Both the position numbers and the translations under genes were made by a program. The notes under the pieces are model-generated. The model had not been told where the DNA came from. It ran no database searches and saw only the letters and a list, made by a program, of their open reading frames with translations. A stretch of DNA of 62,387 nucleotides, filler included. It is 7 parts of 7 records of this genome, joined end to end, with 100 filler letters (N's around TTAATTAATTAA, not from the genome) between each part and the next. Parts side by side here need not be neighbours in the genome. Positions count along the whole stretch, not along the records: positions 1 to 8,486 come from DRR723986_25171; 6 more parts are not named here. The stretch is one strand, 5' to 3'. Below, piece by piece: positions 1-62,387 of the stretch; position 1 is the stretch's first letter; each line of letters opens with the position of its first letter.

Positions 1-560
1 CTGGGCTTGCTGACTGGAACGGGTGCGAGCAGACAGAAGTGTATAGTTCCAGCACGTTAAATGTATTTGCCTTGAGTTGCATGTGTGTACGATCGCAAAT
101 TGTAGGTGGGGGCTACTACAAACCCCAAGTCTCACAGACTGTGGTTGGCGGAGCTCCCAAGCTAGGTTAATGAAGTAATCGCTAACCGGCCGGCAGCAAT
201 ACGTTGCGGAGTACGAACTTGTTATCACTTACCAAGCTTTGTGCGTTACCCGCTAATGAAGTTAGCTGTGCGCTTGACGTGTTGTGTAATTTTCAGTGCT
301 GCGCAGAGGTGTTAAGTGCCCGCCGGCTTGGGGTGGACTGTTTGTTCGGAGCTCTCGGGATAGAGGTGAAAAGTCTTGTGCCGCAGAGGTTGGCGGCTGA
401 TGACTCAGATGTTAACAAAAAAGAAACAAACAAGCCGCTCACCAGAGGTGAAGGCGAAGTGCTCATGGCTGGTGTTGCAAATGCAGGAAATGTTAACTGC
501 CTTTGAGTTGCCCAAATGTGTTAGCGAATATCGTAAATGGTCGGTTAACAGTTCGATGTG

Positions 561-3107
561 TTAATAACGGTATAATACCAGTCGTGCCCAACGGAGCGGA
601 TGTGCCAGACGTTCCTGGGCGATAAATTTGCGACGTGTCTCGGTCAGAGCTTTTGTTAACTGTTCCGGTTGATGTGCGGCTGCACTTAAAGATTGTAAAA
701 ACTCAAATGAGAATGCGGTGGAGGCGTTCCAGAGTGAAAATGCCGTGTGTCCGCTGCTGCGTGTCTGGACGGCGCTGAGAAATGCACCGACTGAGATGGC
801 GTCCGGAAGTTGGCCGTTGCGTAGGTCGCTGTAAGGAAAAAGCATGACGTTGGCCTGGGGGGCGTGAGCGCATAATTGGCGCAGGGTAAGGAAGCCGCTC
901 GTGTCAGTTGTGCCGGGGGCGAGGAGGATGCCGCTGTGTGCCGGCGCTGTTGGAACAAAGTTTGTGTGTGCCAGGTACGCTGCCAGGCCTGTGTCGTCCC
1001 GATTCTGCCCGTCGATTTTTGCGGGGGAGGCGTTACAAGCGCTAAAAATTTTGAGGTCGGCGTCATCCATTTCTACCTGATCACCAATCGCCTGTGCCTC
1101 GCGGGTCGCATAACGTAACGAGCGAGGGGTGCCGGAGGAAGTCAAAAAACGTGCACCGGCAGTTTTGCCAATTTGCTCGCGAAGTGCCTGTGCCTGACTT
1201 TGAGCCGAAATTTCTTCACAATTCAGCTCGCCGGAGCGGGCGGGCGAGATAAGTTGAACGGAAAGGTCGTTTTTGTCGATTGCCTGCGTGGGCGCAACAA
1301 AGTCGGCGGCGCAGTAGACATATTCAAATGTCAGGCGTTCGGCGGCGAACTGGAGCTGCGCAAGGTCACCCGGTTTTTCACGGCGACTGTCCGAACGCGC
1401 GGCCAAAGCACCGAAGGGAAGGGCAAAGAGCGTCGAGTCAGGCGAAATCAGGATTGTGTGCATGCGTTTGCTGTCGGCATGTACATGTTGTGCCAGGAGT
1501 GCCTGAAAGAGTGTGCGCAACGCAGTTGAAAGTCCCTCGGTCTTGCCGCTGCGCATAGCATTGTATGCCGTTGCTACAGATTGATTGACTTTATCGGTGA
1601 AGCGCGCGCGGCGGATCGAGAATTTACCCTCAAAGAATCGCGCGGTATAGATATGGCGTTCGGCGATGCTGAGATGCAGAAACAGACTGCTGTCACCAAG
1701 TTGGTCAAAAACAGACCTAATTGAAGGGGGTGATTTTCGAGAGAAAATGCGTGAGTAGCGCAAGTTCTGCTGCAGTGACGCCTGCAGCTGGATAAATTCC
1801 TGCGAAATTGCGGCTCTGGCCTGGCCATTTTTGGCTTGTATACTGGCATGTGCGCCGTCGATTGAGACGCGTTGGAGCTCGCGCAGTTCTGAGGGGAGTC
1901 CGGCATGGGCTGCGAGCGGCATGGTTTGCACGGCCGCACGCCAGTAGTTGAACTGCTTGCGTTCCTCGGCAGTGGCGAAACAGGCTTCGGCATGTGACTC
2001 AAGACCCGTTTCCTGATAGGCCAGGTAGGAGACGCCCAATGCACGCGCATACATGCGCCTGCCCAGTTCCTGCAAGAGCGGAAAGAGGCTGAAGGCATGC
2101 AGGCCCTGGCGCAGCACGTTAAAGTGTTCGCGTGCGCGCGTATACAAAATGTCGGCGCGCAGCAGATTGCGCACGTCGTGTGTTTCCAGATAAAAGAGCG
2201 ATAGATGAGTCTCGGCTTCCAGGCAGAGGCTCTGCACGTACTGCAGGCGCATGGGTGCATCAGCCAGTCGGTCGGTTTTGTCGTCCGTGATTGTCACGTC
2301 CTGCAGGTTGCGCACGTTTTCATCTTTTGCTGTGCGATACCAGCTGCTGAGGTGCTCCAGGTGGTCCAGCGCTCCGGCGAGTGTCTTGAGCTCCAGTTCG
2401 ACTTTGGCGGCCTGCAGGTGCAGGTTGCGCTTGCGGAAGGTTGTGGAAGCATCGTCCGGAGCAATTTGCAGGAGCGCGTTGATGCTGCGGCGCGCGCCAT
2501 CGGCATCATTGGCGTCGCGCTGGGCCAGGGCATGTGCCAGGGCGATGTCTTCGCCCGTCTGGCGCTGTGTGATTTGTGGAGTCTGACTGTCGGCAGCCAA
2601 ACGGTTCTCACGTGCCTGGACTGTCAGGCGGAGGGCGGCATCGGAGGCCTGTAACTGCGCTGCAACGGCAGCCCACAATAGACTTTGCTGCCAGGTGGAA
2701 ACGTGTGCCGGGGGCGTGCCTGAAGCCAGCTGCAGGTATGCGTCAAGAGACTGCCGCGAAGTCTTGTAGTCACCACAGGCGAGCCGCTCGATGACCTGTG
2801 CCGGCGGCTCGCTGCCGGGCTTGAAGTTGTTGGGCGGCGCATCATCTTTGTGGGCGCGCAAATGCTGCATGCGTGCAGAGACCAGAAGCTCCAGCGGCAA
2901 GTAGTCAAATGCGGAGTTGTAGTCCTGAATGTAGATGAGATCGGTCTGCGCCGCCGCTTGTGAAGGCAGGCTGAGCAGCCCACAGAAGCAGAGGAGCAGC
3001 CAAATGGCGCCGCTGATTTTGCCCGTTGAATGCTGGAAGGTCATGAGTGCCGTCAACCTGGTCTCTGAGTGTATGATTGAGTCTATGCTATTGTCAGCTT
3101 GAGGCAT
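561..3107 (-). CDS. Exported TPR/helical-repeat protein with C-terminal CHAT (caspase-like) domain, probably catalytically inactive
   Basis: Signal-like segment AIWLLLCFCGLLSLPSQAAAQ. CHAT motifs ILISPDSTLFALPFGAL, SGFLTLRQL, FSLW and HPLRWARLVL. The LSAC catalytic motif aligns to LFPYS. Alternative start at 3045. Confidence 0.8.
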   Translation of the reverse strand: MPQADNSIDSIIHSETRLTALMTFQHSTGKISGAIWLLLCFCGLLSLPSQAAAQTDLIYIQDYNSAFDYLPLELLVSARMQHLRAHKDDAPPNNFKPGSEPPAQVIERLACGDYKTSRQSLDAYLQLASGTPPAHVSTWQQSLLWAAVAAQLQASDAALRLTVQARENRLAADSQTPQITQRQTGEDIALAHALAQRDANDADGARRSINALLQIAPDDASTTFRKRNLHLQAAKVELELKTLAGALDHLEHLSSWYRTAKDENVRNLQDVTITDDKTDRLADAPMRLQYVQSLCLEAETHLSLFYLETHDVRNLLRADILYTRAREHFNVLRQGLHAFSLFPLLQELGRRMYARALGVSYLAYQETGLESHAEACFATAEERKQFNYWRAAVQTMPLAAHAGLPSELRELQRVSIDGAHASIQAKNGQARAAISQEFIQLQASLQQNLRYSRIFSRKSPPSIRSVFDQLGDSSLFLHLSIAERHIYTARFFEGKFSIRRARFTDKVNQSVATAYNAMRSGKTEGLSTALRTLFQALLAQHVHADSKRMHTILISPDSTLFALPFGALAARSDSRREKPGDLAQLQFAAERLTFEYVYCAADFVAPTQAIDKNDLSVQLISPARSGELNCEEISAQSQAQALREQIGKTAGARFLTSSGTPRSLRYATREAQAIGDQVEMDDADLKIFSACNASPAKIDGQNRDDTGLAAYLAHTNFVPTAPAHSGILLAPGTTDTSGFLTLRQLCAHAPQANVMLFPYSDLRNGQLPDAISVGAFLSAVQTRSSGHTAFSLWNASTAFSFEFLQSLSAAAHQPEQLTKALTETRRKFIAQERLAHPLRWARLVLYRY

Positions 3108-4647
3108 CGACGTTTTTCAGCTGTTTTAAGCGTTCGAGCACAAACTGCCAGAGGACTTCGAAGGGGATAATCTCCGTGACTTCCAGCACTGGGTTGGAGC
3201 CACCGGTGTGGTCCCGCAGTCTTTCATACAGCTTAGCAGTTTTTGTTTTGGTTTTCGTGTAGTTGAAATCCTGATTGATCATGGTGCGCAGCATGCGCAG
3301 GAAGGTGTTGGTTCTGGCGTATTCATCGTGCCGCAGGTAACGACTGCTGTACTGCCTGATGGTTTCGGCGTGGTCGAGAATAGCTAGCAGATCACCTTTA
3401 TCCAGCAGAAACAGGATGTGCACAATCAAGATCGGCACGTAGGTCCCACGCTTGTCGTTCTGGTAGATTGGGACTTCATTAAGGAATTTGTAGAGGTTAA
3501 AGCGCTTCTGGAATACCGTGGTTTCGTCGGCCAATTCTACCGCTTCGGAGTGTGCCAGAACGTAACGCAGGAAGGCTTCCAGAATGCGCCAGCGTTCATG
3601 TATTTGCGGTATGGTACGCGCAAATTTCTTATCGCCGGTTACGGCCAGGAAAATCTCAGTTGCCTGCTGATAATTGCCGGTGTGCAGGCAGAGGTGAATT
3701 AGCAGTTCGTTAAAGAGGAACCAGTTGGCCTCACCGCCCTTGTACAGGTCCTTCAGCGCCTTTTGTGCCAGGTTGTAGCCATTGCGGAAGTCGCGCAGGA
3801 AGATGAAGGCGTTCATCTTGGTTGCTGCGATTTCACGTTGGCGTTGTTTGTTGGAGAAGTGCGGATTCTCACGGTAATACTCATCCATTTTATCGCAATA
3901 TGCCAGGGTGAGTTGATAGTCTCTGGCAATCTGATGTTGCATGATCTGCATTCTGAAGTATGTCTGATTCAGCGTTCTGGAGTTGTACTGATCGCGCAGC
4001 TCGCGGATGCGTTCGGTGGATTCGTGGGCGCGTTCAATAACGGCAGCATCAAAGTTGAAGGAGCGGGAGCGCGAGAATTCGATCGTCAATTCGGTCCAGA
4101 GCCTGTCGGCCTCAATTTCGGCATTATAGATCGAGAGATAATGCTGCACGCTGGCGGCAATTTTCTGAAACTCTGCGCGGCGCCCGGCAATCACGGACTG
4201 GCGTTGCAGGAGCAGGGCACATTCAAGGGTGATGGAGGTCAGGTGGTACTTTTCGGCTTTGCGTCTGGCTTTGCCGATAAGTTCGAGGCCTGTTCGGCGT
4301 GCGCCCATGAGCAGTAGGATGCGTGCACGCAGGATGTTCTTCTGGCAGTACATGGTCATGTGGAAAATCGTACCGAAATCGTGCTGGCGCAGATCGGCAT
4401 TCAGCAGGGTTGAGAGCAGCAGTTCTCTGAGACGTGATTTAAGCGTGGTGTAGCGTACATCACCCGGGGAGCTGTTATAGAGGGCCCTGGCGGCTTCTTC
4501 ATCGTCCTTGAACTCATTGGCCACGACCCCGTCAAACAGACGTTCATAATAGGTGTCGGAAGACTTGCGCTGTCCGCGGCCAAAAATCTTGGATTTGCGG
4601 ATGCCCAATGATGTAAGGATTTTAGTGATTTCGGAAATCGATTTCAT
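3094..4647 (-). CDS. 517-aa hypothetical all-helical (TPR-like) protein with a possible N-terminal HTH-like segment
   Basis: Long ORF with amphipathic helical pattern and no signal peptide. N-terminal DDEEAARALYNSSPGDVRYTTLKSRLRELL. Overlaps the CHAT ORF by 14 nt. Confidence 0.75.
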   Translation of the reverse strand: MKSISEITKILTSLGIRKSKIFGRGQRKSSDTYYERLFDGVVANEFKDDEEAARALYNSSPGDVRYTTLKSRLRELLLSTLLNADLRQHDFGTIFHMTMYCQKNILRARILLLMGARRTGLELIGKARRKAEKYHLTSITLECALLLQRQSVIAGRRAEFQKIAASVQHYLSIYNAEIEADRLWTELTIEFSRSRSFNFDAAVIERAHESTERIRELRDQYNSRTLNQTYFRMQIMQHQIARDYQLTLAYCDKMDEYYRENPHFSNKQRQREIAATKMNAFIFLRDFRNGYNLAQKALKDLYKGGEANWFLFNELLIHLCLHTGNYQQATEIFLAVTGDKKFARTIPQIHERWRILEAFLRYVLAHSEAVELADETTVFQKRFNLYKFLNEVPIYQNDKRGTYVPILIVHILFLLDKGDLLAILDHAETIRQYSSRYLRHDEYARTNTFLRMLRTMINQDFNYTKTKTKTAKLYERLRDHTGGSNPVLEVTEIIPFEVLWQFVLERLKQLKNVDASS

Positions 4648-5128
4648 GCGGATCTTGGCTTTACAGGCCGAATGTTGGCGGTTTTGGAAGGCGACGGATC
4701 AGCTAATTGCCAAAAAACAGATGTAAAAATTCGTGCCTTTATGATACCAAAATAGGGCGCATAATAGCATAGATTGCACTCATAAGCAACGGAAATCATC
4801 CGTATAGCGCAGTTCTACTGCGATTGTTCGCCGCCGAAAATGCTTGTTGTCTGTGACGCAAGTAAAAGCAAGAAAAAAGTAAAAGGCGAAATCGAATGAT
4901 GTGATTCTAGAGGATATTTCCGAACGCTTTTTTCTGATCGATTCTAGGTTGCTTTAGGCTATAAGCCGTGGTTCATTGAAAACTTGAAGTATTGAGCGTT
5001 ATTGAGGAGTAAAATTCCGATGTAAGAATGCATGTGGATTTGATACTCATTTAGCGAAGAAGGCTGGTTACATTCGTACTGTGTTTATCGTGCCTGTCGA
5101 ACCAACATTTCTTCTTCCGAGGTTTATA

Positions 5129-5347
5129 ATGGAACCGATTATTCTGGCAATCATGCTTTTTCTCTCATATATCGTAAGTCCTGGACAGTACCACCCAGTT
5201 GAGATCGAAAATATTTATCAGTCAAACGAGCAGACAATTCACGCTGTGCAAGCTGACCCTGAATTGATGCAAATCGTTGAAACTGATCATCTGCCCGAGG
5301 TGGAGTTTATCTTGGTAGATTACTCGCAGTTCGATGAAGGACTGTAA
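5129..5347 (+). CDS. Small (72 aa) exported or membrane-anchored acidic protein
   Basis: GAGGT upstream of ATG 5129. Hydrophobic N-terminus MEPIILAIMLFLSYIVSPG followed by an acidic tail. A hairpin follows the stop. Confidence 0.65.
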   Translation: MEPIILAIMLFLSYIVSPGQYHPVEIENIYQSNEQTIHAVQADPELMQIVETDHLPEVEFILVDYSQFDEGL

Positions 5348-5399
5348 GGTATACCTTCCAAGGTGAACAGAAGCGCCAATGGAATATCCATTGTGTGGG

Positions 5400-5421
5400 C
5401 CGGCTTGTCTAAACAAGCCGG
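5400..5421 (+). terminator. Hairpin after the small ORF (terminator or processing stem)
   Basis: CCGGCTTGT-CTAA-ACAAGCCGG, a perfect 9-bp stem with no U-tract. Confidence 0.4.
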
Positions 5422-5470
5422 GACGCAAGACGGATAAGGTGGGTAGATTCTCTTATTGAAAATTCGACTA

Positions 5471-5815
5471 AGTGCCAGAATACGACTGTGATAGGGGCGC
5501 CTACGTGGATTACCACGTATTACATTAGGGGACGGTTGAATTGCGTAGGCGTTCTATCAATTTTATGGCAAACTGAAAATAGAAACGGTACGCTCCGTAC
5601 GCCGACTTGGATAGTGCTATCTGTTTCCTGAAATAAGGTGCGGAACCTGTTCAGTGTTGAATTGTACGAAACGTACCGTTACTGAAAGCTTTCTCAAGCG
5701 AAAGGCTTGATCTGAAATAGTGCCGAAATACGACTTGGATAGTGCTGTCTGACGCCAGTCACTACTGCGCCTAATGCCACCGGGCACACAGCGGAGGACA
5801 GACTATCTTTTTTTT
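5471..5815 (+). ncRNA. Candidate structured ncRNA made of three related stem-closed units
   Basis: Shared CGACT(TG/GT)GATAG in three units, GTTGAATTG twice, three long closing stems with G-U pairs on the + strand, and a final T-tract. Confidence 0.5.
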
Positions 5816-6932
5816 GTTGTCGTGTTAAGACGAGTTGAAAATATTGATTATATATGGAATTGTAAAAGAAAAATCGCTTTCGAGTGATTTATTTTACGTG
5901 AGATAGCGCCCAAACTTCCACTCTAAGCTCAAAAATCACCGCAAATACAAAAGTTATGTCAAAATAAATGCCTTGAATGTTACCGCACACCCAAATTCTG
6001 CACGTTTTTTGATGTTTCACATATGAAATGGCACAAGGTGTTGTGGATTCTGCGTTGTTTTTCGGGGCTTTAAGGGCTGTTATAGCCGTTTGAATTGATG
6101 TTCTTATTGTGATGTTTTAGATAAGGATGTGCACAGTTCAGTGCCATTTTCACGTAAAAAAGCCTCGAAATCGCGATAAATTCCCGTTTTGTGAACTTCT
6201 GTAATTGCTGCGTGTTTCAAATCGTAACACCGAATGTGAACGTACAGAAAAGTTTGCTGCTAATCTTGCTTCACCACTTTAATGCAAGTCTATCAGCCGA
6301 ATTTTGCATTAGGCAGCGTGTTACCGAAAGCGCAAAAGTGCTTGTGTGGCAATCGCGTATTTTGCGTTTATTTGTAGCAGGTATACTTCGAATGTGATTT
6401 GCAGGCCGATAGCCACATGCCAATGCCGCCCATGTGATTTGCCCTGCAGGAACGAACTCGCTGCTACGGCGTAACAAAACTAACTGATACCTCTTGTTAT
6501 TACTATAGACATTGACGATTATGGCAGCACATTACCTGCACCCGGAGCGAAGCCCGTGGTCACGATTCTGAAGCAAGAAATAATCGGCGAAAAACTTCTG
6601 GAGAGACTGACTATACGCAAACCTTTTACTTCCGGATTTGTAATGGTATTAGAGATTACAAGCATTCGTTGAATTCAGCCAAACTATGCTTAATTCAACA
6701 GCGTCTCAGTAAGTGTGTTTGCTCCTGATGGCGGTGCGTCAATGAAAATTGGCGTGCCGCTTCTTTTTTGTGGCATTTCCTGCAACTTTCCCTTCATCTT
6801 TGCATATTCTGAGCCCGGTCTTTTTTGTACTTTTGCACTGTATTAAAGCGGTCTGAGTCTACGTAGCTCAGCAGGTCACGCGCCGGAGTTACCCGGCGGA
6901 TTCGATTACACTCTTTTGGATAGCTCGTCGAA

Positions 6933-7976
6933 ATGTTCGAAATGTTCGACATGGTGGATCTGGGGCGCGCCGAGCTCCTGTACGGATTGATTGCACTACC
7001 AATTCTGGTTGTGATGTATGTGCTGGGTAGCCTGCTGCGGCGCCGGCGCTTGCGCAAATTGGGCGACCCCGCACTCGTGCGTGGATTGCAGGTCGGTGTT
7101 TCCAAAGGGCGGCGCCGTTTTAAGCTATTGCTGCTCGTCTTTGGACTGATGTTCCTCGTGCTGGCAGCCAGTCAACCGCGCATAGGAACCGCTCTGCGCG
7201 AAGTCAAGCGTGAGGGCGTTGATATCATGATTGCATTGGATGTTTCCAACAGTATGATGGCCGAAGACATACTGCCAAATCGTCTGGAGCGTTCGCGTGG
7301 AGCAATCTCGCGCCTTATCGACCAGCTTGGGACTGACCGGATTGGCGTGATTGCCTTTGCTGGGGACGCATTTATTCTGCTCCCACTGACTTCGGACTAT
7401 GCATCTGCCAAACTATTCGTCAGCACCATGGATACTCGCATTGTTTCAACACAGGGTACAGAGTTGGGCGCTGCCGTTTCCCTGGCCCGCGAAGCATTTG
7501 AGACCGAAGAGACGAAGTACAAAGCGCTCATTATTATTACCGATGGCGAAAATCACGACGCCGAAGCCCTTGCCGAAGCCGAAAAAGCACATGCCGAAGG
7601 TGTTGTGATTCATACGATCGGCATGGGCTCCGCAGATGGTGTTCCCATTCCGCGCTTTCGCAATGGAGTCCGTGCCGGTTTCCATACCGATAATGCCGGA
7701 AATGTTGTCGTCTCAAAACTCAATGAAAGTTTTCTGCGTCAATTGGCAGGTTCTGCTGACGGTACTTACATCCGCGCCACCAGTTCGGATGCGGGCCTGC
7801 AAACTATTCTTGACCAGATTGAGTCGATGGAGAAAAAAGAATTTGAAACGCGTGAGTTCAGCGACTATGAAGAGCGTTTTCAACTATTCCTTGCTGCTGC
7901 TTTTATTCTGATGCTTTTTGAAGCATTTGTTGGCAATCGCCGCAAACAGGCCAAAACAGGAGCCGAATCGCTATGA
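6933..7976 (+). CDS. batB: VWA-domain membrane protein, BatB-like
   Basis: N-terminal TM helices, MIDAS motif ALDVSNSM, IAFAGDA, IIITDGENH, C-terminal TM helix. Confidence 0.8.
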   Translation: MFEMFDMVDLGRAELLYGLIALPILVVMYVLGSLLRRRRLRKLGDPALVRGLQVGVSKGRRRFKLLLLVFGLMFLVLAASQPRIGTALREVKREGVDIMIALDVSNSMMAEDILPNRLERSRGAISRLIDQLGTDRIGVIAFAGDAFILLPLTSDYASAKLFVSTMDTRIVSTQGTELGAAVSLAREAFETEETKYKALIIITDGENHDAEALAEAEKAHAEGVVIHTIGMGSADGVPIPRFRNGVRAGFHTDNAGNVVVSKLNESFLRQLAGSADGTYIRATSSDAGLQTILDQIESMEKKEFETREFSDYEERFQLFLAAAFILMLFEAFVGNRRKQAKTGAESL

Positions 7977-8486
7977 GACCAGAAGTTAACATGCCGGGCC
8001 GTTTTTTTGGGCTGCAAGTCTTGCTGCTGTTCTGCTGTGTTTTGTTTGCCGGACAGACGCAGGCCGCAGCCCAGGATGCGCGTGAATTGGTGCAGGACGG
8101 CAACAAAGAGTTTTTTGAAGGTAATTACACGACGGCTGAAACGCGCTACCGGCGTGCAGGCCAGGTCGACTCCAGCGCAACTTCACCTGTGGTGCCCTTT
8201 AATCTGGGCGGTGCGCTTTTCCGCCAGGAGCGTTTTGCAGAGTCCATAGAACAATTTGATGAAGTCATTGCACATGTGGATGCTACCGAAGAACAGCGCG
8301 CCGCTGCCTGGTACAATCACGGCAATGCACACTTGGGCATGGAGGACTATGCCAAAGCGATTGATTCCTATAAGCAGGCCCTGCGCCTGAACCCCGCTGA
8401 TCAGGATGCCAAACACAACCTGGCCTGGGCGCAAAAGAAACTGCGGGAACAACAGCAAGACCAGGAGAATCAAGACCAAAACGGCG
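7973..8486 (+). CDS. batC: TPR protein, BatC-like (truncated by contig end)
   Basis: Signal peptide, TPR motif AWYNHGNAH..AIDSYKQALRLNP.DQDAKHNL and Gln-rich tail. Follows the batB-like gene. Confidence 0.7.
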
Positions 8487-8586
8487 NNNNNNNNNNNNNN
8501 NNNNNNNNNNNNNNNNNNNNNNNNNNNNNNTTAATTAATTAANNNNNNNNNNNNNNNNNNNNNNNNNNNNNNNNNNNNNNNNNNNN
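8487..8586. other. Artificial contig spacer
   Basis: N-run containing TTAATTAATTAA. Confidence 0.99.
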
Positions 8587-8638
8587 GAAAGTGGGTCTGC
8601 GCAAAGCGCGTAAGCGTCCGCAGTACTCCAAGCGTTAA
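8587..8638 (+). CDS. rpsI: 30S ribosomal protein S9, 3' end
   Basis: Translates to KVGLRKARKRPQYSKR*, the conserved S9 C-terminus. Confidence 0.95.
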
Positions 8639-8658
8639 TCGACGTTCAGTCGATTTGG

Positions 8659-8689
8659 AAAAACCCGGTCTTGTGGCCGGGTTTTTTTA
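8659..8689 (+). terminator. Rho-independent terminator after rpsI
   Basis: AAAACCCGGTC-TTGT-GGCCGGGTTTTTTT. Confidence 0.85.
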
Positions 8690-8876
8690 TATCTGTACTC
8701 CGGAAATATTTTTGATCTGGCGCAGGGATAGGCTCGCCTGCCGACCTTTCCGGCTTGTAAGCGGGGGGTAATTTCATTACCATTTCAGCGCTTATATTTT
8801 TGGGTTGTGAAGTCCTTTTCGAAGCGCAGTGCCGGTTTTTCCGCGTCTGTGCCTCGCCTGATGGGAGAAAACCATA

Positions 8877-9470
8877 ATGAGTAATGGCGACGTGAGCCAA
8901 GGCCGGCGCCGGTTTCTGATCGGTGCTACGTCTGTGGTAGGTGGTGTCGGCGTCGTCGGTGCAGCCGTTCCTTTCGTAGCGTCCTGGAACCCCAGTGCGA
9001 AAGCGGAAGCGGCCGGTGCACCGGTAACCGTCAATATCAGCAAAATCGAACCGGGTCAGCAAATCACCGTTGAGTGGCGAGGTAAGCCTGTTTGGATTAT
9101 CCGCAGAACGGAAGAAATGCTGGCGAATATCGAGAAGCTCAATGACGCAGTGAAGGACCCGATGTCGGAGGCGCCTCAGCAGCCTTCGTATATCCAGGGT
9201 CCCTTGCGCGCGATCAAGCCAGAGTTCGGTGTCTATGTGGGGCTCTGTACCCATCTGGGCTGCGTGCCCTCCTACCGGCCAGAGGTTGCGCCGGCTGATC
9301 TGGGTGAAAATTGGCTTGGTGGGTTGTTCTGCCCGTGTCACGGTTCCCGCTATGACATGGCCGGTCGGGTTTATGAGGCTCAACCCGCGCCGCTGAACCT
9401 TGAGGTTCCGCCGTACCGGTTTGACGATGATGTGACCATGACCATTGGTCTTGATCCGGAGGCCGCGTGA
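8877..9470 (+). CDS. petA: Ubiquinol-cytochrome c reductase Rieske Fe-S subunit
   Basis: Tat motif GRRRFL. Rieske boxes CTHLGC and CPCHGS. Confidence 0.97.
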   Translation: MSNGDVSQGRRRFLIGATSVVGGVGVVGAAVPFVASWNPSAKAEAAGAPVTVNISKIEPGQQITVEWRGKPVWIIRRTEEMLANIEKLNDAVKDPMSEAPQQPSYIQGPLRAIKPEFGVYVGLCTHLGCVPSYRPEVAPADLGENWLGGLFCPCHGSRYDMAGRVYEAQPAPLNLEVPPYRFDDDVTMTIGLDPEAA

Positions 9471-10702
9471 TGCAAAAGCTGATTAACTGGGTAGACGAGC
9501 GTCTGCCAATCGTTGAGGCCTGGAACAAGCACCTGGCCAAGTATTACGCGCCGAAGAACTTTAACGTCTGGTATTTCTTCGGTTCACTGGCAATGCTGGT
9601 GCTGGTAAACCAGCTAGTGACCGGTATCTGGCTGACTATGAGCTACAACCCGTCTGCCGAGGGGGCGTTTGCCTCGGTGGAATACATCATGCGTGATGTG
9701 GAGTGGGGTTGGCTGCTGCGGTACCTGCACTCGACCGGCGCATCTGCGTTCTTCGTGGTGGTGTATCTGCACATGTTCCGTGGTCTCATGTACGGTTCCT
9801 ACCAGAAGCCGCGGGAATTGATCTGGATTTTCGGTATGCTGATCTACCTGGTGCTGATGGCAGAAGCCTTCATGGGCTACCTGCTGCCCTGGGGCCAGAT
9901 GTCGTACTGGGGTGCCCAGGTAATCGTTAACCTGTTTGGTGCGATTCCGGTCATCGGTGAAGATCTGTCTCTGTGGATTCGTGGTGACTATCTGATCTCC
10001 GGTATCACCCTGAACCGTTTCTTTGCCCTGCACGTGGTTGCTCTGCCAATCGTTCTGCTGGGTCTGGTTGTTCTTCACATCCTGGCGCTGCACGAAGTGG
10101 GTTCTAACAACCCCGACGGCATCGAAATCAAGAAGAACAAGGATGAAAACGGTATTCCGAAAGACGGTATTCCGTTCCACCCGTATTACACCGTTCACGA
10201 CCTGCTGGGCGTGGGTGTGTTCTTCTTCATCTTCTTCATCGTTGTCTTCTTCTTCCCGGAGATGGGCGGTCTGTTCCTGGAAAAACCGAACTTTGAACCG
10301 GCCAACGCCCTGAAGACACCGGATCACATCGCGCCTGTCTGGTACTTCACGCCGTTTTACGCGATGTTGCGGGCGGTGACGGTAGACTTTATGGGGCTGC
10401 CGGCTAAGTTCTGGGGTGTTGTGGTCATGGGTGGTGCGATTGCGATTCTGTTCGTGTTGCCCTGGCTTGACAGAAGTCCTGTCCGCTCAATCCGCTACAA
10501 GGGCTGGTTGAGCAAGATTGCCTTGGCAATCTTTGCGGTGAGCTTCGTAATCCTTGGCTACCTTGGACTGGTTCCCGCAACAGAAGGTCGCACGACTGTC
10601 GCTCAGATTCTGACAGTGTTGTACTTCCTCTACTTCATTCTGATGCCGTTCTACACGCGCATGGAGAACACCAAGCCAGTTCCAGAGAGGGTGACAGGAT
10701 AA
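9467..10702 (+). CDS. petB: Cytochrome b
   Basis: Haem ligands YLHSTG, YLHMFRG and ALHVV..LHILALH, plus PWGQMSYWGA and APVWYF. Start may be 9470. Confidence 0.97.
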   Translation: MMQKLINWVDERLPIVEAWNKHLAKYYAPKNFNVWYFFGSLAMLVLVNQLVTGIWLTMSYNPSAEGAFASVEYIMRDVEWGWLLRYLHSTGASAFFVVVYLHMFRGLMYGSYQKPRELIWIFGMLIYLVLMAEAFMGYLLPWGQMSYWGAQVIVNLFGAIPVIGEDLSLWIRGDYLISGITLNRFFALHVVALPIVLLGLVVLHILALHEVGSNNPDGIEIKKNKDENGIPKDGIPFHPYYTVHDLLGVGVFFFIFFIVVFFFPEMGGLFLEKPNFEPANALKTPDHIAPVWYFTPFYAMLRAVTVDFMGLPAKFWGVVVMGGAIAILFVLPWLDRSPVRSIRYKGWLSKIALAIFAVSFVILGYLGLVPATEGRTTVAQILTVLYFLYFILMPFYTRMENTKPVPERVTG

Positions 10703-11457
10703 TGAAAAAGCTGATTGTTGGTCTTTTCATCGCACTCCTGCCAGCGCTTGGCCTGGCGGCTGGTGCCGCGGTTCCTCTTGATCATATGGAGCCGGATCAT
10801 ACGGACAAGGCGTCTCTGCAGCGCGGTGCTGCCTTGTTCACCAACTACTGCATGGGATGTCACTCCATGGAGTACGCCCGCTACAAGCGTGTTGCGGATG
10901 ATCTGGAGATCCCTGTCGAGCTTTACGAGGAAAACCTGATCTTTACCGGTGCCAAGATCGGTGAACTCATGAAGAACTCCATGAGCAAGGATATGGCCGC
11001 CGGCTGGTTCGGTGCGCCGCCACCCGATCTTACGCTTGAAACCCGTCTGCGTGGCGAGTCCTGGGTTTATTCATACCTTCGGGGCTTCTACAAGGACGAT
11101 TCCCGGCCGCTGGGCGTAAACAACGTGGTGTTCGATAACGTTGGTATGCCTCACATTCTGGTCGAGATGCAGGGCCTGTGCGCCGTGAAGCCGAACATTG
11201 GTGTCGGGGCGTCTGTCGAGCCGTTGAGCGGTAACGTCAATAACGCAGACGCTTGCCCGGATTACGCAACGGAAGGCTCGATGTCCGGTGCGGAGTTTGA
11301 TCAGGCCATGTGGGATCTGACCAATTTCATGTCCTACATGGGTGATCCGGTCAAGGTGGAGCGCGAGCGTCTCGGTATCTTCGTGCTGATCTTTGTGGCG
11401 ATCTTCTTTGTCTTCGCGTACCTGCTCAACCGCGAGTACTGGAAAGACGTACACTAA
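10702..11457 (+). CDS. petC: Cytochrome c1
   Basis: Signal peptide, CMGCH haem motif, PPDL, C-terminal TM anchor. Confidence 0.97.
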   Translation: MKKLIVGLFIALLPALGLAAGAAVPLDHMEPDHTDKASLQRGAALFTNYCMGCHSMEYARYKRVADDLEIPVELYEENLIFTGAKIGELMKNSMSKDMAAGWFGAPPPDLTLETRLRGESWVYSYLRGFYKDDSRPLGVNNVVFDNVGMPHILVEMQGLCAVKPNIGVGASVEPLSGNVNNADACPDYATEGSMSGAEFDQAMWDLTNFMSYMGDPVKVERERLGIFVLIFVAIFFVFAYLLNREYWKDVH

Positions 11458-11561
11458 GATTTAGGGTATAATCCCGTGTCCTTGATTCCAGCGAGTCTTT
11501 AAGGCTCGCTGGATTTTTGCGTTTTGCATTGTTTCGATTTTTAGAATCGTGAGGTAGCTAT

Positions 11562-12191
11562 ATGGGCGTTGTGACCAAGCGGTCATCAATGACTTTTTTC
11601 TCGGATCCCGCAAGCCACTACAGTCATCGGGTGCGTATTGTCCTGGCTGAGAAAGGTGTCACTGTTGATATCGTGGATGTGGATCCGGACAACCCGCCGG
11701 CGGAACTGGCGGATATGAATCCGTACAACGCCCTGCCAACCCTGGTAGATCGGGACCTGGTTCTGTACGAGCCCAACATCATGATGGAGTATCTGGATGA
11801 GCGATTTCCTCATCCGCCGCTGCTGCCGGTTTACCCCGTTGCCCGGGCTAATAGCCGCCTGATGATTCACCGGATCCAGAAAGACTGGTGCGGACTGGTT
11901 GATCAGATCCTGGCGCAGCCGGGGGCCAAGGCCAGCGATGCCGCTCGCAAGGAACTCAAGGAAAGCCTTCTGGCCACGGCACCTTTGTTTGCCGAAATGC
12001 CGTTCTTCCTGTCGGAAGAGTTCACCATCGTGGACTGTTGTATTGCGCCGATCCTGTGGCGTTTGCCGGCTCTGGGTATTGAGCTGAATGAAAAGCAGGC
12101 CAAGCCTTTGCAGAAGTACATGGAGAGCATCTTTGCCAGAGAAGGCTTCAAGGCAAGCCTTTCGGATCTGGAAGAAGATATTCGCAGCTGA
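11562..12191 (+). CDS. sspA: Stringent starvation protein A
   Basis: [12 protein letters not shown] and [21 protein letters not shown]. Synteny with petABC. Confidence 0.96.
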
Positions 12192-12227
12192 TTGTCAGCG
12201 CCCGTAGTTCAGGGCAGGAGTTAAGCA

Positions 12228-12653
12228 GTGTCTGACATGACTATCGCCATGACATCCAGTCGTCCCTATCTGGTCCGTGCGTTGAACGAATGGATCCTAG
12301 ATAACGACTGTACCCCGTATATCGTGGTGGATGCCGGCATTCAGGGTGTTCAGGTGCCTACCGAGCACGTTGCCAACGGCCAGATTGTGCTCAATATCAG
12401 CCCCGGCGCCGTGCGCGGACTGGTGATTGGCAATGGTGCGCTGGAATTCAGTGCTCGTTTCGGTGGTGTGCCGATGCAGGTTTTCATACCGTTGCAAGCG
12501 GTTATGGCCATCTATGCCAAGGAGAACGGCGAGGGCATGGTGTTTGGCAGTGAGCCAGGCTCTCCCGATCCGGAGGGTGGAGGCGAGCCCAAGTCGTCAC
12601 GGCGAGCGGAAGACCGCCCGAATGGCAGGCCAACCCTGAAAGTGGTCAAGTAA
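12228..12653 (+). CDS. sspB: ClpXP adaptor SspB
   Basis: SSRPYLVRALNEWILDN, FSARFGG and C-terminal LKVVK ClpX-binding tail. Confidence 0.96.
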   Translation: MSDMTIAMTSSRPYLVRALNEWILDNDCTPYIVVDAGIQGVQVPTEHVANGQIVLNISPGAVRGLVIGNGALEFSARFGGVPMQVFIPLQAVMAIYAKENGEGMVFGSEPGSPDPEGGGEPKSSRRAEDRPNGRPTLKVVK

Positions 12654-12685
12654 TAAAAAAGCCGGCGATGCCGGCTTTTTTATTA
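12654..12685. terminator. Bidirectional terminator between convergent genes
   Basis: TAAAAAAGCCGGC-GAT-GCCGGCTTTTTTA. Confidence 0.9.
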
Positions 12686-13273
12686 GCCTCCGAAAAGCTT
12701 GTGGTCAATCAGGTCGCAGAAGGCGTTGATGATGACCAGCAGCAAGGGCGTGGCCTCGCTTGGCGGCAAATCGTTAAGTGCGATTTCATGGTCTTCAGGG
12801 TGCATCAGGGAGGTGATGTCGGATTTTTCCCTGGCGCTCAGCACCACAATCCTCATTTCCCGGTCGTGGGCCGCCTGGATGGCCTGGATCAGGTTTGCCT
12901 TGTGGCCATCATCCACGATCACAAACAGAAGATCGCCGGGTTTGCCTATGGCTCTGACCTGACGAGAGAAGGTGTCGTTGAATCGATTGTCACGGCAGAT
13001 AGCGGAATAGGTGGTGGCGTCTGCCCCAAGGTTGATTGCCGGTAGGGCCGGGCGGTCCTGGTCAAAGCGGGACAACAATGCCGTGCAGAAATACTGGGCC
13101 AGTACATTGGCGTTGCCATTGGCGCAGGTGATGATCTTGCCATCCTGGAGCAGGGCGTCAACAAATGCCTGCGCTACCTGCTCAATGGCGGGACCAGCGG
13201 TGCTTGCCGCCTGCGCTGTGTGCTCCATATGGCTGGCGAACCACTGGTTGATTCTCTGTTCGGTGTCGGTCAT
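12683..13273 (-). CDS. SIS-domain DiaA/GmhA homologue with degenerate active site
   Basis: RFDQDRPALPAINL, FSRQVRAIGKPGD and CDLIDHKLF. Lies downstream of yraN. Confidence 0.85.
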   Translation of the reverse strand: MTDTEQRINQWFASHMEHTAQAASTAGPAIEQVAQAFVDALLQDGKIITCANGNANVLAQYFCTALLSRFDQDRPALPAINLGADATTYSAICRDNRFNDTFSRQVRAIGKPGDLLFVIVDDGHKANLIQAIQAAHDREMRIVVLSAREKSDITSLMHPEDHEIALNDLPPSEATPLLLVIINAFCDLIDHKLFGG

Positions 13274-13282
13274 GGTTTCTGG

Positions 13283-13654
13283 TCAGTCTGCCTGAATTGC
13301 GTTTTTGATCCATTGTATACGGTACTTGCTGGACTGGCCTGGTGTGATGCCGATAACATCGATCCGGCTGACCCGGTCCCAGAGTCCGTGGCGGTGCAGG
13401 TAGAATGAGGCTGCACGCACCAAGCGTTGCTGCTTCACCGCGGACACCGAGCTTATCGGGTCCACCAGCGCACCATCAGCGCGGAAGCGAACTTCAAAGA
13501 ACACCAGTGCTTCGGCATCCATTCCAATAAGATCGATCTCGCCGCCACGATTGTGCACGTTCCGCTCAATAATCCGGATGCCTTTGCTTTCCAGATACCG
13601 CGCGGCGACACCTTCGTAATGCTGTCCGAGTTTTCTGGAGCCTTCCCTGGCCAT
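13283..13654 (-). CDS. yraN: YraN (UPF0102) nuclease-fold protein
   Basis: GEIDLI, LVFFEVRFR and RIDVIGI. Confidence 0.93.
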   Translation of the reverse strand: MAREGSRKLGQHYEGVAARYLESKGIRIIERNVHNRGGEIDLIGMDAEALVFFEVRFRADGALVDPISSVSAVKQQRLVRAASFYLHRHGLWDRVSRIDVIGITPGQSSKYRIQWIKNAIQAD

Positions 13655-13660
13655 CGGTTA

Positions 13661-15514
13661 TCAGTTGTTTGCAGTCGGGGCGGGTTCACCTTCCCGGGGA
13701 GCGGTCGGAGAAAGCAGTTTGGGTGTTCCCCCCTGGAATTGTGCCCAGCGTTGTTCGCGATGAATGCTGCCGTCAGGATCCATGGTCAGAATGCCGGTTT
13801 GTCCTTCAATGGCGGCATCTTCAACCTGGCGTAGAAGTGGCAAGCGCTTGCTCAGTTGCCAGGCGTCGGCGCCCATGGCGAAAAGGCGCCCCAGTTGCCC
13901 GGTGGTGCCACTCAGATACTGGAGTGATTCTTCCCGCAGGGGATTCGTCTCGGCCAATACCCAGGGGATGTCCGTAAAGAAAACCCGGTCAATATCTCGG
14001 TCCCGGCCCGGATTCGGCGTACCCTCGTACACGATGGAAGGTGAGTATACCGGCAGATCGCCGCCATAATAGAAGGCGAACAGTGGCTTGAACTGGCGGG
14101 CAACCGTGGGTGCGGCAACCAGCACGATGCCCTCGGCATCCTGGCGGCGGCGGGGTTCAAATTCCACATTCAGGCCAATTGTTCGCTCCACCTGAATGGC
14201 GCGCTGGCGGGAGGCGGTAATGCCCAGCAGGTCAGCTGTCACTGAGCGCAGGTTGTCTTCCGGGAAAAAGCGCTCGACGTCGAGCGCTCGCAACCCGAGC
14301 TGGTCCATCCTCGTTTGCAGGGCGGTTTCAACCCGGTCTCCCCATTCGCCGTGGGGAATCAGTACGAGAACCTGCTCGATGTTCTCGGCATCGAGCCTGT
14401 CGGCGATCTGTCGTGCCTCATCTTCGGCAGATAGCCCGAACTGATAAAGGCCGTCCGGAATGCGGGCATCCGGGCCAAGGTAGTTCAGGCCCAGTGCCGG
14501 AACCGGCAGCGTGTTCATGTTAGCGAGCTGGGACAGTGCTTCCTTGTCCAGTGGGCCAACAATCAAATCAATGTCGTTATTGGAGAGTTCCTCGTAGAGC
14601 TCGGAAAAAGAGCCGGTGGAGGTGTCGATGACCCGAATATCGGTTTTGCTGCGGTCAGTGGTTTCATCCTGATAATAGGCGGCCAGGAAACCGTCGCGAA
14701 TCGCTTTGCCGGCACTGGCGAGGGCACCTTGAAGTGGAACCGCCAATGCCAGTTTCTCCGGCCGGCTTGCTGCCAGTTCAGCCAGCAGGGCGAGATCCAT
14801 GGGGAGTACCTGTGCTGCGGGGTGTCCCGGCCAGTTATTCTGCCATTGCCGGATCAGACGCCCCTGATCATCCAGGCTGGCCCCTTTGGTGCGTAGGCGC
14901 AGGGCGAGCTCAAGCCAGCCTTGAACCTCGAATCCGAGGGCGTTGTCGGAGGCGGATTGCAGGGTTGAGCGATTGATGGGCTTGAGCAATTGCCAAATGC
15001 GATTGTGCACCTCCTGCGGGGAAGTGCTGGAGTCGGTCTGGCTGAGCAGGATCAACGTCAGTGCCCCGTCCAAAGGTTGTCCGGCCAGCTCATAGGTCCG
15101 GGCCTGGAGCATGGCAGCCCGGGACATTAACTCCGCGGGGTAGGCAAGAAAGCTTTCTGGGGTGCTATCTGTGGCGAGTTGCTCAGCCCATTGGCTGTCC
15201 TGTAACTCGCTGGCACTGGCCATGGACAGGAGCGAGCGTTGTCTTGCGATGTCCTCCGGAGCATTTTCCAGAACAGGGGCCTGCAGAATGACTCGGGCAT
15301 CTTCGTGGCGGCCTTGATCCTGGAATCGGCTGGCCACCCTCAATAGATAGCGTTGGCCAACCACCGGATCACGTTCATCGCTGGCCAGTGACAGTGCCTG
15401 CTCCGGGCTTTGTGCCATATGTTCATCGAGATTGACGGTGGCGCAGCCGCCCAGATAGAACAGAACGAGGGTGATCAGGGCCAGAATTGGGCTGTGACGG
15501 AAGCGATTTGTCAT
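13661..15514 (-). CDS. lpoA: PBP1a activator lipoprotein LpoA (LppC family)
   Basis: Lipobox LGGC, WPGHPAA, IRDGFLAAY, FGLSAEDEA and RLFAMGADAW. Likely start MTNRF at 15514. Confidence 0.92.
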   Translation of the reverse strand: MTNRFRHSPILALITLVLFYLGGCATVNLDEHMAQSPEQALSLASDERDPVVGQRYLLRVASRFQDQGRHEDARVILQAPVLENAPEDIARQRSLLSMASASELQDSQWAEQLATDSTPESFLAYPAELMSRAAMLQARTYELAGQPLDGALTLILLSQTDSSTSPQEVHNRIWQLLKPINRSTLQSASDNALGFEVQGWLELALRLRTKGASLDDQGRLIRQWQNNWPGHPAAQVLPMDLALLAELAASRPEKLALAVPLQGALASAGKAIRDGFLAAYYQDETTDRSKTDIRVIDTSTGSFSELYEELSNNDIDLIVGPLDKEALSQLANMNTLPVPALGLNYLGPDARIPDGLYQFGLSAEDEARQIADRLDAENIEQVLVLIPHGEWGDRVETALQTRMDQLGLRALDVERFFPEDNLRSVTADLLGITASRQRAIQVERTIGLNVEFEPRRRQDAEGIVLVAAPTVARQFKPLFAFYYGGDLPVYSPSIVYEGTPNPGRDRDIDRVFFTDIPWVLAETNPLREESLQYLSGTTGQLGRLFAMGADAWQLSKRLPLLRQVEDAAIEGQTGILTMDPDGSIHREQRWAQFQGGTPKLLSPTAPREGEPAPTANN

Positions 15515-15658
15515 GGCGGGCTCGGTACTCTCTGAATCGTTGGGCTTGTGGTGCCGCGTTTTAGCTGGCAAGTTTACCAGCTCCCGGCGCATTTCACATG
15601 ACGGGACAGTCATGGGCCGGAAATAGCGGCGCCGCGGTTCACTTCAGTGGAGTTTATT

Positions 15659-16522
15659 ATGTCCAGTTCTGTAGCAAGCGTTGTCGGTGGTCGGCTTTCA
15701 ATTGTTGCCACGCCCATCGGTAATCTGGCCGATCTTTCTGATCGTGCCCGGCAGGTGCTCGCTGCGGCGGATCTGGTCGCTGCGGAGGATACCCGTCACA
15801 GCTCGCGCCTGTTACAGCATCTGGGCCTGAGCAAGCCTTTGCTGGCGCTACACGATCATAATGAGAGGGATCGCGTTGGCAGAATCCTCTCTGCCCTTGC
15901 TGAAGGGCAGCAAGTGGCGCTGATTTCCGATGCCGGCACTCCGTTGATCTCCGATCCCGGGTACATCCTGGTACGTGAAGCCAGAAGGGCGGGCTTTCCG
16001 GTTTCCCCTATCCCCGGTCCGTGTGCACTGGTTGCGGCATTGTCGGCGGCAGGTTTACCGACGGATCGTTTTCTTTTCGCAGGTTTTTTGCCGGCTAAAC
16101 GGGCGGGTAGACGTTCAGCGCTCGTGGAATTGCGTGAACAGACTGCCACTCTGGTGTTCTACGAATCCCCCCATCGAATTCTGGACCTGATGCAGGATCT
16201 GGTTGATGAGTTTGGCGATGGTCGGGAGTGTGTGCTCGGTCGCGAGCTGACCAAAACCTTTGAAACTTTCTACAGTGGGACGGTTAAAGAGGTATTGGCG
16301 GAGTTGGAGGCCGACCCGCATGGCAGTCGGGGCGAATTCGTGGTGATGGTCCGGGGTAGCGATGTCGTGACCGGTTCGTCGCTCGATCTGGATGCCGATA
16401 AGCTGTTAAAGCTGCTTGTTGCAGAGATGCCGGTCAAAAAGGCTGCGAAAATCGTCGCGGAAGTCAGCGGCATCGGAAAAAATGAACTGTATCAGCGAGC
16501 GCTGCAGTTAAAGGGTGATTAA
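15659..16522 (+). CDS. rsmI: 16S rRNA C1402 2'-O-methyltransferase
   Basis: VATPIGNLAD, AEDTRH, ISDAGTPLISDPG, FYESPHR and RELTKTFE. Confidence 0.96.
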   Translation: MSSSVASVVGGRLSIVATPIGNLADLSDRARQVLAAADLVAAEDTRHSSRLLQHLGLSKPLLALHDHNERDRVGRILSALAEGQQVALISDAGTPLISDPGYILVREARRAGFPVSPIPGPCALVAALSAAGLPTDRFLFAGFLPAKRAGRRSALVELREQTATLVFYESPHRILDLMQDLVDEFGDGRECVLGRELTKTFETFYSGTVKEVLAELEADPHGSRGEFVVMVRGSDVVTGSSLDLDADKLLKLLVAEMPVKKAAKIVAEVSGIGKNELYQRALQLKGD

Positions 16523-16525
16523 GCC

Positions 16526-16554
16526 TTGCATGCCTGCGCGCACGCGGGTATTGT
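16526..16554 (+). promoter_or_regulatory. Sigma-70 promoter of rnpB
   Basis: TTGCAT-17 bp-TATTGT followed by a GC-rich discriminator. Confidence 0.6.
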
Positions 16555-16561
16555 CAGCGCC

Positions 16562-16730
16562 GAGCTCGCCAGACAGTCGCCGCCGGTTGATCCGGGGGAG
16601 GAAAGTCCGGGCTCCGCAGGGCAAGGTGCCAGGTAACGCCTGGGCGGCGTGAGCCGACGGAAAGTGCAACAGAAAGTATACCGCCTAAGCGCTTTCGGGC
16701 GCCGGTAAGGTTGAAATGGTGCGGTAAGAG
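16562..16730 (+). ncRNA. rnpB: RNase P RNA, class A, 5' part
   Basis: GAGGAAAGTCCGGGCTCC, GGAAAGTGCAACAGAAAG..ACCGCC and GGTGCGGTAAGAG. Located after rsmI. Confidence 0.97.
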
Positions 16731-16830
16731 NNNNNNNNNNNNNNNNNNNNNNNNNNNNNNNNNNNNNNNNNNNNTTAATTAATTAANNNNNNNNNNNNNN
16801 NNNNNNNNNNNNNNNNNNNNNNNNNNNNNN
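16731..16830. other. Artificial contig spacer
   Basis: N-run containing TTAATTAATTAA. Confidence 0.99.
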
Positions 16831-16858
16831 CTGCGAGGGCGACGATAATGCGTTTCAT
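16831..16858 (-). CDS. 5' fragment of a probable exported protein
   Basis: MKRIIVALA with upstream GGAG. Truncated by the contig end. Confidence 0.45.
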
Positions 16859-16931
16859 GAGAATACTCCAAAATGATAAATGTTAAGTTTGATGCTTTGC
16901 ATCGATATATTGAGAGTTAAATTTTTCGGGG

Positions 16932-17351
16932 TCAGTGATATGACAGAAAACTTGTGTGCATGTTAGCCATCGATTCATCGAGCGGGCCACGCATAAATAT
17001 GCGTTGTATGCTTTCCTGTAATGTCACACTGCTGTTAAGTTTCGGGATGTATCCGTCGGCACCAAGTTCAAGGGCCTGATCCATTGAGCTGACAAGGTCA
17101 TCAGCCGTAAACATGACAACCGGGATATTTCTGGTATAGCGACTCTGTTTAAGAGTTTTGAGAGTCTCCAGACCATTCCTTTTTGGCATGTGCATGTCGA
17201 GCAGAATCAGATTTGGCCGTTCCTGTAGTGCGAGGTTTAAGCCTGATTTTGAGTCGCCGGCAGTTATGATTGAGTAGCCGGCGTTTGTCAGGATTCGTTC
17301 GGACCAGAGTCGGACACAGGGGTCATCATCGATAAGTAATATTTTTAGCAT
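16932..17351 (-). CDS. Single-domain response regulator (CheY-like)
   Basis: MLKILLIDDD, LLDMHMP, MFTA and YIPK. GGAGG RBS before ATG 17351. Confidence 0.92.
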   Translation of the reverse strand: MLKILLIDDDPCVRLWSERILTNAGYSIITAGDSKSGLNLALQERPNLILLDMHMPKRNGLETLKTLKQSRYTRNIPVVMFTADDLVSSMDQALELGADGYIPKLNSSVTLQESIQRIFMRGPLDESMANMHTSFLSYH

Positions 17352-17435
17352 TGTTAATTCCTCCACCTGTTTGCCGATGCCGGAGCGCGTGTTTGTTGTT
17401 TTGTTTTGCCATTTGCGCGCCGACAATAATAACTG

Positions 17436-17451
17436 TACAAAGGGCGTGCCA
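17436..17451 (-). promoter_or_regulatory. Sigma-54 (-24/-12) promoter of the response regulator
   Basis: Minus strand TGGCAC-GCCCT-TTGTA with canonical N5 spacing, 85 nt upstream of the ATG. Confidence 0.65.
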
Positions 17452-17717
17452 AAACTTCCCAGCCGCCGGCACAAACACCATAACTCATTGAATATCAGAC
17501 ACTTAGCGGATACCAACCCGCCAATAGCTACCACATGGTGTAATTAGGCAACTATAAACTCTGTTGATACTTTTTATGGACTTTGGTCGAATGATGTAGT
17601 ATTTTTCAATCGCAGAACAAACAACCATGCAGGCTGAGGGCAGATACGACACTTAGTTCACACACTATAAACAGTGTTGATAGCCTGGTGAGATAGCCAA
17701 AGAATTGGAGAGGCAGA

Positions 17718-19808
17718 TTGAAGTATCGCGTTCTGATAGCGGAAGATGAGGCTTCATCGGCAATGCTGTTGAGCCGGATGGTCAAGCGCTTGGGGCATGA
17801 TCCTGTTGCGATCGTGGAAACGGCACAGGCGGCGCTGGAATTTTGTGAGCGCGACCGACCAGATATAGTGCTGATGGACGTGACGTTTAAGTCAACTGAA
17901 ACACAGGGGCCGGAAGCCGGGCTGCAGTTGTATGAGCGATACACGATACCGGTGATATTTGTTAGCTCGATTGAAGATGAGCGTATGTATAGCATTGTAG
18001 TTGAGGCGAAGGCATTTGGCTACATTGTTAAACCACCTGAGCCGCATCAGCTGCGATTGGCGTTGGAGCTGGCGTTTAATCGCAGTTTGATGGAGCGTAA
18101 GCTGCGCGACAGTCAGGGGCAGTTCGCAGCGGCGCTGCGGTCTTCACTGGATGCAGTCGTAACGATTGATGCACATGGTAACATTGTGGAATTTAATCCG
18201 GCGGCCGAGTCTATCTTTGGTTGGTTGCGCGCAGAAGTCATGCATAAAAGCATGGCGGACATTATTATTCCACCGGCGTACAAGCAGGCACACCTGGCGG
18301 GTTTGCGACACTACTTTGAGACTGGCGAGGGACCGGTTCTGGGTAAACGTATTGAGATTGAAGCAGCAAGGCGCAGTGGTGAAATATTCCCCGTGGAATT
18401 GGCGATCAATACGTTTACAGTGGACAATGAGAAGTTCTTCACCGCCTATGTGCGCGATATTACGGATCGCAAACAACAAGAAGCGGTCATAAACCAACGT
18501 GACCGTTTGCTTAGCGGTGCGGCACGCGCGACGGATGTCTTACTACAATCTCCGAATTTTGACGAAGCGATTAAGTTGGTGTTAAAAATTTTGGGAGAGG
18601 CGATTAACGCTGAAGAGATTATGATTTTCACGACTGAAACTGGCAGTGTTTCCACAAGAAATTATCAGCCTGCATACTTATGGCAAGCCGAGAGTGGAGA
18701 TAAACATATACGACCGAAGACATCACAGGGCGAACTGCAAGCACTCATACAAACGCACAGCGAGGCTTTGTCGCAAGGCCAGGCCATTGAGTTAAACAAC
18801 TCCGACCAGACCGCGGCGGTAGCTAAAGGCGGCGGAGCGGAGTTGGCTACATTATTGGCACCATTTAATATTAACTACAGAAATGCAGGCGTACTTGTTT
18901 TTGGGTTCCACCAGCTTGCAAGATCCTGGAATAGCAGCGAAACCGAAATTTTGCATGCATTGGCCGGAAGCGTAGGTGGCGCCATGAGCAGGCGCAAGAC
19001 GCTCGAGGAGTTGCAGGCATCCCGACGGAGCTTGCAGGAAAAGGTACACGAGCTAAAACAGCGCGAGTTGGAATTACAGCAAACTATGGCTCTGCTGGTA
19101 CGCCGCGAGAAACTAGCCAATCTGGGCTCAATTGCCGGAATGATTGCGCACGAAATCAACAGCCCACTGGGTGCAATTATCAATAGTGCGGAGCGCCTGA
19201 TAGACCGGCAGAATTTAACTGCCGCACACAGACGCAATAGTGAGCTAATTCTAAAGGCTGGCGCACGCTGCCAAAGTGTTGTCAGCAAATTCCTGCAAAG
19301 CGTTCGGCCTGCGTCGGAAAGCAATAGGTGCAGTTTGGGCACGGTGCTTGAGGACTGGTTTGAGCTGTATGGCAAACACTTCCAGCATCTGGGCATTGAT
19401 GTACAGGCCACTCGTCGTGATGGCTGCGATGTGAGTATCGACTACACCGAATGCAGCCAGATTTTAACAAACCTGATGTTCAATGCACGCGATGCGATGC
19501 TGGATGCCGGTGTTTCCAAACCCAGAGTAGAAGTCAGCCTAACATGCAATGAACATGTTGGTGTCATTGAAGTGACAGATAACGGCCCCGGTTTTAGCGA
19601 GGCAATGTTAAGTAAAGCGCTCGATCCATTTGTTAGCAGCAAAGAGGAGGGAAAAGGCACGGGATTGGGGCTATATATCGTGCAGAATATCGTCGTCAAT
19701 GCCGAAGGCAGCTTAAAATATGGCAATCACGAAAATGGTGCTCTGGTACGAACAGAACTTCCGCGGGTAGTGCTCAGGGAAGAGGATGGAACGAAACATG
19801 CAGAATAG
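17718..19808 (+). CDS. Hybrid sensor kinase REC-PAS-GAF-HisKA-HATPase
   Basis: LIAEDE..VLMD receiver, FNPAAESIFG PAS, IAHEINSPL H-box, NARDA, DNGPG and GTGLGL. Confidence 0.93.
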   Translation: MKYRVLIAEDEASSAMLLSRMVKRLGHDPVAIVETAQAALEFCERDRPDIVLMDVTFKSTETQGPEAGLQLYERYTIPVIFVSSIEDERMYSIVVEAKAFGYIVKPPEPHQLRLALELAFNRSLMERKLRDSQGQFAAALRSSLDAVVTIDAHGNIVEFNPAAESIFGWLRAEVMHKSMADIIIPPAYKQAHLAGLRHYFETGEGPVLGKRIEIEAARRSGEIFPVELAINTFTVDNEKFFTAYVRDITDRKQQEAVINQRDRLLSGAARATDVLLQSPNFDEAIKLVLKILGEAINAEEIMIFTTETGSVSTRNYQPAYLWQAESGDKHIRPKTSQGELQALIQTHSEALSQGQAIELNNSDQTAAVAKGGGAELATLLAPFNINYRNAGVLVFGFHQLARSWNSSETEILHALAGSVGGAMSRRKTLEELQASRRSLQEKVHELKQRELELQQTMALLVRREKLANLGSIAGMIAHEINSPLGAIINSAERLIDRQNLTAAHRRNSELILKAGARCQSVVSKFLQSVRPASESNRCSLGTVLEDWFELYGKHFQHLGIDVQATRRDGCDVSIDYTECSQILTNLMFNARDAMLDAGVSKPRVEVSLTCNEHVGVIEVTDNGPGFSEAMLSKALDPFVSSKEEGKGTGLGLYIVQNIVVNAEGSLKYGNHENGALVRTELPRVVLREEDGTKHAE

Positions 19809-21294
19809 AATCGAAGATGATAGTACAATTAGCGGTTCGGTGCCAAGCGCAAATACGGTGCGCCTACTGATAGTCGAAGACGATGAATTTGCGATGGAGA
19901 ACATCCTGATCACGTTTGAAGACGACGGCTGGCAATTGGAAACGGCAGCAACTGCACCACATGCACTGGATTTGCTAAGCAGGCAACAGTTTGACCTCGT
20001 GATAACTGATGTTAAACTGCCCGGCATGGATGGAATCAGCCTGGTAGCAGAATGTGTTAAATCCGGGCGCGACATGAAGTATGTTGTGATTACGGGTTAT
20101 GCTGACGAAGAGTCGGTCATTCGCGCATTACAACTAGGGGTTAATGACTTCCTTAAGAAACCGTATCGCGACCTGGAGCTGCGCAATGCAGTGGAACGTC
20201 AGTTAAACACGCTAATGCTGGAGCGTGAGAACCGCAGGCTGAATGAAAGGCTGGAGCGCGAGAATGCGGTTTTACGCGAAGCCGTTGAGAAATCCGATGA
20301 GCAGCAGAATGCGGGCGGAATTGTTGGACGCTCAGCAGCGACCAAACACAATATTGCACAGGCCGACAAGGTGGCACAATTTTCGGTTAACGCCATGATC
20401 AATGGTGAAAGCGGCTGTGGCAAGGAAGTTTTTGCGCAGTATATCCACCGTCAGGGAGCGCGGAGTAATAGACCATTTGTTCCGGTTAACTGCGCGGCAC
20501 TTTCTGCCACCTTGATTGAATCTGAACTGTTTGGGTATGAAAAAGGCGCATTCACCGGAGCACAGCAGGCGCGTGCGGGCTTGTTTGAGGTGGCCGACGG
20601 CGGCATTCTGTTTTTGGATGAAGTCACGGAGTTGCCGTTTGACTTGCAGGCCAAGCTGCTGCGTTGTTTGGAGACGCAGAGCATACGGCGGCTGGGCGGC
20701 TCGGAAACGATTGATGTGGATGTTCAGGTTTTGAGTGCCTGCAATCGCAATATCCCGGAGGCTATCGAACAAAAACAGTTCCGCGAGGATCTTTACCACA
20801 GGCTGGCAACGGTTGAAATTACTTTAACACCCCTGCGCGAGCGCATGGAAGATTTTGACGATTTGCTGCAGCACTTTATCCGGCGCCTGCAACCGCGTTT
20901 TAACATCGACTTTCCGCCGATTCCGGATGAAGTATATGCGCGCATGCAGGTACTCCCCTGGCGCGGCAATGTGCGTCAACTTGTAAATTTTGTTAACAAA
21001 TGGTATCTGTTTGGCGATTCGGCCGGCGTAGCTGACCTCGACAAATGGCTGGGCGCGGCGGCCGAGGAACAGGTAACACTGCGCAGCTGGATGCGGTTTG
21101 ATTTTATTGAAGGCACGATGCAAGAGCTGGAACTGGCCAAGGAAGCGATGTTGCGCAAAGCGCTGCTGGAGGCTGAAGGTAATAAGTCACAAACGGCACG
21201 GCGCCTGGGAATTTCGTACCAGGGCCTGCTCAAAATGTTAAAAAAGATGGAGCAGCGTGAGCAAGATGCGACTGCAGGGAGTAAGGACGTATGA
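19786..21294 (+). CDS. NtrC-family sigma-54 enhancer-binding response regulator
   Basis: Receiver domain, GESGCGKE, ESELFG, GAFTGA, LFLDE, FREDLYHRL and Fis HTH GNKSQTARRLGIS. Confidence 0.95.
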   Translation: MERNMQNRIEDDSTISGSVPSANTVRLLIVEDDEFAMENILITFEDDGWQLETAATAPHALDLLSRQQFDLVITDVKLPGMDGISLVAECVKSGRDMKYVVITGYADEESVIRALQLGVNDFLKKPYRDLELRNAVERQLNTLMLERENRRLNERLERENAVLREAVEKSDEQQNAGGIVGRSAATKHNIAQADKVAQFSVNAMINGESGCGKEVFAQYIHRQGARSNRPFVPVNCAALSATLIESELFGYEKGAFTGAQQARAGLFEVADGGILFLDEVTELPFDLQAKLLRCLETQSIRRLGGSETIDVDVQVLSACNRNIPEAIEQKQFREDLYHRLATVEITLTPLRERMEDFDDLLQHFIRRLQPRFNIDFPPIPDEVYARMQVLPWRGNVRQLVNFVNKWYLFGDSAGVADLDKWLGAAAEEQVTLRSWMRFDFIEGTMQELELAKEAMLRKALLEAEGNKSQTARRLGISYQGLLKMLKKMEQREQDATAGSKDV

Positions 21295-21785
21295 GTAAAA
21301 GAATGCTAATACCGGAGCATGAATTTAGTGCTGCCGCGGCGCTGATTGAGTTACTGCATATTCATTTACGGGAATTTGAAGCTGTGTGGCGTGAGGCCAA
21401 GGCTGCGAGCCTGGAGCTGCCAGAATGTGATGATCCTGACTACAACTCACTTGACACTTTGGGCGTGCACGTTCTGGCCGCCGCACGCGGTGAATTGTTG
21501 TGGTGCTGCCAACAACTTAAGTTGGCAACACCAGACGTTGATAATTTGCCTCAGGCAGCAGACCTAGCAGATACGATGAGCAATTACTTGCTGCATCTTG
21601 AAGCCGTTTGGTCAACTCCCTTTATGCAGGTCCCTGCGCGGGATTTTTTTGTACCTGAGTACAAAACTTCCTGGGGCGTTCATTACTGTATTGAGGCAAT
21701 GTTTGAGCATGCAGTTATGCATCCGATTCGGCACACACACCAGCTGCGTAAATGGTTAACAACGCAACACAACAGCAAAACCTAA
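21291..21785 (+). CDS. DinB/YfiT-like four-helix protein
   Basis: VHVLAAA and C-terminal HAVMHPIRHTHQL metal triad. Confidence 0.7.
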   Translation: MSKRMLIPEHEFSAAAALIELLHIHLREFEAVWREAKAASLELPECDDPDYNSLDTLGVHVLAAARGELLWCCQQLKLATPDVDNLPQAADLADTMSNYLLHLEAVWSTPFMQVPARDFFVPEYKTSWGVHYCIEAMFEHAVMHPIRHTHQLRKWLTTQHNSKT

Positions 21786-21812
21786 TCGCAGCAGCCAAAC
21801 CTAGACCAAGCC

Positions 21813-22487
21813 TCAGTTGTTGCACGAACCGCACGTAATAATTACGTTAACTGTAATCGGCGCTGTGCCTGGAACAGCCGTACTTGCCGTAAATTCTATA
21901 TTTTTGGCCGTGTTACAGCGCAAGTATTCACTTACTGTAAAGCGCATTTCCGAGGACTTCCCAACTTTGGTAGGGGAGCCGTCCGGAGTGGATCCCTGCC
22001 CTCCCCAGCCGGAATTGTCACCTGCACCAGAAACACCCCACGTTATTTCGGACTGTCCATCTTCACCATGCCACATGTCAAAGAACTCTTCGTCCGTACC
22101 TGTAAAATTTGGCCCAGGTTCGATGTCTAAGGAAACGACAAATGAGAAGATGCAGCCCTCACAACCAGGGAAACAACCAGTATTGTTTTCGTGCAGGGTT
22201 CGCGTAAATGAAAAGGACATACCATCGCTGGATGCCGGATTTTGAACATTAACGTTCGCGCCGCCAAAAATATCGAAATCACTTTGGCCCGGAGAAGCAA
22301 AGACGTGCCTCCCACCAGTTTGCACAACTTTAACAAACACAGGCTGTTTATTGTGCATGACGGTTTTATGGAATAAGGTCCGCCCCTCCAACTTTGGTGA
22401 GTCGGCCTGCTCAGGCAGGCTCTGAGCATTGATATCTGCAAAACTTAAACAACATACCAGGCAGGCTGAAACTATAGCTGCACGCAT
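21813..22487 (-). CDS. Exported hypothetical protein, paralogue A1 (CxxxCxxC ... CxxC)
   Basis: Signal peptide MRAAIVSACL.., RBS GGAG. Strongly similar to 22665-23363. Confidence 0.85.
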   Translation of the reverse strand: MRAAIVSACLVCCLSFADINAQSLPEQADSPKLEGRTLFHKTVMHNKQPVFVKVVQTGGRHVFASPGQSDFDIFGGANVNVQNPASSDGMSFSFTRTLHENNTGCFPGCEGCIFSFVVSLDIEPGPNFTGTDEEFFDMWHGEDGQSEITWGVSGAGDNSGWGGQGSTPDGSPTKVGKSSEMRFTVSEYLRCNTAKNIEFTASTAVPGTAPITVNVIITCGSCNN

Positions 22488-22600
22488 GTGCCACTCCAAT
22501 AAACAAAATGGAATAATTGTTGATTCTGGCGGCAGTGTTTGAATGTGTGCTAAATCGAGGCAGCAGCCCGCAGTTTTGACTGCTGCGGACGGGCAAACGT
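22488..22600 (-). repeat. Duplicated 5' leader, copy 1
   Basis: 24-nt exact match TTGATTCTGGCGGCAGTGTTTGAA (22520-22543 = 23395-23418) plus a conserved hairpin. Confidence 0.8.
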
Positions 22601-22664
22601 GTCAAGTATTATTATTATCACGGGCAAGTCATAGCCTGTAAACCTGGCACGCACTTGCTCAACC

Positions 22665-23363
22665 TTAGAATTCTTGCCACTCTATGCATGTGCTACAGTC
22701 AAGTGTGACTTCGACTGTAATTGGTGCAGTTCCCTCGTTGGATGTGCCGGCTGTAAACGTCAGCGTCTTAGACGTTCCACACAGCAAATATTCGCTGACG
22801 GTAAAACGCATTTTAGAAGACTTTCCGCCTTTTGTGTCTGAAGGATCCGGCGTTGAATTAATGCCACCCCAGCCTGAGCCGCTGCCTGCACCATCGACCG
22901 TCCAGGTAATTTCGGCATTGTCGTCATCGCCATGCCACGATTTATCAAACTCATCGTCAGTCCCTTCAAAGCCGGAGCCCGGCTCAATATCAAAGGCAAC
23001 AACGAATGAAAAATGACAAGCATCGCAGGAAGGATAACAGCCCTCATTATCCTCATGCAGGGTCCGAACTGTACTGAATGACTTTCCTCCGCGCGATTCC
23101 GGGTTATGCACTTCAACAGAAGCGCCACCATAGACTTGATAATTCTGACGTCCAGGTGTTGCAAACTGATGACTGCCACCCGACTGTAAGACTCTTACCA
23201 CGGCCGGTAGGCTGTTGACCATTGCGGCACTGTGGGATATCGCCGCCTGATTACTTGCAGTCGCTTCTACCTCAGGACCGAATAGGGCTTCTGTAGTTTG
23301 GCTAAAAACAACAAGACAACTTAAACACAATACTACACAGACTGAAAGTATAGCTGCACGCAT
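22665..23363 (-). CDS. Exported hypothetical protein, paralogue A2
   Basis: Signal peptide. Shares RTLHE.N.GC.P.C..C.FSFVV, WHG.D..EITW and MRFTVSEYL.C with A1. Confidence 0.85.
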   Translation of the reverse strand: MRAAILSVCVVLCLSCLVVFSQTTEALFGPEVEATASNQAAISHSAAMVNSLPAVVRVLQSGGSHQFATPGRQNYQVYGGASVEVHNPESRGGKSFSTVRTLHEDNEGCYPSCDACHFSFVVAFDIEPGSGFEGTDDEFDKSWHGDDDNAEITWTVDGAGSGSGWGGINSTPDPSDTKGGKSSKMRFTVSEYLLCGTSKTLTFTAGTSNEGTAPITVEVTLDCSTCIEWQEF

Positions 23364-23480
23364 GAGCTACTCCAATGAGCTAATGGAATAATGATTGATT
23401 CTGGCGGCAGTGTTTGAAACTGTGCTGAAGCGAGGAAGAAGACCGCTGTGTTGGCTGGTGCGGTCGGGCGGGCAGTCTGC
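23364..23480 (-). repeat. Duplicated 5' leader, copy 2
   Basis: Aligns with 22488-22600. Confidence 0.8.
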
Positions 23481-24059
23481 CTAAGTGGCGTCAGCATTTA
23501 CGGATTAGTAAAATAGTCAATCGGACTTGACAAAGTCAAGCGGCATTTTTCTCTCTGTTGAAATTCTGTGATTTGTCGGTACATCCAGGATCATGGACTT
23601 TGACCAGCGTTTGACAAACGATGCAGTACTCATGTATCGTTTCCAAATAATACACTCCGCCAATTAAATTCACACATGTTTGAAAATGTTTTGCAAGTTT
23701 CCAGAGGTGGTGTAAATTGTGCAAGTCTGCAACCACGGAAAGTGCAATATGTTTTACTGCCAAACCCGGACACTGCCAATGAGCCGGTCTTGCGCTAACC
23801 TAGAAGAGTCATAATAAGGCTCAATCGCATTTAACAACTGGTCAAACCGTTCACGGAGTTTCTGCAGCTCCGCGCTGGTTGTTTAGTGCCTTTAGTGTTC
23901 CCGAGGCGCAATCTCGGGTAATTACATTGGATACACATCCGTCAAACCACGACTTCCCATAGTGGAACCACTGGGTGAACAGGCTGAAAAGGCTGCTCGC
24001 ACTGCCCCAGCATTCACTGATTTTTCATAGAACATACGATTAACCTCACGAGGCAAATC

Positions 24060-24698
24060 ATGCAAAGAATTTTGCTCTTCGCAGCACTTGCTGTGTTAAG
24101 CATTGGCGTGGGCACGTCCCCTCTCCAGGCCAAGGACATTGTTTGTGAAGCAGATGTAAGACTTGAACGAACTTCGGCACGCTCAGGCCCGATTGACTGC
24201 TGTGATGATGAAGCGCGTTTTAAGGCGGCGGCAGATGCTGTTAAAACCGTTCAAGACAATGTGGCAGAACTATGCGAGGAAGCGGGATTCGACTATTCCG
24301 CAATTGCACGTATTTGTGTTAATTACTTTCAACTCGACGATGGACGCTGTTACGCCGTTGCAACAGCCTGGTATACATGTGGCTGCTGCGTAATTCGCAG
24401 TCACGACCTGGACGAATGCAAATACGATGAAAAAGCCTGTGACAACAATTTCGCAGTCGATAAAAACTCCGTAGGTGCACGCTACAAATGCTGCAGCCGT
24501 GACAGCCGTTGGGATGCCACGTACGACACCATGAAGAAGGCATACATTGAAGTGCGTGACGAATGTGCCCTGCTGGACTGCCTGGGCGGTCTGGGTGTGC
24601 GCGGCTTTGAAATCAACTACAGTGTCGTAGACGCAGACGAAGGTGTCTGCGCTGTGAAATCGACAATCATCTATTCGTGTTGCTGCGTGTGTGAATAA
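24060..24698 (+). CDS. Exported 20-Cys protein, paralogue B1
   Basis: Signal peptide ending LQA, RBS GAGG, 20 Cys in the same register as B2 and B3. Confidence 0.88.
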   Translation: MQRILLFAALAVLSIGVGTSPLQAKDIVCEADVRLERTSARSGPIDCCDDEARFKAAADAVKTVQDNVAELCEEAGFDYSAIARICVNYFQLDDGRCYAVATAWYTCGCCVIRSHDLDECKYDEKACDNNFAVDKNSVGARYKCCSRDSRWDATYDTMKKAYIEVRDECALLDCLGGLGVRGFEINYSVVDADEGVCAVKSTIIYSCCCVCE

Positions 24699-24711
24699 CG
24701 CATGACGACTT

Positions 24712-24749
24712 AACGGCTCGGCTGCTTTACAGCCGAGCCGTTTTTGTTT
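24712..24749 (+). terminator. Rho-independent terminator after B1
   Basis: AACGGCTCGGCTG-CTTTA-CAGCCGAGCCGTTTTT. Confidence 0.85.
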
Positions 24750-24871
24750 AAGGTAAATATCAGTCAAGAATTCGGAGTCGGCGCGTGGCTCCGTGTACAA
24801 TACCACTAGTTCACTAAAATGGGTGCAAGCTCTGCCTTGCCCAGCATTACCATATTCAATGAGGTTTTTTG

Positions 24872-25525
24872 ATGAAACGCCAGTTATTATTCACATTCGC
24901 CCTTGCCCTTGTAGCCGCCGTATTCCCAGCCATGACCATGGCAATGACGGTTAAACCAATCGTTTGTGAAAACGACGTAGTACTTAACACACTTAGCACC
25001 GAATCCGAAACAGTTAAGTGCTGTGACCCGGAAGAACGCTTCAAAGCCGCAGCATCAGCCGTAAAAGAAGCGCATTCTCTGGTCCAGGAAAAGTGCCGCG
25101 AGGCGGGTTATGAGCTCTCAGCTATCGCACGCGTGTGTGTTACATACAAAGAAGTAAGCGACGGTAAATGTGTAGCTGTTGCGACGGTAGCATATACCTG
25201 CGGCTGCTGTATTGTGCGCAGCCCGGAAGTCAAAGACTGCAAAAATGATGAAAAACATTGCACCAATGACCTGGTTGCCGATGAATTTACCGTTGGTGCG
25301 CGTTACAGATGCTGCGAAGAAGACAAGCGTTGGAATGCTACTTATGACACAATGAAAAAAGCATTCTCAGAAGTACATGAGAAGTGCTCCAGACTGCGCT
25401 GCGTTGGTGGCACAGGCGTTCGTGGCTTCCAGATCGACTACGGTGTAGTTGACGCTGACGAGGGCGTTTGCGCTGTTAAATCGACAATCATTTACTCCTG
25501 CTGCTGCGTTTGCGCACAAGGATAA
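24872..25525 (+). CDS. Exported 20-Cys protein, paralogue B2
   Basis: Signal peptide, RBS GAGG, same Cys pattern as B1. Confidence 0.88.
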   Translation: MKRQLLFTFALALVAAVFPAMTMAMTVKPIVCENDVVLNTLSTESETVKCCDPEERFKAAASAVKEAHSLVQEKCREAGYELSAIARVCVTYKEVSDGKCVAVATVAYTCGCCIVRSPEVKDCKNDEKHCTNDLVADEFTVGARYRCCEEDKRWNATYDTMKKAFSEVHEKCSRLRCVGGTGVRGFQIDYGVVDADEGVCAVKSTIIYSCCCVCAQG

Positions 25526-25834
25526 TTTAGGCCGAAAACAACACTTCCTGCGGCTCTGTTAAGCATTGTAACAGCTGCTGACTGGGCCGCAGGCTGGTGT
25601 GTTTTGGAATACCCGTTAAGATCCTGGCCTGCCAACAATACACTCTGTTAACAGTGGGAGAAGCGCAGGCCTTTATCGCCAGGAAATCGCACGGACACGC
25701 CGTGCCGGACGCAAAAACATGAATCTTGAGGATGCATGTTTTGATTGGAGCAAAGAGCGTCAAGCTCAAGTTTACTATCAGCACTATTTAACCCTTCATT
25801 TTTTGGGCTTCATTTTTTCAGGATTGAGGACAAC

Positions 25835-26476
25835 ATGAAACGCTTTGTAACTTTGGCCTTTTTGTTAGCATTAACAGTATCCTTCAGCCAAACAGTTTTG
25901 GCGAACCCCGTCAAAGAAATTGTCTGTGAAGATCGTGAGATTTATTCACATGAGTATGAGTCGGAAACCTTTAAGTGCTGCGATGATGAGGCGCGTTTTA
26001 AGGCGGCCGCTACCGTCACAAAATATCTGCACTATTGGGTAGATGAAAAGTGCACGGCCAACGACTACTACCTTTCAGCAATTGCACGCGTATGTGTTAA
26101 CTTCAAAGAAGTTTCCGACGGCAAATGTATCGCTATCGGCACGGTATACTTCACTTGTGGCTGTTGTATTGTAGAGCGTCATGACCTTGACGACTGCAAG
26201 TACGATGAAAAAGCTTGTGACAATCGTACCGAGATTGAAACAATTGGCAACAGCCAGAAGTACCGCTGCTGCGACGTTGATGATCGCTGGAATACAACGT
26301 ATGACACGATGAAGAAAACGTACACGGAAGCAGCCGAAAAATGTGCAGCTCTTGACTGCAAAGGTGGCTTTGGCCTGCGCGGATATCAGATGGATTATGT
26401 TCCAGTAGATCCGCGTGACAACGTTTGTGGTGTAAAAACTACCTTGACGTTCTCTTGCTGCTGCAAGTGCGATTAA
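25835..26476 (+). CDS. Exported 20-Cys protein, paralogue B3
   Basis: Likely start MKRFV at 25835 after GAGGA. Same Cys pattern as B1. Confidence 0.88.
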   Translation: MKRFVTLAFLLALTVSFSQTVLANPVKEIVCEDREIYSHEYESETFKCCDDEARFKAAATVTKYLHYWVDEKCTANDYYLSAIARVCVNFKEVSDGKCIAIGTVYFTCGCCIVERHDLDDCKYDEKACDNRTEIETIGNSQKYRCCDVDDRWNTTYDTMKKTYTEAAEKCAALDCKGGFGLRGYQMDYVPVDPRDNVCGVKTTLTFSCCCKCD

Positions 26477-26543
26477 TATCCTACAGATTTAACAACAGAG
26501 TTGGAGTCCAGTTTTTGGGCATTGACTTTTAGATCGGTATCGG

Positions 26544-26575
26544 GGCCGTCATGCGTAGCGTGGCGGCCTTTTTTT
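26544..26575 (+). terminator. Rho-independent terminator after B3
   Basis: GGCCGTCATGC-GTA-GCGTGGCGGCC-TTTTTTT. Confidence 0.8.
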
Positions 26576-27073
26576 GTAGAGTATGTTCCAATAAACAAGA
26601 GCCCTTCGAATTCTCGAGTTCGAAGGGCTCCTATAGCAACGTAAGAGTAACACTTGCTGGACCCTGTGTGCGCTTTTCGGCAGCACGGGGACCAAATTTT
26701 GCCTGGTTTTACCGTTCTGGCGCATGGCCGTGTAGCGGACTTTCTTCCAAAACAATCTCGAACCCTTGATTTTGTTACTACAGGACCGATTTTTACTTGT
26801 CTACCCCCTTATAGTTCGCTTGATTTCTGCAAAGGCCATCTTGTTAGTTGTTGGGTTAGAAGCCGGAATCCATTGAGACAGCCCCCAGCCTCTGGGTCTG
26901 ACGTTTGTAGTCTGCATCTGCATCGCTGAGTCAGAGCCTGGTGGCGCTGAGCCCGGCGAGTCCGGTCTTATCTCGGAGCAATCTCACTCAGACTCAATTA
27001 CTTGACGTTCAGTCGTTTTGACTTGAATCCTGCAGACCCGTAAACTTACGGCTCACAGCCCTTAGGGCTGTGA

Positions 27074-27173
27074 NNNNNNNNNNNNNNNNNNNNNNNNNNN
27101 NNNNNNNNNNNNNNNNNTTAATTAATTAANNNNNNNNNNNNNNNNNNNNNNNNNNNNNNNNNNNNNNNNNNNN
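27074..27173. other. Artificial contig spacer
   Basis: N-run containing TTAATTAATTAA. Confidence 0.99.
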
Positions 27174-27828
27174 TCAGCACCGCGTCATAGGTGGCATCCC
27201 AATCAATCCCTTCCGCGGCGGGCATTTCACTGACCGGGCGGCGCGGCGCATTCTGATCCAACAACTCTTGCGCATAGGCCAGACCAACGGCTTGCGGATC
27301 GCCCTCTTCGACACGGTCCACGATGCCCATCTCCAGCGCCTCGGGCGCCTTGATGTGGCGGCCGGTGGTGATCGCTTCAACCGCCTTTTCCGCACCGGTC
27401 AAACGCGGCAAGCGCTGCGTCCCGCCAGCACCGGGCAAAATGCCCAGATGCACTTCGGGCAGACCCACACGGGCCGATGGCTGTGCGATCCGGTAGTGGG
27501 CGCAAAGCGCAACCTCCAGACCGCCGCCAAGGCTGACCCCGTGCATCGAGGCCACGACCAACAGCGGTGAGGCTTCGATGCGGGTACACAGATCGGGCAG
27601 GTTCGGCTCCATCGGGGGTTTGCCAAATTCGGTGATGTCTGCACCAGCGATAAAGGCACGGCCATCGCCGAGGATCAGCACCGCCCGAACGCCATCATCC
27701 GCTTCGGCGCGGGCCATGCCATCAGACAGGCCCTGACGCACAGCTTGGCTCAGCGCATTGACAGGCGGGTTCTGGATGCGCAGCACGGCGATCTCTCCGT
27801 GGCGGCTATAGGCAATCTTGTCGCTCAT
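27174..27828 (-). CDS. Enoyl-CoA hydratase domain of a probable bifunctional 3-hydroxyacyl-CoA dehydrogenase (partial)
   Basis: NPPVNAL, FIAGADITEF, LGGGLEVAL and GLPEVHLGILPGAGGTQRLPRL. Confidence 0.9.
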
Positions 27829-27865
27829 GTTCTCAAAGGCTCCTTGGTGGTCTGTTCGGGTGGAT

Positions 27866-28642
27866 CTAACCGCGCCGCGCGAGGGCGGGCGGCAATCCGA
27901 TTTGTTTTTCAAAGCTGCGCACAGCATCGCGCAGGGCCGGGCCGACCTCGGCCATCATCCGTTCGTCGGGCAAGTCCTGCGGCAGTGCCCCGCAGGTAAA
28001 GGCAACCGATTCTCCGAATTCGCTGGCATAATAGGGGACGCTGACCGCATTGACCGTACCGGCGTATCGGGTGGGCTGCGGCGCAATGGTAAAACCTTGC
28101 CCGATCAACTGGTCATACCCATCCTGCCGGTAACGGGTCAGCGTTTCATCCGGTTCTAGCGCGGCAAACCGGTCATCGCCCAAGGTGGCCAAAACAGCCA
28201 GACCAGAGGACGATCCATAGATCGGTATGCGGTGGCCGGGATCCAGCCAGATCGCAGAGACCCCTTCGGGTCTCCATGTCTTGGCCAAAAGCATCCGGTC
28301 GCCATCGCGCACCGCAACCAGCGCCAATGTGCCGGTCTGGTTCGCCAAACGCTGTAAAGTGTTGGACGCCAGATCAAGGAAACTGACCGAGAGCGAGGCA
28401 ACCGATCCAAGCGCGACCGCCGCCGGACCCAGCCGAAACCGGTCATTGCGGGCGCCGTGGCTGAGATACCCCAACGCGCACAGCGTATAGGACAGGCGCG
28501 TCACGGTTGGCTTGGGCAGGCCGGTCCGCTCTGCAATCTCGGCGTTGGTCAACCCGTCGTCGCTGGCACGAAAGGCCTGCAAAACACCCAAGCCCCGCGC
28601 CAAAGTATTGGCGAACTTTCGGTCTGTGGGCGCAGCCGTCAT
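27866..28642 (-). CDS. IclR-family transcriptional regulator
   Basis: TLARGLGVLQAF and EIAERTGLPKPTVTRL HTH. Likely start 28642. Confidence 0.93.
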   Translation of the reverse strand: MTAAPTDRKFANTLARGLGVLQAFRASDDGLTNAEIAERTGLPKPTVTRLSYTLCALGYLSHGARNDRFRLGPAAVALGSVASLSVSFLDLASNTLQRLANQTGTLALVAVRDGDRMLLAKTWRPEGVSAIWLDPGHRIPIYGSSSGLAVLATLGDDRFAALEPDETLTRYRQDGYDQLIGQGFTIAPQPTRYAGTVNAVSVPYYASEFGESVAFTCGALPQDLPDERMMAEVGPALRDAVRSFEKQIGLPPALARRG

Positions 28643-28701
28643 CGCGCAGGCAACACACAAGGCACGACAGCCGGTTGGCACTTACTCTGACAGTCTGATT
28701 T

Positions 28702-28718
28702 GTTTCGCATTGCAAAAC
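28702..28718. promoter_or_regulatory. Imperfect palindrome, probable IclR autoregulatory operator
   Basis: GTTTCGCA-T-TGCAAAAC, 60 nt upstream of the IclR start. Confidence 0.5.
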
Positions 28719-28805
28719 GCCGTTTCAATAAATTCCCCAGCGCAAGCTAGTCCGCCCTCCAAAGAGACGCAAGAGCAGCAGCCAGAGAATCTTGGTCAGG
28801 AAAAG

Positions 28806-29294
28806 TTAGCTTGCGCGATAGATAAAACAGCGGCCCGCAAACGCCTCCGGCGGCAGCGGCAGCTCTTCTAGCGCATCAAAATACATCCGGTCACTGGCCA
28901 CCATGATACCGCCCTTGGCCAGCATCGGTTCAACCAGCGGCGAAATCGCCCGCGCAAAGGCATCGTTCTTGGCCCGGTTGTGCCCGCCCAGATCTGCGTG
29001 AATCAACGCGGCAGTGGGGCCAAACCGTTCCAGCGCGGCAGGCAAGGTGTCATGCACGTCCCCCAAGATCAGCCGGTCATCGGGCGGCGTGCTGTCTGGA
29101 TGCGAGGCCACCGCGCGTTCGAACACATAGATGTCGCGGTCCGGCATGGTTTCCACCATGTGATGATAGGTCCGACCATTACCGAGGCCCAATTCAAACA
29201 CCGGTCCCTCCATCCCCTTTGTCAGGTCATTGGCATGATCCAGGCAGGCGCGTTGCGACACCATGCGGGCGATAAAGAGGTCCAGTCTGCTCAT
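28806..29294 (-). CDS. Small class I SAM-dependent methyltransferase (Methyltransf_17-like)
   Basis: MSRLDLFIARM, VFELGLGNGRTYHH SAM motif I, and LIHADLG. Confidence 0.8.
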   Translation of the reverse strand: MSRLDLFIARMVSQRACLDHANDLTKGMEGPVFELGLGNGRTYHHMVETMPDRDIYVFERAVASHPDSTPPDDRLILGDVHDTLPAALERFGPTAALIHADLGGHNRAKNDAFARAISPLVEPMLAKGGIMVASDRMYFDALEELPLPPEAFAGRCFIYRAS

Positions 29295-29438
29295 GGTAGG
29301 CTCCTTTGGGCAATCTTGCCGTTACATTGAGGAATGTAGGCATCATGTCCAGCGGTTGCGACCTGCTACTGGACGAATGCGCCGGAATCGGCTTCACTCT
29401 GGTTCAAAGTATCACCTTGCCCTGACGACAGGACCAAA

Positions 29439-31208
29439 ATGCCACCAATACTCGAAGTAGATGCGCTTACGATCGGTTTCGGAAACGCAGAACCTGTCGT
29501 GCGCGATGTCAGCTTTTCCGTGAATGCCGGAGAAACGCTTGCGCTGGTCGGGGAAAGCGGCTCCGGCAAAACACTGACCTGCCGCAGTGTGCTCAAGATC
29601 CTGCCCGAGACTGCACAGATGCGCAGCGGTCGCATCACCTTTGCCGGAAGCAGCAGCGCGGTGAACCTGTTGGATGCTTCGGAAAGGCAAATGCGCCAGG
29701 TTCGGGGCAACCAGATCTCGATGATCTTTCAAGAACCGATGCGGTCGCTTTCGCCACTCCACCGGCTGGGCAATCAGGTGGCCGAGGTGTTGCACATCCA
29801 TCGCGGGCTGAGCCTGAGCGCGGCCAAGCGCGAGGTGCTGGAACAGTTTGAAAAGGTCGGATTTGTTGACCCGGAGCGAACGTGGCGCAGCTATCCCTTC
29901 GAGATGTCCGGCGGGATGCGGCAGCGTGCGATGATCGCGATGGCCATGGTCGCCAAACCCGAAGTGTTGATCGCGGACGAGCCGACAACCGCACTGGATG
30001 TGACCACACAAGCGCAGGTGCTGGGCCTGATCCGCAAGTTGCAACAGGACACCGGCATGGCGGTGATCCTTGTCACCCATGATCTGGGCGTGGTCGCCAA
30101 CATGGCGCAGCAGGTTGTGGTGATGAACAAGGGCCGCGTTATGGAAGCGGGCCGCGCCACTGATGTATTGGGCGCACCGGCGCATAAATACACCGCCAAA
30201 CTATTTGCAGCGGCGCCGATGATCCCCGAGGTCGCCAAACCGGCACGGGCAATGGCCCGCGATGACGTGATCCTTGATCTGCGCAATGTGACCAAGACAT
30301 TTACCTTGCGGGCGGGCGGATGGCGCAAGCCAGTGCAAGTGACAGCCTGCCGAGATGTGAATTTACAGGTCGAACGCGGCAAAACCCTTGCTGTGGTTGG
30401 GGAAAGCGGATCTGGCAAAACCACATGTGCGCGGGTCGCCTTGGGATCAGAACGCCCCGACGCCGGCGGCGAGGTGTTGTTCCATCCGGGGAGCAGCCAA
30501 GACCCTCTGCCTGTGCACGACATGACCACCGCCCAGCGTACCGCCTTTCAACGCGAAGCGCAGATGGTGTTTCAAGACCCCTATTCATCGCTCAGCCCGC
30601 GGATGCGGGTGTTGGATGCTTTGACCGAACCGATGGACATACACAAGATCGGCAGCCGCGCCGACCGCCGAGATAAAGCGGCAGAGATGTTGCGGCTGGT
30701 AGGGCTTAACCCCGATATGCTGGGCCGCTATCCGCATGCGTTTTCGGGCGGGCAGAGGCAACGCTTGTCAATTGCACGGGCGCTGACGCTGGATCCCAAA
30801 TTGCTGATCTGTGATGAGCCAACGTCGGCGCTGGATGTTTCGGTTCAGGAACAGATCCTGACCTTGCTGGAGGACATTCGCGACCATGCGCAGCTCAGCT
30901 ACCTGTTTATCAGTCACGATCTGGCTGTGGTGGCGCGGATCGCCGATGAAGTGGCGGTGATGCGGGCCGGTGTCATCGTTGAGCAGGCCCCACCCGACAC
31001 GCTTTTTTATAACCCGCAGCACCCCTACACCAAGGCACTGATCGCCGCGCAACCAGAGCCGGATATGTCCCGCCCGATTGATCTGCAACTGGTGGCCAAG
31101 GGTGCGGGTGCGCCGACTTCCTGGCCTGAGATGTTCCGCTTTGACGGCCCGGATGCGCCCGCGCTGCGTGAATTGGAACCCGGACATATGGTGCGTTGCC
31201 ATGCGTAA
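29439..31208 (+). CDS. Peptide/nickel-family ABC transporter, fused double ATPase
   Basis: Two GESGSGKT Walker A motifs, [16 protein letters not shown] signatures and DEPT. Confidence 0.95.
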
Positions 31209-33108
31209 ACTGCTTTGCCTTTTGATATGTCTTGCTGGCCCGGTCTGGGCGCAAGACAATACGCAGGAAACCTCCTTTTGGGCGATGGAAGTGCAAAACG
31301 GCGACCTGCCCCCGATTGCGGACCGTTTGCCAGATGTGCCCTTGGTCGTCGATCTGGAGGCAAAGGGCCGCACCTATGGCACGCAGGGCGGCACATTGCG
31401 CACTTTGGTGTCGCGCACCAAAGACGTGCGGCAGATGGTGGTTTACGGCTATGCCCGTCTGGTGGGCTATGCGCCCGATTATTCGCTCTACCCGGACATC
31501 CTGCGCGATTTTGAGGTGTTCGAGGATCGCCGCTATACCCTGCATCTGAGGCCCGGCCACAAATGGTCGGACGGTGCGCCGTTCACATCCGATGATTTCC
31601 GCTACTGGTGGGAAAATGTCATCAACAACGATGAAATCACCCCGACCGGACCGCCGGATTTCATGTATGTTGATGGCAACCTGGGCAGCGTTACCTTTCC
31701 CGACCCCTACACAGTTGTTTTTGAATGGCCCACGCCCAATTCCAACTTTCTGCCGCTTTTGGCACAGGCCAGCCCGCCGTTCCTGTACCGGCCCGCCCAT
31801 TACTTGCGCCAGTTCCACGTTGATTTTGCCGAAACAGAAAACCTCGCCGAAGAGGTTCGCCGCGCCCGCGTAAAAAGCTGGGCCGCGCTGCACAACAAAC
31901 GCGACAACATGTACAAGTTCGACAATCCCGCATTGCCGACCTTGCAGCCTTGGATCAACGCCAGCGGGCGCGGCTCGCGCAAACTGTTTGTACGCAACCC
32001 ATATTATCACCGCATCGACAAACGCGGGGTCCAACTGCCTTATATTGACGTGGTCGAGATGACGATTGTCAGTGCCGGTCTGATCGCCGCCAAAGCCAAC
32101 GCCAGCGAGGTTGATCTACAAGCACGCGGCCTCGATTTTCCTGACATTTCGATCCTCAAGAAGGGCGAAAGCGATGGTGGCAATTATCGCACCTTGCTCT
32201 GGGCCAATGGCGCGGCCAGCCAGATTGCGATCTATCCCAACCTGAATTTCCGCGATCCGGTCTGGCGTGAGGTGATGCGCGATGTGCGGTTCCGCCGGGC
32301 ACTGAGCATGGGCATTGATCGGCGCATGATCAACCGGGCGCTCTATTTCGGATTGGCCCATGAGGGCGGCATGACGGCGCTCTCTTCCTCCCCCCTGCAT
32401 GACCCCGAGGATCTGGCCTCCTGGGCAACGCTGGACGTGGCCCGCGCCAATGCTTTGCTTGACGAGATGGGCCTGACCGATCGCACCCCTGCGGGCATTC
32501 GCAAACTGACCGATGGCCGCCCGATGGAGTTTGTGATCGAAACCGCAGGTGAGCGCCAAGAGGTTGAGAACGCCTTGGCAATTGTCACCGACACCTGGCG
32601 CGAGCTGGGGATCAAACTGATCATGCGCCCGCTGGACCGTGATATCCTGCGCAACCGCGTCTATGCGGGCGTCAGCATGGCGGCGATCTGGTTTGGCTGG
32701 GACAACGGATTGCCCACGCCCGCCACCTCGCCGAAGTACCTCGCCCCAACCAATCAGGAGTTCTTTTCTTGGCCCAAATGGGGGCAGTTCTACCAAACCT
32801 CCGGCAGCGCTGGCGAAGCCCCCGACATGAAGCACCCGCAGCGCCTGATGCAATTGGCCGATGACTGGAGCCACACCTTTGATCCCGTCCAGCGCCGCGC
32901 GATCTGGCGCGAGATGCTGGATATCCACGCCGATCAACAATACGCCATTGGCATCCTGTCCGAAGCGCCGCAGCCGGTTGTGGTTTCCAAACAAATGCGT
33001 AACGTTCCCGAAACGGGGATTTGGGCCTTTGAACCCGGTGCACATTTCGGCATCCACCGGATCGACGAATTTTACTATGAGAACCCGCTACAGCAGGTGA
33101 CCCAATGA
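31201..33108 (+). CDS. ABC transporter substrate-binding protein, family 5
   Basis: Signal [28 protein letters not shown] and LRPGHKWSDGAPFTSDD. Confidence 0.93.
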   Translation: MRKLLCLLICLAGPVWAQDNTQETSFWAMEVQNGDLPPIADRLPDVPLVVDLEAKGRTYGTQGGTLRTLVSRTKDVRQMVVYGYARLVGYAPDYSLYPDILRDFEVFEDRRYTLHLRPGHKWSDGAPFTSDDFRYWWENVINNDEITPTGPPDFMYVDGNLGSVTFPDPYTVVFEWPTPNSNFLPLLAQASPPFLYRPAHYLRQFHVDFAETENLAEEVRRARVKSWAALHNKRDNMYKFDNPALPTLQPWINASGRGSRKLFVRNPYYHRIDKRGVQLPYIDVVEMTIVSAGLIAAKANASEVDLQARGLDFPDISILKKGESDGGNYRTLLWANGAASQIAIYPNLNFRDPVWREVMRDVRFRRALSMGIDRRMINRALYFGLAHEGGMTALSSSPLHDPEDLASWATLDVARANALLDEMGLTDRTPAGIRKLTDGRPMEFVIETAGERQEVENALAIVTDTWRELGIKLIMRPLDRDILRNRVYAGVSMAAIWFGWDNGLPTPATSPKYLAPTNQEFFSWPKWGQFYQTSGSAGEAPDMKHPQRLMQLADDWSHTFDPVQRRAIWREMLDIHADQQYAIGILSEAPQPVVVSKQMRNVPETGIWAFEPGAHFGIHRIDEFYYENPLQQVTQ

Positions 33109-34133
33109 TGTTTCTCCGCTATGCGGTCTACCGGTTTTTCACCATGCTGCTCACCCTTTGGGTGGTCTCGATCCTTGTCTTTGCCATCATCAACCTGCCA
33201 CCCGGCGACTACCTGTCGAACCAGATCGCCGAATTGCGCGCCACCGGTCAGGCCGAAGGGGTCGCCAAGGCAGAATTCCTGCGCACCGAATATGCGCTCG
33301 ACCGGCCTTTGTGGGAACAATACCTGATCTGGGTCGGCTTCTCGCCGGGTCCAAACGGTTTTTCCGGATTGATCCAAGGGGATTTCGGCTGGTCCTTTGA
33401 ATTTGACCGCCCCGTTGGCGAGATTGTCGGAGATGCGCTTTGGCTAACGGTTCTGGTCAATCTGGCCGCGGTGCTGTTTGTCTATCTGATTGCCTTGCCG
33501 CTGGGGGTGCTGGCGGCGGCGAAATCGGAAACATGGGTGGATTACACCGCCGGTTTTGTCGGCTATCTGGGTCTCGCAACCCCCAACTTCCTGCTGGCGC
33601 TGATCCTGTTTTATTATGGACACAAGTATTTCAACCTGCCCATCGGCGGGCTGATGGACCCGGTCTATGAAGGCCAGCCGATGTCATGGCTCAAGGTCAA
33701 ATCCATCCTGCTGCACATGATCGTGCCCACCTTTGTGATCGGCACCTCCGGCGCGGCGGCCATGATGCAACGGCTGCGCGCCAATATGCTGGATGAGCTG
33801 AGCAAACCCTACGTCGAAACCGCCAAAGCCAAGGGGCTGGCCCCTGCCAAGCTGCTGGCGAAATATCCCCTGCGTATGGCCTTCAACCCCTTTGTCGCGG
33901 ATATCGGCAACCTGCTGCCGGCGATGGTCTCGGGCTCGGTTCTGGTCTCTGTGGTGCTGGGCCTGCAAACGATCGGGCCTTATCTGCTGGCCGCCCTGAA
34001 ATCCCAAGATCAGTTCCTCGCAGCATTTGTGCTGATGTTCGTGGCGCTGCTGACCCTGATCGGGACGATGATCTCGGACATGTTGCTGGTGCTGCTTGAC
34101 CCGCGCATCCGGTACGGAGGGCGCGGCGCATGA
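33105..34133 (+). CDS. ABC transporter permease (OppB/DppB-like)
   Basis: INLPPGD, GDFGWSF, YVETAKAKGL and DPRIRY. Confidence 0.93.
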   Translation: MMFLRYAVYRFFTMLLTLWVVSILVFAIINLPPGDYLSNQIAELRATGQAEGVAKAEFLRTEYALDRPLWEQYLIWVGFSPGPNGFSGLIQGDFGWSFEFDRPVGEIVGDALWLTVLVNLAAVLFVYLIALPLGVLAAAKSETWVDYTAGFVGYLGLATPNFLLALILFYYGHKYFNLPIGGLMDPVYEGQPMSWLKVKSILLHMIVPTFVIGTSGAAAMMQRLRANMLDELSKPYVETAKAKGLAPAKLLAKYPLRMAFNPFVADIGNLLPAMVSGSVLVSVVLGLQTIGPYLLAALKSQDQFLAAFVLMFVALLTLIGTMISDMLLVLLDPRIRYGGRGA

Positions 34134-35284
34134 CCATTCAACCAGACAACCGTTTTGTTGATACCGAACCATGGGTCGACGACGCCGACATCAGCGCCCC
34201 CGAGCGGGCGGAAATGGATGCGCCGGGTTGGCTTCTGACCTGGCGTAAATTCCGGCGGCACAAGCTGGCGTTGGTGTCAGGGCTGTTCCTGCTGCTATGC
34301 TATCTGATGTTGCCCATCGCCGGCTTCATCGCGCCCTATACACCCAACGAACGCAGCGCCGATTACCTCTATGCCCCACCGCAAAGCATCAATCTGTGGC
34401 ACGAGGGATCATTCGTCGGGCCTTACGTCTATCCGGTGACAGCCACGGCCGATCTGGTCAATTTCCGCTGGACCTATACCACCGATGAAACACGGCCCAT
34501 GCCGCTGGAGTTCTTCTGCGAGGGGGACGACTACAACCTCTTTGGCGTGATCCCGTCAGACACCCATCTGGTCTGCGCCCCCGAAGGCGCAACGCTGTTC
34601 CTCTGGGGGTCCGATAGATTGGGCCGCGATGTGTTCAGCCGCATCCTCTACGGGGCGCAGCTGTCCCTGACAGTTGGGATCATCGGCATCACAGTGTCAT
34701 TCCTGCTGGGCATCACCTTCGGCGCAATGGCAGGCTATTTCGGCGGCAAAACCGACTGGATCATCAACCGCGCGATTGAGATCCTGCGCTCGCTGCCGGA
34801 ACTGCCGCTGTGGCTGGCGCTGTCTGCGGCGGTGCCCTCCAACTGGGGTCCGGTCGCGGTTTTCTTTATCATATCGATCATTCTGGGCATTCTCGACTGG
34901 CCGGGCCTGGCGCGTGCGGTGCGCTCCAAATTCCTGTCGCTGCGCGAAGAGGAATACGTCAAAGCCGCCGAAATGATGGGCGCGCGGCCCGCCCGCGTGA
35001 TCCGCAGGCATCTGCTGCCCAACTTCATGTCACATCTGATCGCCAGCGCGACCCTATCCATCCCGGCGATGATCCTTGGCGAAACCGCACTCAGCTTTCT
35101 CGGCCTCGGCCTGCGGGCGCCCGCGGTCAGCTGGGGCGTGATGCTCAACGATGCACAAAACCTCGCCAGCATTGAAATCTACTGGTGGACGGCGATCCCG
35201 ATGCTGCCAATCATTGTTGTGGTCCTGGCCTTCAACTTTCTTGGTGACGGGCTGCGCGCCTCGCTTGACCCATACAAAAGTTAA
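34130..35284 (+). CDS. ABC transporter permease (OppC/DppC-like)
   Basis: WGSDRLGRDVFSR, EYVKAAEMMGA and FNFLGDGLR. Confidence 0.93.
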   Translation: MTIQPDNRFVDTEPWVDDADISAPERAEMDAPGWLLTWRKFRRHKLALVSGLFLLLCYLMLPIAGFIAPYTPNERSADYLYAPPQSINLWHEGSFVGPYVYPVTATADLVNFRWTYTTDETRPMPLEFFCEGDDYNLFGVIPSDTHLVCAPEGATLFLWGSDRLGRDVFSRILYGAQLSLTVGIIGITVSFLLGITFGAMAGYFGGKTDWIINRAIEILRSLPELPLWLALSAAVPSNWGPVAVFFIISIILGILDWPGLARAVRSKFLSLREEEYVKAAEMMGARPARVIRRHLLPNFMSHLIASATLSIPAMILGETALSFLGLGLRAPAVSWGVMLNDAQNLASIEIYWWTAIPMLPIIVVVLAFNFLGDGLRASLDPYKS

Positions 35285-35317
35285 CCCCCTTTTTGGCCCT
35301 CAATACTCCGGGGGGTG

Positions 35318-35417
35318 NNNNNNNNNNNNNNNNNNNNNNNNNNNNNNNNNNNNNNNNNNNNTTAATTAATTAANNNNNNNNNNNNNNNNNNNNNNNNNNN
35401 NNNNNNNNNNNNNNNNN
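35318..35417. other. Artificial contig spacer
   Basis: N-run containing TTAATTAATTAA. Confidence 0.99.
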
Positions 35418-35710
35418 CCATCAGCCGAGCCACTATTTATAATACGCTGGATCTATTGGTGGAAAGTGGACTCGCTGTAAAGCATCAGTTCAAAGACAAA
35501 GTAGCACTCTACGAACAAGCACTTACTTACAAGCATCATGATCATCATGTATGTAATCAATGCCGTAAAATCCGGGAATTTTCAGATCCTAAAATCAATG
35601 AGATCAAAGAGGAAATAGGCAAAACTTTTAAATCAGCTATCAGAACGCATTCTCTTGTTCTTTACGGGGATTGTGAGATTGAAAACTGTGAAAACCTTCC
35701 GGTGATCTAA
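35418..35710 (+). CDS. fur: Fur-family regulator (5'-truncated)
   Basis: ISRATIYNTLDLL, HHDHHVCNQC and LYGDC. Confidence 0.88.
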
Positions 35711-36141
35711 GCAAAAATCTTTTTGTAGATGGGTTTGCGGTACAAAAACTGTAAATAAATCGCTGGATATAAAAGCACAGTAGCCAGACCAAAAGGTGCT
35801 GAAAACTCGATTTCATCCCGGATAATCGAATTATTACCCTCTTTGATTATTCTGTGCTTATGTCGCCATTTCTTTAGGAAAAAAGGAAGTTGTGTCCCAA
35901 TATCCACAAAGTAATATTCTGTGGCGGTAGTTTGGCTCTCTGAGATTTCGCTCGTCCATTGTTGCTTGAATAGTAAAAAGTCCAATTCCAGTGACACCAG
36001 ATCCCCAACCTTAGATCCATCGAATCTCGCCAGTTTCACAGGTGGAAATGGCGGACTTAGTTTCGAGAAAAGGGTCTCGTCAAAGCCGTTTTTCACAGAC
36101 AGGTAGTCTTGGTTGACTTGAGTGGATAGGTTTATTTTCAT
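35707..36141 (-). CDS. SRPBCC/START-like protein
   Basis: LSPPFP..FVD...LPFFLKKWRHKHRI..IRDEIEF pattern. Confidence 0.7.
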   Translation of the reverse strand: MKINLSTQVNQDYLSVKNGFDETLFSKLSPPFPPVKLARFDGSKVGDLVSLELDFLLFKQQWTSEISESQTTATEYYFVDIGTQLPFFLKKWRHKHRIIKEGNNSIIRDEIEFSAPFGLATVLLYPAIYLQFLYRKPIYKKIFA

Positions 36142-36147
36142 GATTTG

Positions 36148-36762
36148 TTAGAAGCTAAGGACGAATAAAAGAAAGAGAATCAACCAAATTCCATCCATAA
36201 AATGCCAGTAAAAAGTAAACAGGCGGACACGCATTTTCTCGAAGGGATTGGTGTGAATTATTAACTTTTTTATTTCATCGGTTCTGCTTTTTTCAAGTTG
36301 AAAATAAAGAATCAAGCCAAAAATCATGGCTCCTAATAGGTGGAAAATATGGATGCCACTGAGCACATATAGAAAACTTCCACTAGGGATTCCTGTAAAT
36401 TCTATGCCTTTTTCTTTCAACTCAAACCAACCGATTACTTGCAGGATCGTAAAGGCGGATCCTAATAATACCGTATTTCTAAGGGTGCTGAGTAACTTTT
36501 CAGTGTTTTCTTCCTGATAAGCGATTCGTATAGATGTAGCCGAAAACCCACTCAATACCAATAAAAAAGTAGAAACAACAAAGGCTACCGGCACTGTTTG
36601 GTTCATTCCAGAGAGGAGATTTCGGGAAGAGACCAAAAATGCAAAAGTCAGAAACAGAAATATAAGTCCACTACCAAACATTCCTAAGTAGAGCATGGTC
36701 TCATAGGGATGAAGTCTTTCAATCCGCTGAAATAGGGTGAGTTGTTGCTTGGACGTTCTCAT
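36148..36762 (-). CDS. Cytochrome c oxidase subunit III-like protein
   Basis: About five TM helices, FLYVLSGIHIFHLLG and FYWHFMDGIW. Confidence 0.85.
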   Translation of the reverse strand: MRTSKQQLTLFQRIERLHPYETMLYLGMFGSGLIFLFLTFAFLVSSRNLLSGMNQTVPVAFVVSTFLLVLSGFSATSIRIAYQEENTEKLLSTLRNTVLLGSAFTILQVIGWFELKEKGIEFTGIPSGSFLYVLSGIHIFHLLGAMIFGLILYFQLEKSRTDEIKKLIIHTNPFEKMRVRLFTFYWHFMDGIWLILFLLFVLSF

Positions 36763-37005
36763 TATTCTGAAAACAGTCAACTGAGGCGAAGGTTCAGAAA
36801 AATATCAAACAACTTGACTTTTATTGTTTGGGAATTACCCTTGCATCTGTTCGTTTCCCACAAATGGATAATTGATGTTGGGGGAGAAACGAAAAGAGGC
36901 GGTTTTGAGCTACTGATTTTATTTTTTTTTAGGTCGGGCCTGTGAGGACACAGACCACGGGGGTGGCATCTTTAAATACACGAACATCGGCGACGAGCTT
37001 AGGCA

Positions 37006-38178
37006 TTAGTCATTTTCGAAGCTTGGCTTTAATCGGATAAAGGCCAGCTGATTCTCTTTTTTCAAGTAGGAATAGATAGAGCCGTTGTGAACAAATGTTT
37101 TTTCTTCGAAGTATTTGCCAATAATCGGAATGTAATTTTGAAGCTTTTGCTCATGGATCTGCTCTAGAGTCTCATCAAAAACTGTCAACACGTAGATATA
37201 CTTAGGTCTCTGTGGATTGCTCTTGTCCAGTTCTCGGCTGTAGCGATAGAAGCGCTGGGCATTTTGATCCTTGAGTAACGGCCCAAAGGTTACCTCATCA
37301 TTCTTGCGGTTTACCCAATACATAAAGAGGCGTTGATTGGTAATGTCTTGTCTGTAGTTACCAGATTTCTTATCCGAAGTGATTTGGCTGTGGTATGTTT
37401 TATTGGTGACCGTGCCGCTTTCTGCATCATAATACCATAATTCATTGCTGGCAGAGGTGGACAAAATGATATCCGGTCCATTCAGAAGCAAGTATTTCAA
37501 TTCGGGCGAACTATTTCTCTTACCGATATCATAATCTACTGTGATGGTATATTGCTTCAATTGATCCCAAAAGTCAATTGGAATAAGCTTTAAAGACCTA
37601 TCCACAAGACTGACTTTAGCTATCCCCAGTACGTTCCCCCCAATTTTGAAATTACCATAGAAGCTTGCTAAATAGGAGCCGTCCGTAGCGATTTCTCCTA
37701 GTCCATCGATCTCAGTGTCAAAAGGCAAGCGATCTCCCGATAGTTCTCTGTTAATGAGTTCGTAGCTATCTATCTTCTTACCCTCCCCATTGAGCTTGTG
37801 GATTACTTTGTATTCTTTAAAAAATGTATTGCCAAATAAGGTTTTCTTGAGGCCAAAGGGGAAATATTGCTTGACACTGTTGGGTCCATTGATCTTATAG
37901 TTGATTATACTGTCGAGTTTCAAGGTCTCCATATTGATTACTTCTACTCTGGCGCTTTCTGGAGTTAGGTTGTATAGGATTCCTTCTCTCGCCGAATAAT
38001 CCGACATGTTAAGATCCATTTCCAGGTAAATCTGTTCCTCTCCTGCGTCTATAAAAACAGTATCGAGGACATAATTAAACCCAGGAGAGACATTGGCTAC
38101 AGGAAGTTGCACTTCAACTGGTTTTTCTTCGCAAGAGGCAAGCATGATTAAAAGTAGCAGAAAAGAGATTTGCTTCAT
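37006..38178 (-). CDS. DUF4221-like lipoprotein, paralogue 6 in the array
   Basis: Lipobox LASC, LDTVFIDAGE and C-terminal LAFIRLKP. Confidence 0.8.
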   Translation of the reverse strand: MKQISFLLLLIMLASCEEKPVEVQLPVANVSPGFNYVLDTVFIDAGEEQIYLEMDLNMSDYSAREGILYNLTPESARVEVINMETLKLDSIINYKINGPNSVKQYFPFGLKKTLFGNTFFKEYKVIHKLNGEGKKIDSYELINRELSGDRLPFDTEIDGLGEIATDGSYLASFYGNFKIGGNVLGIAKVSLVDRSLKLIPIDFWDQLKQYTITVDYDIGKRNSSPELKYLLLNGPDIILSTSASNELWYYDAESGTVTNKTYHSQITSDKKSGNYRQDITNQRLFMYWVNRKNDEVTFGPLLKDQNAQRFYRYSRELDKSNPQRPKYIYVLTVFDETLEQIHEQKLQNYIPIIGKYFEEKTFVHNGSIYSYLKKENQLAFIRLKPSFEND

Positions 38179-38238
38179 TCCTTAAAAATTAAAGTCAAAA
38201 ATCCAGAAAGCCAATTTATTGGTACGTTTCATTTATTC

Positions 38239-39387
38239 TTACTTCTCCATAAAAGTTGGTTTCAGTCTGATAAAAGCCATTTCGTCTTCGATATTGAGGA
38301 AACTATAGAGCATACCGTCCTTAAAGAATGGTTTTCTGAAATTATAAAACTCTTCAAGTTCTTGCTCTTTGAGCATCTTAAAATCAGCATCAAAAAATGT
38401 GACTACCTGCTTGAAAACAACAGAATCCGCAATCATGCGGTCTTTGTCTATACTCAGTCTCCAGAAACTATTTTGCTCAGGTAATTTCAAAAATTCTTCA
38501 AAAGAAACTTGTTCGTTTTTTGCTTTCTCAGCATCCGCCCATTCTTTATTTGAGTGTACCTCATTAGGGTAATTTGCTTTTTTTTCGTTGGCTGTAAGGC
38601 TTGCGCTAAAACTGAAGTGATCAAGGCTGTCCATGTTGACATCATAAATATACACTTCGTTGTACGCCGAAGATGAAATAATCAGATTATGATCAATGAA
38701 ACTCAAGTATGAATATTCGCCAATACTAATACCCGGGGCATTGCCTTCTTGATGCATGATTTCAAATTGCTTTAGCTCTTGGAATAAGTCCATTGAAACA
38801 TATTTATTCAAGCCCGAAGCTAAATCAATCACAACAATTCCTTGTGCTGGAGTTTTGTAATCAAAGTTGACTAAAGTGCTCGCGAGTAATTTGCCATCAT
38901 CGGAAAGTACGCTGGTCCAGCCAATTTTCTCTTCCTCTTTTTGATCATTATTTTGAATTTTGATTTGATCAAATTCAATGGTATTGACCAGTTTCCCTTG
39001 CTCAGAGACGAGGTGGATTTTAAACTGACCAAACAAAGCGATGTTACCATTTTCCAATACCTGAATTTTCCCATAATAAGGGAGCCCAATTCCATCAGGA
39101 CCTTCTTTTTCCAATTGGACTGTCTTCTCTAATTTGAGGTCGTCCAAGTTTACAATCTCAAGCAGGAGCGATTGAGGATTAAGATTATACAGGTATTTCC
39201 GGTCTGGGGAGACATCAGATAAACTCAAATCCCAATTGAGGAAAAAGAAATGCTCCCCGGCATCCACTATGACTGTGTCTACTGTGTAGCTGAAATCAAA
39301 GTCCTCATCTGCCGTGTGTTCAGATTTCTTTTCGGAAGAACAGCTGGCAAAAACAACTGCAAACAGTAAGTATAAATATTTAGTCAT
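38239..39387 (-). CDS. DUF4221-like lipoprotein, paralogue 5
   Basis: FASC, VDTVIVDAGE, EKEGPDG and FFKDGMLYSFLNIEDE. Confidence 0.82.
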   Translation of the reverse strand: MTKYLYLLFAVVFASCSSEKKSEHTADEDFDFSYTVDTVIVDAGEHFFFLNWDLSLSDVSPDRKYLYNLNPQSLLLEIVNLDDLKLEKTVQLEKEGPDGIGLPYYGKIQVLENGNIALFGQFKIHLVSEQGKLVNTIEFDQIKIQNNDQKEEEKIGWTSVLSDDGKLLASTLVNFDYKTPAQGIVVIDLASGLNKYVSMDLFQELKQFEIMHQEGNAPGISIGEYSYLSFIDHNLIISSSAYNEVYIYDVNMDSLDHFSFSASLTANEKKANYPNEVHSNKEWADAEKAKNEQVSFEEFLKLPEQNSFWRLSIDKDRMIADSVVFKQVVTFFDADFKMLKEQELEEFYNFRKPFFKDGMLYSFLNIEDEMAFIRLKPTFMEK

Positions 39388-40555
39388 GGTAAAAATTTGG
39401 TTTGAGCCTCACAAAGGCCAGTTCGTCTTCTAAATTTAAAAACATATATAGATCTCCTTTTCTGAAAAAACTAAGGGAAGGAAGTCCTTCAAAAGGCAAT
39501 GCATCTCCCTCATCTAATTCAGTTTCAGCTATCTGGTTCAGGTCACTGTCCAGTACAGTTATAAAAAAAGAAAAGATAGGGTCGGCAACGCTTCCCCCAT
39601 TTCTCTCCCGACTGATTCTCCAGAAGTATCCTCGCTCATCATCATGACTCCAAGGACCAAAAGTCACTTCCTGCTTCTTCAGGGTATGAAATTCATCAAA
39701 CTGCTCCAATGAATTTGCCTTTTTAGGATACAGCCCCGGCTTTTCATCAGGCAAAAATTCACTGGCAAGTTTAATTTCACGATACTCTCCAGATTCCAAG
39801 TTTAGACTTAAGAGTCGATTATGTGCTGAATTGGAATGTAGAATTTCAGTTTCTGTAAGTGTTATAAAACTCCGTTCTCCAGCCCTCGCGCCTGCCCGCT
39901 CGCCGTCTGGTGAAGATAATTCGTACTTCTCGAGCGATTGAAATACGTCCAACTTGATTAAGCGCTTGCTTAGCTGCTCCAGGTCTAAGATAGCTAAGCC
40001 TTGAAGTCCTTCACCATCCAAAAGATAATCTCCATAGTGACTGACGAAGTATTTCCCTGAGCGGTTGATTTTACCCATGCCGTCAATTTCCATTTTGTCT
40101 GGAAGGGTATCGCCCGAAAAACTTGCGTTGCTGAGCCGGAACTGACCCACTTTTTCACCCGCCGCATTGAGATGAATAATAGATCTATAATCTGTAAACC
40201 ACTTCTCTCCAGAATCAGTAATTTTGGTACCAGAAGTGAACATTTCTTTGACGGAATTTGGGCCGTCTTGATCGTACTGGATGATTTCTAGTAGTTCCCC
40301 CTTTTTCATATCGATCACTTCCATCCGGCTGGTTTGTGGATTAAGGTTGTATAAAAGGTCAGTTTTGGGATCGTAATCGGATATGTAAAGTCCCATATTC
40401 AGGAATAGAAACTCGTCCTTGGCATCGATGTATACTGTGTCGATTTGATAGCTGAAAGAGATTGATTCTACCTGCGTATTTTCAGCACCGTCTTTAGTGC
40501 CGCAGCTGGCTAAAACTGCCAGAATAATCGGGGCAAGTAGTCTAAGTTTATTCAT
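39380..40555 (-). CDS. DUF4221-like lipoprotein, paralogue 4
   Basis: Start MNKLRLL, LASC, IDTVYIDAK and NLEDELAFVRLKP. Confidence 0.82.
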   Translation of the reverse strand: MNKLRLLAPIILAVLASCGTKDGAENTQVESISFSYQIDTVYIDAKDEFLFLNMGLYISDYDPKTDLLYNLNPQTSRMEVIDMKKGELLEIIQYDQDGPNSVKEMFTSGTKITDSGEKWFTDYRSIIHLNAAGEKVGQFRLSNASFSGDTLPDKMEIDGMGKINRSGKYFVSHYGDYLLDGEGLQGLAILDLEQLSKRLIKLDVFQSLEKYELSSPDGERAGARAGERSFITLTETEILHSNSAHNRLLSLNLESGEYREIKLASEFLPDEKPGLYPKKANSLEQFDEFHTLKKQEVTFGPWSHDDERGYFWRISRERNGGSVADPIFSFFITVLDSDLNQIAETELDEGDALPFEGLPSLSFFRKGDLYMFLNLEDELAFVRLKPNFYHD

Positions 40556-41696
40556 AGGTAGGTTTGATTCTGACAAAACCAAGCTCATCTTCTAGATTAA
40601 TGTAGGAGTAGAGCATGCCGTCTTTGAAGAATGTGAGTGAACCCTTTTCAGAATAGTCCACCTTTTCTTCGTGAAGTTGCGTGAGATCTTTGTCAAAAAT
40701 TGTAAGTACAACATCGTAGGTGGCTGAATCGCCAATCATGCGATCGAGTGAAGTACTAAATCTCCAGAATTTCTCATTTTGATCATCGTAATGAAACTTG
40801 AGGAAATGAATCTCTTTTACTTTTTCCATTGCGAGATCCATTAGCTCTTTATCAGAACCAGCAGTTTTCTGAAAATTACCTTGCTTGGCATCGTCGGTAA
40901 GTTCAGAGTGGAATGATTTTTTTTCTACGCTGCCATCAGAAATGCTTACTTGATAGATTTCATTATATGCTGTAGTTGAAATAAGAATTTTGTCCTCAAA
41001 TGGGAGGTAAAAAACTGTCTCTGAGACAGACGTTTTAGAATCCTCATTAGGTCTAAATACAATTTCAAATTGTTCGATTTTTTCAAAAATATCCAGTGGC
41101 ACTTTTTTTAGTTCCTTGGAATTGAGATTCACTATGGCGAGACCATTTTTGTGGCTATTATCCTGCTTTCCATAGTTGCTAAAGTAGAATTTCCCATCAT
41201 CTGACATAAATCCCTCAGGGTATATCTTTTCAACCTCTGACAATGATTCTCCTTTCAATGAGTCTGAAGAAAACCAATATCTACTTTTCTTATCCTTCGC
41301 TGCATTGAGTTTAATCATGTGAGACCAATTACTCAGGAAGAGTTCGCCGGAGTCAGAGACATGAACCATAGGTATATATGAATTCGCAGCGTTAATTCCT
41401 GTTGGTCCTTCATTCTCCAGCTTTATCACTTCTTTGAGTCTTAACTCATTTAGGTCAATAACTTCCAATTCGGGAACGGTTGGGTTGAAATTATAGAGTG
41501 TTTTCTTATCTGAGCTGAGGGAAGATGAACGTAAAAACTTAGCCAAATAAATAAAATGATCAGCTCCGGGATCTACCTGCACGGTGTCTATTTCTACCGT
41601 GAAGTCCAGATTGGATGAGTTGGTGGATTCTGAGCTGTCTTTTTCACCGCAGGATGCAAGAATAATTAGAGATAAAAATGGTAAGAGTTTTTTCAT
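40548..41696 (-). CDS. DUF4221-like lipoprotein, paralogue 3
   Basis: LASC, IDTVQVDPG, EGPTG and FFKDGMLYSYINLEDELGF. Confidence 0.82.
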   Translation of the reverse strand: MKKLLPFLSLIILASCGEKDSSESTNSSNLDFTVEIDTVQVDPGADHFIYLAKFLRSSSLSSDKKTLYNFNPTVPELEVIDLNELRLKEVIKLENEGPTGINAANSYIPMVHVSDSGELFLSNWSHMIKLNAAKDKKSRYWFSSDSLKGESLSEVEKIYPEGFMSDDGKFYFSNYGKQDNSHKNGLAIVNLNSKELKKVPLDIFEKIEQFEIVFRPNEDSKTSVSETVFYLPFEDKILISTTAYNEIYQVSISDGSVEKKSFHSELTDDAKQGNFQKTAGSDKELMDLAMEKVKEIHFLKFHYDDQNEKFWRFSTSLDRMIGDSATYDVVLTIFDKDLTQLHEEKVDYSEKGSLTFFKDGMLYSYINLEDELGFVRIKPTYE

Positions 41697-41702
41697 AGTT
41701 TA

Positions 41703-42830
41703 TTAAAAATCAAAAGTGAATACAGCAAATCCCAATTCGTCTTCGACATTTACTTGGGAATAGAGCTTTCCATCTTTGAAAAAGCCATTCGGGGTTTTGG
41801 ATAATCCTTCCAATCGAGTCTCACCGATTAGCTCCAAATCTTTGGAATAAGCCATAAAGAATATTTCATAATCCTTTGCCCAGCCTTCTTGATCAAACCC
41901 AATAGCTCTACTTGCAAACCTGAAATAGCGCTGAGACTTTTCATCCCAGATGAAGCTCCAGTAGCTGATTTTTTGGGTTAGCTTTTTTAATTCTTCCTCA
42001 AACTCGGCTCTGCTCCCCACCCTGTTTTTTACCTCTCCTGTTTTTTCTAAGGGCACAAGCTCATGTGGAAATTCCCTATAAAAAAGGCTGTCTAGACTTG
42101 GATTGTAGATGTAGGTGCCATTTCCCACAGTACAGGATATAAGCACAAGCTCATCAAACTGTTGTAGGTGTAGAAATTCACTTTTTTGCTCGCTATCGCT
42201 TCTAACCAAGTATTTATTAGCCCATTTAAACTCTTTGAGCTCTTCCATCTTTTTCCTGTTTTCCAGTGAGTCTATTACAGCAAAATAATGGTCTCTTGTT
42301 TCAAAGTTCATCGGCAAAGAATACAAGTTGAGACGCTTTGAGTCCAGAATTACTCTATTTCCAAGGGAGAAAGGCTCGACAGGAAATCCTTCTACCAATT
42401 TGTCTTGATCAAGATTCCAAGTCTTGATTTTCAGGCCTTGGTCAGAAATAATAGAAGGTCGATGTAAGGTTGGGAAAAAGAAGCCACCATCAGAAAGTGC
42501 ATAAAAACTAAAGGTATGACCGGGACTGTTTGGGCCATCTTTCTCTAGAGAAAAGGAACCTATTAAACTCAGTTGATCCAAATCGATTTTCTGGATTTTA
42601 AGGTTTTTGTAGAAGTAGAAAAAGCGGCCGTCTGGCGATGAAGAGGTATTAAAACCGAAGGAAAAATCTAAAATTTCATCTCCAGTATCCACCATCACTG
42701 TATCGACCGAATAGGTCATGTTTTCCAGAATATTCTTGGGCTCCTCTACGACAGAAACTTCCTCAGATTTAGGCTTTTCATCACAGGCTAAAAATAGAGC
42801 AAGAACTGAAATCGTAAGAAGCTTTTTCAT
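41703..42830 (-). CDS. DUF4221-like lipoprotein, paralogue 2
   Basis: FLAC, VDTVMVDTG, EKDGPNS and NVEDELGFAVFTFDF. Confidence 0.82.
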   Translation of the reverse strand: MKKLLTISVLALFLACDEKPKSEEVSVVEEPKNILENMTYSVDTVMVDTGDEILDFSFGFNTSSSPDGRFFYFYKNLKIQKIDLDQLSLIGSFSLEKDGPNSPGHTFSFYALSDGGFFFPTLHRPSIISDQGLKIKTWNLDQDKLVEGFPVEPFSLGNRVILDSKRLNLYSLPMNFETRDHYFAVIDSLENRKKMEELKEFKWANKYLVRSDSEQKSEFLHLQQFDELVLISCTVGNGTYIYNPSLDSLFYREFPHELVPLEKTGEVKNRVGSRAEFEEELKKLTQKISYWSFIWDEKSQRYFRFASRAIGFDQEGWAKDYEIFFMAYSKDLELIGETRLEGLSKTPNGFFKDGKLYSQVNVEDELGFAVFTFDF

Positions 42831-42834
42831 TTGT

Positions 42835-42863
42835 TTAAAAATCAAAAGTGAATACTGCGAAGC
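42835..42863 (-). CDS. 3' end of a further DUF4221-like paralogue
   Basis: Translates to FAVFTFDF*, identical to the C-terminus of the next gene. Confidence 0.75.
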
Positions 42864-42963
42864 NNNNNNNNNNNNNNNNNNNNNNNNNNNNNNNNNNNNN
42901 NNNNNNNTTAATTAATTAANNNNNNNNNNNNNNNNNNNNNNNNNNNNNNNNNNNNNNNNNNNN
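42864..42963. other. Artificial contig spacer
   Basis: N-run containing TTAATTAATTAA. Confidence 0.99.
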
Positions 42964-42991
42964 AGCCAGAACGAAAGTTCTGGCTTTTTTT
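42964..42991 (+). terminator. Rho-independent terminator
   Basis: AGCCAGAAC-GAAA-GTTCTGGCT-TTTTTT. Confidence 0.8.
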
Positions 42992-42992
42992 A

Positions 42993-43078
42993 TTCCCCCC
43001 CTTTCGCTTGCGCCGAGGCTTCAGCGAAGAAGCATGGAGAGCCTGTCCCGATTTATCGGGTGGGATTAAGGGGTAGGG
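42993..43078. repeat. Composite GC-rich REP-like palindromic elements
   Basis: TTCGCTTG..CAGCGAA and CCCGAT-TT-ATCGGG hairpins between C- and G-tracts in AT-rich DNA. Confidence 0.5.
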
Positions 43079-43147
43079 TCTGAGGAGAATGCTTCAAAAC
43101 AGATTCCAGCTTTTTTATATCTTTAAGAGTCAAACAAATTCAGCCCT

Positions 43148-44650
43148 ATGAAATACTTTATTGTTACGCTATTTTCTATTTGTCTGTTCTCTTGTGCTGG
43201 TGATCCAGAATCCACAGAAGAAGTGAACGAAGACAACAGTGGTGTTCCAGATAACATCATGGAACTTGAAGATTCATTATTGGTGCAAGAAGATGGAGAA
43301 ATCTATACAGCTGAAGCAGCTATTGACGGTCCTGATGATGACTTATGGGTATTCAGGCCAGGAGAATGGGAAGGAGAGCCTTTAGAGCCAATGCCAGAAT
43401 CTTATGAGGTATTGCATGTAATTCCATATTCAGGAGTGTCACGAACCCCTTACACAGAAATGTCCTATACTAATAAAATGAATTTTACACTCTGGGACAA
43501 GTTTGCTGAACATACGGGAAAAGTGATTTTCTTTTATGATAGAGAAAAAACCATGGTAGCTTCAGAATTTCATGTCATAGACGGAAAGCCAGAAGGGATG
43601 GCGTCAATTTATAAGCCTGATGGCGCTATGTACATGCAAAAACGCTACGAAAATGGCTTGTGGGTAGAATCAATTGTTTATCCATACAGCTGTGATTGGA
43701 CCTTTGATCAGGCCGAATCTAAATTGTATATCAATGATCCTGGATATATCAGAAACTCTTCAGGGGAAACTGTACATAGAATTTCGGCGACACTGAGAGA
43801 AAAAGAACCGGGCGACAATCACATGTACAAGATCATGGAAAAAGCCTCTTTTGAAAATTTATTTAAAATCAACAATGAAATTTTTACGGGAGTGCTAGAA
43901 GCTTATTTCGAACCTTCAGGAATTGATGGGGACAACATTTATTATCAACTCAATTTTAAAGATGGTATGCTGAATGGTGATGTGAAGATCTACAATGATT
44001 GGGCAGAGCTTGAACTCCATGAAATCTTTAACATGGGCGAACTGGACACCACCGTTTACGTTTTGGATTATTCAGAAATGGACGGATTGGCAAAACCGAT
44101 TATTTATTTATATCCTGAAAAAGAAATGTTGGTAGACGTTCAATTAGATTTAAAAGGAGAATTGACGCATACATATCCTAAATACAACAAGGGATGGCAG
44201 GTAAAAGCAAGCCCTGACGGTACCTTATTGGATAAGGAAGGTAAAGAGTATTACGCCTTGTATTGGGAAGGAAATAATCAGGAGCAGTTTCAAGTGTCAG
44301 AAGGATTTGTCGTTCCTGGTGAAAAAACAGCAGCATTCTTAGAGGCATCTTTAGAAATTCTTGGCTTGAATAGAAGAGAGGCCAATGAATTTATAGTGTT
44401 TTGGTTACCAATCCTGGAACAAAATCCATACAATTTGATTCATTTCTCGAGTGATGAATATACTGAAATGGCCCAGTTAAAAATTACCCCTCAACCAGAG
44501 ACATTAATTCGTGTAATGATGGTATATAAGCCTTTACAAAGCCCAATTGAAATACCACAACAAGATATAGTAAAGCTTGCTAAAAAACGAAAAGGTTTTA
44601 CGGTAGTTGAATGGGGCGGAAGTTTATTGAAGTCTAAAGTCGCTCTTTAG
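43148..44650 (+). CDS. Lipoprotein with MORN-variant-like repeats and a C-terminal KPIIYLYP...VVEWGG domain
   Basis: Lipobox LFSC. DGKPEGMASIY/YENG/FKDGMLNG repeats. Conserved domain of unknown function at the C-terminus. Confidence 0.8.
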   Translation: MKYFIVTLFSICLFSCAGDPESTEEVNEDNSGVPDNIMELEDSLLVQEDGEIYTAEAAIDGPDDDLWVFRPGEWEGEPLEPMPESYEVLHVIPYSGVSRTPYTEMSYTNKMNFTLWDKFAEHTGKVIFFYDREKTMVASEFHVIDGKPEGMASIYKPDGAMYMQKRYENGLWVESIVYPYSCDWTFDQAESKLYINDPGYIRNSSGETVHRISATLREKEPGDNHMYKIMEKASFENLFKINNEIFTGVLEAYFEPSGIDGDNIYYQLNFKDGMLNGDVKIYNDWAELELHEIFNMGELDTTVYVLDYSEMDGLAKPIIYLYPEKEMLVDVQLDLKGELTHTYPKYNKGWQVKASPDGTLLDKEGKEYYALYWEGNNQEQFQVSEGFVVPGEKTAAFLEASLEILGLNRREANEFIVFWLPILEQNPYNLIHFSSDEYTEMAQLKITPQPETLIRVMMVYKPLQSPIEIPQQDIVKLAKKRKGFTVVEWGGSLLKSKVAL

Positions 44651-44653
44651 GGA

Positions 44654-45244
44654 TTAAGGAATTATCCCTTGGATAATCAAGACATTTACAATTACGGGAA
44701 CGAACATGACTGCTATTTTGTATTCATTTTTAAGATCCACCGGCCAATCTCCCAGTAACTTCCAATTATCTGTAACTTCAGGATGAGTAGTTTGCAGATC
44801 AAAATGTGAACTGGCACTATTTTCTACTGCATCCCAATTATTCCAATTTTCAGAATAAGAGGTCTCTATATCACAATGCCAGTCATAGGTGTAATCATCA
44901 ATCTTCCAGTTATCCCAACTATTCCAATAAGAAGTTTTGATTTGCAAGATAGTAGTGTCGCTTTTTAGTGTCCATTGACTCCAATTGTCTGATAAGGAGG
45001 TTCTTATGCTTCCGTTAATAGTGTTTGAGTAAAATTTCCAACCATCATATTGACCAGAAGAAATAGTTTTAACCGTTATTCCATTGCCAATCTGATGACT
45101 CGATTCAAGAAAAAAAGTCCACAGTTGGTGAGAAGAACTCCTCATTCCCCCTGAGTCGTTTAGAGCTGATTGGTTTGTTAGATTTTGCTCTTTTTTACAT
45201 GAAAACAGGCAAAGAACCAAAAATGTAAAAGTTAGTCGAATCAT
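44654..45244 (-). CDS. Lipoprotein with degenerate TS..xWDNW repeats (paralogue of 45294-45899)
   Basis: LFSC lipobox. C-terminus FVPVIVNVLIIQGII is shared with the neighbour. Confidence 0.8.
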   Translation of the reverse strand: MIRLTFTFLVLCLFSCKKEQNLTNQSALNDSGGMRSSSHQLWTFFLESSHQIGNGITVKTISSGQYDGWKFYSNTINGSIRTSLSDNWSQWTLKSDTTILQIKTSYWNSWDNWKIDDYTYDWHCDIETSYSENWNNWDAVENSASSHFDLQTTHPEVTDNWKLLGDWPVDLKNEYKIAVMFVPVIVNVLIIQGIIP

Positions 45245-45293
45245 GAGCGGGGATTTGTTTCCAGAACAGTAAACCAAAAATCATGCCGTACAG

Positions 45294-45899
45294 CTACTGA
45301 ATTATCCCTTGGATAATCAGGACATTTACTATTACAGGTACAAATAGAATCGCCACGCGGTACTCTAATGGGTAACTGCTTGGGAAATCTCCATAGACAT
45401 CCCAGTTGTCAAAATCTTCAGAAAATGCGGTTTGAATGTCCAGAATATGACCGTTATCATTTACGTCCCAATTATCCCAATCTTCTGAAAAAGAAGTGGT
45501 GACATCAGCATGCCAGCCATTTGCGTTATCGTTGATATCCCAATTGTCCCAATCTTCAGAAAAAGATGTAGTCATGGTAATCACATAATCTCCATTTGAT
45601 AATTTCCAATTATCCCAATCGTTAGAAAAGTTGGTGAAAATATCGGCTTGAACACCAGCTGCTGATAAATCCCAGTTATCCCAATCTTCAGAAAATGAAG
45701 TAATAACCTGAGCTGTGGTATCACCAATGTAAAATCGCCAATTGTCCCAGTCTTCAGAAAAATTAGTTGTCATTTCAGCGGTAACTGAGGGGTAAACGAT
45801 CTGTTGATTTTGATTTGAAGTTTGATTAGTTGAAGATGAATCTTCTTTAATGCAAGAGAAGCTAAGAGCTAAAAGACTAAGTGCGAACAAAAATTTCAT
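45294..45899 (-). CDS. Lipoprotein with six TxFSEDWDNW repeats and a hydrophobic C-terminal helix
   Basis: SFSC lipobox and six near-identical motifs at 22-24 aa spacing. Confidence 0.85.
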   Translation of the reverse strand: MKFLFALSLLALSFSCIKEDSSSTNQTSNQNQQIVYPSVTAEMTTNFSEDWDNWRFYIGDTTAQVITSFSEDWDNWDLSAAGVQADIFTNFSNDWDNWKLSNGDYVITMTTSFSEDWDNWDINDNANGWHADVTTSFSEDWDNWDVNDNGHILDIQTAFSEDFDNWDVYGDFPSSYPLEYRVAILFVPVIVNVLIIQGIIQ

Positions 45900-45902
45900 G
45901 GA

Positions 45903-46766
45903 CTAAGAGTATTTCTCTAAATCACTGATTTCATTTAAAATAGCATCAATGATTCGAGTAGGTTCTTTATGTAGTCGTAACAACTTTTGTGCCTTTTTTA
46001 ATTCGATATAATATAGAATCTGCTTGGTATCTAATTCAACTTCAGTATTTAACCGTCCTTCTGAAGATCTATTTTGGAAGTAATTGATTGCAGCATTATA
46101 CTGTGATCCTCTGTAGTTTCCTTTGTGATACAGGTTCAGTAAATGCGTGTAATGCTGAATTTCTGTGATTTTATCAGCCCTTAAACCTGGTGTTCTTTTA
46201 GCAATTTCATTGTTTTTCAAATCGTAAAAAACGGCACCATTTACTTCTTGTATTTCGTGTTTGCCAATCTCAAATATTTGAGAATTAGCCGTTACATTCT
46301 CCGCAATCGTTGAAGTTCCGTAGACATGTAATGAAAGACAATTCTCGTCAAAAGGATTTCCCATTTGATGAATTAAAGCTTGATTTACAGCTAACACTTC
46401 GTTGGGAGCTAACTTTTCTTTATAGATGGTAGAAATAAAATTATCTTCTCGTTTGAAATTGATGTGTTCTAATCTGCCAAATACTTTTACAGCACCCCAT
46501 TCTGCAATTCCGTGGTTATGCACTGCAGTATAATCACCGGGGCACCACGACATCACCATGATTTCATATTGCTCACCTTTATAAACTTCTCTTCGTCCAT
46601 ATCCTTCTTTAGGATTATGATCAAAAGTTGACCAGGGCAAAAGCGTCTCTTTAGTAATATTAGATGTTTTCAGAATTTTAAGAAGCTCATTTGGCTCAAA
46701 AGAATTCAAAGCATCTAATTTTGCAATTAAATCTAGGAACTCAACCGGTAACGATAATTTCTTCAT
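45903..46766 (-). CDS. Cysteine dioxygenase-family cupin with C-terminal extension
   Basis: YGRREV, MSWCPGDYTAVHNHG, IHQMGN and LSLHVY. Confidence 0.85.
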   Translation of the reverse strand: MKKLSLPVEFLDLIAKLDALNSFEPNELLKILKTSNITKETLLPWSTFDHNPKEGYGRREVYKGEQYEIMVMSWCPGDYTAVHNHGIAEWGAVKVFGRLEHINFKREDNFISTIYKEKLAPNEVLAVNQALIHQMGNPFDENCLSLHVYGTSTIAENVTANSQIFEIGKHEIQEVNGAVFYDLKNNEIAKRTPGLRADKITEIQHYTHLLNLYHKGNYRGSQYNAAINYFQNRSSEGRLNTEVELDTKQILYYIELKKAQKLLRLHKEPTRIIDAILNEISDLEKYS

Positions 46767-46781
46767 ATAAAATTCTTCCTA

Positions 46782-46789
46782 CAAAGATA
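46782..46789 (-). promoter_or_regulatory. Bacteroidota -7 promoter element
   Basis: TATCTTTG matches TAnnTTTG just upstream of the cysteine dioxygenase-like gene. Confidence 0.55.
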
Positions 46790-46910
46790 ACGATAAATAA
46801 GGCCTTGGGGTTTACCGTTAATCAAGATTTATTTTTTTTAATATATAATTAAACCTTTGTTAACCGATTAAGTCAAAGAGGCTAAATTCATGAATAATAA
46901 GTCTAATAAA

Positions 46911-49163
46911 ATGAACAAAGCTTACAAGAAATTATTCCTTGTGTCATTATTGTTGCCCTTTTCGTCAATAGCCCAAGATCTTTATGATATCAATAATATC
47001 ACCGATATAAAAATTACTTTCACAGACGCCAATTGGGATGCGACTATGGATACCTATTACGCCAATGACTTGGATGAGTTGTTATATGGTACTTGCGAAA
47101 TCAATGGAATCATGTATGACAGTGTTGGAGTAGCTTTTAAAGGAAATTCAACTTACAACGCGAATAACGATAAGAATCCTTTAAAAATTAAACTATCAGA
47201 GATCTATGGATTTCAAAATCATCAGGGGTACGAGACCATCAAATTGTCAAGCGGAAAAAACGACCCATCTTTTGTAAGAGAAGTGCTGTCTTATGAAATC
47301 GGAAGACAGTATATGGATATGCCCCTTTCTAATTATGCAAAGGTCTCTATTAATGGTAATTATTACGGTTTGTTTTCAAGTTCAGAGTCTATCAACGGAG
47401 ACTTTATGGAAAAGCGATTTTATTGCGATCGTGATAACACCAGAATAAAATGCAACCCTGAAAACGTCATGGGCGGAAATGGGTCATCATTAATGTATTT
47501 AGGTGCAGACTCTTCTTTGTATTATAGTTTGTATGAGTTAAAATCTGATTATGGATGGGGAGATTTGGTGGATTTAACCAACTACATTGAAAATAATACC
47601 AGTACCATTGAAACCTATCTGGATGTGGATCGAGCTTTATGGATGCTGGCTTTCAATAATGTAATGTCAAACTTAGATTCTTACACGGGTCCGTTTAGAC
47701 AAAACTACTATTTGATTAAAGATGATAACGGCAGAATGATGCCTATTATATGGGATTTAAATGAGTCAATTGGAGGATTTGAAATGGTAAATTCAGGTGG
47801 AGGACCTCCTGGTGGAGTAACAGATCTTACAGATATGGATCCATATATACGCGAAACGGACAATACCTATCCTTTAATACATTACTTGTTTTCAGTACCG
47901 AGATATCGTAAAATGTATATGGCTCATCTCAGAACAATGGTTGAAGAAAACTTGTCTTCAGGCGATTATTTTACAAGGGCCCAACAATTACAAACGATTA
48001 TTGATGCAGAGGTTCAAGCAGATCCGAATGCCATTTATTCACATTCAGAATTTACGACTAATTTGACTTCCCAGGTAGGATTTGGTATGGGAGCTACTTA
48101 CGGCGTCCAACAAATTTTGGATGGTCGTGAATCCTATCTCACTGGACACACTGACTATGGTTTACTTGATCCAACGATAAGCAATGTTACGAGTTCAACA
48201 AACAATCCAACAGCAAATTCAATTGTGACTTTTACAGCAGATATTGCTGATGCAAATTATGCGTATTTGGGATACCGATTTTACAAAGCTGATGCTTTTC
48301 AAAAAGTAGAGATGTTTGATGACGGCGCTCATAATGACGGCGCAGCTGGGGATGGGACCTATGGTGTAGATGTAACTATTGGTGCTGCGGACATGCAATA
48401 TTATATTTATGCTGAAAATAATGATGCGGGTAAATTCTCACCAGCAAGGGCTGAGCATGAGTTTTACGAGTTGACTTTGTCAGCTGGAGTGGTGATTAAC
48501 GAAATCATGCCATCAAACATTAATACTGCTGCTGATCAAGATGGAGAGTATGATGACTGGATTGAGTTTTACAATAATTCAAGCTCTGATATTGATATGG
48601 GAGGCTATTTCCTTACTGATGATATTAGCATTTACAACAAATGGATTTTTCCAGCCGGAACAACAATTCCTGCTAATGGCTATTTAATTGTGTGGTGCGA
48701 CAATGATATTTTGCAATCAGGGTTGCATGCTGGATTTAAATTGACTTCAAAAGGTGAAACAATCTTACTTTCAGATGCTGCCGGAAATCCTGTTAACGAA
48801 GTTACCTTCCCCAATCTGCAAAACAACTTGACCTTTGGGAGGTATCCGAATGGAACAGGAGGTTTCATTGAAATGGTACCAACGTATAATGCGGCCAACT
48901 CATTTTCATCTATCGGATTCGAAGAGTTTGAAAACAAGGACTTCAACTTGAGTTATTTTCCAAATCCTACAAGTCATGTAATTACCTTGAACATGAGCAT
49001 TGATGAACAAGTAGAGCTTGAGCTATTCGATTTAACCGGTCGATTGGTTCGGCTAGAATCAATTTATTCAGGAGATCAAATCAATGTTGAGGAGTTGAAA
49101 AGTGGCACCTATATTTTAAGAATTCCTAGCCAAAACTGGACAGGTAAGTTGATTAAAAAATAG
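46911..49163 (+). CDS. CotH-kinase family protein with lamin-tail domain and T9SS type A sorting domain
   Basis: VGVAFKGNST, DPSFVREVLSY, NLDSY and IIWDLN (CotH). MFDDGAHNDGAAGDG. VINEIM..DWIEFYN (LTD). YFPNP..LFDLTGRLV..SGTYIL..KLIKK (CTD). Confidence 0.9.
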   Translation: MNKAYKKLFLVSLLLPFSSIAQDLYDINNITDIKITFTDANWDATMDTYYANDLDELLYGTCEINGIMYDSVGVAFKGNSTYNANNDKNPLKIKLSEIYGFQNHQGYETIKLSSGKNDPSFVREVLSYEIGRQYMDMPLSNYAKVSINGNYYGLFSSSESINGDFMEKRFYCDRDNTRIKCNPENVMGGNGSSLMYLGADSSLYYSLYELKSDYGWGDLVDLTNYIENNTSTIETYLDVDRALWMLAFNNVMSNLDSYTGPFRQNYYLIKDDNGRMMPIIWDLNESIGGFEMVNSGGGPPGGVTDLTDMDPYIRETDNTYPLIHYLFSVPRYRKMYMAHLRTMVEENLSSGDYFTRAQQLQTIIDAEVQADPNAIYSHSEFTTNLTSQVGFGMGATYGVQQILDGRESYLTGHTDYGLLDPTISNVTSSTNNPTANSIVTFTADIADANYAYLGYRFYKADAFQKVEMFDDGAHNDGAAGDGTYGVDVTIGAADMQYYIYAENNDAGKFSPARAEHEFYELTLSAGVVINEIMPSNINTAADQDGEYDDWIEFYNNSSSDIDMGGYFLTDDISIYNKWIFPAGTTIPANGYLIVWCDNDILQSGLHAGFKLTSKGETILLSDAAGNPVNEVTFPNLQNNLTFGRYPNGTGGFIEMVPTYNAANSFSSIGFEEFENKDFNLSYFPNPTSHVITLNMSIDEQVELELFDLTGRLVRLESIYSGDQINVEELKSGTYILRIPSQNWTGKLIKK

Positions 49164-49165
49164 GA

Positions 49166-49867
49166 CTACTTAGTATAGCTGATTAAGATTCTTGAACTCG
49201 ATAAATTTCCATTTTTATCGTAGGTTTCTGATTTTACAACACCTGCTTCTGGAGAGTACCAATCTTTAGAGGTAGATGTGGTATTCATGAATGCCATTTT
49301 AGTGGATGTCGTAGAACTAATTAAAGCACAAGTATATTCACCAGCTGGACTTGAAACTGGTTCAATTTTTTCAACTTTTCTGTTCGTAATGTCAATGTTC
49401 ATGTCCATTACCTGAAAACCATTGCTTGATGCAACCATGTGTACATTTCCATCATTTAGTGCATCTCCTTCGTTTAAAACTTTGGGTATGATAATTTCTG
49501 TTTGGGTCATTTCCACCTCCATACTCTCCATGCCTTCCATGGTTTCATCTGGGATTAAACTTTGTAAATCGATTTTTAAAACGCCATCCTCACAGGTGTA
49601 AGTCATTGTTCTTTCATAATGGTTTTTTTCCTTCCTTTTTGGACCATCAACAATTGCTTTCAAAGTATATTCAATAACGTTTCCATTTACTTTGACATCT
49701 TCTACAATTGTGGTGGTATATCCAGAAATTTCACCTTTTTTATCCATTTCTTGGTATTCCCATTTTGTTCCTTTTTGGATAGGGAAATAAGAATCGCATC
49801 CTTCATTCTGTGCATAGATGAATTGTGATCCGAAAATTAAAATAACAATAAGTACTCGAAAATTCAT
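49166..49867 (-). CDS. Exported hypothetical beta-rich protein (DUF3108/TapB-like)
   Basis: YFPIQKGTKWEY, SPAGEYTC and WYSPEAGVVKSE. Confidence 0.65.
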   Translation of the reverse strand: MNFRVLIVILIFGSQFIYAQNEGCDSYFPIQKGTKWEYQEMDKKGEISGYTTTIVEDVKVNGNVIEYTLKAIVDGPKRKEKNHYERTMTYTCEDGVLKIDLQSLIPDETMEGMESMEVEMTQTEIIIPKVLNEGDALNDGNVHMVASSNGFQVMDMNIDITNRKVEKIEPVSSPAGEYTCALISSTTSTKMAFMNTTSTSKDWYSPEAGVVKSETYDKNGNLSSSRILISYTK

Positions 49868-49888
49868 AAACTATTTTTTTAGGCAAAT

Positions 49889-50791
49889 TTATAAAAGATC
49901 ATCTAAAGCAGAGGATATAGATTTGTATTCATAGTCAAAACCAAATTGGGTAATTTTTGAGCCATCTACTCGTGAACCTTTCAAAACAATTGCAGCCATT
50001 TTGCCAAATAATAGTCTCAAAATAAAACCAGGTACCTTAGGTAAAAGTATTGGTCGTTTTAGCTTTTTTGCTATTGCTTTGGTCAGGCTTTTGTTGGTAA
50101 TATGTTCAGGCGCAGAAACGTTTATCCCTCCTGCTAAGTTGTGATGTTGAATAGCCGTGAGATAGGCCTTACACAAGTCGTCAATGTGAACCCAAGGAAC
50201 CCATTGTTTGCCTGTGCCTAATGGAGAACCAACGTACATTTTTATGGGTTTCGCGATCCGTTCTAGAGCGCCTCCGGTTTTACTCATTACTACTGGTGTT
50301 CGAACTTTTATCACACGATCTGCCTTTTCTTCAAATTGATCTGCAGCTTTCTCCCAGTTATGAGTCACATAAGCCAAAAAGTCATCCTGATTGAACTTAA
50401 TAATATCCTCTTCTTTAAAAATTTTATCTACAGTTTTTGTGCCGTAATAACTGATGCCAGATGCTGAAATGAATGTTTTTATAGGATGGTTTGAATGCTG
50501 AAAAAGTAAATTGGCTGCTTTAATTCGAGAGTCTAAGATTTGTTGTTTTCGATCGGCTGTCCAACGCTCAGAAACACTTGAACCCGCCAAATGAATAATG
50601 TGGTCAACTCCTTCTAGAGCACCTTCTTCAATATAATCCGTCTCAATGTCCCACTCGTAAATTGCCGTGTTAATGGCGCCTTTTGTTTTGTTTCGCGTAA
50701 GAATTCGAATGGCATATCCATTTTGAATGAGTAAAGGGATTAGTTGGCCCCCAATTGTTCCAGTTGCACCGGTGATAAGAACTGTTTCCAT
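49889..50791 (-). CDS. TIGR01777-family NAD-dependent epimerase
   Basis: ITGATGTIG, IHLAG..RWT, GTGKQWVPWVHIDD and C-terminal DUF1731-like region. Confidence 0.9.
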   Translation of the reverse strand: METVLITGATGTIGGQLIPLLIQNGYAIRILTRNKTKGAINTAIYEWDIETDYIEEGALEGVDHIIHLAGSSVSERWTADRKQQILDSRIKAANLLFQHSNHPIKTFISASGISYYGTKTVDKIFKEEDIIKFNQDDFLAYVTHNWEKAADQFEEKADRVIKVRTPVVMSKTGGALERIAKPIKMYVGSPLGTGKQWVPWVHIDDLCKAYLTAIQHHNLAGGINVSAPEHITNKSLTKAIAKKLKRPILLPKVPGFILRLLFGKMAAIVLKGSRVDGSKITQFGFDYEYKSISSALDDLL

Positions 50792-50845
50792 ACTTAAAGT
50801 TAGAACGTTTTAGCCTGAAGAAAAGTTCTTTAACGTTAGTTTAAC

Positions 50846-53560
50846 TTAATCTGCCAAATTCGGACTCAACCAACGTTCCATCACCTTGTAATCCATCTTT
50901 TTTCTTCTTGCCAAACTCTCAACCTGGTCAGTTTGGATTTTTCCTACTCCAAAATAATGTGACTCAGGATGTGCAAAATACCATCCACTAACTGAGGCTG
51001 CAGGTAGCATAGCTAAAGATTCAGTTAAGTCAACTCCGGTAATATTGGTTGCGTCCAAGATTTCAAATAATCCAATCTTTTCAGTGTGATCAGGGTTTGC
51101 AGGATAACCAGGTGCTGGTCTGATTCCACGATATTTCTCCTGAATTAAATCATCAGATGTTAAAGCTTCAGTTTCATATCCCCAAAACTCTTGACGCACT
51201 CTTTCGTGTAAGCGTTCCGCAAAAGCTTCTGCTAATCTATCAGCCAAAGCCTTTAACAAAATAGAGTTGTAGTCATCATGATCAGCCGCGAACTCAGCCA
51301 ATTTCTTTTCTATTCCAATTCCGGCTGTAACAACAAATCCTCCAATATGATCTGCCAATCCACTTTCTTTTGGCGCCACAAAATCGGCTACATTTTCATT
51401 TACTGCACCAGCTGCTTTTTGCAACTGTTGACGCATTCCAAATTGAACATGTTTAACTGTTGATCGACTTTCATCTTCGTAGATTTCAATGTCATCATCA
51501 TTCACCGTATTCGCTGGCCAAATTCCGCAAACAGCTCTTGCTTCTAACCATTTTTCTTCAATGATTTTATCCAACATATTATTGGCGTCATTGTACAATT
51601 TAGTCGCTTCAGTTCCGAAATTCTCATCTGTTAAAATGTCCGGATATTTTTTGCGCATCTCCCAAGTGTAGAAGAATGGCGTCCAGTCAATATATTTTCT
51701 TAACTCTTCTAAATCGTAGTTTAAAAAAGTTTGGTTCCCAATCACTTTTGGTTGTGCAAGATCTTCTTGTTTCCAATCAATCTTGAATTTATTTTCTCTG
51801 GCTTGCTCTAAAGACAAGAATTTTTTAAATCCTTTCTTCTTGGCATAATTCACACGCACCTTTTCGTATTCAGCTTGTAATGATTCTACGAATGGAGCTT
51901 TGTCTGGACCAAGTAAGCTACCAACAACAGTTACTGATCTTGAAGCATCTAAAACATGCACCGTTTGACCATTGTTATAATTGTCGTCAATTTTAACAGC
52001 AGTGTGAACTTTAGACGTGGTTGCACCTCCAATTAAAAGCGGAATATCCATGCCCATGATTTCCATTTCTTTGGCTACATGCACCATTTCATCAAGAGAT
52101 GGCGTAATTAATCCGCTCAATCCGATAATGTCAACATTGTGTTCTTTGGCTGCCGCTAAAATTTTATCTGCCGGAACCATAACTCCTAAATCGATAATCT
52201 CATAATTGTTGCAGCCTAAAACCACACCAACAATGTTTTTACCAATGTCATGTACATCACCTTTCACGGTTGCTAACAACACTTTTCCGTTGGTAGAGCC
52301 TTCTTCTTTTGTTGCCTCAATGTAAGGTAACAAATAAGCCACCGCCTTCTTCATTACACGGGCTGATTTCACCACCTGCGGCAAAAACATTTTTCCGGCT
52401 CCGAATAAGTCGCCCACCACATTCATTCCATTCATCAAGTGACCTTCGATCACTTGTATCGGTTTGTCAACCTCATGGCGGGCTTCTTCAACGTCTTCTT
52501 CAATATAATCAGCAATTCCTTTTACTAAGGCGTGCGTAATTCTTTCTTGTAGCGGATTTTCTCTCCAACTTAAGTCAACTGTTTTAGACTTTGCTTCACC
52601 TACTACAGTCTCGGCAAAAGTTAACAATCGCTCTGTGGCATCATCTCTTCGGTCTAACAATACGTCTTCAACATGCTCTAAAAGATCTTTCGGAATGTCA
52701 TCATACACCTCTAACATAGTTGGGTTGACGATTCCCATGTCTAATCCTTCGTTAATTCCATGATATAAAAATGCCGAGTGCATGGCTTCACGAACGCGGT
52801 TGTTTCCTCTAAAAGAGAAAGACACGTTTGAAATTCCGCCGCTCACGTGAGCACCCGGGAGATTCTCCCGAATCCACCTGGTGGCTTGGAAAAAATCCAA
52901 CGCATTTTTTCGGTGCTCATCCATCCCTGTCGCCACAGGAAAAACGTTCGGGTCAAAAATGATATCCTGAGGAGGAAAGTTAACTTCATCCACTAAAATT
53001 CTGTACGAACGTTCACACATTTGAATACGCTTCTCATAGCTATCTGCTTGACCTTCTTCGTCAAAGGCCATAACAACTACAGCAGCTCCATATTGCTTAA
53101 TTTTTTTCGCTTGATAAATGAATTGTTCTTCACCTTCCTTTAAACTGATTGAATTAACAACACATTTTCCCTGAACACATCTTAGTCCTGCTTCAATTAT
53201 CTCCCATTTTGAAGAGTCAATCATAATCGGAACTCTAGCTATATCTGGTTCAGCTGCAATGAGGTTTAAGAAAGTTACCATGGCTTCTTTCCCATCAATT
53301 AAACCATCATCCATGTTGATGTCGATAATCTGCGCACCACCTTCAACTTGATCTCTTGCTATGGATAAAGCTTCATCAAAATTCCCTTCGTTAATTAAAC
53401 GCAAGAATTTTCTTGACCCGGCAACGTTAGTTCGTTCACCAATATTGGTAAAGTTAGATTCAGGAGTAATCTCTAATGGTTCTAATCCACTCAAACGCAT
53501 GTTCGGTAAATCGCTCCATTTGTATTCGTACTTTCCTTTGTAATCTGGATGTATGCTCAT
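50846..53560 (-). CDS. metH: B12-dependent methionine synthase, pterin/cap/B12/activation domains only
   Basis: [33 protein letters not shown] and RPAPGYP. No N-terminal homocysteine-binding domain. Confidence 0.95.
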
Positions 53561-53585
53561 GTTTATTTCAATTGTCAATGTTCAA

Positions 53586-53670
53586 TCTCCCCCTTTGGAG
53601 GGGGTAAAAGGGGGAGGATTCTTAACGCTTATATTTTCCTCCCCCACGGTCCCCCTCCAAAGGGGGAAGA
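53586..53670. repeat. Inverted pair of REP-like palindromes (BIME-like)
   Basis: CCCCCTTTGGAGGGGG..GGGGGAGGA at 53586-53618 and its reverse complement at 53637-53670. Confidence 0.75.
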
Positions 53671-53751
53671 AAAATTTAGTTCCGAAGAACGACATTTGTC
53701 AACCTGTCACGAAAATCGAAAATCGAGAATCGAAACATTTGTCATCTTGCC

Positions 53752-54143
53752 CTACATCACAACACTCCAATTATCATCACCACCACCCTGATTCCAATCT
53801 TTGAATTCTTCTTTTCCTCCTCTTGCGGCCCAATCTGAGTCAATCGTTAATTTTGATGAGATTCCTCCTCTTGGATTACAAATCATCATAATTCTTAAGC
53901 GTTGCGGCTCGTAAACTTCCATTAAGTGATCGTAGAAGATGTTGATCAAACGCTCATAAGAAACGGTAATATCTCTCAAGTGAAACGAGTATTGTTTCAA
54001 TGATTTTAACTCAATTATTTTATCGTTCGGATAAAAAGTCAAGAATACAGATGCAAAGTCGGGTTGTTGCTGAACACCCAAGAATGTAAATTCTGGTATC
54101 TTAATTTTTATCTCATATGCTTCTTTTGATGGATTCGGAATTG
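53752..54143 (-). CDS. QueF-like T-fold protein (5'-truncated) lacking the catalytic Cys
   Basis: PEFTFLGVQQQPDFA, IELKSLKQY, SYE and NPRGGIS. Confidence 0.85.
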
Positions 54144-54243
54144 NNNNNNNNNNNNNNNNNNNNNNNNNNNNNNNNNNNNNNNNNNNNTTAATTAATTAAN
54201 NNNNNNNNNNNNNNNNNNNNNNNNNNNNNNNNNNNNNNNNNNN
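54144..54243. other. Artificial contig spacer
   Basis: N-run containing TTAATTAATTAA. Confidence 0.99.
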
Positions 54244-54272
54244 AAATGCTCCCATATGGAAGAGGCTAGGGC

Positions 54273-54680
54273 ATGCGTAGGTTGTTCACATGCATTGCAG
54301 CAATTTGTGCGCTGGCTTCTGGTGCCGCCCTTATGCAGCTCAAGCATGCTGTGCAAGAGCAGGCTGAAGAAGTGGAGGCAATTGCCAAGCAAATCCACTC
54401 CGATCAGGAAAGCTTGCGCATTTTGGAAGCAGAGTGGGCCTATTTGACCTCGCCGCGCGCTTTGCAGGAGCTTTCCATTGAATTTTTGGCTCTTATGCCG
54501 CCTGCACCTAAACAGGTTGTTGGGTCGGTGACCGATATTCCCATGCGGCGCAATGCTGACGTTGTCTCAGGTGACACAAGTGTGTTGTTGCCTTCAGCCA
54601 ATAAGAAAGCCGGGCCTTCAGCTGTGTCAGCGGGCAAGGAAAGCAGTCAATCACAAGCGACATCAGAGGAAACAACATAA
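54273..54680 (+). CDS. ftsL: Cell division protein FtsL (alphaproteobacterial type)
   Basis: TM helix, coiled coil and LEAEWAYLTSPRAL. Precedes ftsI. Confidence 0.85.
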   Translation: MRRLFTCIAAICALASGAALMQLKHAVQEQAEEVEAIAKQIHSDQESLRILEAEWAYLTSPRALQELSIEFLALMPPAPKQVVGSVTDIPMRRNADVVSGDTSVLLPSANKKAGPSAVSAGKESSQSQATSEETT

Positions 54681-56374
54681 TGGCGACGCTTGGCGCACAA
54701 TCAGTCAACATGGGCTTGGATCAAGACTATAACAAACAGACGCCTTTATCTGTTGCACGTGGTCGGTTGATGATCGGTGTTGTGTTATTTATGGCTGCTT
54801 TCGTTCTGATGAGCGTTCGCACGGTTGATTTGGGTATGTCAGCTCCTTTACCTAAGCGTACGGCAGAACGTCAAATTATTGTGCCGCCAGTGGTTTTCCA
54901 AAGGTCTGACATCGTTGACAGAAACGGTGAAGTGCTGGCTGTTAATCTGCAAACATCTTCCTTATATGCCAACCCACTCAAAATCAAAAACCCGGGCTTG
55001 GTTGCCGAAAAACTTGCCGGTATTTTGCCGGGGTTATCGCGCGCGGAGTTGGAACAAAAACTATCTTCTAAAAAGAGCTTTATCTGGATCAAGCGCAAGT
55101 TGACGCCGCGCCAAAAATGGCAAGTGAATGCGCTGGGTGTGCCTGCCCTTAATTTCCGCGAGGAAGAAGACAGACTATACCCACATGGTCGCCTTGCTGC
55201 CCATGCCCTTGGGTATGTGGATGTTGACGGAAAAGGCCTTGCCGGCGTTGAGCATTATTTCCAAGATCGTCTTTCCGAGAAGGGCCGCACTGGCGAACCT
55301 TTGGCGCTTTCGCTGGATATCCGGGTTCAATATGCTTTAGCTGATGAGCTTGAAGCAGCCATGCGGGCGCACAAAGCTGTTGGTGCTGCTGGTTTGGTGA
55401 TGGATGTTCGCACGGGCGAGCTTTTGGCGCTGGTTTCCATGCCTGACTTTGACCCCAATAATATACGCGGTGTGAGTGACGCACAGAAATTTAATCGCGC
55501 CAGTAAAGGCGTTTATGAGCTGGGTTCCACCTTCAAAACCTTTACATTTGCCAATGCGCTTGATGATGGTGTGGCAACCCTTGAAGATGGGTATGATGCA
55601 ACTAAGCCTTTGAAAATATCACGTTTTTTGATCCGGGATGATCATCCGAAAAAGCGTTATTTGAAATTACCCGAGATTTTTGCCTTTTCCTCAAACATTG
55701 GCACAGCGCAGCTTGCACTCGACATTGGCGGTGAACGTCAGCAGGAATTTATGCAGTCCGTTGGCTTGTTAACGCCAGCAAGCGTTGAACTAACAGAGGT
55801 TGGCGCGCCGATGTACCCAGACAAATGGCGCAAAGTTTCTACTATGACTATTTCATACGGTCACGGTATTGCAGTCAGCCCATTGCAGCTCGCCTCTGGC
55901 ATTTCAGCAATGGTCAATGGAGGTATTTATCACACACCAACTTTGTTGAAAAACAGCAAAGCATGGCAAGATGGTAAACAGGTAATTTCTCCGGCAACTA
56001 GCAGACAAATGCGCCAGCTTTTGCGGTTGGCAGTAACCAAGGGTACAGGCGGACGCTCTGACGCTGATGGCTACCGAGTGGGCGGAAAAACGGGCACGGC
56101 TGAGAAGGCTTCCAACGGTGGATACGCCAGAAAGTCTCTCATTTCTTCCTTTATGGGTATTTATCCGATGGACGACCCACAATATGCCGTATTTGCCCTG
56201 TTGGATGAACCTAAAGGAACGAAAGAAACCTATGGTTTTGCAGGCGGTGGCTGGGTAGCCGCGCCGGTGGTTAAGAATGTGATTTTGCGGACAGCACCCT
56301 TGCTGGGTGTTCTGCCGCGCGAAGAAGATGAAGGGCTGTACCAGCGCGTGGCCCTCATGATTGAGGATGATTAG
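54680..56374 (+). CDS. ftsI: Penicillin-binding protein 3
   Basis: RSDIVDRNG, GSTFK (SxxK), SSN and KTGT. Confidence 0.95.
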   Translation: MATLGAQSVNMGLDQDYNKQTPLSVARGRLMIGVVLFMAAFVLMSVRTVDLGMSAPLPKRTAERQIIVPPVVFQRSDIVDRNGEVLAVNLQTSSLYANPLKIKNPGLVAEKLAGILPGLSRAELEQKLSSKKSFIWIKRKLTPRQKWQVNALGVPALNFREEEDRLYPHGRLAAHALGYVDVDGKGLAGVEHYFQDRLSEKGRTGEPLALSLDIRVQYALADELEAAMRAHKAVGAAGLVMDVRTGELLALVSMPDFDPNNIRGVSDAQKFNRASKGVYELGSTFKTFTFANALDDGVATLEDGYDATKPLKISRFLIRDDHPKKRYLKLPEIFAFSSNIGTAQLALDIGGERQQEFMQSVGLLTPASVELTEVGAPMYPDKWRKVSTMTISYGHGIAVSPLQLASGISAMVNGGIYHTPTLLKNSKAWQDGKQVISPATSRQMRQLLRLAVTKGTGGRSDADGYRVGGKTGTAEKASNGGYARKSLISSFMGIYPMDDPQYAVFALLDEPKGTKETYGFAGGGWVAAPVVKNVILRTAPLLGVLPREEDEGLYQRVALMIEDD

Positions 56375-56386
56375 AAAGGCTAGCAG

Positions 56387-57871
56387 ATGGCAACGACGTT
56401 GCTGCAGCTTTTGGGTGGAAAGGGCATGGTGAAAAACGTGCCGATCGGTGGTTTAACCGTCGATAGCAGACGTGTCTCTAAAGGTGACTTGTTCGTTGCA
56501 CTTCCCGGCACAAATCATGACGGCAGAGAGTATATTGCGCAGGCTGTTGAGCGTGGTGCATCGGCTATCTTAACTACGCCGGGCTCATCTCTGTCCATTG
56601 AGGGCATTTTGCCAATTATTGAAGACCCTAATCCGCGTAAATTATATGCAGAGATGGCAGCTCGTTTTTGCGGTGTACAGCCAAGTGTTCAAGTTGCGAT
56701 TACTGGTACAAACGGTAAAACATCTGTTGCTGAGTTCACGCGGCAGCTTTGGAAACAACTAGGTACGTCTGCAGCAAGTGTGGGAACATTGGGTGTTTCA
56801 TCCGATGCATTCGCAGTAGAGGGCGGGTTAACTACGCCTGACCCAATGACTTTATATAGTACTTTCAATAAGTTGCATGAAAAAGGCGTTGATAATATTG
56901 CAGTTGAGGCCTCCAGCCACGGTCTTGACCAATGCCGCCTTGATGGTATGGACATAGCCGCTGCGGCCTTCACTAATCTGACCCGCGACCATCTTGATTA
57001 TCATAAAAACGAGCAAGCGTATTTTTACGCCAAAGCCCGGCTTTTTGGCGCATTACTGGCTCCGGGTGCATCTGCCGTTATTAATATTGATGACCGGTGG
57101 GGCAAGGTTCTGGATGACATTGCATGGGGGCGGTCGCTTAATCGATTGTCTTATGGGCGCGCTGAGAAAGCGCATCTGCGTATTGTCCGGCATAAGGTTA
57201 CGGCGTCTGGCCAAGATGTGACCGTTTCATTCCGAGGTAAATCCTACGAGCTTGCTTTGCCGCTTGTCGGCGAGTTTCAGGCAATGAATGCATTGGCTGC
57301 TGCCGGGTTGGTAATTTCCACCGGTGGAGAGCCAGCAGAAGTAATGCAGGCTTTGGAAAAGCTGCACGGTGTGCCGGGCCGCATGGAGTTAATGGGCTTG
57401 AAAGACGGCGCGGGCATTTATGTTGATTATGCGCACACCCCGGGCGGGTTACAAACGGTGCTTTTGGCAGCCAAAGCGCATCGCCCTAACAGGCTGCATG
57501 TTGTTTTTGGTTGTGGTGGCGATCGCGATACAGGCAAGCGTCCGCAAATGGGTGCCATTGCGCATGAATTGGCGGACCAGGTTTACATCACAGATGACAA
57601 CCCGCGATCTGAAGCCCCAGCCGTAATCCGTTCAGAAATTTTGGCCGCATGCCCCGGAGCGATTGAGATTGGTGATCGAGAATTGGCAATTCAAGCCGCA
57701 ATTGATGCGGCCCGCGATGGCGACATGGTGATTATCGCTGGCAAAGGCCATGAGACCGGTCAGACAATTGGTGATCAGGTTATTGAGTTTTCCGATATTG
57801 AAGCTGTTAGGCGCATCATTGCAGCACCTGACGCTCAGCAATCCGCACACCGCAGAAAAAAGGACCAATAG
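56387..57871 (+). CDS. murE: UDP-MurNAc-dipeptide:meso-DAP ligase
   Basis: [25 protein letters not shown] and DDNPR. Confidence 0.96.
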
Positions 57872-57872
57872 A

Positions 57873-58937
57873 ATGTTTGAAATGTTGGCCGAACAGGGCG
57901 GTATTTTTAATCTGTTCAACTATTTGACTTTCAGGACAGGTGGTGCGGTTCTGACTTCTATGTTGATTTGCTTTTTTGCCGGACCAAGCATCATTACATG
58001 GCTGAAATCAAAGCAGAAAAAAGGTCAGCCTATCCGGGATGACGGCCCGCAAAGCCACATTGTCGCCAAAGCAGGCACGCCGACTATGGGTGGCTTTATG
58101 ATTTTGCTTGGTCTGTTGGTGTCAACTTTGTTGTGGGCTGATCTAGAAAACCCTTTCGTTTGGGCCGTATTGGGTGTGACCTTGAGTTTTGGCGCCATCG
58201 GTTTTGTTGATGATTACCTTAAAGTAACGCGCGCATCTTCTGCTGGTGTACCGGGGAAGCTAAAGTTTGCCATTGAGCTGGCCATTGGCCTTGCTGTGGC
58301 TTGGTGGTTGGCCAGATTAGTTGAGCCAACACTCGCGCTGCCCTTTGTCAAAACGATGGTGGTGAATTTAGGTATTTTCTATTTGCCTTTCGCTTGCCTA
58401 GTGATGGTTTGGGCCGGAAATGCCGTAAACCTGACTGATGGGTTGGATGGCCTTGCCATTGTGCCTGTTATGATTGCTGCAAGTGCTTTCGGTTTGATTG
58501 CCTACTTGGTGGGTAACATTGTTTTCAGCGGATATTTGGGCATTACATATGTGGCGGGATCTGGCGAACTTGCAGTTTTGTGCGGCGCAATTATCGGCGC
58601 CAGCCTTGGGTTTTTGTGGTTCAACGCCCCCCCTGCAATGATTTTCATGGGCGACACCGGTTCGCTTGCCCTGGGTGGTGCGCTTGGCACTATGGCGGTG
58701 ATTACCAAGCATGAAATTGTGCTTGGTATTATTGGCGGCCTGTTCTGGCTAGAGACCATCTCTGTCATTGTGCAGGTATTGTCATTCAAACTAACTGGAA
58801 AGCGGGTGTTTCGCATGGCACCATTGCACCACCACTACGAACAAAAAGGCTGGGCTGAGCCCACTATCGTAATCCGGTTCTGGATCATTGCTGTCATTTT
58901 GGCCTTGGTTGGCCTTGCAACATTGAAGTTGAGGTAA
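57873..58937 (+). CDS. mraY: Phospho-MurNAc-pentapeptide transferase
   Basis: [32 protein letters not shown] and APLHHH. Confidence 0.97.
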
Positions 58938-58946
58938 CGGCGGAAC

Positions 58947-60305
58947 GTGATCACGGCACCCACATATCAGAATAAACAAATTGGCGTTTTCGGCCTTGCC
59001 CGCTCAGGCTTGGCGACAGTGCATACACTTGTGGCATCTGGTGCGCAGGTTTTCGCGTGGGATGACAAGCCCGAAGCCCGTGAGCCGGTTATCGGATGCA
59101 CGGCAGATTTATACACCATGGACTTTGGCAGGTTGGATGCATTGGTTTTGGCCCCCGGTGTGCCCTTAACTCATCCAGAACCACATCCGCTGGTGCAAAA
59201 AGCGAATAAAAGCGGTGTGCCAATCATCAGTGATATTGAAATTTTTCAGGCTGCACGAACGGCTCTCCCTGCCCATAAAACCATTGGCATTACAGGTACG
59301 AACGGCAAATCAACAACCACCGCCTTGATTGGGCATATTTTGGCATCTGCAGGTTTTAAAGTTGCTGTTGGCGGCAATATTGGCACTGGTGTTTTGGCGC
59401 TTGAGCCTATGGCAAGCGGCGGTATTTATGTGTTTGAGCTTTCGTCGTTTCAGTTGGATTTAACAAGCTCGTTTAATAGTGATGTGGCAGTCCTTCTGAA
59501 TATTTCGCCTGATCATCTTGATAGGCATGGCTCAATGGCTGGATATATTGCCGCAAAATCCAGATTGATCGAACAGCAAGACGCAAACGGCACAGCTGTT
59601 ATTGCGGTTGATGATCAGCCTTGCCGAGATGTTGCCGAAAAGTGCCAATCAGTTGTTTTGGTGTCAGGTCAGGGTGAATTGGAGGCCGGTGTTTCCGTGA
59701 AAGACGGCCTGCTTATCGACGACATAGATCAGCAAACGATTGAAGTGGGATCTCTGCTTGATGTTCAAAGTTTGCAGGGGTCTCATAATTGGCAAAATGC
59801 AGCGGCAGCATATGGTGCGTGCCGCACATTGGGCATGACCCCGGCAGATATATACGCGGGCCTGTGCAGTTTTCCCGGGTTGGAGCATCGCCAGGAGATT
59901 GTTTCAAACAATGCCAACCTGACGGTTGTGAACGATTCAAAGGCGACAAATGTTGATGCGGCGGCACGAGCGCTGCAAACATTTGATAGAATTCGCTGGA
60001 TTGCCGGTGGCCGAGCCAAAGATGATGATTTTAAAGACTTGGCGGACGCTGTGGCGTCAGTGAGAAAAGCCTATCTGATGGGTGAAGCGGGCCGCGCCAT
60101 AGGCGATGCGATGCCAGCTTCTTTGTCCAGCGAATATTACCCAACCATGATTGATGCGCTTACTGCAGCAATTGATGAGGCAGAGGTAGGCGATACGGTT
60201 TTGCTATCTCCAGCCTGCACAGCGTTTGATCAATTTAATAATTTTGAGCACCGCGGAGATGTGTTCAAGAAAACAGCCTCTCAGCTGCTAGGGGATGCCG
60301 CATGA
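58947..60305 (+). CDS. murD: UDP-MurNAc-L-Ala:D-Glu ligase
   Basis: GLARSG, TGTNGKSTT, ELSSFQL and NDSKATN. Confidence 0.97.
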   Translation: MITAPTYQNKQIGVFGLARSGLATVHTLVASGAQVFAWDDKPEAREPVIGCTADLYTMDFGRLDALVLAPGVPLTHPEPHPLVQKANKSGVPIISDIEIFQAARTALPAHKTIGITGTNGKSTTTALIGHILASAGFKVAVGGNIGTGVLALEPMASGGIYVFELSSFQLDLTSSFNSDVAVLLNISPDHLDRHGSMAGYIAAKSRLIEQQDANGTAVIAVDDQPCRDVAEKCQSVVLVSGQGELEAGVSVKDGLLIDDIDQQTIEVGSLLDVQSLQGSHNWQNAAAAYGACRTLGMTPADIYAGLCSFPGLEHRQEIVSNNANLTVVNDSKATNVDAAARALQTFDRIRWIAGGRAKDDDFKDLADAVASVRKAYLMGEAGRAIGDAMPASLSSEYYPTMIDALTAAIDEAEVGDTVLLSPACTAFDQFNNFEHRGDVFKKTASQLLGDAA

Positions 60306-61453
60306 TTGCTTTTTCGCGCAATGACAATTCGTTGCTCTCTAAATGGTGGTGGACTGTTGACCGTTGGATGTTGGTGCTCATTGTAGCCCTTACAATGGTT
60401 GGTATTTGGATGGCCTTGACCGCTAGCCCCGCTGTGGCGGAGCGCATTGGCTTGGGATCATTTCATTTTGTTAAAAAGCAATTGGTTTTCCTCACGCTTG
60501 GCATGGGTGTGGTTGTGTTTATCTCCATGTTGTCGTCCGCCATGATCAGGCGGATAGCTGTTATTGGGTTTCCCATAAGTTTGCTGTTGGTTATTGCCAC
60601 ACTGGTAATTGGTCCAGAAATTAAAGGGGCCACACGGTGGTTACCGCTTGGTATTTTTACACTGCAGCCCAGTGAATTTTTAAAACCTTTCTTTATTGTA
60701 ACGACCGCTTGGATATTGTCTGCGCATTTTAATGAAGAAGAAATTCCTGCCAAACGGGTTGCAACCGCCTTGTACCTGTTTGTTGTTGCGCTGCTGGTAT
60801 TGCAACCAGATTTTGGTCAAACGGTGTTGATAAGCGCTGTTTGGATTTCCCAAATGGCGCTGGCGGGCTTACCTTTGATGTGGCTTTCCCTTGCGGGCGT
60901 TGTAGCCCTCATGGGCCTTGGCCTTGGCTATGCCTTTTTGCCGCATGTGGCCAGTCGTATTGATCGGTTTATCAACCCGGCGAGCGGCGATACATTTCAA
61001 ACGGATAAAGCCATACAAGCATTCGAGTCTGGCGGTATGCTGGGCAAAGGGCCGGGCGAGGGCGCGGTGAAATTAAACCTGCCAGATGCGCATGCAGATT
61101 ATATCTTTGCTGTTATTGGAGAAGAGTTCGGCGCTATTGCATGTGTGATGCTGTTGTTGCTCTTTGCCGGTGTTGTTATGCGCGGTTTGTCAAACTTGAT
61201 TGAAGAGGAAAACCCTTTTCGCCTTCTGGCGGCTGCTGGGTTAATCATTCAGTTTGGGCTGCAAACCCTCATTAATGTGGGCGTGAATTTGGCTTTGCTG
61301 CCTTCTAAAGGCATGACGTTGCCATTTGTTTCCTATGGCGGGTCTTCAATGCTGGCGCTCGCTGTTGGAATGGGCATGGTGTTGGCATTAACCCGCAGAA
61401 ATCGGTTCATTCAATCAAAAGTCGACCCTCTTGGGTGGAAGGCCGCAGAATGA
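60302..61453 (+). CDS. ftsW: SEDS peptidoglycan polymerase FtsW
   Basis: KGATRW, QPSEFLK, QPDFG, DAHADYIF and LPFVSYGGSS. Confidence 0.96.
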   Translation: MIAFSRNDNSLLSKWWWTVDRWMLVLIVALTMVGIWMALTASPAVAERIGLGSFHFVKKQLVFLTLGMGVVVFISMLSSAMIRRIAVIGFPISLLLVIATLVIGPEIKGATRWLPLGIFTLQPSEFLKPFFIVTTAWILSAHFNEEEIPAKRVATALYLFVVALLVLQPDFGQTVLISAVWISQMALAGLPLMWLSLAGVVALMGLGLGYAFLPHVASRIDRFINPASGDTFQTDKAIQAFESGGMLGKGPGEGAVKLNLPDAHADYIFAVIGEEFGAIACVMLLLLFAGVVMRGLSNLIEEENPFRLLAAAGLIIQFGLQTLINVGVNLALLPSKGMTLPFVSYGGSSMLALAVGMGMVLALTRRNRFIQSKVDPLGWKAAE

Positions 61454-62387
61454 GTAATGCCCCCCATATAATTTTGGCGTGCGGCGGTACAGGCGGCCAT
61501 ATGATGCCAGCCGAGGCCGTGGCGGACAAGCTAGCGAAAGCACATTATGACATCACGCTTGTCACGGACCGGCGCGGCGAATCTATCAGCAATGTATTTA
61601 AAGATTTTGATCGTTATGTTCTGGGGGCCAGCAGCCATATGTCTGGTGGATTACTGGGCAAGATAAAATCTGTTTTCAGTATTTTGTCCAGCACCATCAA
61701 GGTTCGCGCTTTGTTTGGTCAGAAGAAGCCTGCAGTTGTTGTTGGCTTTGGCGGCTACCCGTCACTTCCGGCTGTGCTCGCGGCACGGATGATGGGCATT
61801 CCGTATGTGTTGCACGAGCAAAATGCTGTCCTTGGTAGGGTGAACCGTTTGATGGCAAGCCGCTGCGAACTGCTTGCGCTTAGCGTTGAAAATACTGAAA
61901 GGGTGCCAGCAGGCGTGAAAACTGTTGTTTCTGGCAACCCTGTTCGCACGTTACTGGCCAGTTTGGCTAACATTGCGTATGCCGTGCCCATGGGGGGCGG
62001 TGATATTCGTATGTTAATATTGGGAGGTAGTCAGGGTGCGCGCATATTATCGGACGTTGTACCCGCGGCTCTTGATAAACTGGGCGACCAGTACCGTGAC
62101 CAGCTAGATATAACCCATCAGGCGCGCCTAGAAGACGTTGAGCGAGTGCAAACCTCATATCAAAACGCAAATATCCGCGCTGAAGTTAAGCCCTATTTTG
62201 ATGATGTTGCTGGCTTGTTGCTGAAATCCCAGTTGGTTATCTCGCGTGCGGGTGCCTCTACGCTTGCCGAACTCACCGCCATGGGTCGCCCAGCTATATT
62301 AGTGCCACTGGCTATCGCAGCCGATGATCACCAAACCGCAAACGCGGCCAGAGTTGAAGAAGTCGGCGGCGGTTGGGTTATCGCGGA
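61450..62387 (+). CDS. murG: MurG glycosyltransferase (3'-truncated, absent from the ORF track)
   Basis: MSNAPHIILACGGTGGHMMPA, GFGGYPS, HEQN, GNPVR, GGSQGA and RAGAST. Confidence 0.95.
   Translation, partial: MSNAPHIILACGGTGGHMMPAEAVADKLAKAHYDITLVTDRRGESISNVFKDFDRYVLGASSHMSGGLLGKIKSVFSILSSTIKVRALFGQKKPAVVVGFGGYPSLPAVLAARMMGIPYVLHEQNAVLGRVNRLMASRCELLALSVENTERVPAGVKTVVSGNPVRTLLASLANIAYAVPMGGGDIRMLILGGSQGARILSDVVPAALDKLGDQYRDQLDITHQARLEDVERVQTSYQNANIRAEVKPYFDDVAGLLLKSQLVISRAGASTLAELTAMGRPAILVPLAIAADDHQTANAARVEEVGGGWVIA

Follow-up and report, generated by a model that had tools for sequence, protein, structure and literature searches.

A tandem cluster of three sibling structured RNAs, probably trans-acting small RNA genes, in an uncultured bacterium of FCB type known here from a short contig

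The window, that is, the whole 62,387-nucleotide stretch of DNA analyzed here (filler included), consists of seven contigs joined by runs of N around a TTAATTAATTAA linker, with the joins at positions 8487-8586, 16731-16830, 27074-27173, 35318-35417, 42864-42963, and 54144-54243. Only the first contig (positions 1-8486) was syntenic with three related genomes, G001, G002, and G004. The shared segment comprises, in this order, genes for a CHAT protein and a 517-aa protein, a 72-aa ORF, an array of structured RNA units, and genes for BatB and BatC. The later pieces carried either proteobacterial-type genes (Rieske_proteo, SspB, and LppC) or low-GC T9SS genes, and their products matched the best homologues in the three relatives at 26 to 29% (cytochrome b) and 38 to 39% (MurE). 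The bin looks mixed, and nothing beyond position 8486 was therefore usable as genomic context. The host is an uncultured FCB-type bacterium represented by a short contig. An FCB-like lineage had been proposed from the letters of the window, and it is upheld by at least 150 matches to T9SS sorting tails in each of the three related genomes. In G001 (L134, G001:C71:77239-80394), the one genome examined for this arrangement, fliW and motB are followed immediately by csrA, and the predicted gene content of the relatives describes a flagellated FCB-type bacterium.

On the minus strand, the gene for the 517-aa protein (positions 3094-4647) overlaps the start of the gene for the 848-aa CHAT protein (561-3107) by 14 nt. 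The 517-aa protein had no Pfam or NCBIfam match and belongs to a strongly expanded family; of 61 related genomes, 28 contained matches to it. Directly 5′ of the array and in the same orientation lies the 72-aa ORF (5129-5347, plus strand), whose product has a hydrophobic N terminus and an acidic tail. This ORF was kept in all four genomes, with 66 to 70% identity to G001 and G002 over the aligned parts and 38% to G004, and had no family match. In the window, a hairpin (5385-5436) is located between it and the array. A long ORF is absent from positions 5347-6932, and the ORFs that overlap the array are short and unconserved (47 aa on the plus strand and 56 aa on the minus strand). The full Bat cluster (BatB to BatE) was found 3′ of the array in the relatives. 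A second conserved sRNA-like element, comprising GGCGUCUCAGUAAGUGUGUUUGCUCCUGAU, a 13-bp hairpin (6731-6760), and a T-run, lies at positions 6700-6771 (plus strand), ∼160 nt upstream of batB. It was near-identical in the four genomes with only the hairpin loop varying (z = −2.99), and it had no Rfam match.

The array itself (positions 5471-5815, plus strand) is made up of three structured RNA units, U1, U2, and U3, of ∼95 to 125 nt (Table 1). All three were recognized in the window, G001, G002, and G004, and have the box and the closing stem in common. U1 (5471-5568) and U3 (5719-5815), each ∼95 nt long, are composed of an 18-nt unpaired 5′ box with the consensus AGUGCCRRAAUACGACUK, a long hairpin with a GAUAG/CUAUC foot, and a U-tract. 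U2 stands outside this simple box-hairpin-terminator scheme.

Table 1. Features of the array and their positions in the window
Feature	Position	Strand	Basis or remark
-10-like hexamer GAAAAT	5458..5463	+	7 nt before the U1 box; putative promoter element, read from sequence
U1 5′ box AGUGCCAGAAUACGACUG	5471..5488	+	Unpaired in centroid fold; proposed seed
U1 long hairpin, GAUAG.../...CUAUC foot, with G-U pairs	5489..5559	+	Folds; foot kept in G001, G002, and G004
U1 U-tract AAUUUUAUG, degenerate (T4-A-T) in the window	5560..5568	+	
U2 rod-like hairpin, ∼105 nt, without a U-tract of its own	5579..5690	+	Rod spans 5580-5684 in folds
U2 box core CGACUUGGAUAG	5603-5614	+	Paired with CUGUUCAG-U-GUUG (5647-5659) in fold
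U2-U3 linker hairpin UCAAGC-GAAAG-GCUUGA	5694..5710	+	Fold
U3 5′ box AGUGCCGAAAUACGACUU	5719..5736	+	Unpaired in MFE and centroid folds; proposed seed
U3 long hairpin (5737-5808) and T8 (5808-5815)	5737..5815	+	Intrinsic terminator, from folds
Four CUGAAA motifs	5573, 5628, 5682, 5712	+	Count and simulation

The initial annotation had been built on repeats and stems within the array, and these were reproduced. AGTGCCAGAATACGACTGTGATAG at position 5471 recurs with 20 of 24 nucleotides identical (83%; 5471-5494 versus 5719-5742), and CGACTTGGATAGTGCTATCTG at position 5603 recurs with 20 of 21 (95%; 5603-5623 versus 5731-5751). GTTGAATTG was confirmed at positions 5535 and 5656, as was the recurrence of CTGAAA, whose four copies were not reached in any of 20,000 simulations of the array (351 nt) under a first-order Markov model. 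Each long repeat motif was confined to its two sites within the window, even when up to three mismatches were allowed. At least two matches of these motifs were obtained in 3 and 5 of 100 window shuffles; taken by themselves, the repeats therefore exceed chance only modestly. The three stems that had been named, the third followed by T8, were all present in both the MFE and the centroid folds. In each of the six folded units of the U1, U3, and G004 U2 types, a long hairpin follows 18 initial nucleotides that are unpaired or nearly so.

Compared with shuffled sequences, the fold energy of the whole 391 nt gave z-scores of −3.16 on the plus strand and −3.57 on the minus strand, and with such comparable values folding energy alone does not choose the strand. 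The plus strand is fixed instead by the U-tracts 3′ of the stems in the four genomes and by the G-U pairs within the stems. For single units, the z-score of U2 was −5.05 and was equaled by none of 200 shuffles; the scores for the window U1 (−1.53, equaled by 16 of 200 shuffles) and U3 (−1.95, equaled by 7 of 200) are weak. It is the comparative evidence, rather than the folding or repeat statistics, that raises the array above chance, and the comparison bore out the proposal of tandem small structured RNAs on the plus strand whose 5′ leader and closing stem are constant.

BLAST identified the array in 3 of the 61 nearest genomes and in 3 of 254 genomes of the order to which G001 belongs, the carriers being G001, G002, and G004. 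Among at least 120 stretches of genome contigs that matched a degenerate 16-mer, one (L066, from G001) was a homologue by BLAST, and the other 119 listed were regarded as chance matches because the 16-mer pattern is too short. A covariance model search from the units, as the initial annotation had suggested, found the same carriers. The model, R1, was built from the U1/U3-type unit, and by construction it scores U3 of the window at 94.7 bits. Over 151 sampled genomes of the order, it identified the three carriers again, with its units at a single locus in each (two in G001, two in G002, and three in G004), together with one 22.5-bit match in G036 (L180 1501-1545, G036:C67). This match, AGTGCAAAAATACGACTGT, agrees with the box at 18 of 19 positions and was rejected as a score at chance level over 151 genomes; it coincides with the hairpin of a bidirectional terminator that separates two minus-strand genes in a more distantly related genome. 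When R1 was run over the loci of distant homologues of the 517-aa protein, nothing credible was found.

Searches of databases agreed with the earlier statement that the array is neither CRISPR, tRNA, nor a known Rfam family. At the gathering score, Rfam 15 returned no match across the whole window, and scanning of the window for tRNA and tmRNA genes identified none. The sole Rfam match with an E value of ≤10 in positions 4700-7000, DicF at 6361-6407, scored 14.4 bits against a cutoff of 48 and was dismissed as meaningless, and Rfam searches of five related loci gave only an irrelevant subthreshold S4 leader. JGI metagenome contigs contained no match to a 19-mer or to a gapped box-hairpin-T pattern, and no similarity to the array was detected in the viral contigs, plasmids, and phages searched. 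The box sequences were not found in print in the literature searched, the lone match being an unrelated quinoa paper. According to a 31-mer index of public runs, 6 to 30% of the sampled words of positions 5300-6000 are present in each of 22 runs, which come from 16 studies and include five RNA libraries, and further relatives of the array therefore exist in environmental data. The family is real, new, and narrowly distributed, and it is probably an ordinary kind of regulator.

Conservation was concentrated in the units. Between the window and G001 or G002, the units were 95 to 97% identical (U2, 95.5%), compared with 63% and 35% for the array linkers, 45 to 54% for the flanks, and 60% (308/515) and 80% (253/317) for the flanking proteins. 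In comparison with G004, U1 and U3 were 67 to 69% identical, the 517-aa protein 43%, and BatB 62%, and both units and linkers differed by indels of many lengths. Within the boxes, TGCCAGAATACGACTGTGATAG of U1 and AATACGACTTGGATAG of U3 were identical in all four genomes. In G004, the box was unchanged in U1 and U2, and the bases 5′ of AATACGACTTGGATAG differed in U3. The hairpin foot was also unchanged in G004, except for one substitution in the U3 3′ arm beside a bulge, and the apical parts had diverged. The 22-nt box, which does not vary among genomes or paralogues, had no further copies in G001 or G002. Two extra copies, with 1 and 3 mismatches, were present in G004, and reversed-pattern controls gave no matches.

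The closing stem was assessed in an alignment (A5) of seven units from four genomes, three of which are close. Of its 77 cells, 96.1% were paired, compared with 34 to 49% when the partner columns were slid, and the covariation score of the stem was reached in none of 500 shuffles. In 3 of the 11 closing-stem pairs, both members differed when U1-type units were compared with U3-type units (G-U/U-A, C-G/U-A, and C-G/U-A). Very few independent events underlie these changes, in essence the single contrast of the two unit types, and covariation is accordingly supportive rather than decisive. The hairpin in the U2-U3 linker was replaced in G001 and G002 by other sequence that also forms a hairpin, GGAGCUGC...GCAGCUUCC. 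It was mostly deleted in one related metatranscriptome contig and is thus not essential.

Modest repeat statistics within the window, with 3 and 5 of 100 shuffles giving at least two matches, would also suit a repeat acting at the DNA level, such as an operator or promoter array or a mobile-element end, or chance similarity, rather than RNA genes. This is very improbable in view of the stem changes that preserve structure, the T-runs on one strand, and the conservation far above that of the flanks; in addition, the box is not dispersed, and phages, plasmids, and viral contigs showed no similarity.

Terminators and possible promoters were compared across the four genomes. Each of the three G004 units, all of the simple type, ends in T6 to T8. 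The U1 tract is T7 in G001 and G002 and T8 in G004, so the broken U1 tract of the window is a local feature; U3 in G001 and G002 ends in T6 to T7. At a distance matching that of the window hexamer before U1, -10-like hexamers were identified before U1 of G001 (TATAAG) and before U1 (GATAGT), U2 (GAAAAT), and U3 (TAGAAT) of G004. Hexamers 7 nt 5′ of the box would fit the box as the 5′ end of the RNA, and putative transcription start sites can be placed there. A consensus promoter scan called none on the plus strand at the array. The presence of separate T-tracts, after every unit in G004 and after U1 in G001 and G002, points to separate genes.

In the window lineage, U2 and U3 are probably carried on one transcript. 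A more extensive version of such an arrangement, in which the array would be a single structured transcript of ∼350 nt or a polycistronic precursor that is cut, at least in the window lineage, appears rather unlikely. The interrupted U-tract of U1 (T4-A-T), the absence of one from U2, and the absence of a -10-like hexamer at the usual distance from U3 in the window would all accord with it, and the length of the U2 rod would make it an apt substrate for RNase III, with CUGAAA at the unit junctions. Contigs from RNA libraries span U1-U2 and U2-U3 as well, although contigs are no proof of single transcripts. Such a precursor fits poorly, however, with G004, where each unit has its own T6 to T8 and -10-like hexamer, and with the T7 after U1 in G001 and G002. 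The linkers are also unconstrained (35 to 63%), one relative being without most of the U2-U3 linker hairpin.

A hint of expression, and the only one, came from metatranscriptomes. In three runs from three studies, short contigs of 93 to 261 nt fell wholly inside positions 5504-5815. Such contigs from RNA libraries show neither strand, ends, nor level, and one DNA run gave a similar short contig. Among the 22 runs, contigs were compared from three RNA runs and one DNA run, and these differed mainly at positions 5565-5577 and 5682-5725, which correspond to the two linkers and their edges.

U2 of the window type is homologous to U2 of G004, which is an ordinary box-hairpin-T7 unit; the two have in common CGACTTGGATAGTGCTRTCTGT and, further on, CTGAAAT. 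Compared with the G004 unit, the window-type U2 has acquired an outer stem and no longer has a terminator. It is a remodelled sibling with its box core enclosed by the rod, and it could serve as a masked copy, a decoy, or a processing substrate. Two of the CUGAAA motifs are in the linkers just 5′ of U2 and U3, one is in the U2 apical loop, and one is in the U2 3′ foot; these motifs are possible processing or protein-binding sites.

Taken together, the array is likely to be a tandem cluster of three paralogous sibling genes for trans-acting sRNAs, in which the 5′ box is the seed and the hairpin is the terminator. The exposed box of 18 to 22 nt, AGUGCCRRAAUACGACUKK(GAUAG), would pair in trans with target RNAs. 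The GAUAG/CUAUC hairpin foot and the U-tract would end transcription, with the hairpin protecting the 3′ end, and the differing apical parts could endow individual siblings with a particular stability or with additional contacts. Hfq was looked for in G001, G002, and G004 and was found in none of the three, and the RNAs would therefore work either unaided or with a different protein partner; small RRM_1 proteins were present in all three relatives, at one to three per genome. Against this reading, the search for targets gave none: sites complementary to the box at ≥19 of 22 positions were absent from G001 and G002, and a duplex scan of the box against positions 1-9000 of the window gave only background-level energies.

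At 22 nt, the conserved box is longer than a usual seed and could equally be a protein-binding site. The RNAs might then sequester a protein, with the box or hairpins binding CsrA or an RRM protein in place of pairing with mRNA. The length of the stretch, the presence of csrA in all three relatives, and the occurrence of UUGGAUAG in the U2 and U3 boxes would be compatible with this, and there is precedent in FopS and GibS, which bind the RRM protein RbpB (PMC11697453). For CsrA, however, GGA occurred seven times in 351 nt, and at least seven copies were obtained in 7,169 of 20,000 simulations; in addition, GUGA replaces GGA in the U1 box, and U1 of G004 is without any GGA. With GGA neither enriched nor present in the U1 box, a CsrA sponge is unlikely. 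Rfam gave no match to CsrB, CsrC, or Rsm. In organisms with a csrA-fliW arrangement, the FliW protein is a known CsrA antagonist, and the position of G001 csrA beside fliW and motB is of this kind. Overall, sequestration of a protein is considered an unlikely function of the array.

The constant scaffold and differing interiors of the units are superficially guide-like, and the array adjoins the divergently transcribed 517-aa/CHAT pair in all four genomes. The RNAs could on that basis be a guide or activator component of an adjoining 517-aa/CHAT-protease conflict system. Synteny says little here because the four genomes are too close. G001, G002, and G004 had 16, 13, and 10 places matching the 517-aa protein, respectively, versus a single locus for the RNA in each, and the RNA thus does not travel with this protein family. 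The initial annotation had read the interiors as variable in the manner of guides; they do differ among paralogues, yet they are 95 to 97% conserved between the window and its G001 and G002 orthologues, and that reading was not supported. A guide or activator role is accordingly regarded as scarcely credible.

The sRNA reading leaves room for a further lead, provided by one of the extra box copies in G004. This copy (21 of 22 positions; L151 1503-1524, minus strand, corresponding to G004:C94:76632-76653) occupies part of the ∼800-nt spacer that separates archease from rtcB, 14 kb away from the array, and is oriented against both genes. It has a different downstream hairpin, no GAUAG/CUAUC hairpin, and no -10-like hexamer before it. 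Because it is antisense to archease-rtcB, a transcript of the rtc genes would be almost perfectly complementary to the box at this site, and the spacer copy may be either a fourth remodelled sibling or a complementary target or sponge site on that transcript. The archease-rtcB pair is ∼15 kb from the array on the same contig in G001 and G004, and the gene pair is also present in G002. No box with up to three mismatches and no alignable site was found at archease-rtcB in G001 or G002, and Rfam gave no match on the archease-rtcB spacers. A duplex site of −20.4 kcal/mol upstream of rtcB in G001 and G002 was discarded as being at background level and not alignable with the G004 site. The 22-nt box could be imagined as a module that acts in recognition over its full length and is linked to RNA repair, rather than as a conventional short seed, with the spacer as its target or sponge and U2 of the window lineage as a masked or decoy copy freed by cleavage of the rod; the internal anti-box would hold the U2 box core until that cleavage. 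This is a speculative proposal that is quite unlikely to be correct.

To our knowledge, almost nothing has been established about regulatory RNAs in Hfq-less bacteria of the FCB group beyond gut Bacteroides. The array represents a comparatively supported sRNA family that is without a database entry and is confined to a few uncultured genomes. It is a candidate for a new Rfam family and for now a catalogue entry rather than a new principle. Its unusually long, invariant 5′ box, very long terminator hairpins, and single buried-box copy could help in studying how sibling sRNAs diversify.

Among known systems, the ToxI-like RNAs of type III toxin-antitoxin loci differ from the array, whose units are ∼95 to 125 nt and are not short repeats directly before a toxin gene. 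No ORF in the 1.1 kb downstream of the array was conserved among the four genomes, and a 195-aa ORF of G001 had no Pfam match and no counterpart in the window. The P1 c4 and P4 CI RNAs are cut from a longer transcript and resemble the array in being small stem-closed RNAs. The likeness to these phage RNAs raised in the initial annotation did not hold up: no phage genes are nearby, the neighbors being the CHAT and Bat genes, most array units carry their own terminator, and neither an Rfam match with an E value of ≤10 nor similarity to phage, plasmid, or viral sequences was obtained.

Closer parallels in architecture are found among sibling sRNAs, although the array belongs to none of these families by sequence or model. 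OmrA and OmrB are encoded by adjacent paralogous genes and are 80 to 90 nt long; they differ little over their first 21 nt, are conserved at the 3′ end, and diverge in between (PMC4211561). The array units likewise have their first 22 to 24 nt in common, together with the terminator hairpin foot, and differ in their interiors. In contrast to the Omr RNAs, the array comprises three units, of which U2 is a rod that buries its box, and has no sequence likeness or Rfam match to them; the Omr RNAs are also Hfq dependent, whereas the three array-bearing relatives have no Hfq. The same article describes the tandem PrrF1 and PrrF2 RNAs of Pseudomonas aeruginosa, where read-through of the first terminator gives a longer RNA, PrrH, that includes the spacer (PMC4211561). 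Sequence or structural homology to the array is absent, but on that account the broken U1 tract and the terminator-less U2 of the window suggest similar read-through products.

The final comparison is with FopS and GibS of Bacteroides thetaiotaomicron. The array differs from FopS in its box sequence and had no match in Rfam 15, either at the gathering score or at an E value of ≤10, and no link to susC or PUL genes was seen at the array. The array units are also tandem rather than present as 12 to 15 dispersed copies, and their hairpin is much longer (∼70 nt). FopS is described as a conserved 5′ single-stranded stretch followed by a terminator hairpin and as deposited in Rfam (PMC11697453). FopS and GibS resemble the array in forming a multicopy family, and their host likewise lacks Hfq and belongs to the same superphylum; RRM_1 proteins are present in all three relatives of the array-bearing lineage, and the FopS architecture of a 5′ single-stranded stretch and a terminator hairpin is found again in U1, in U3, and in the three units of G004.
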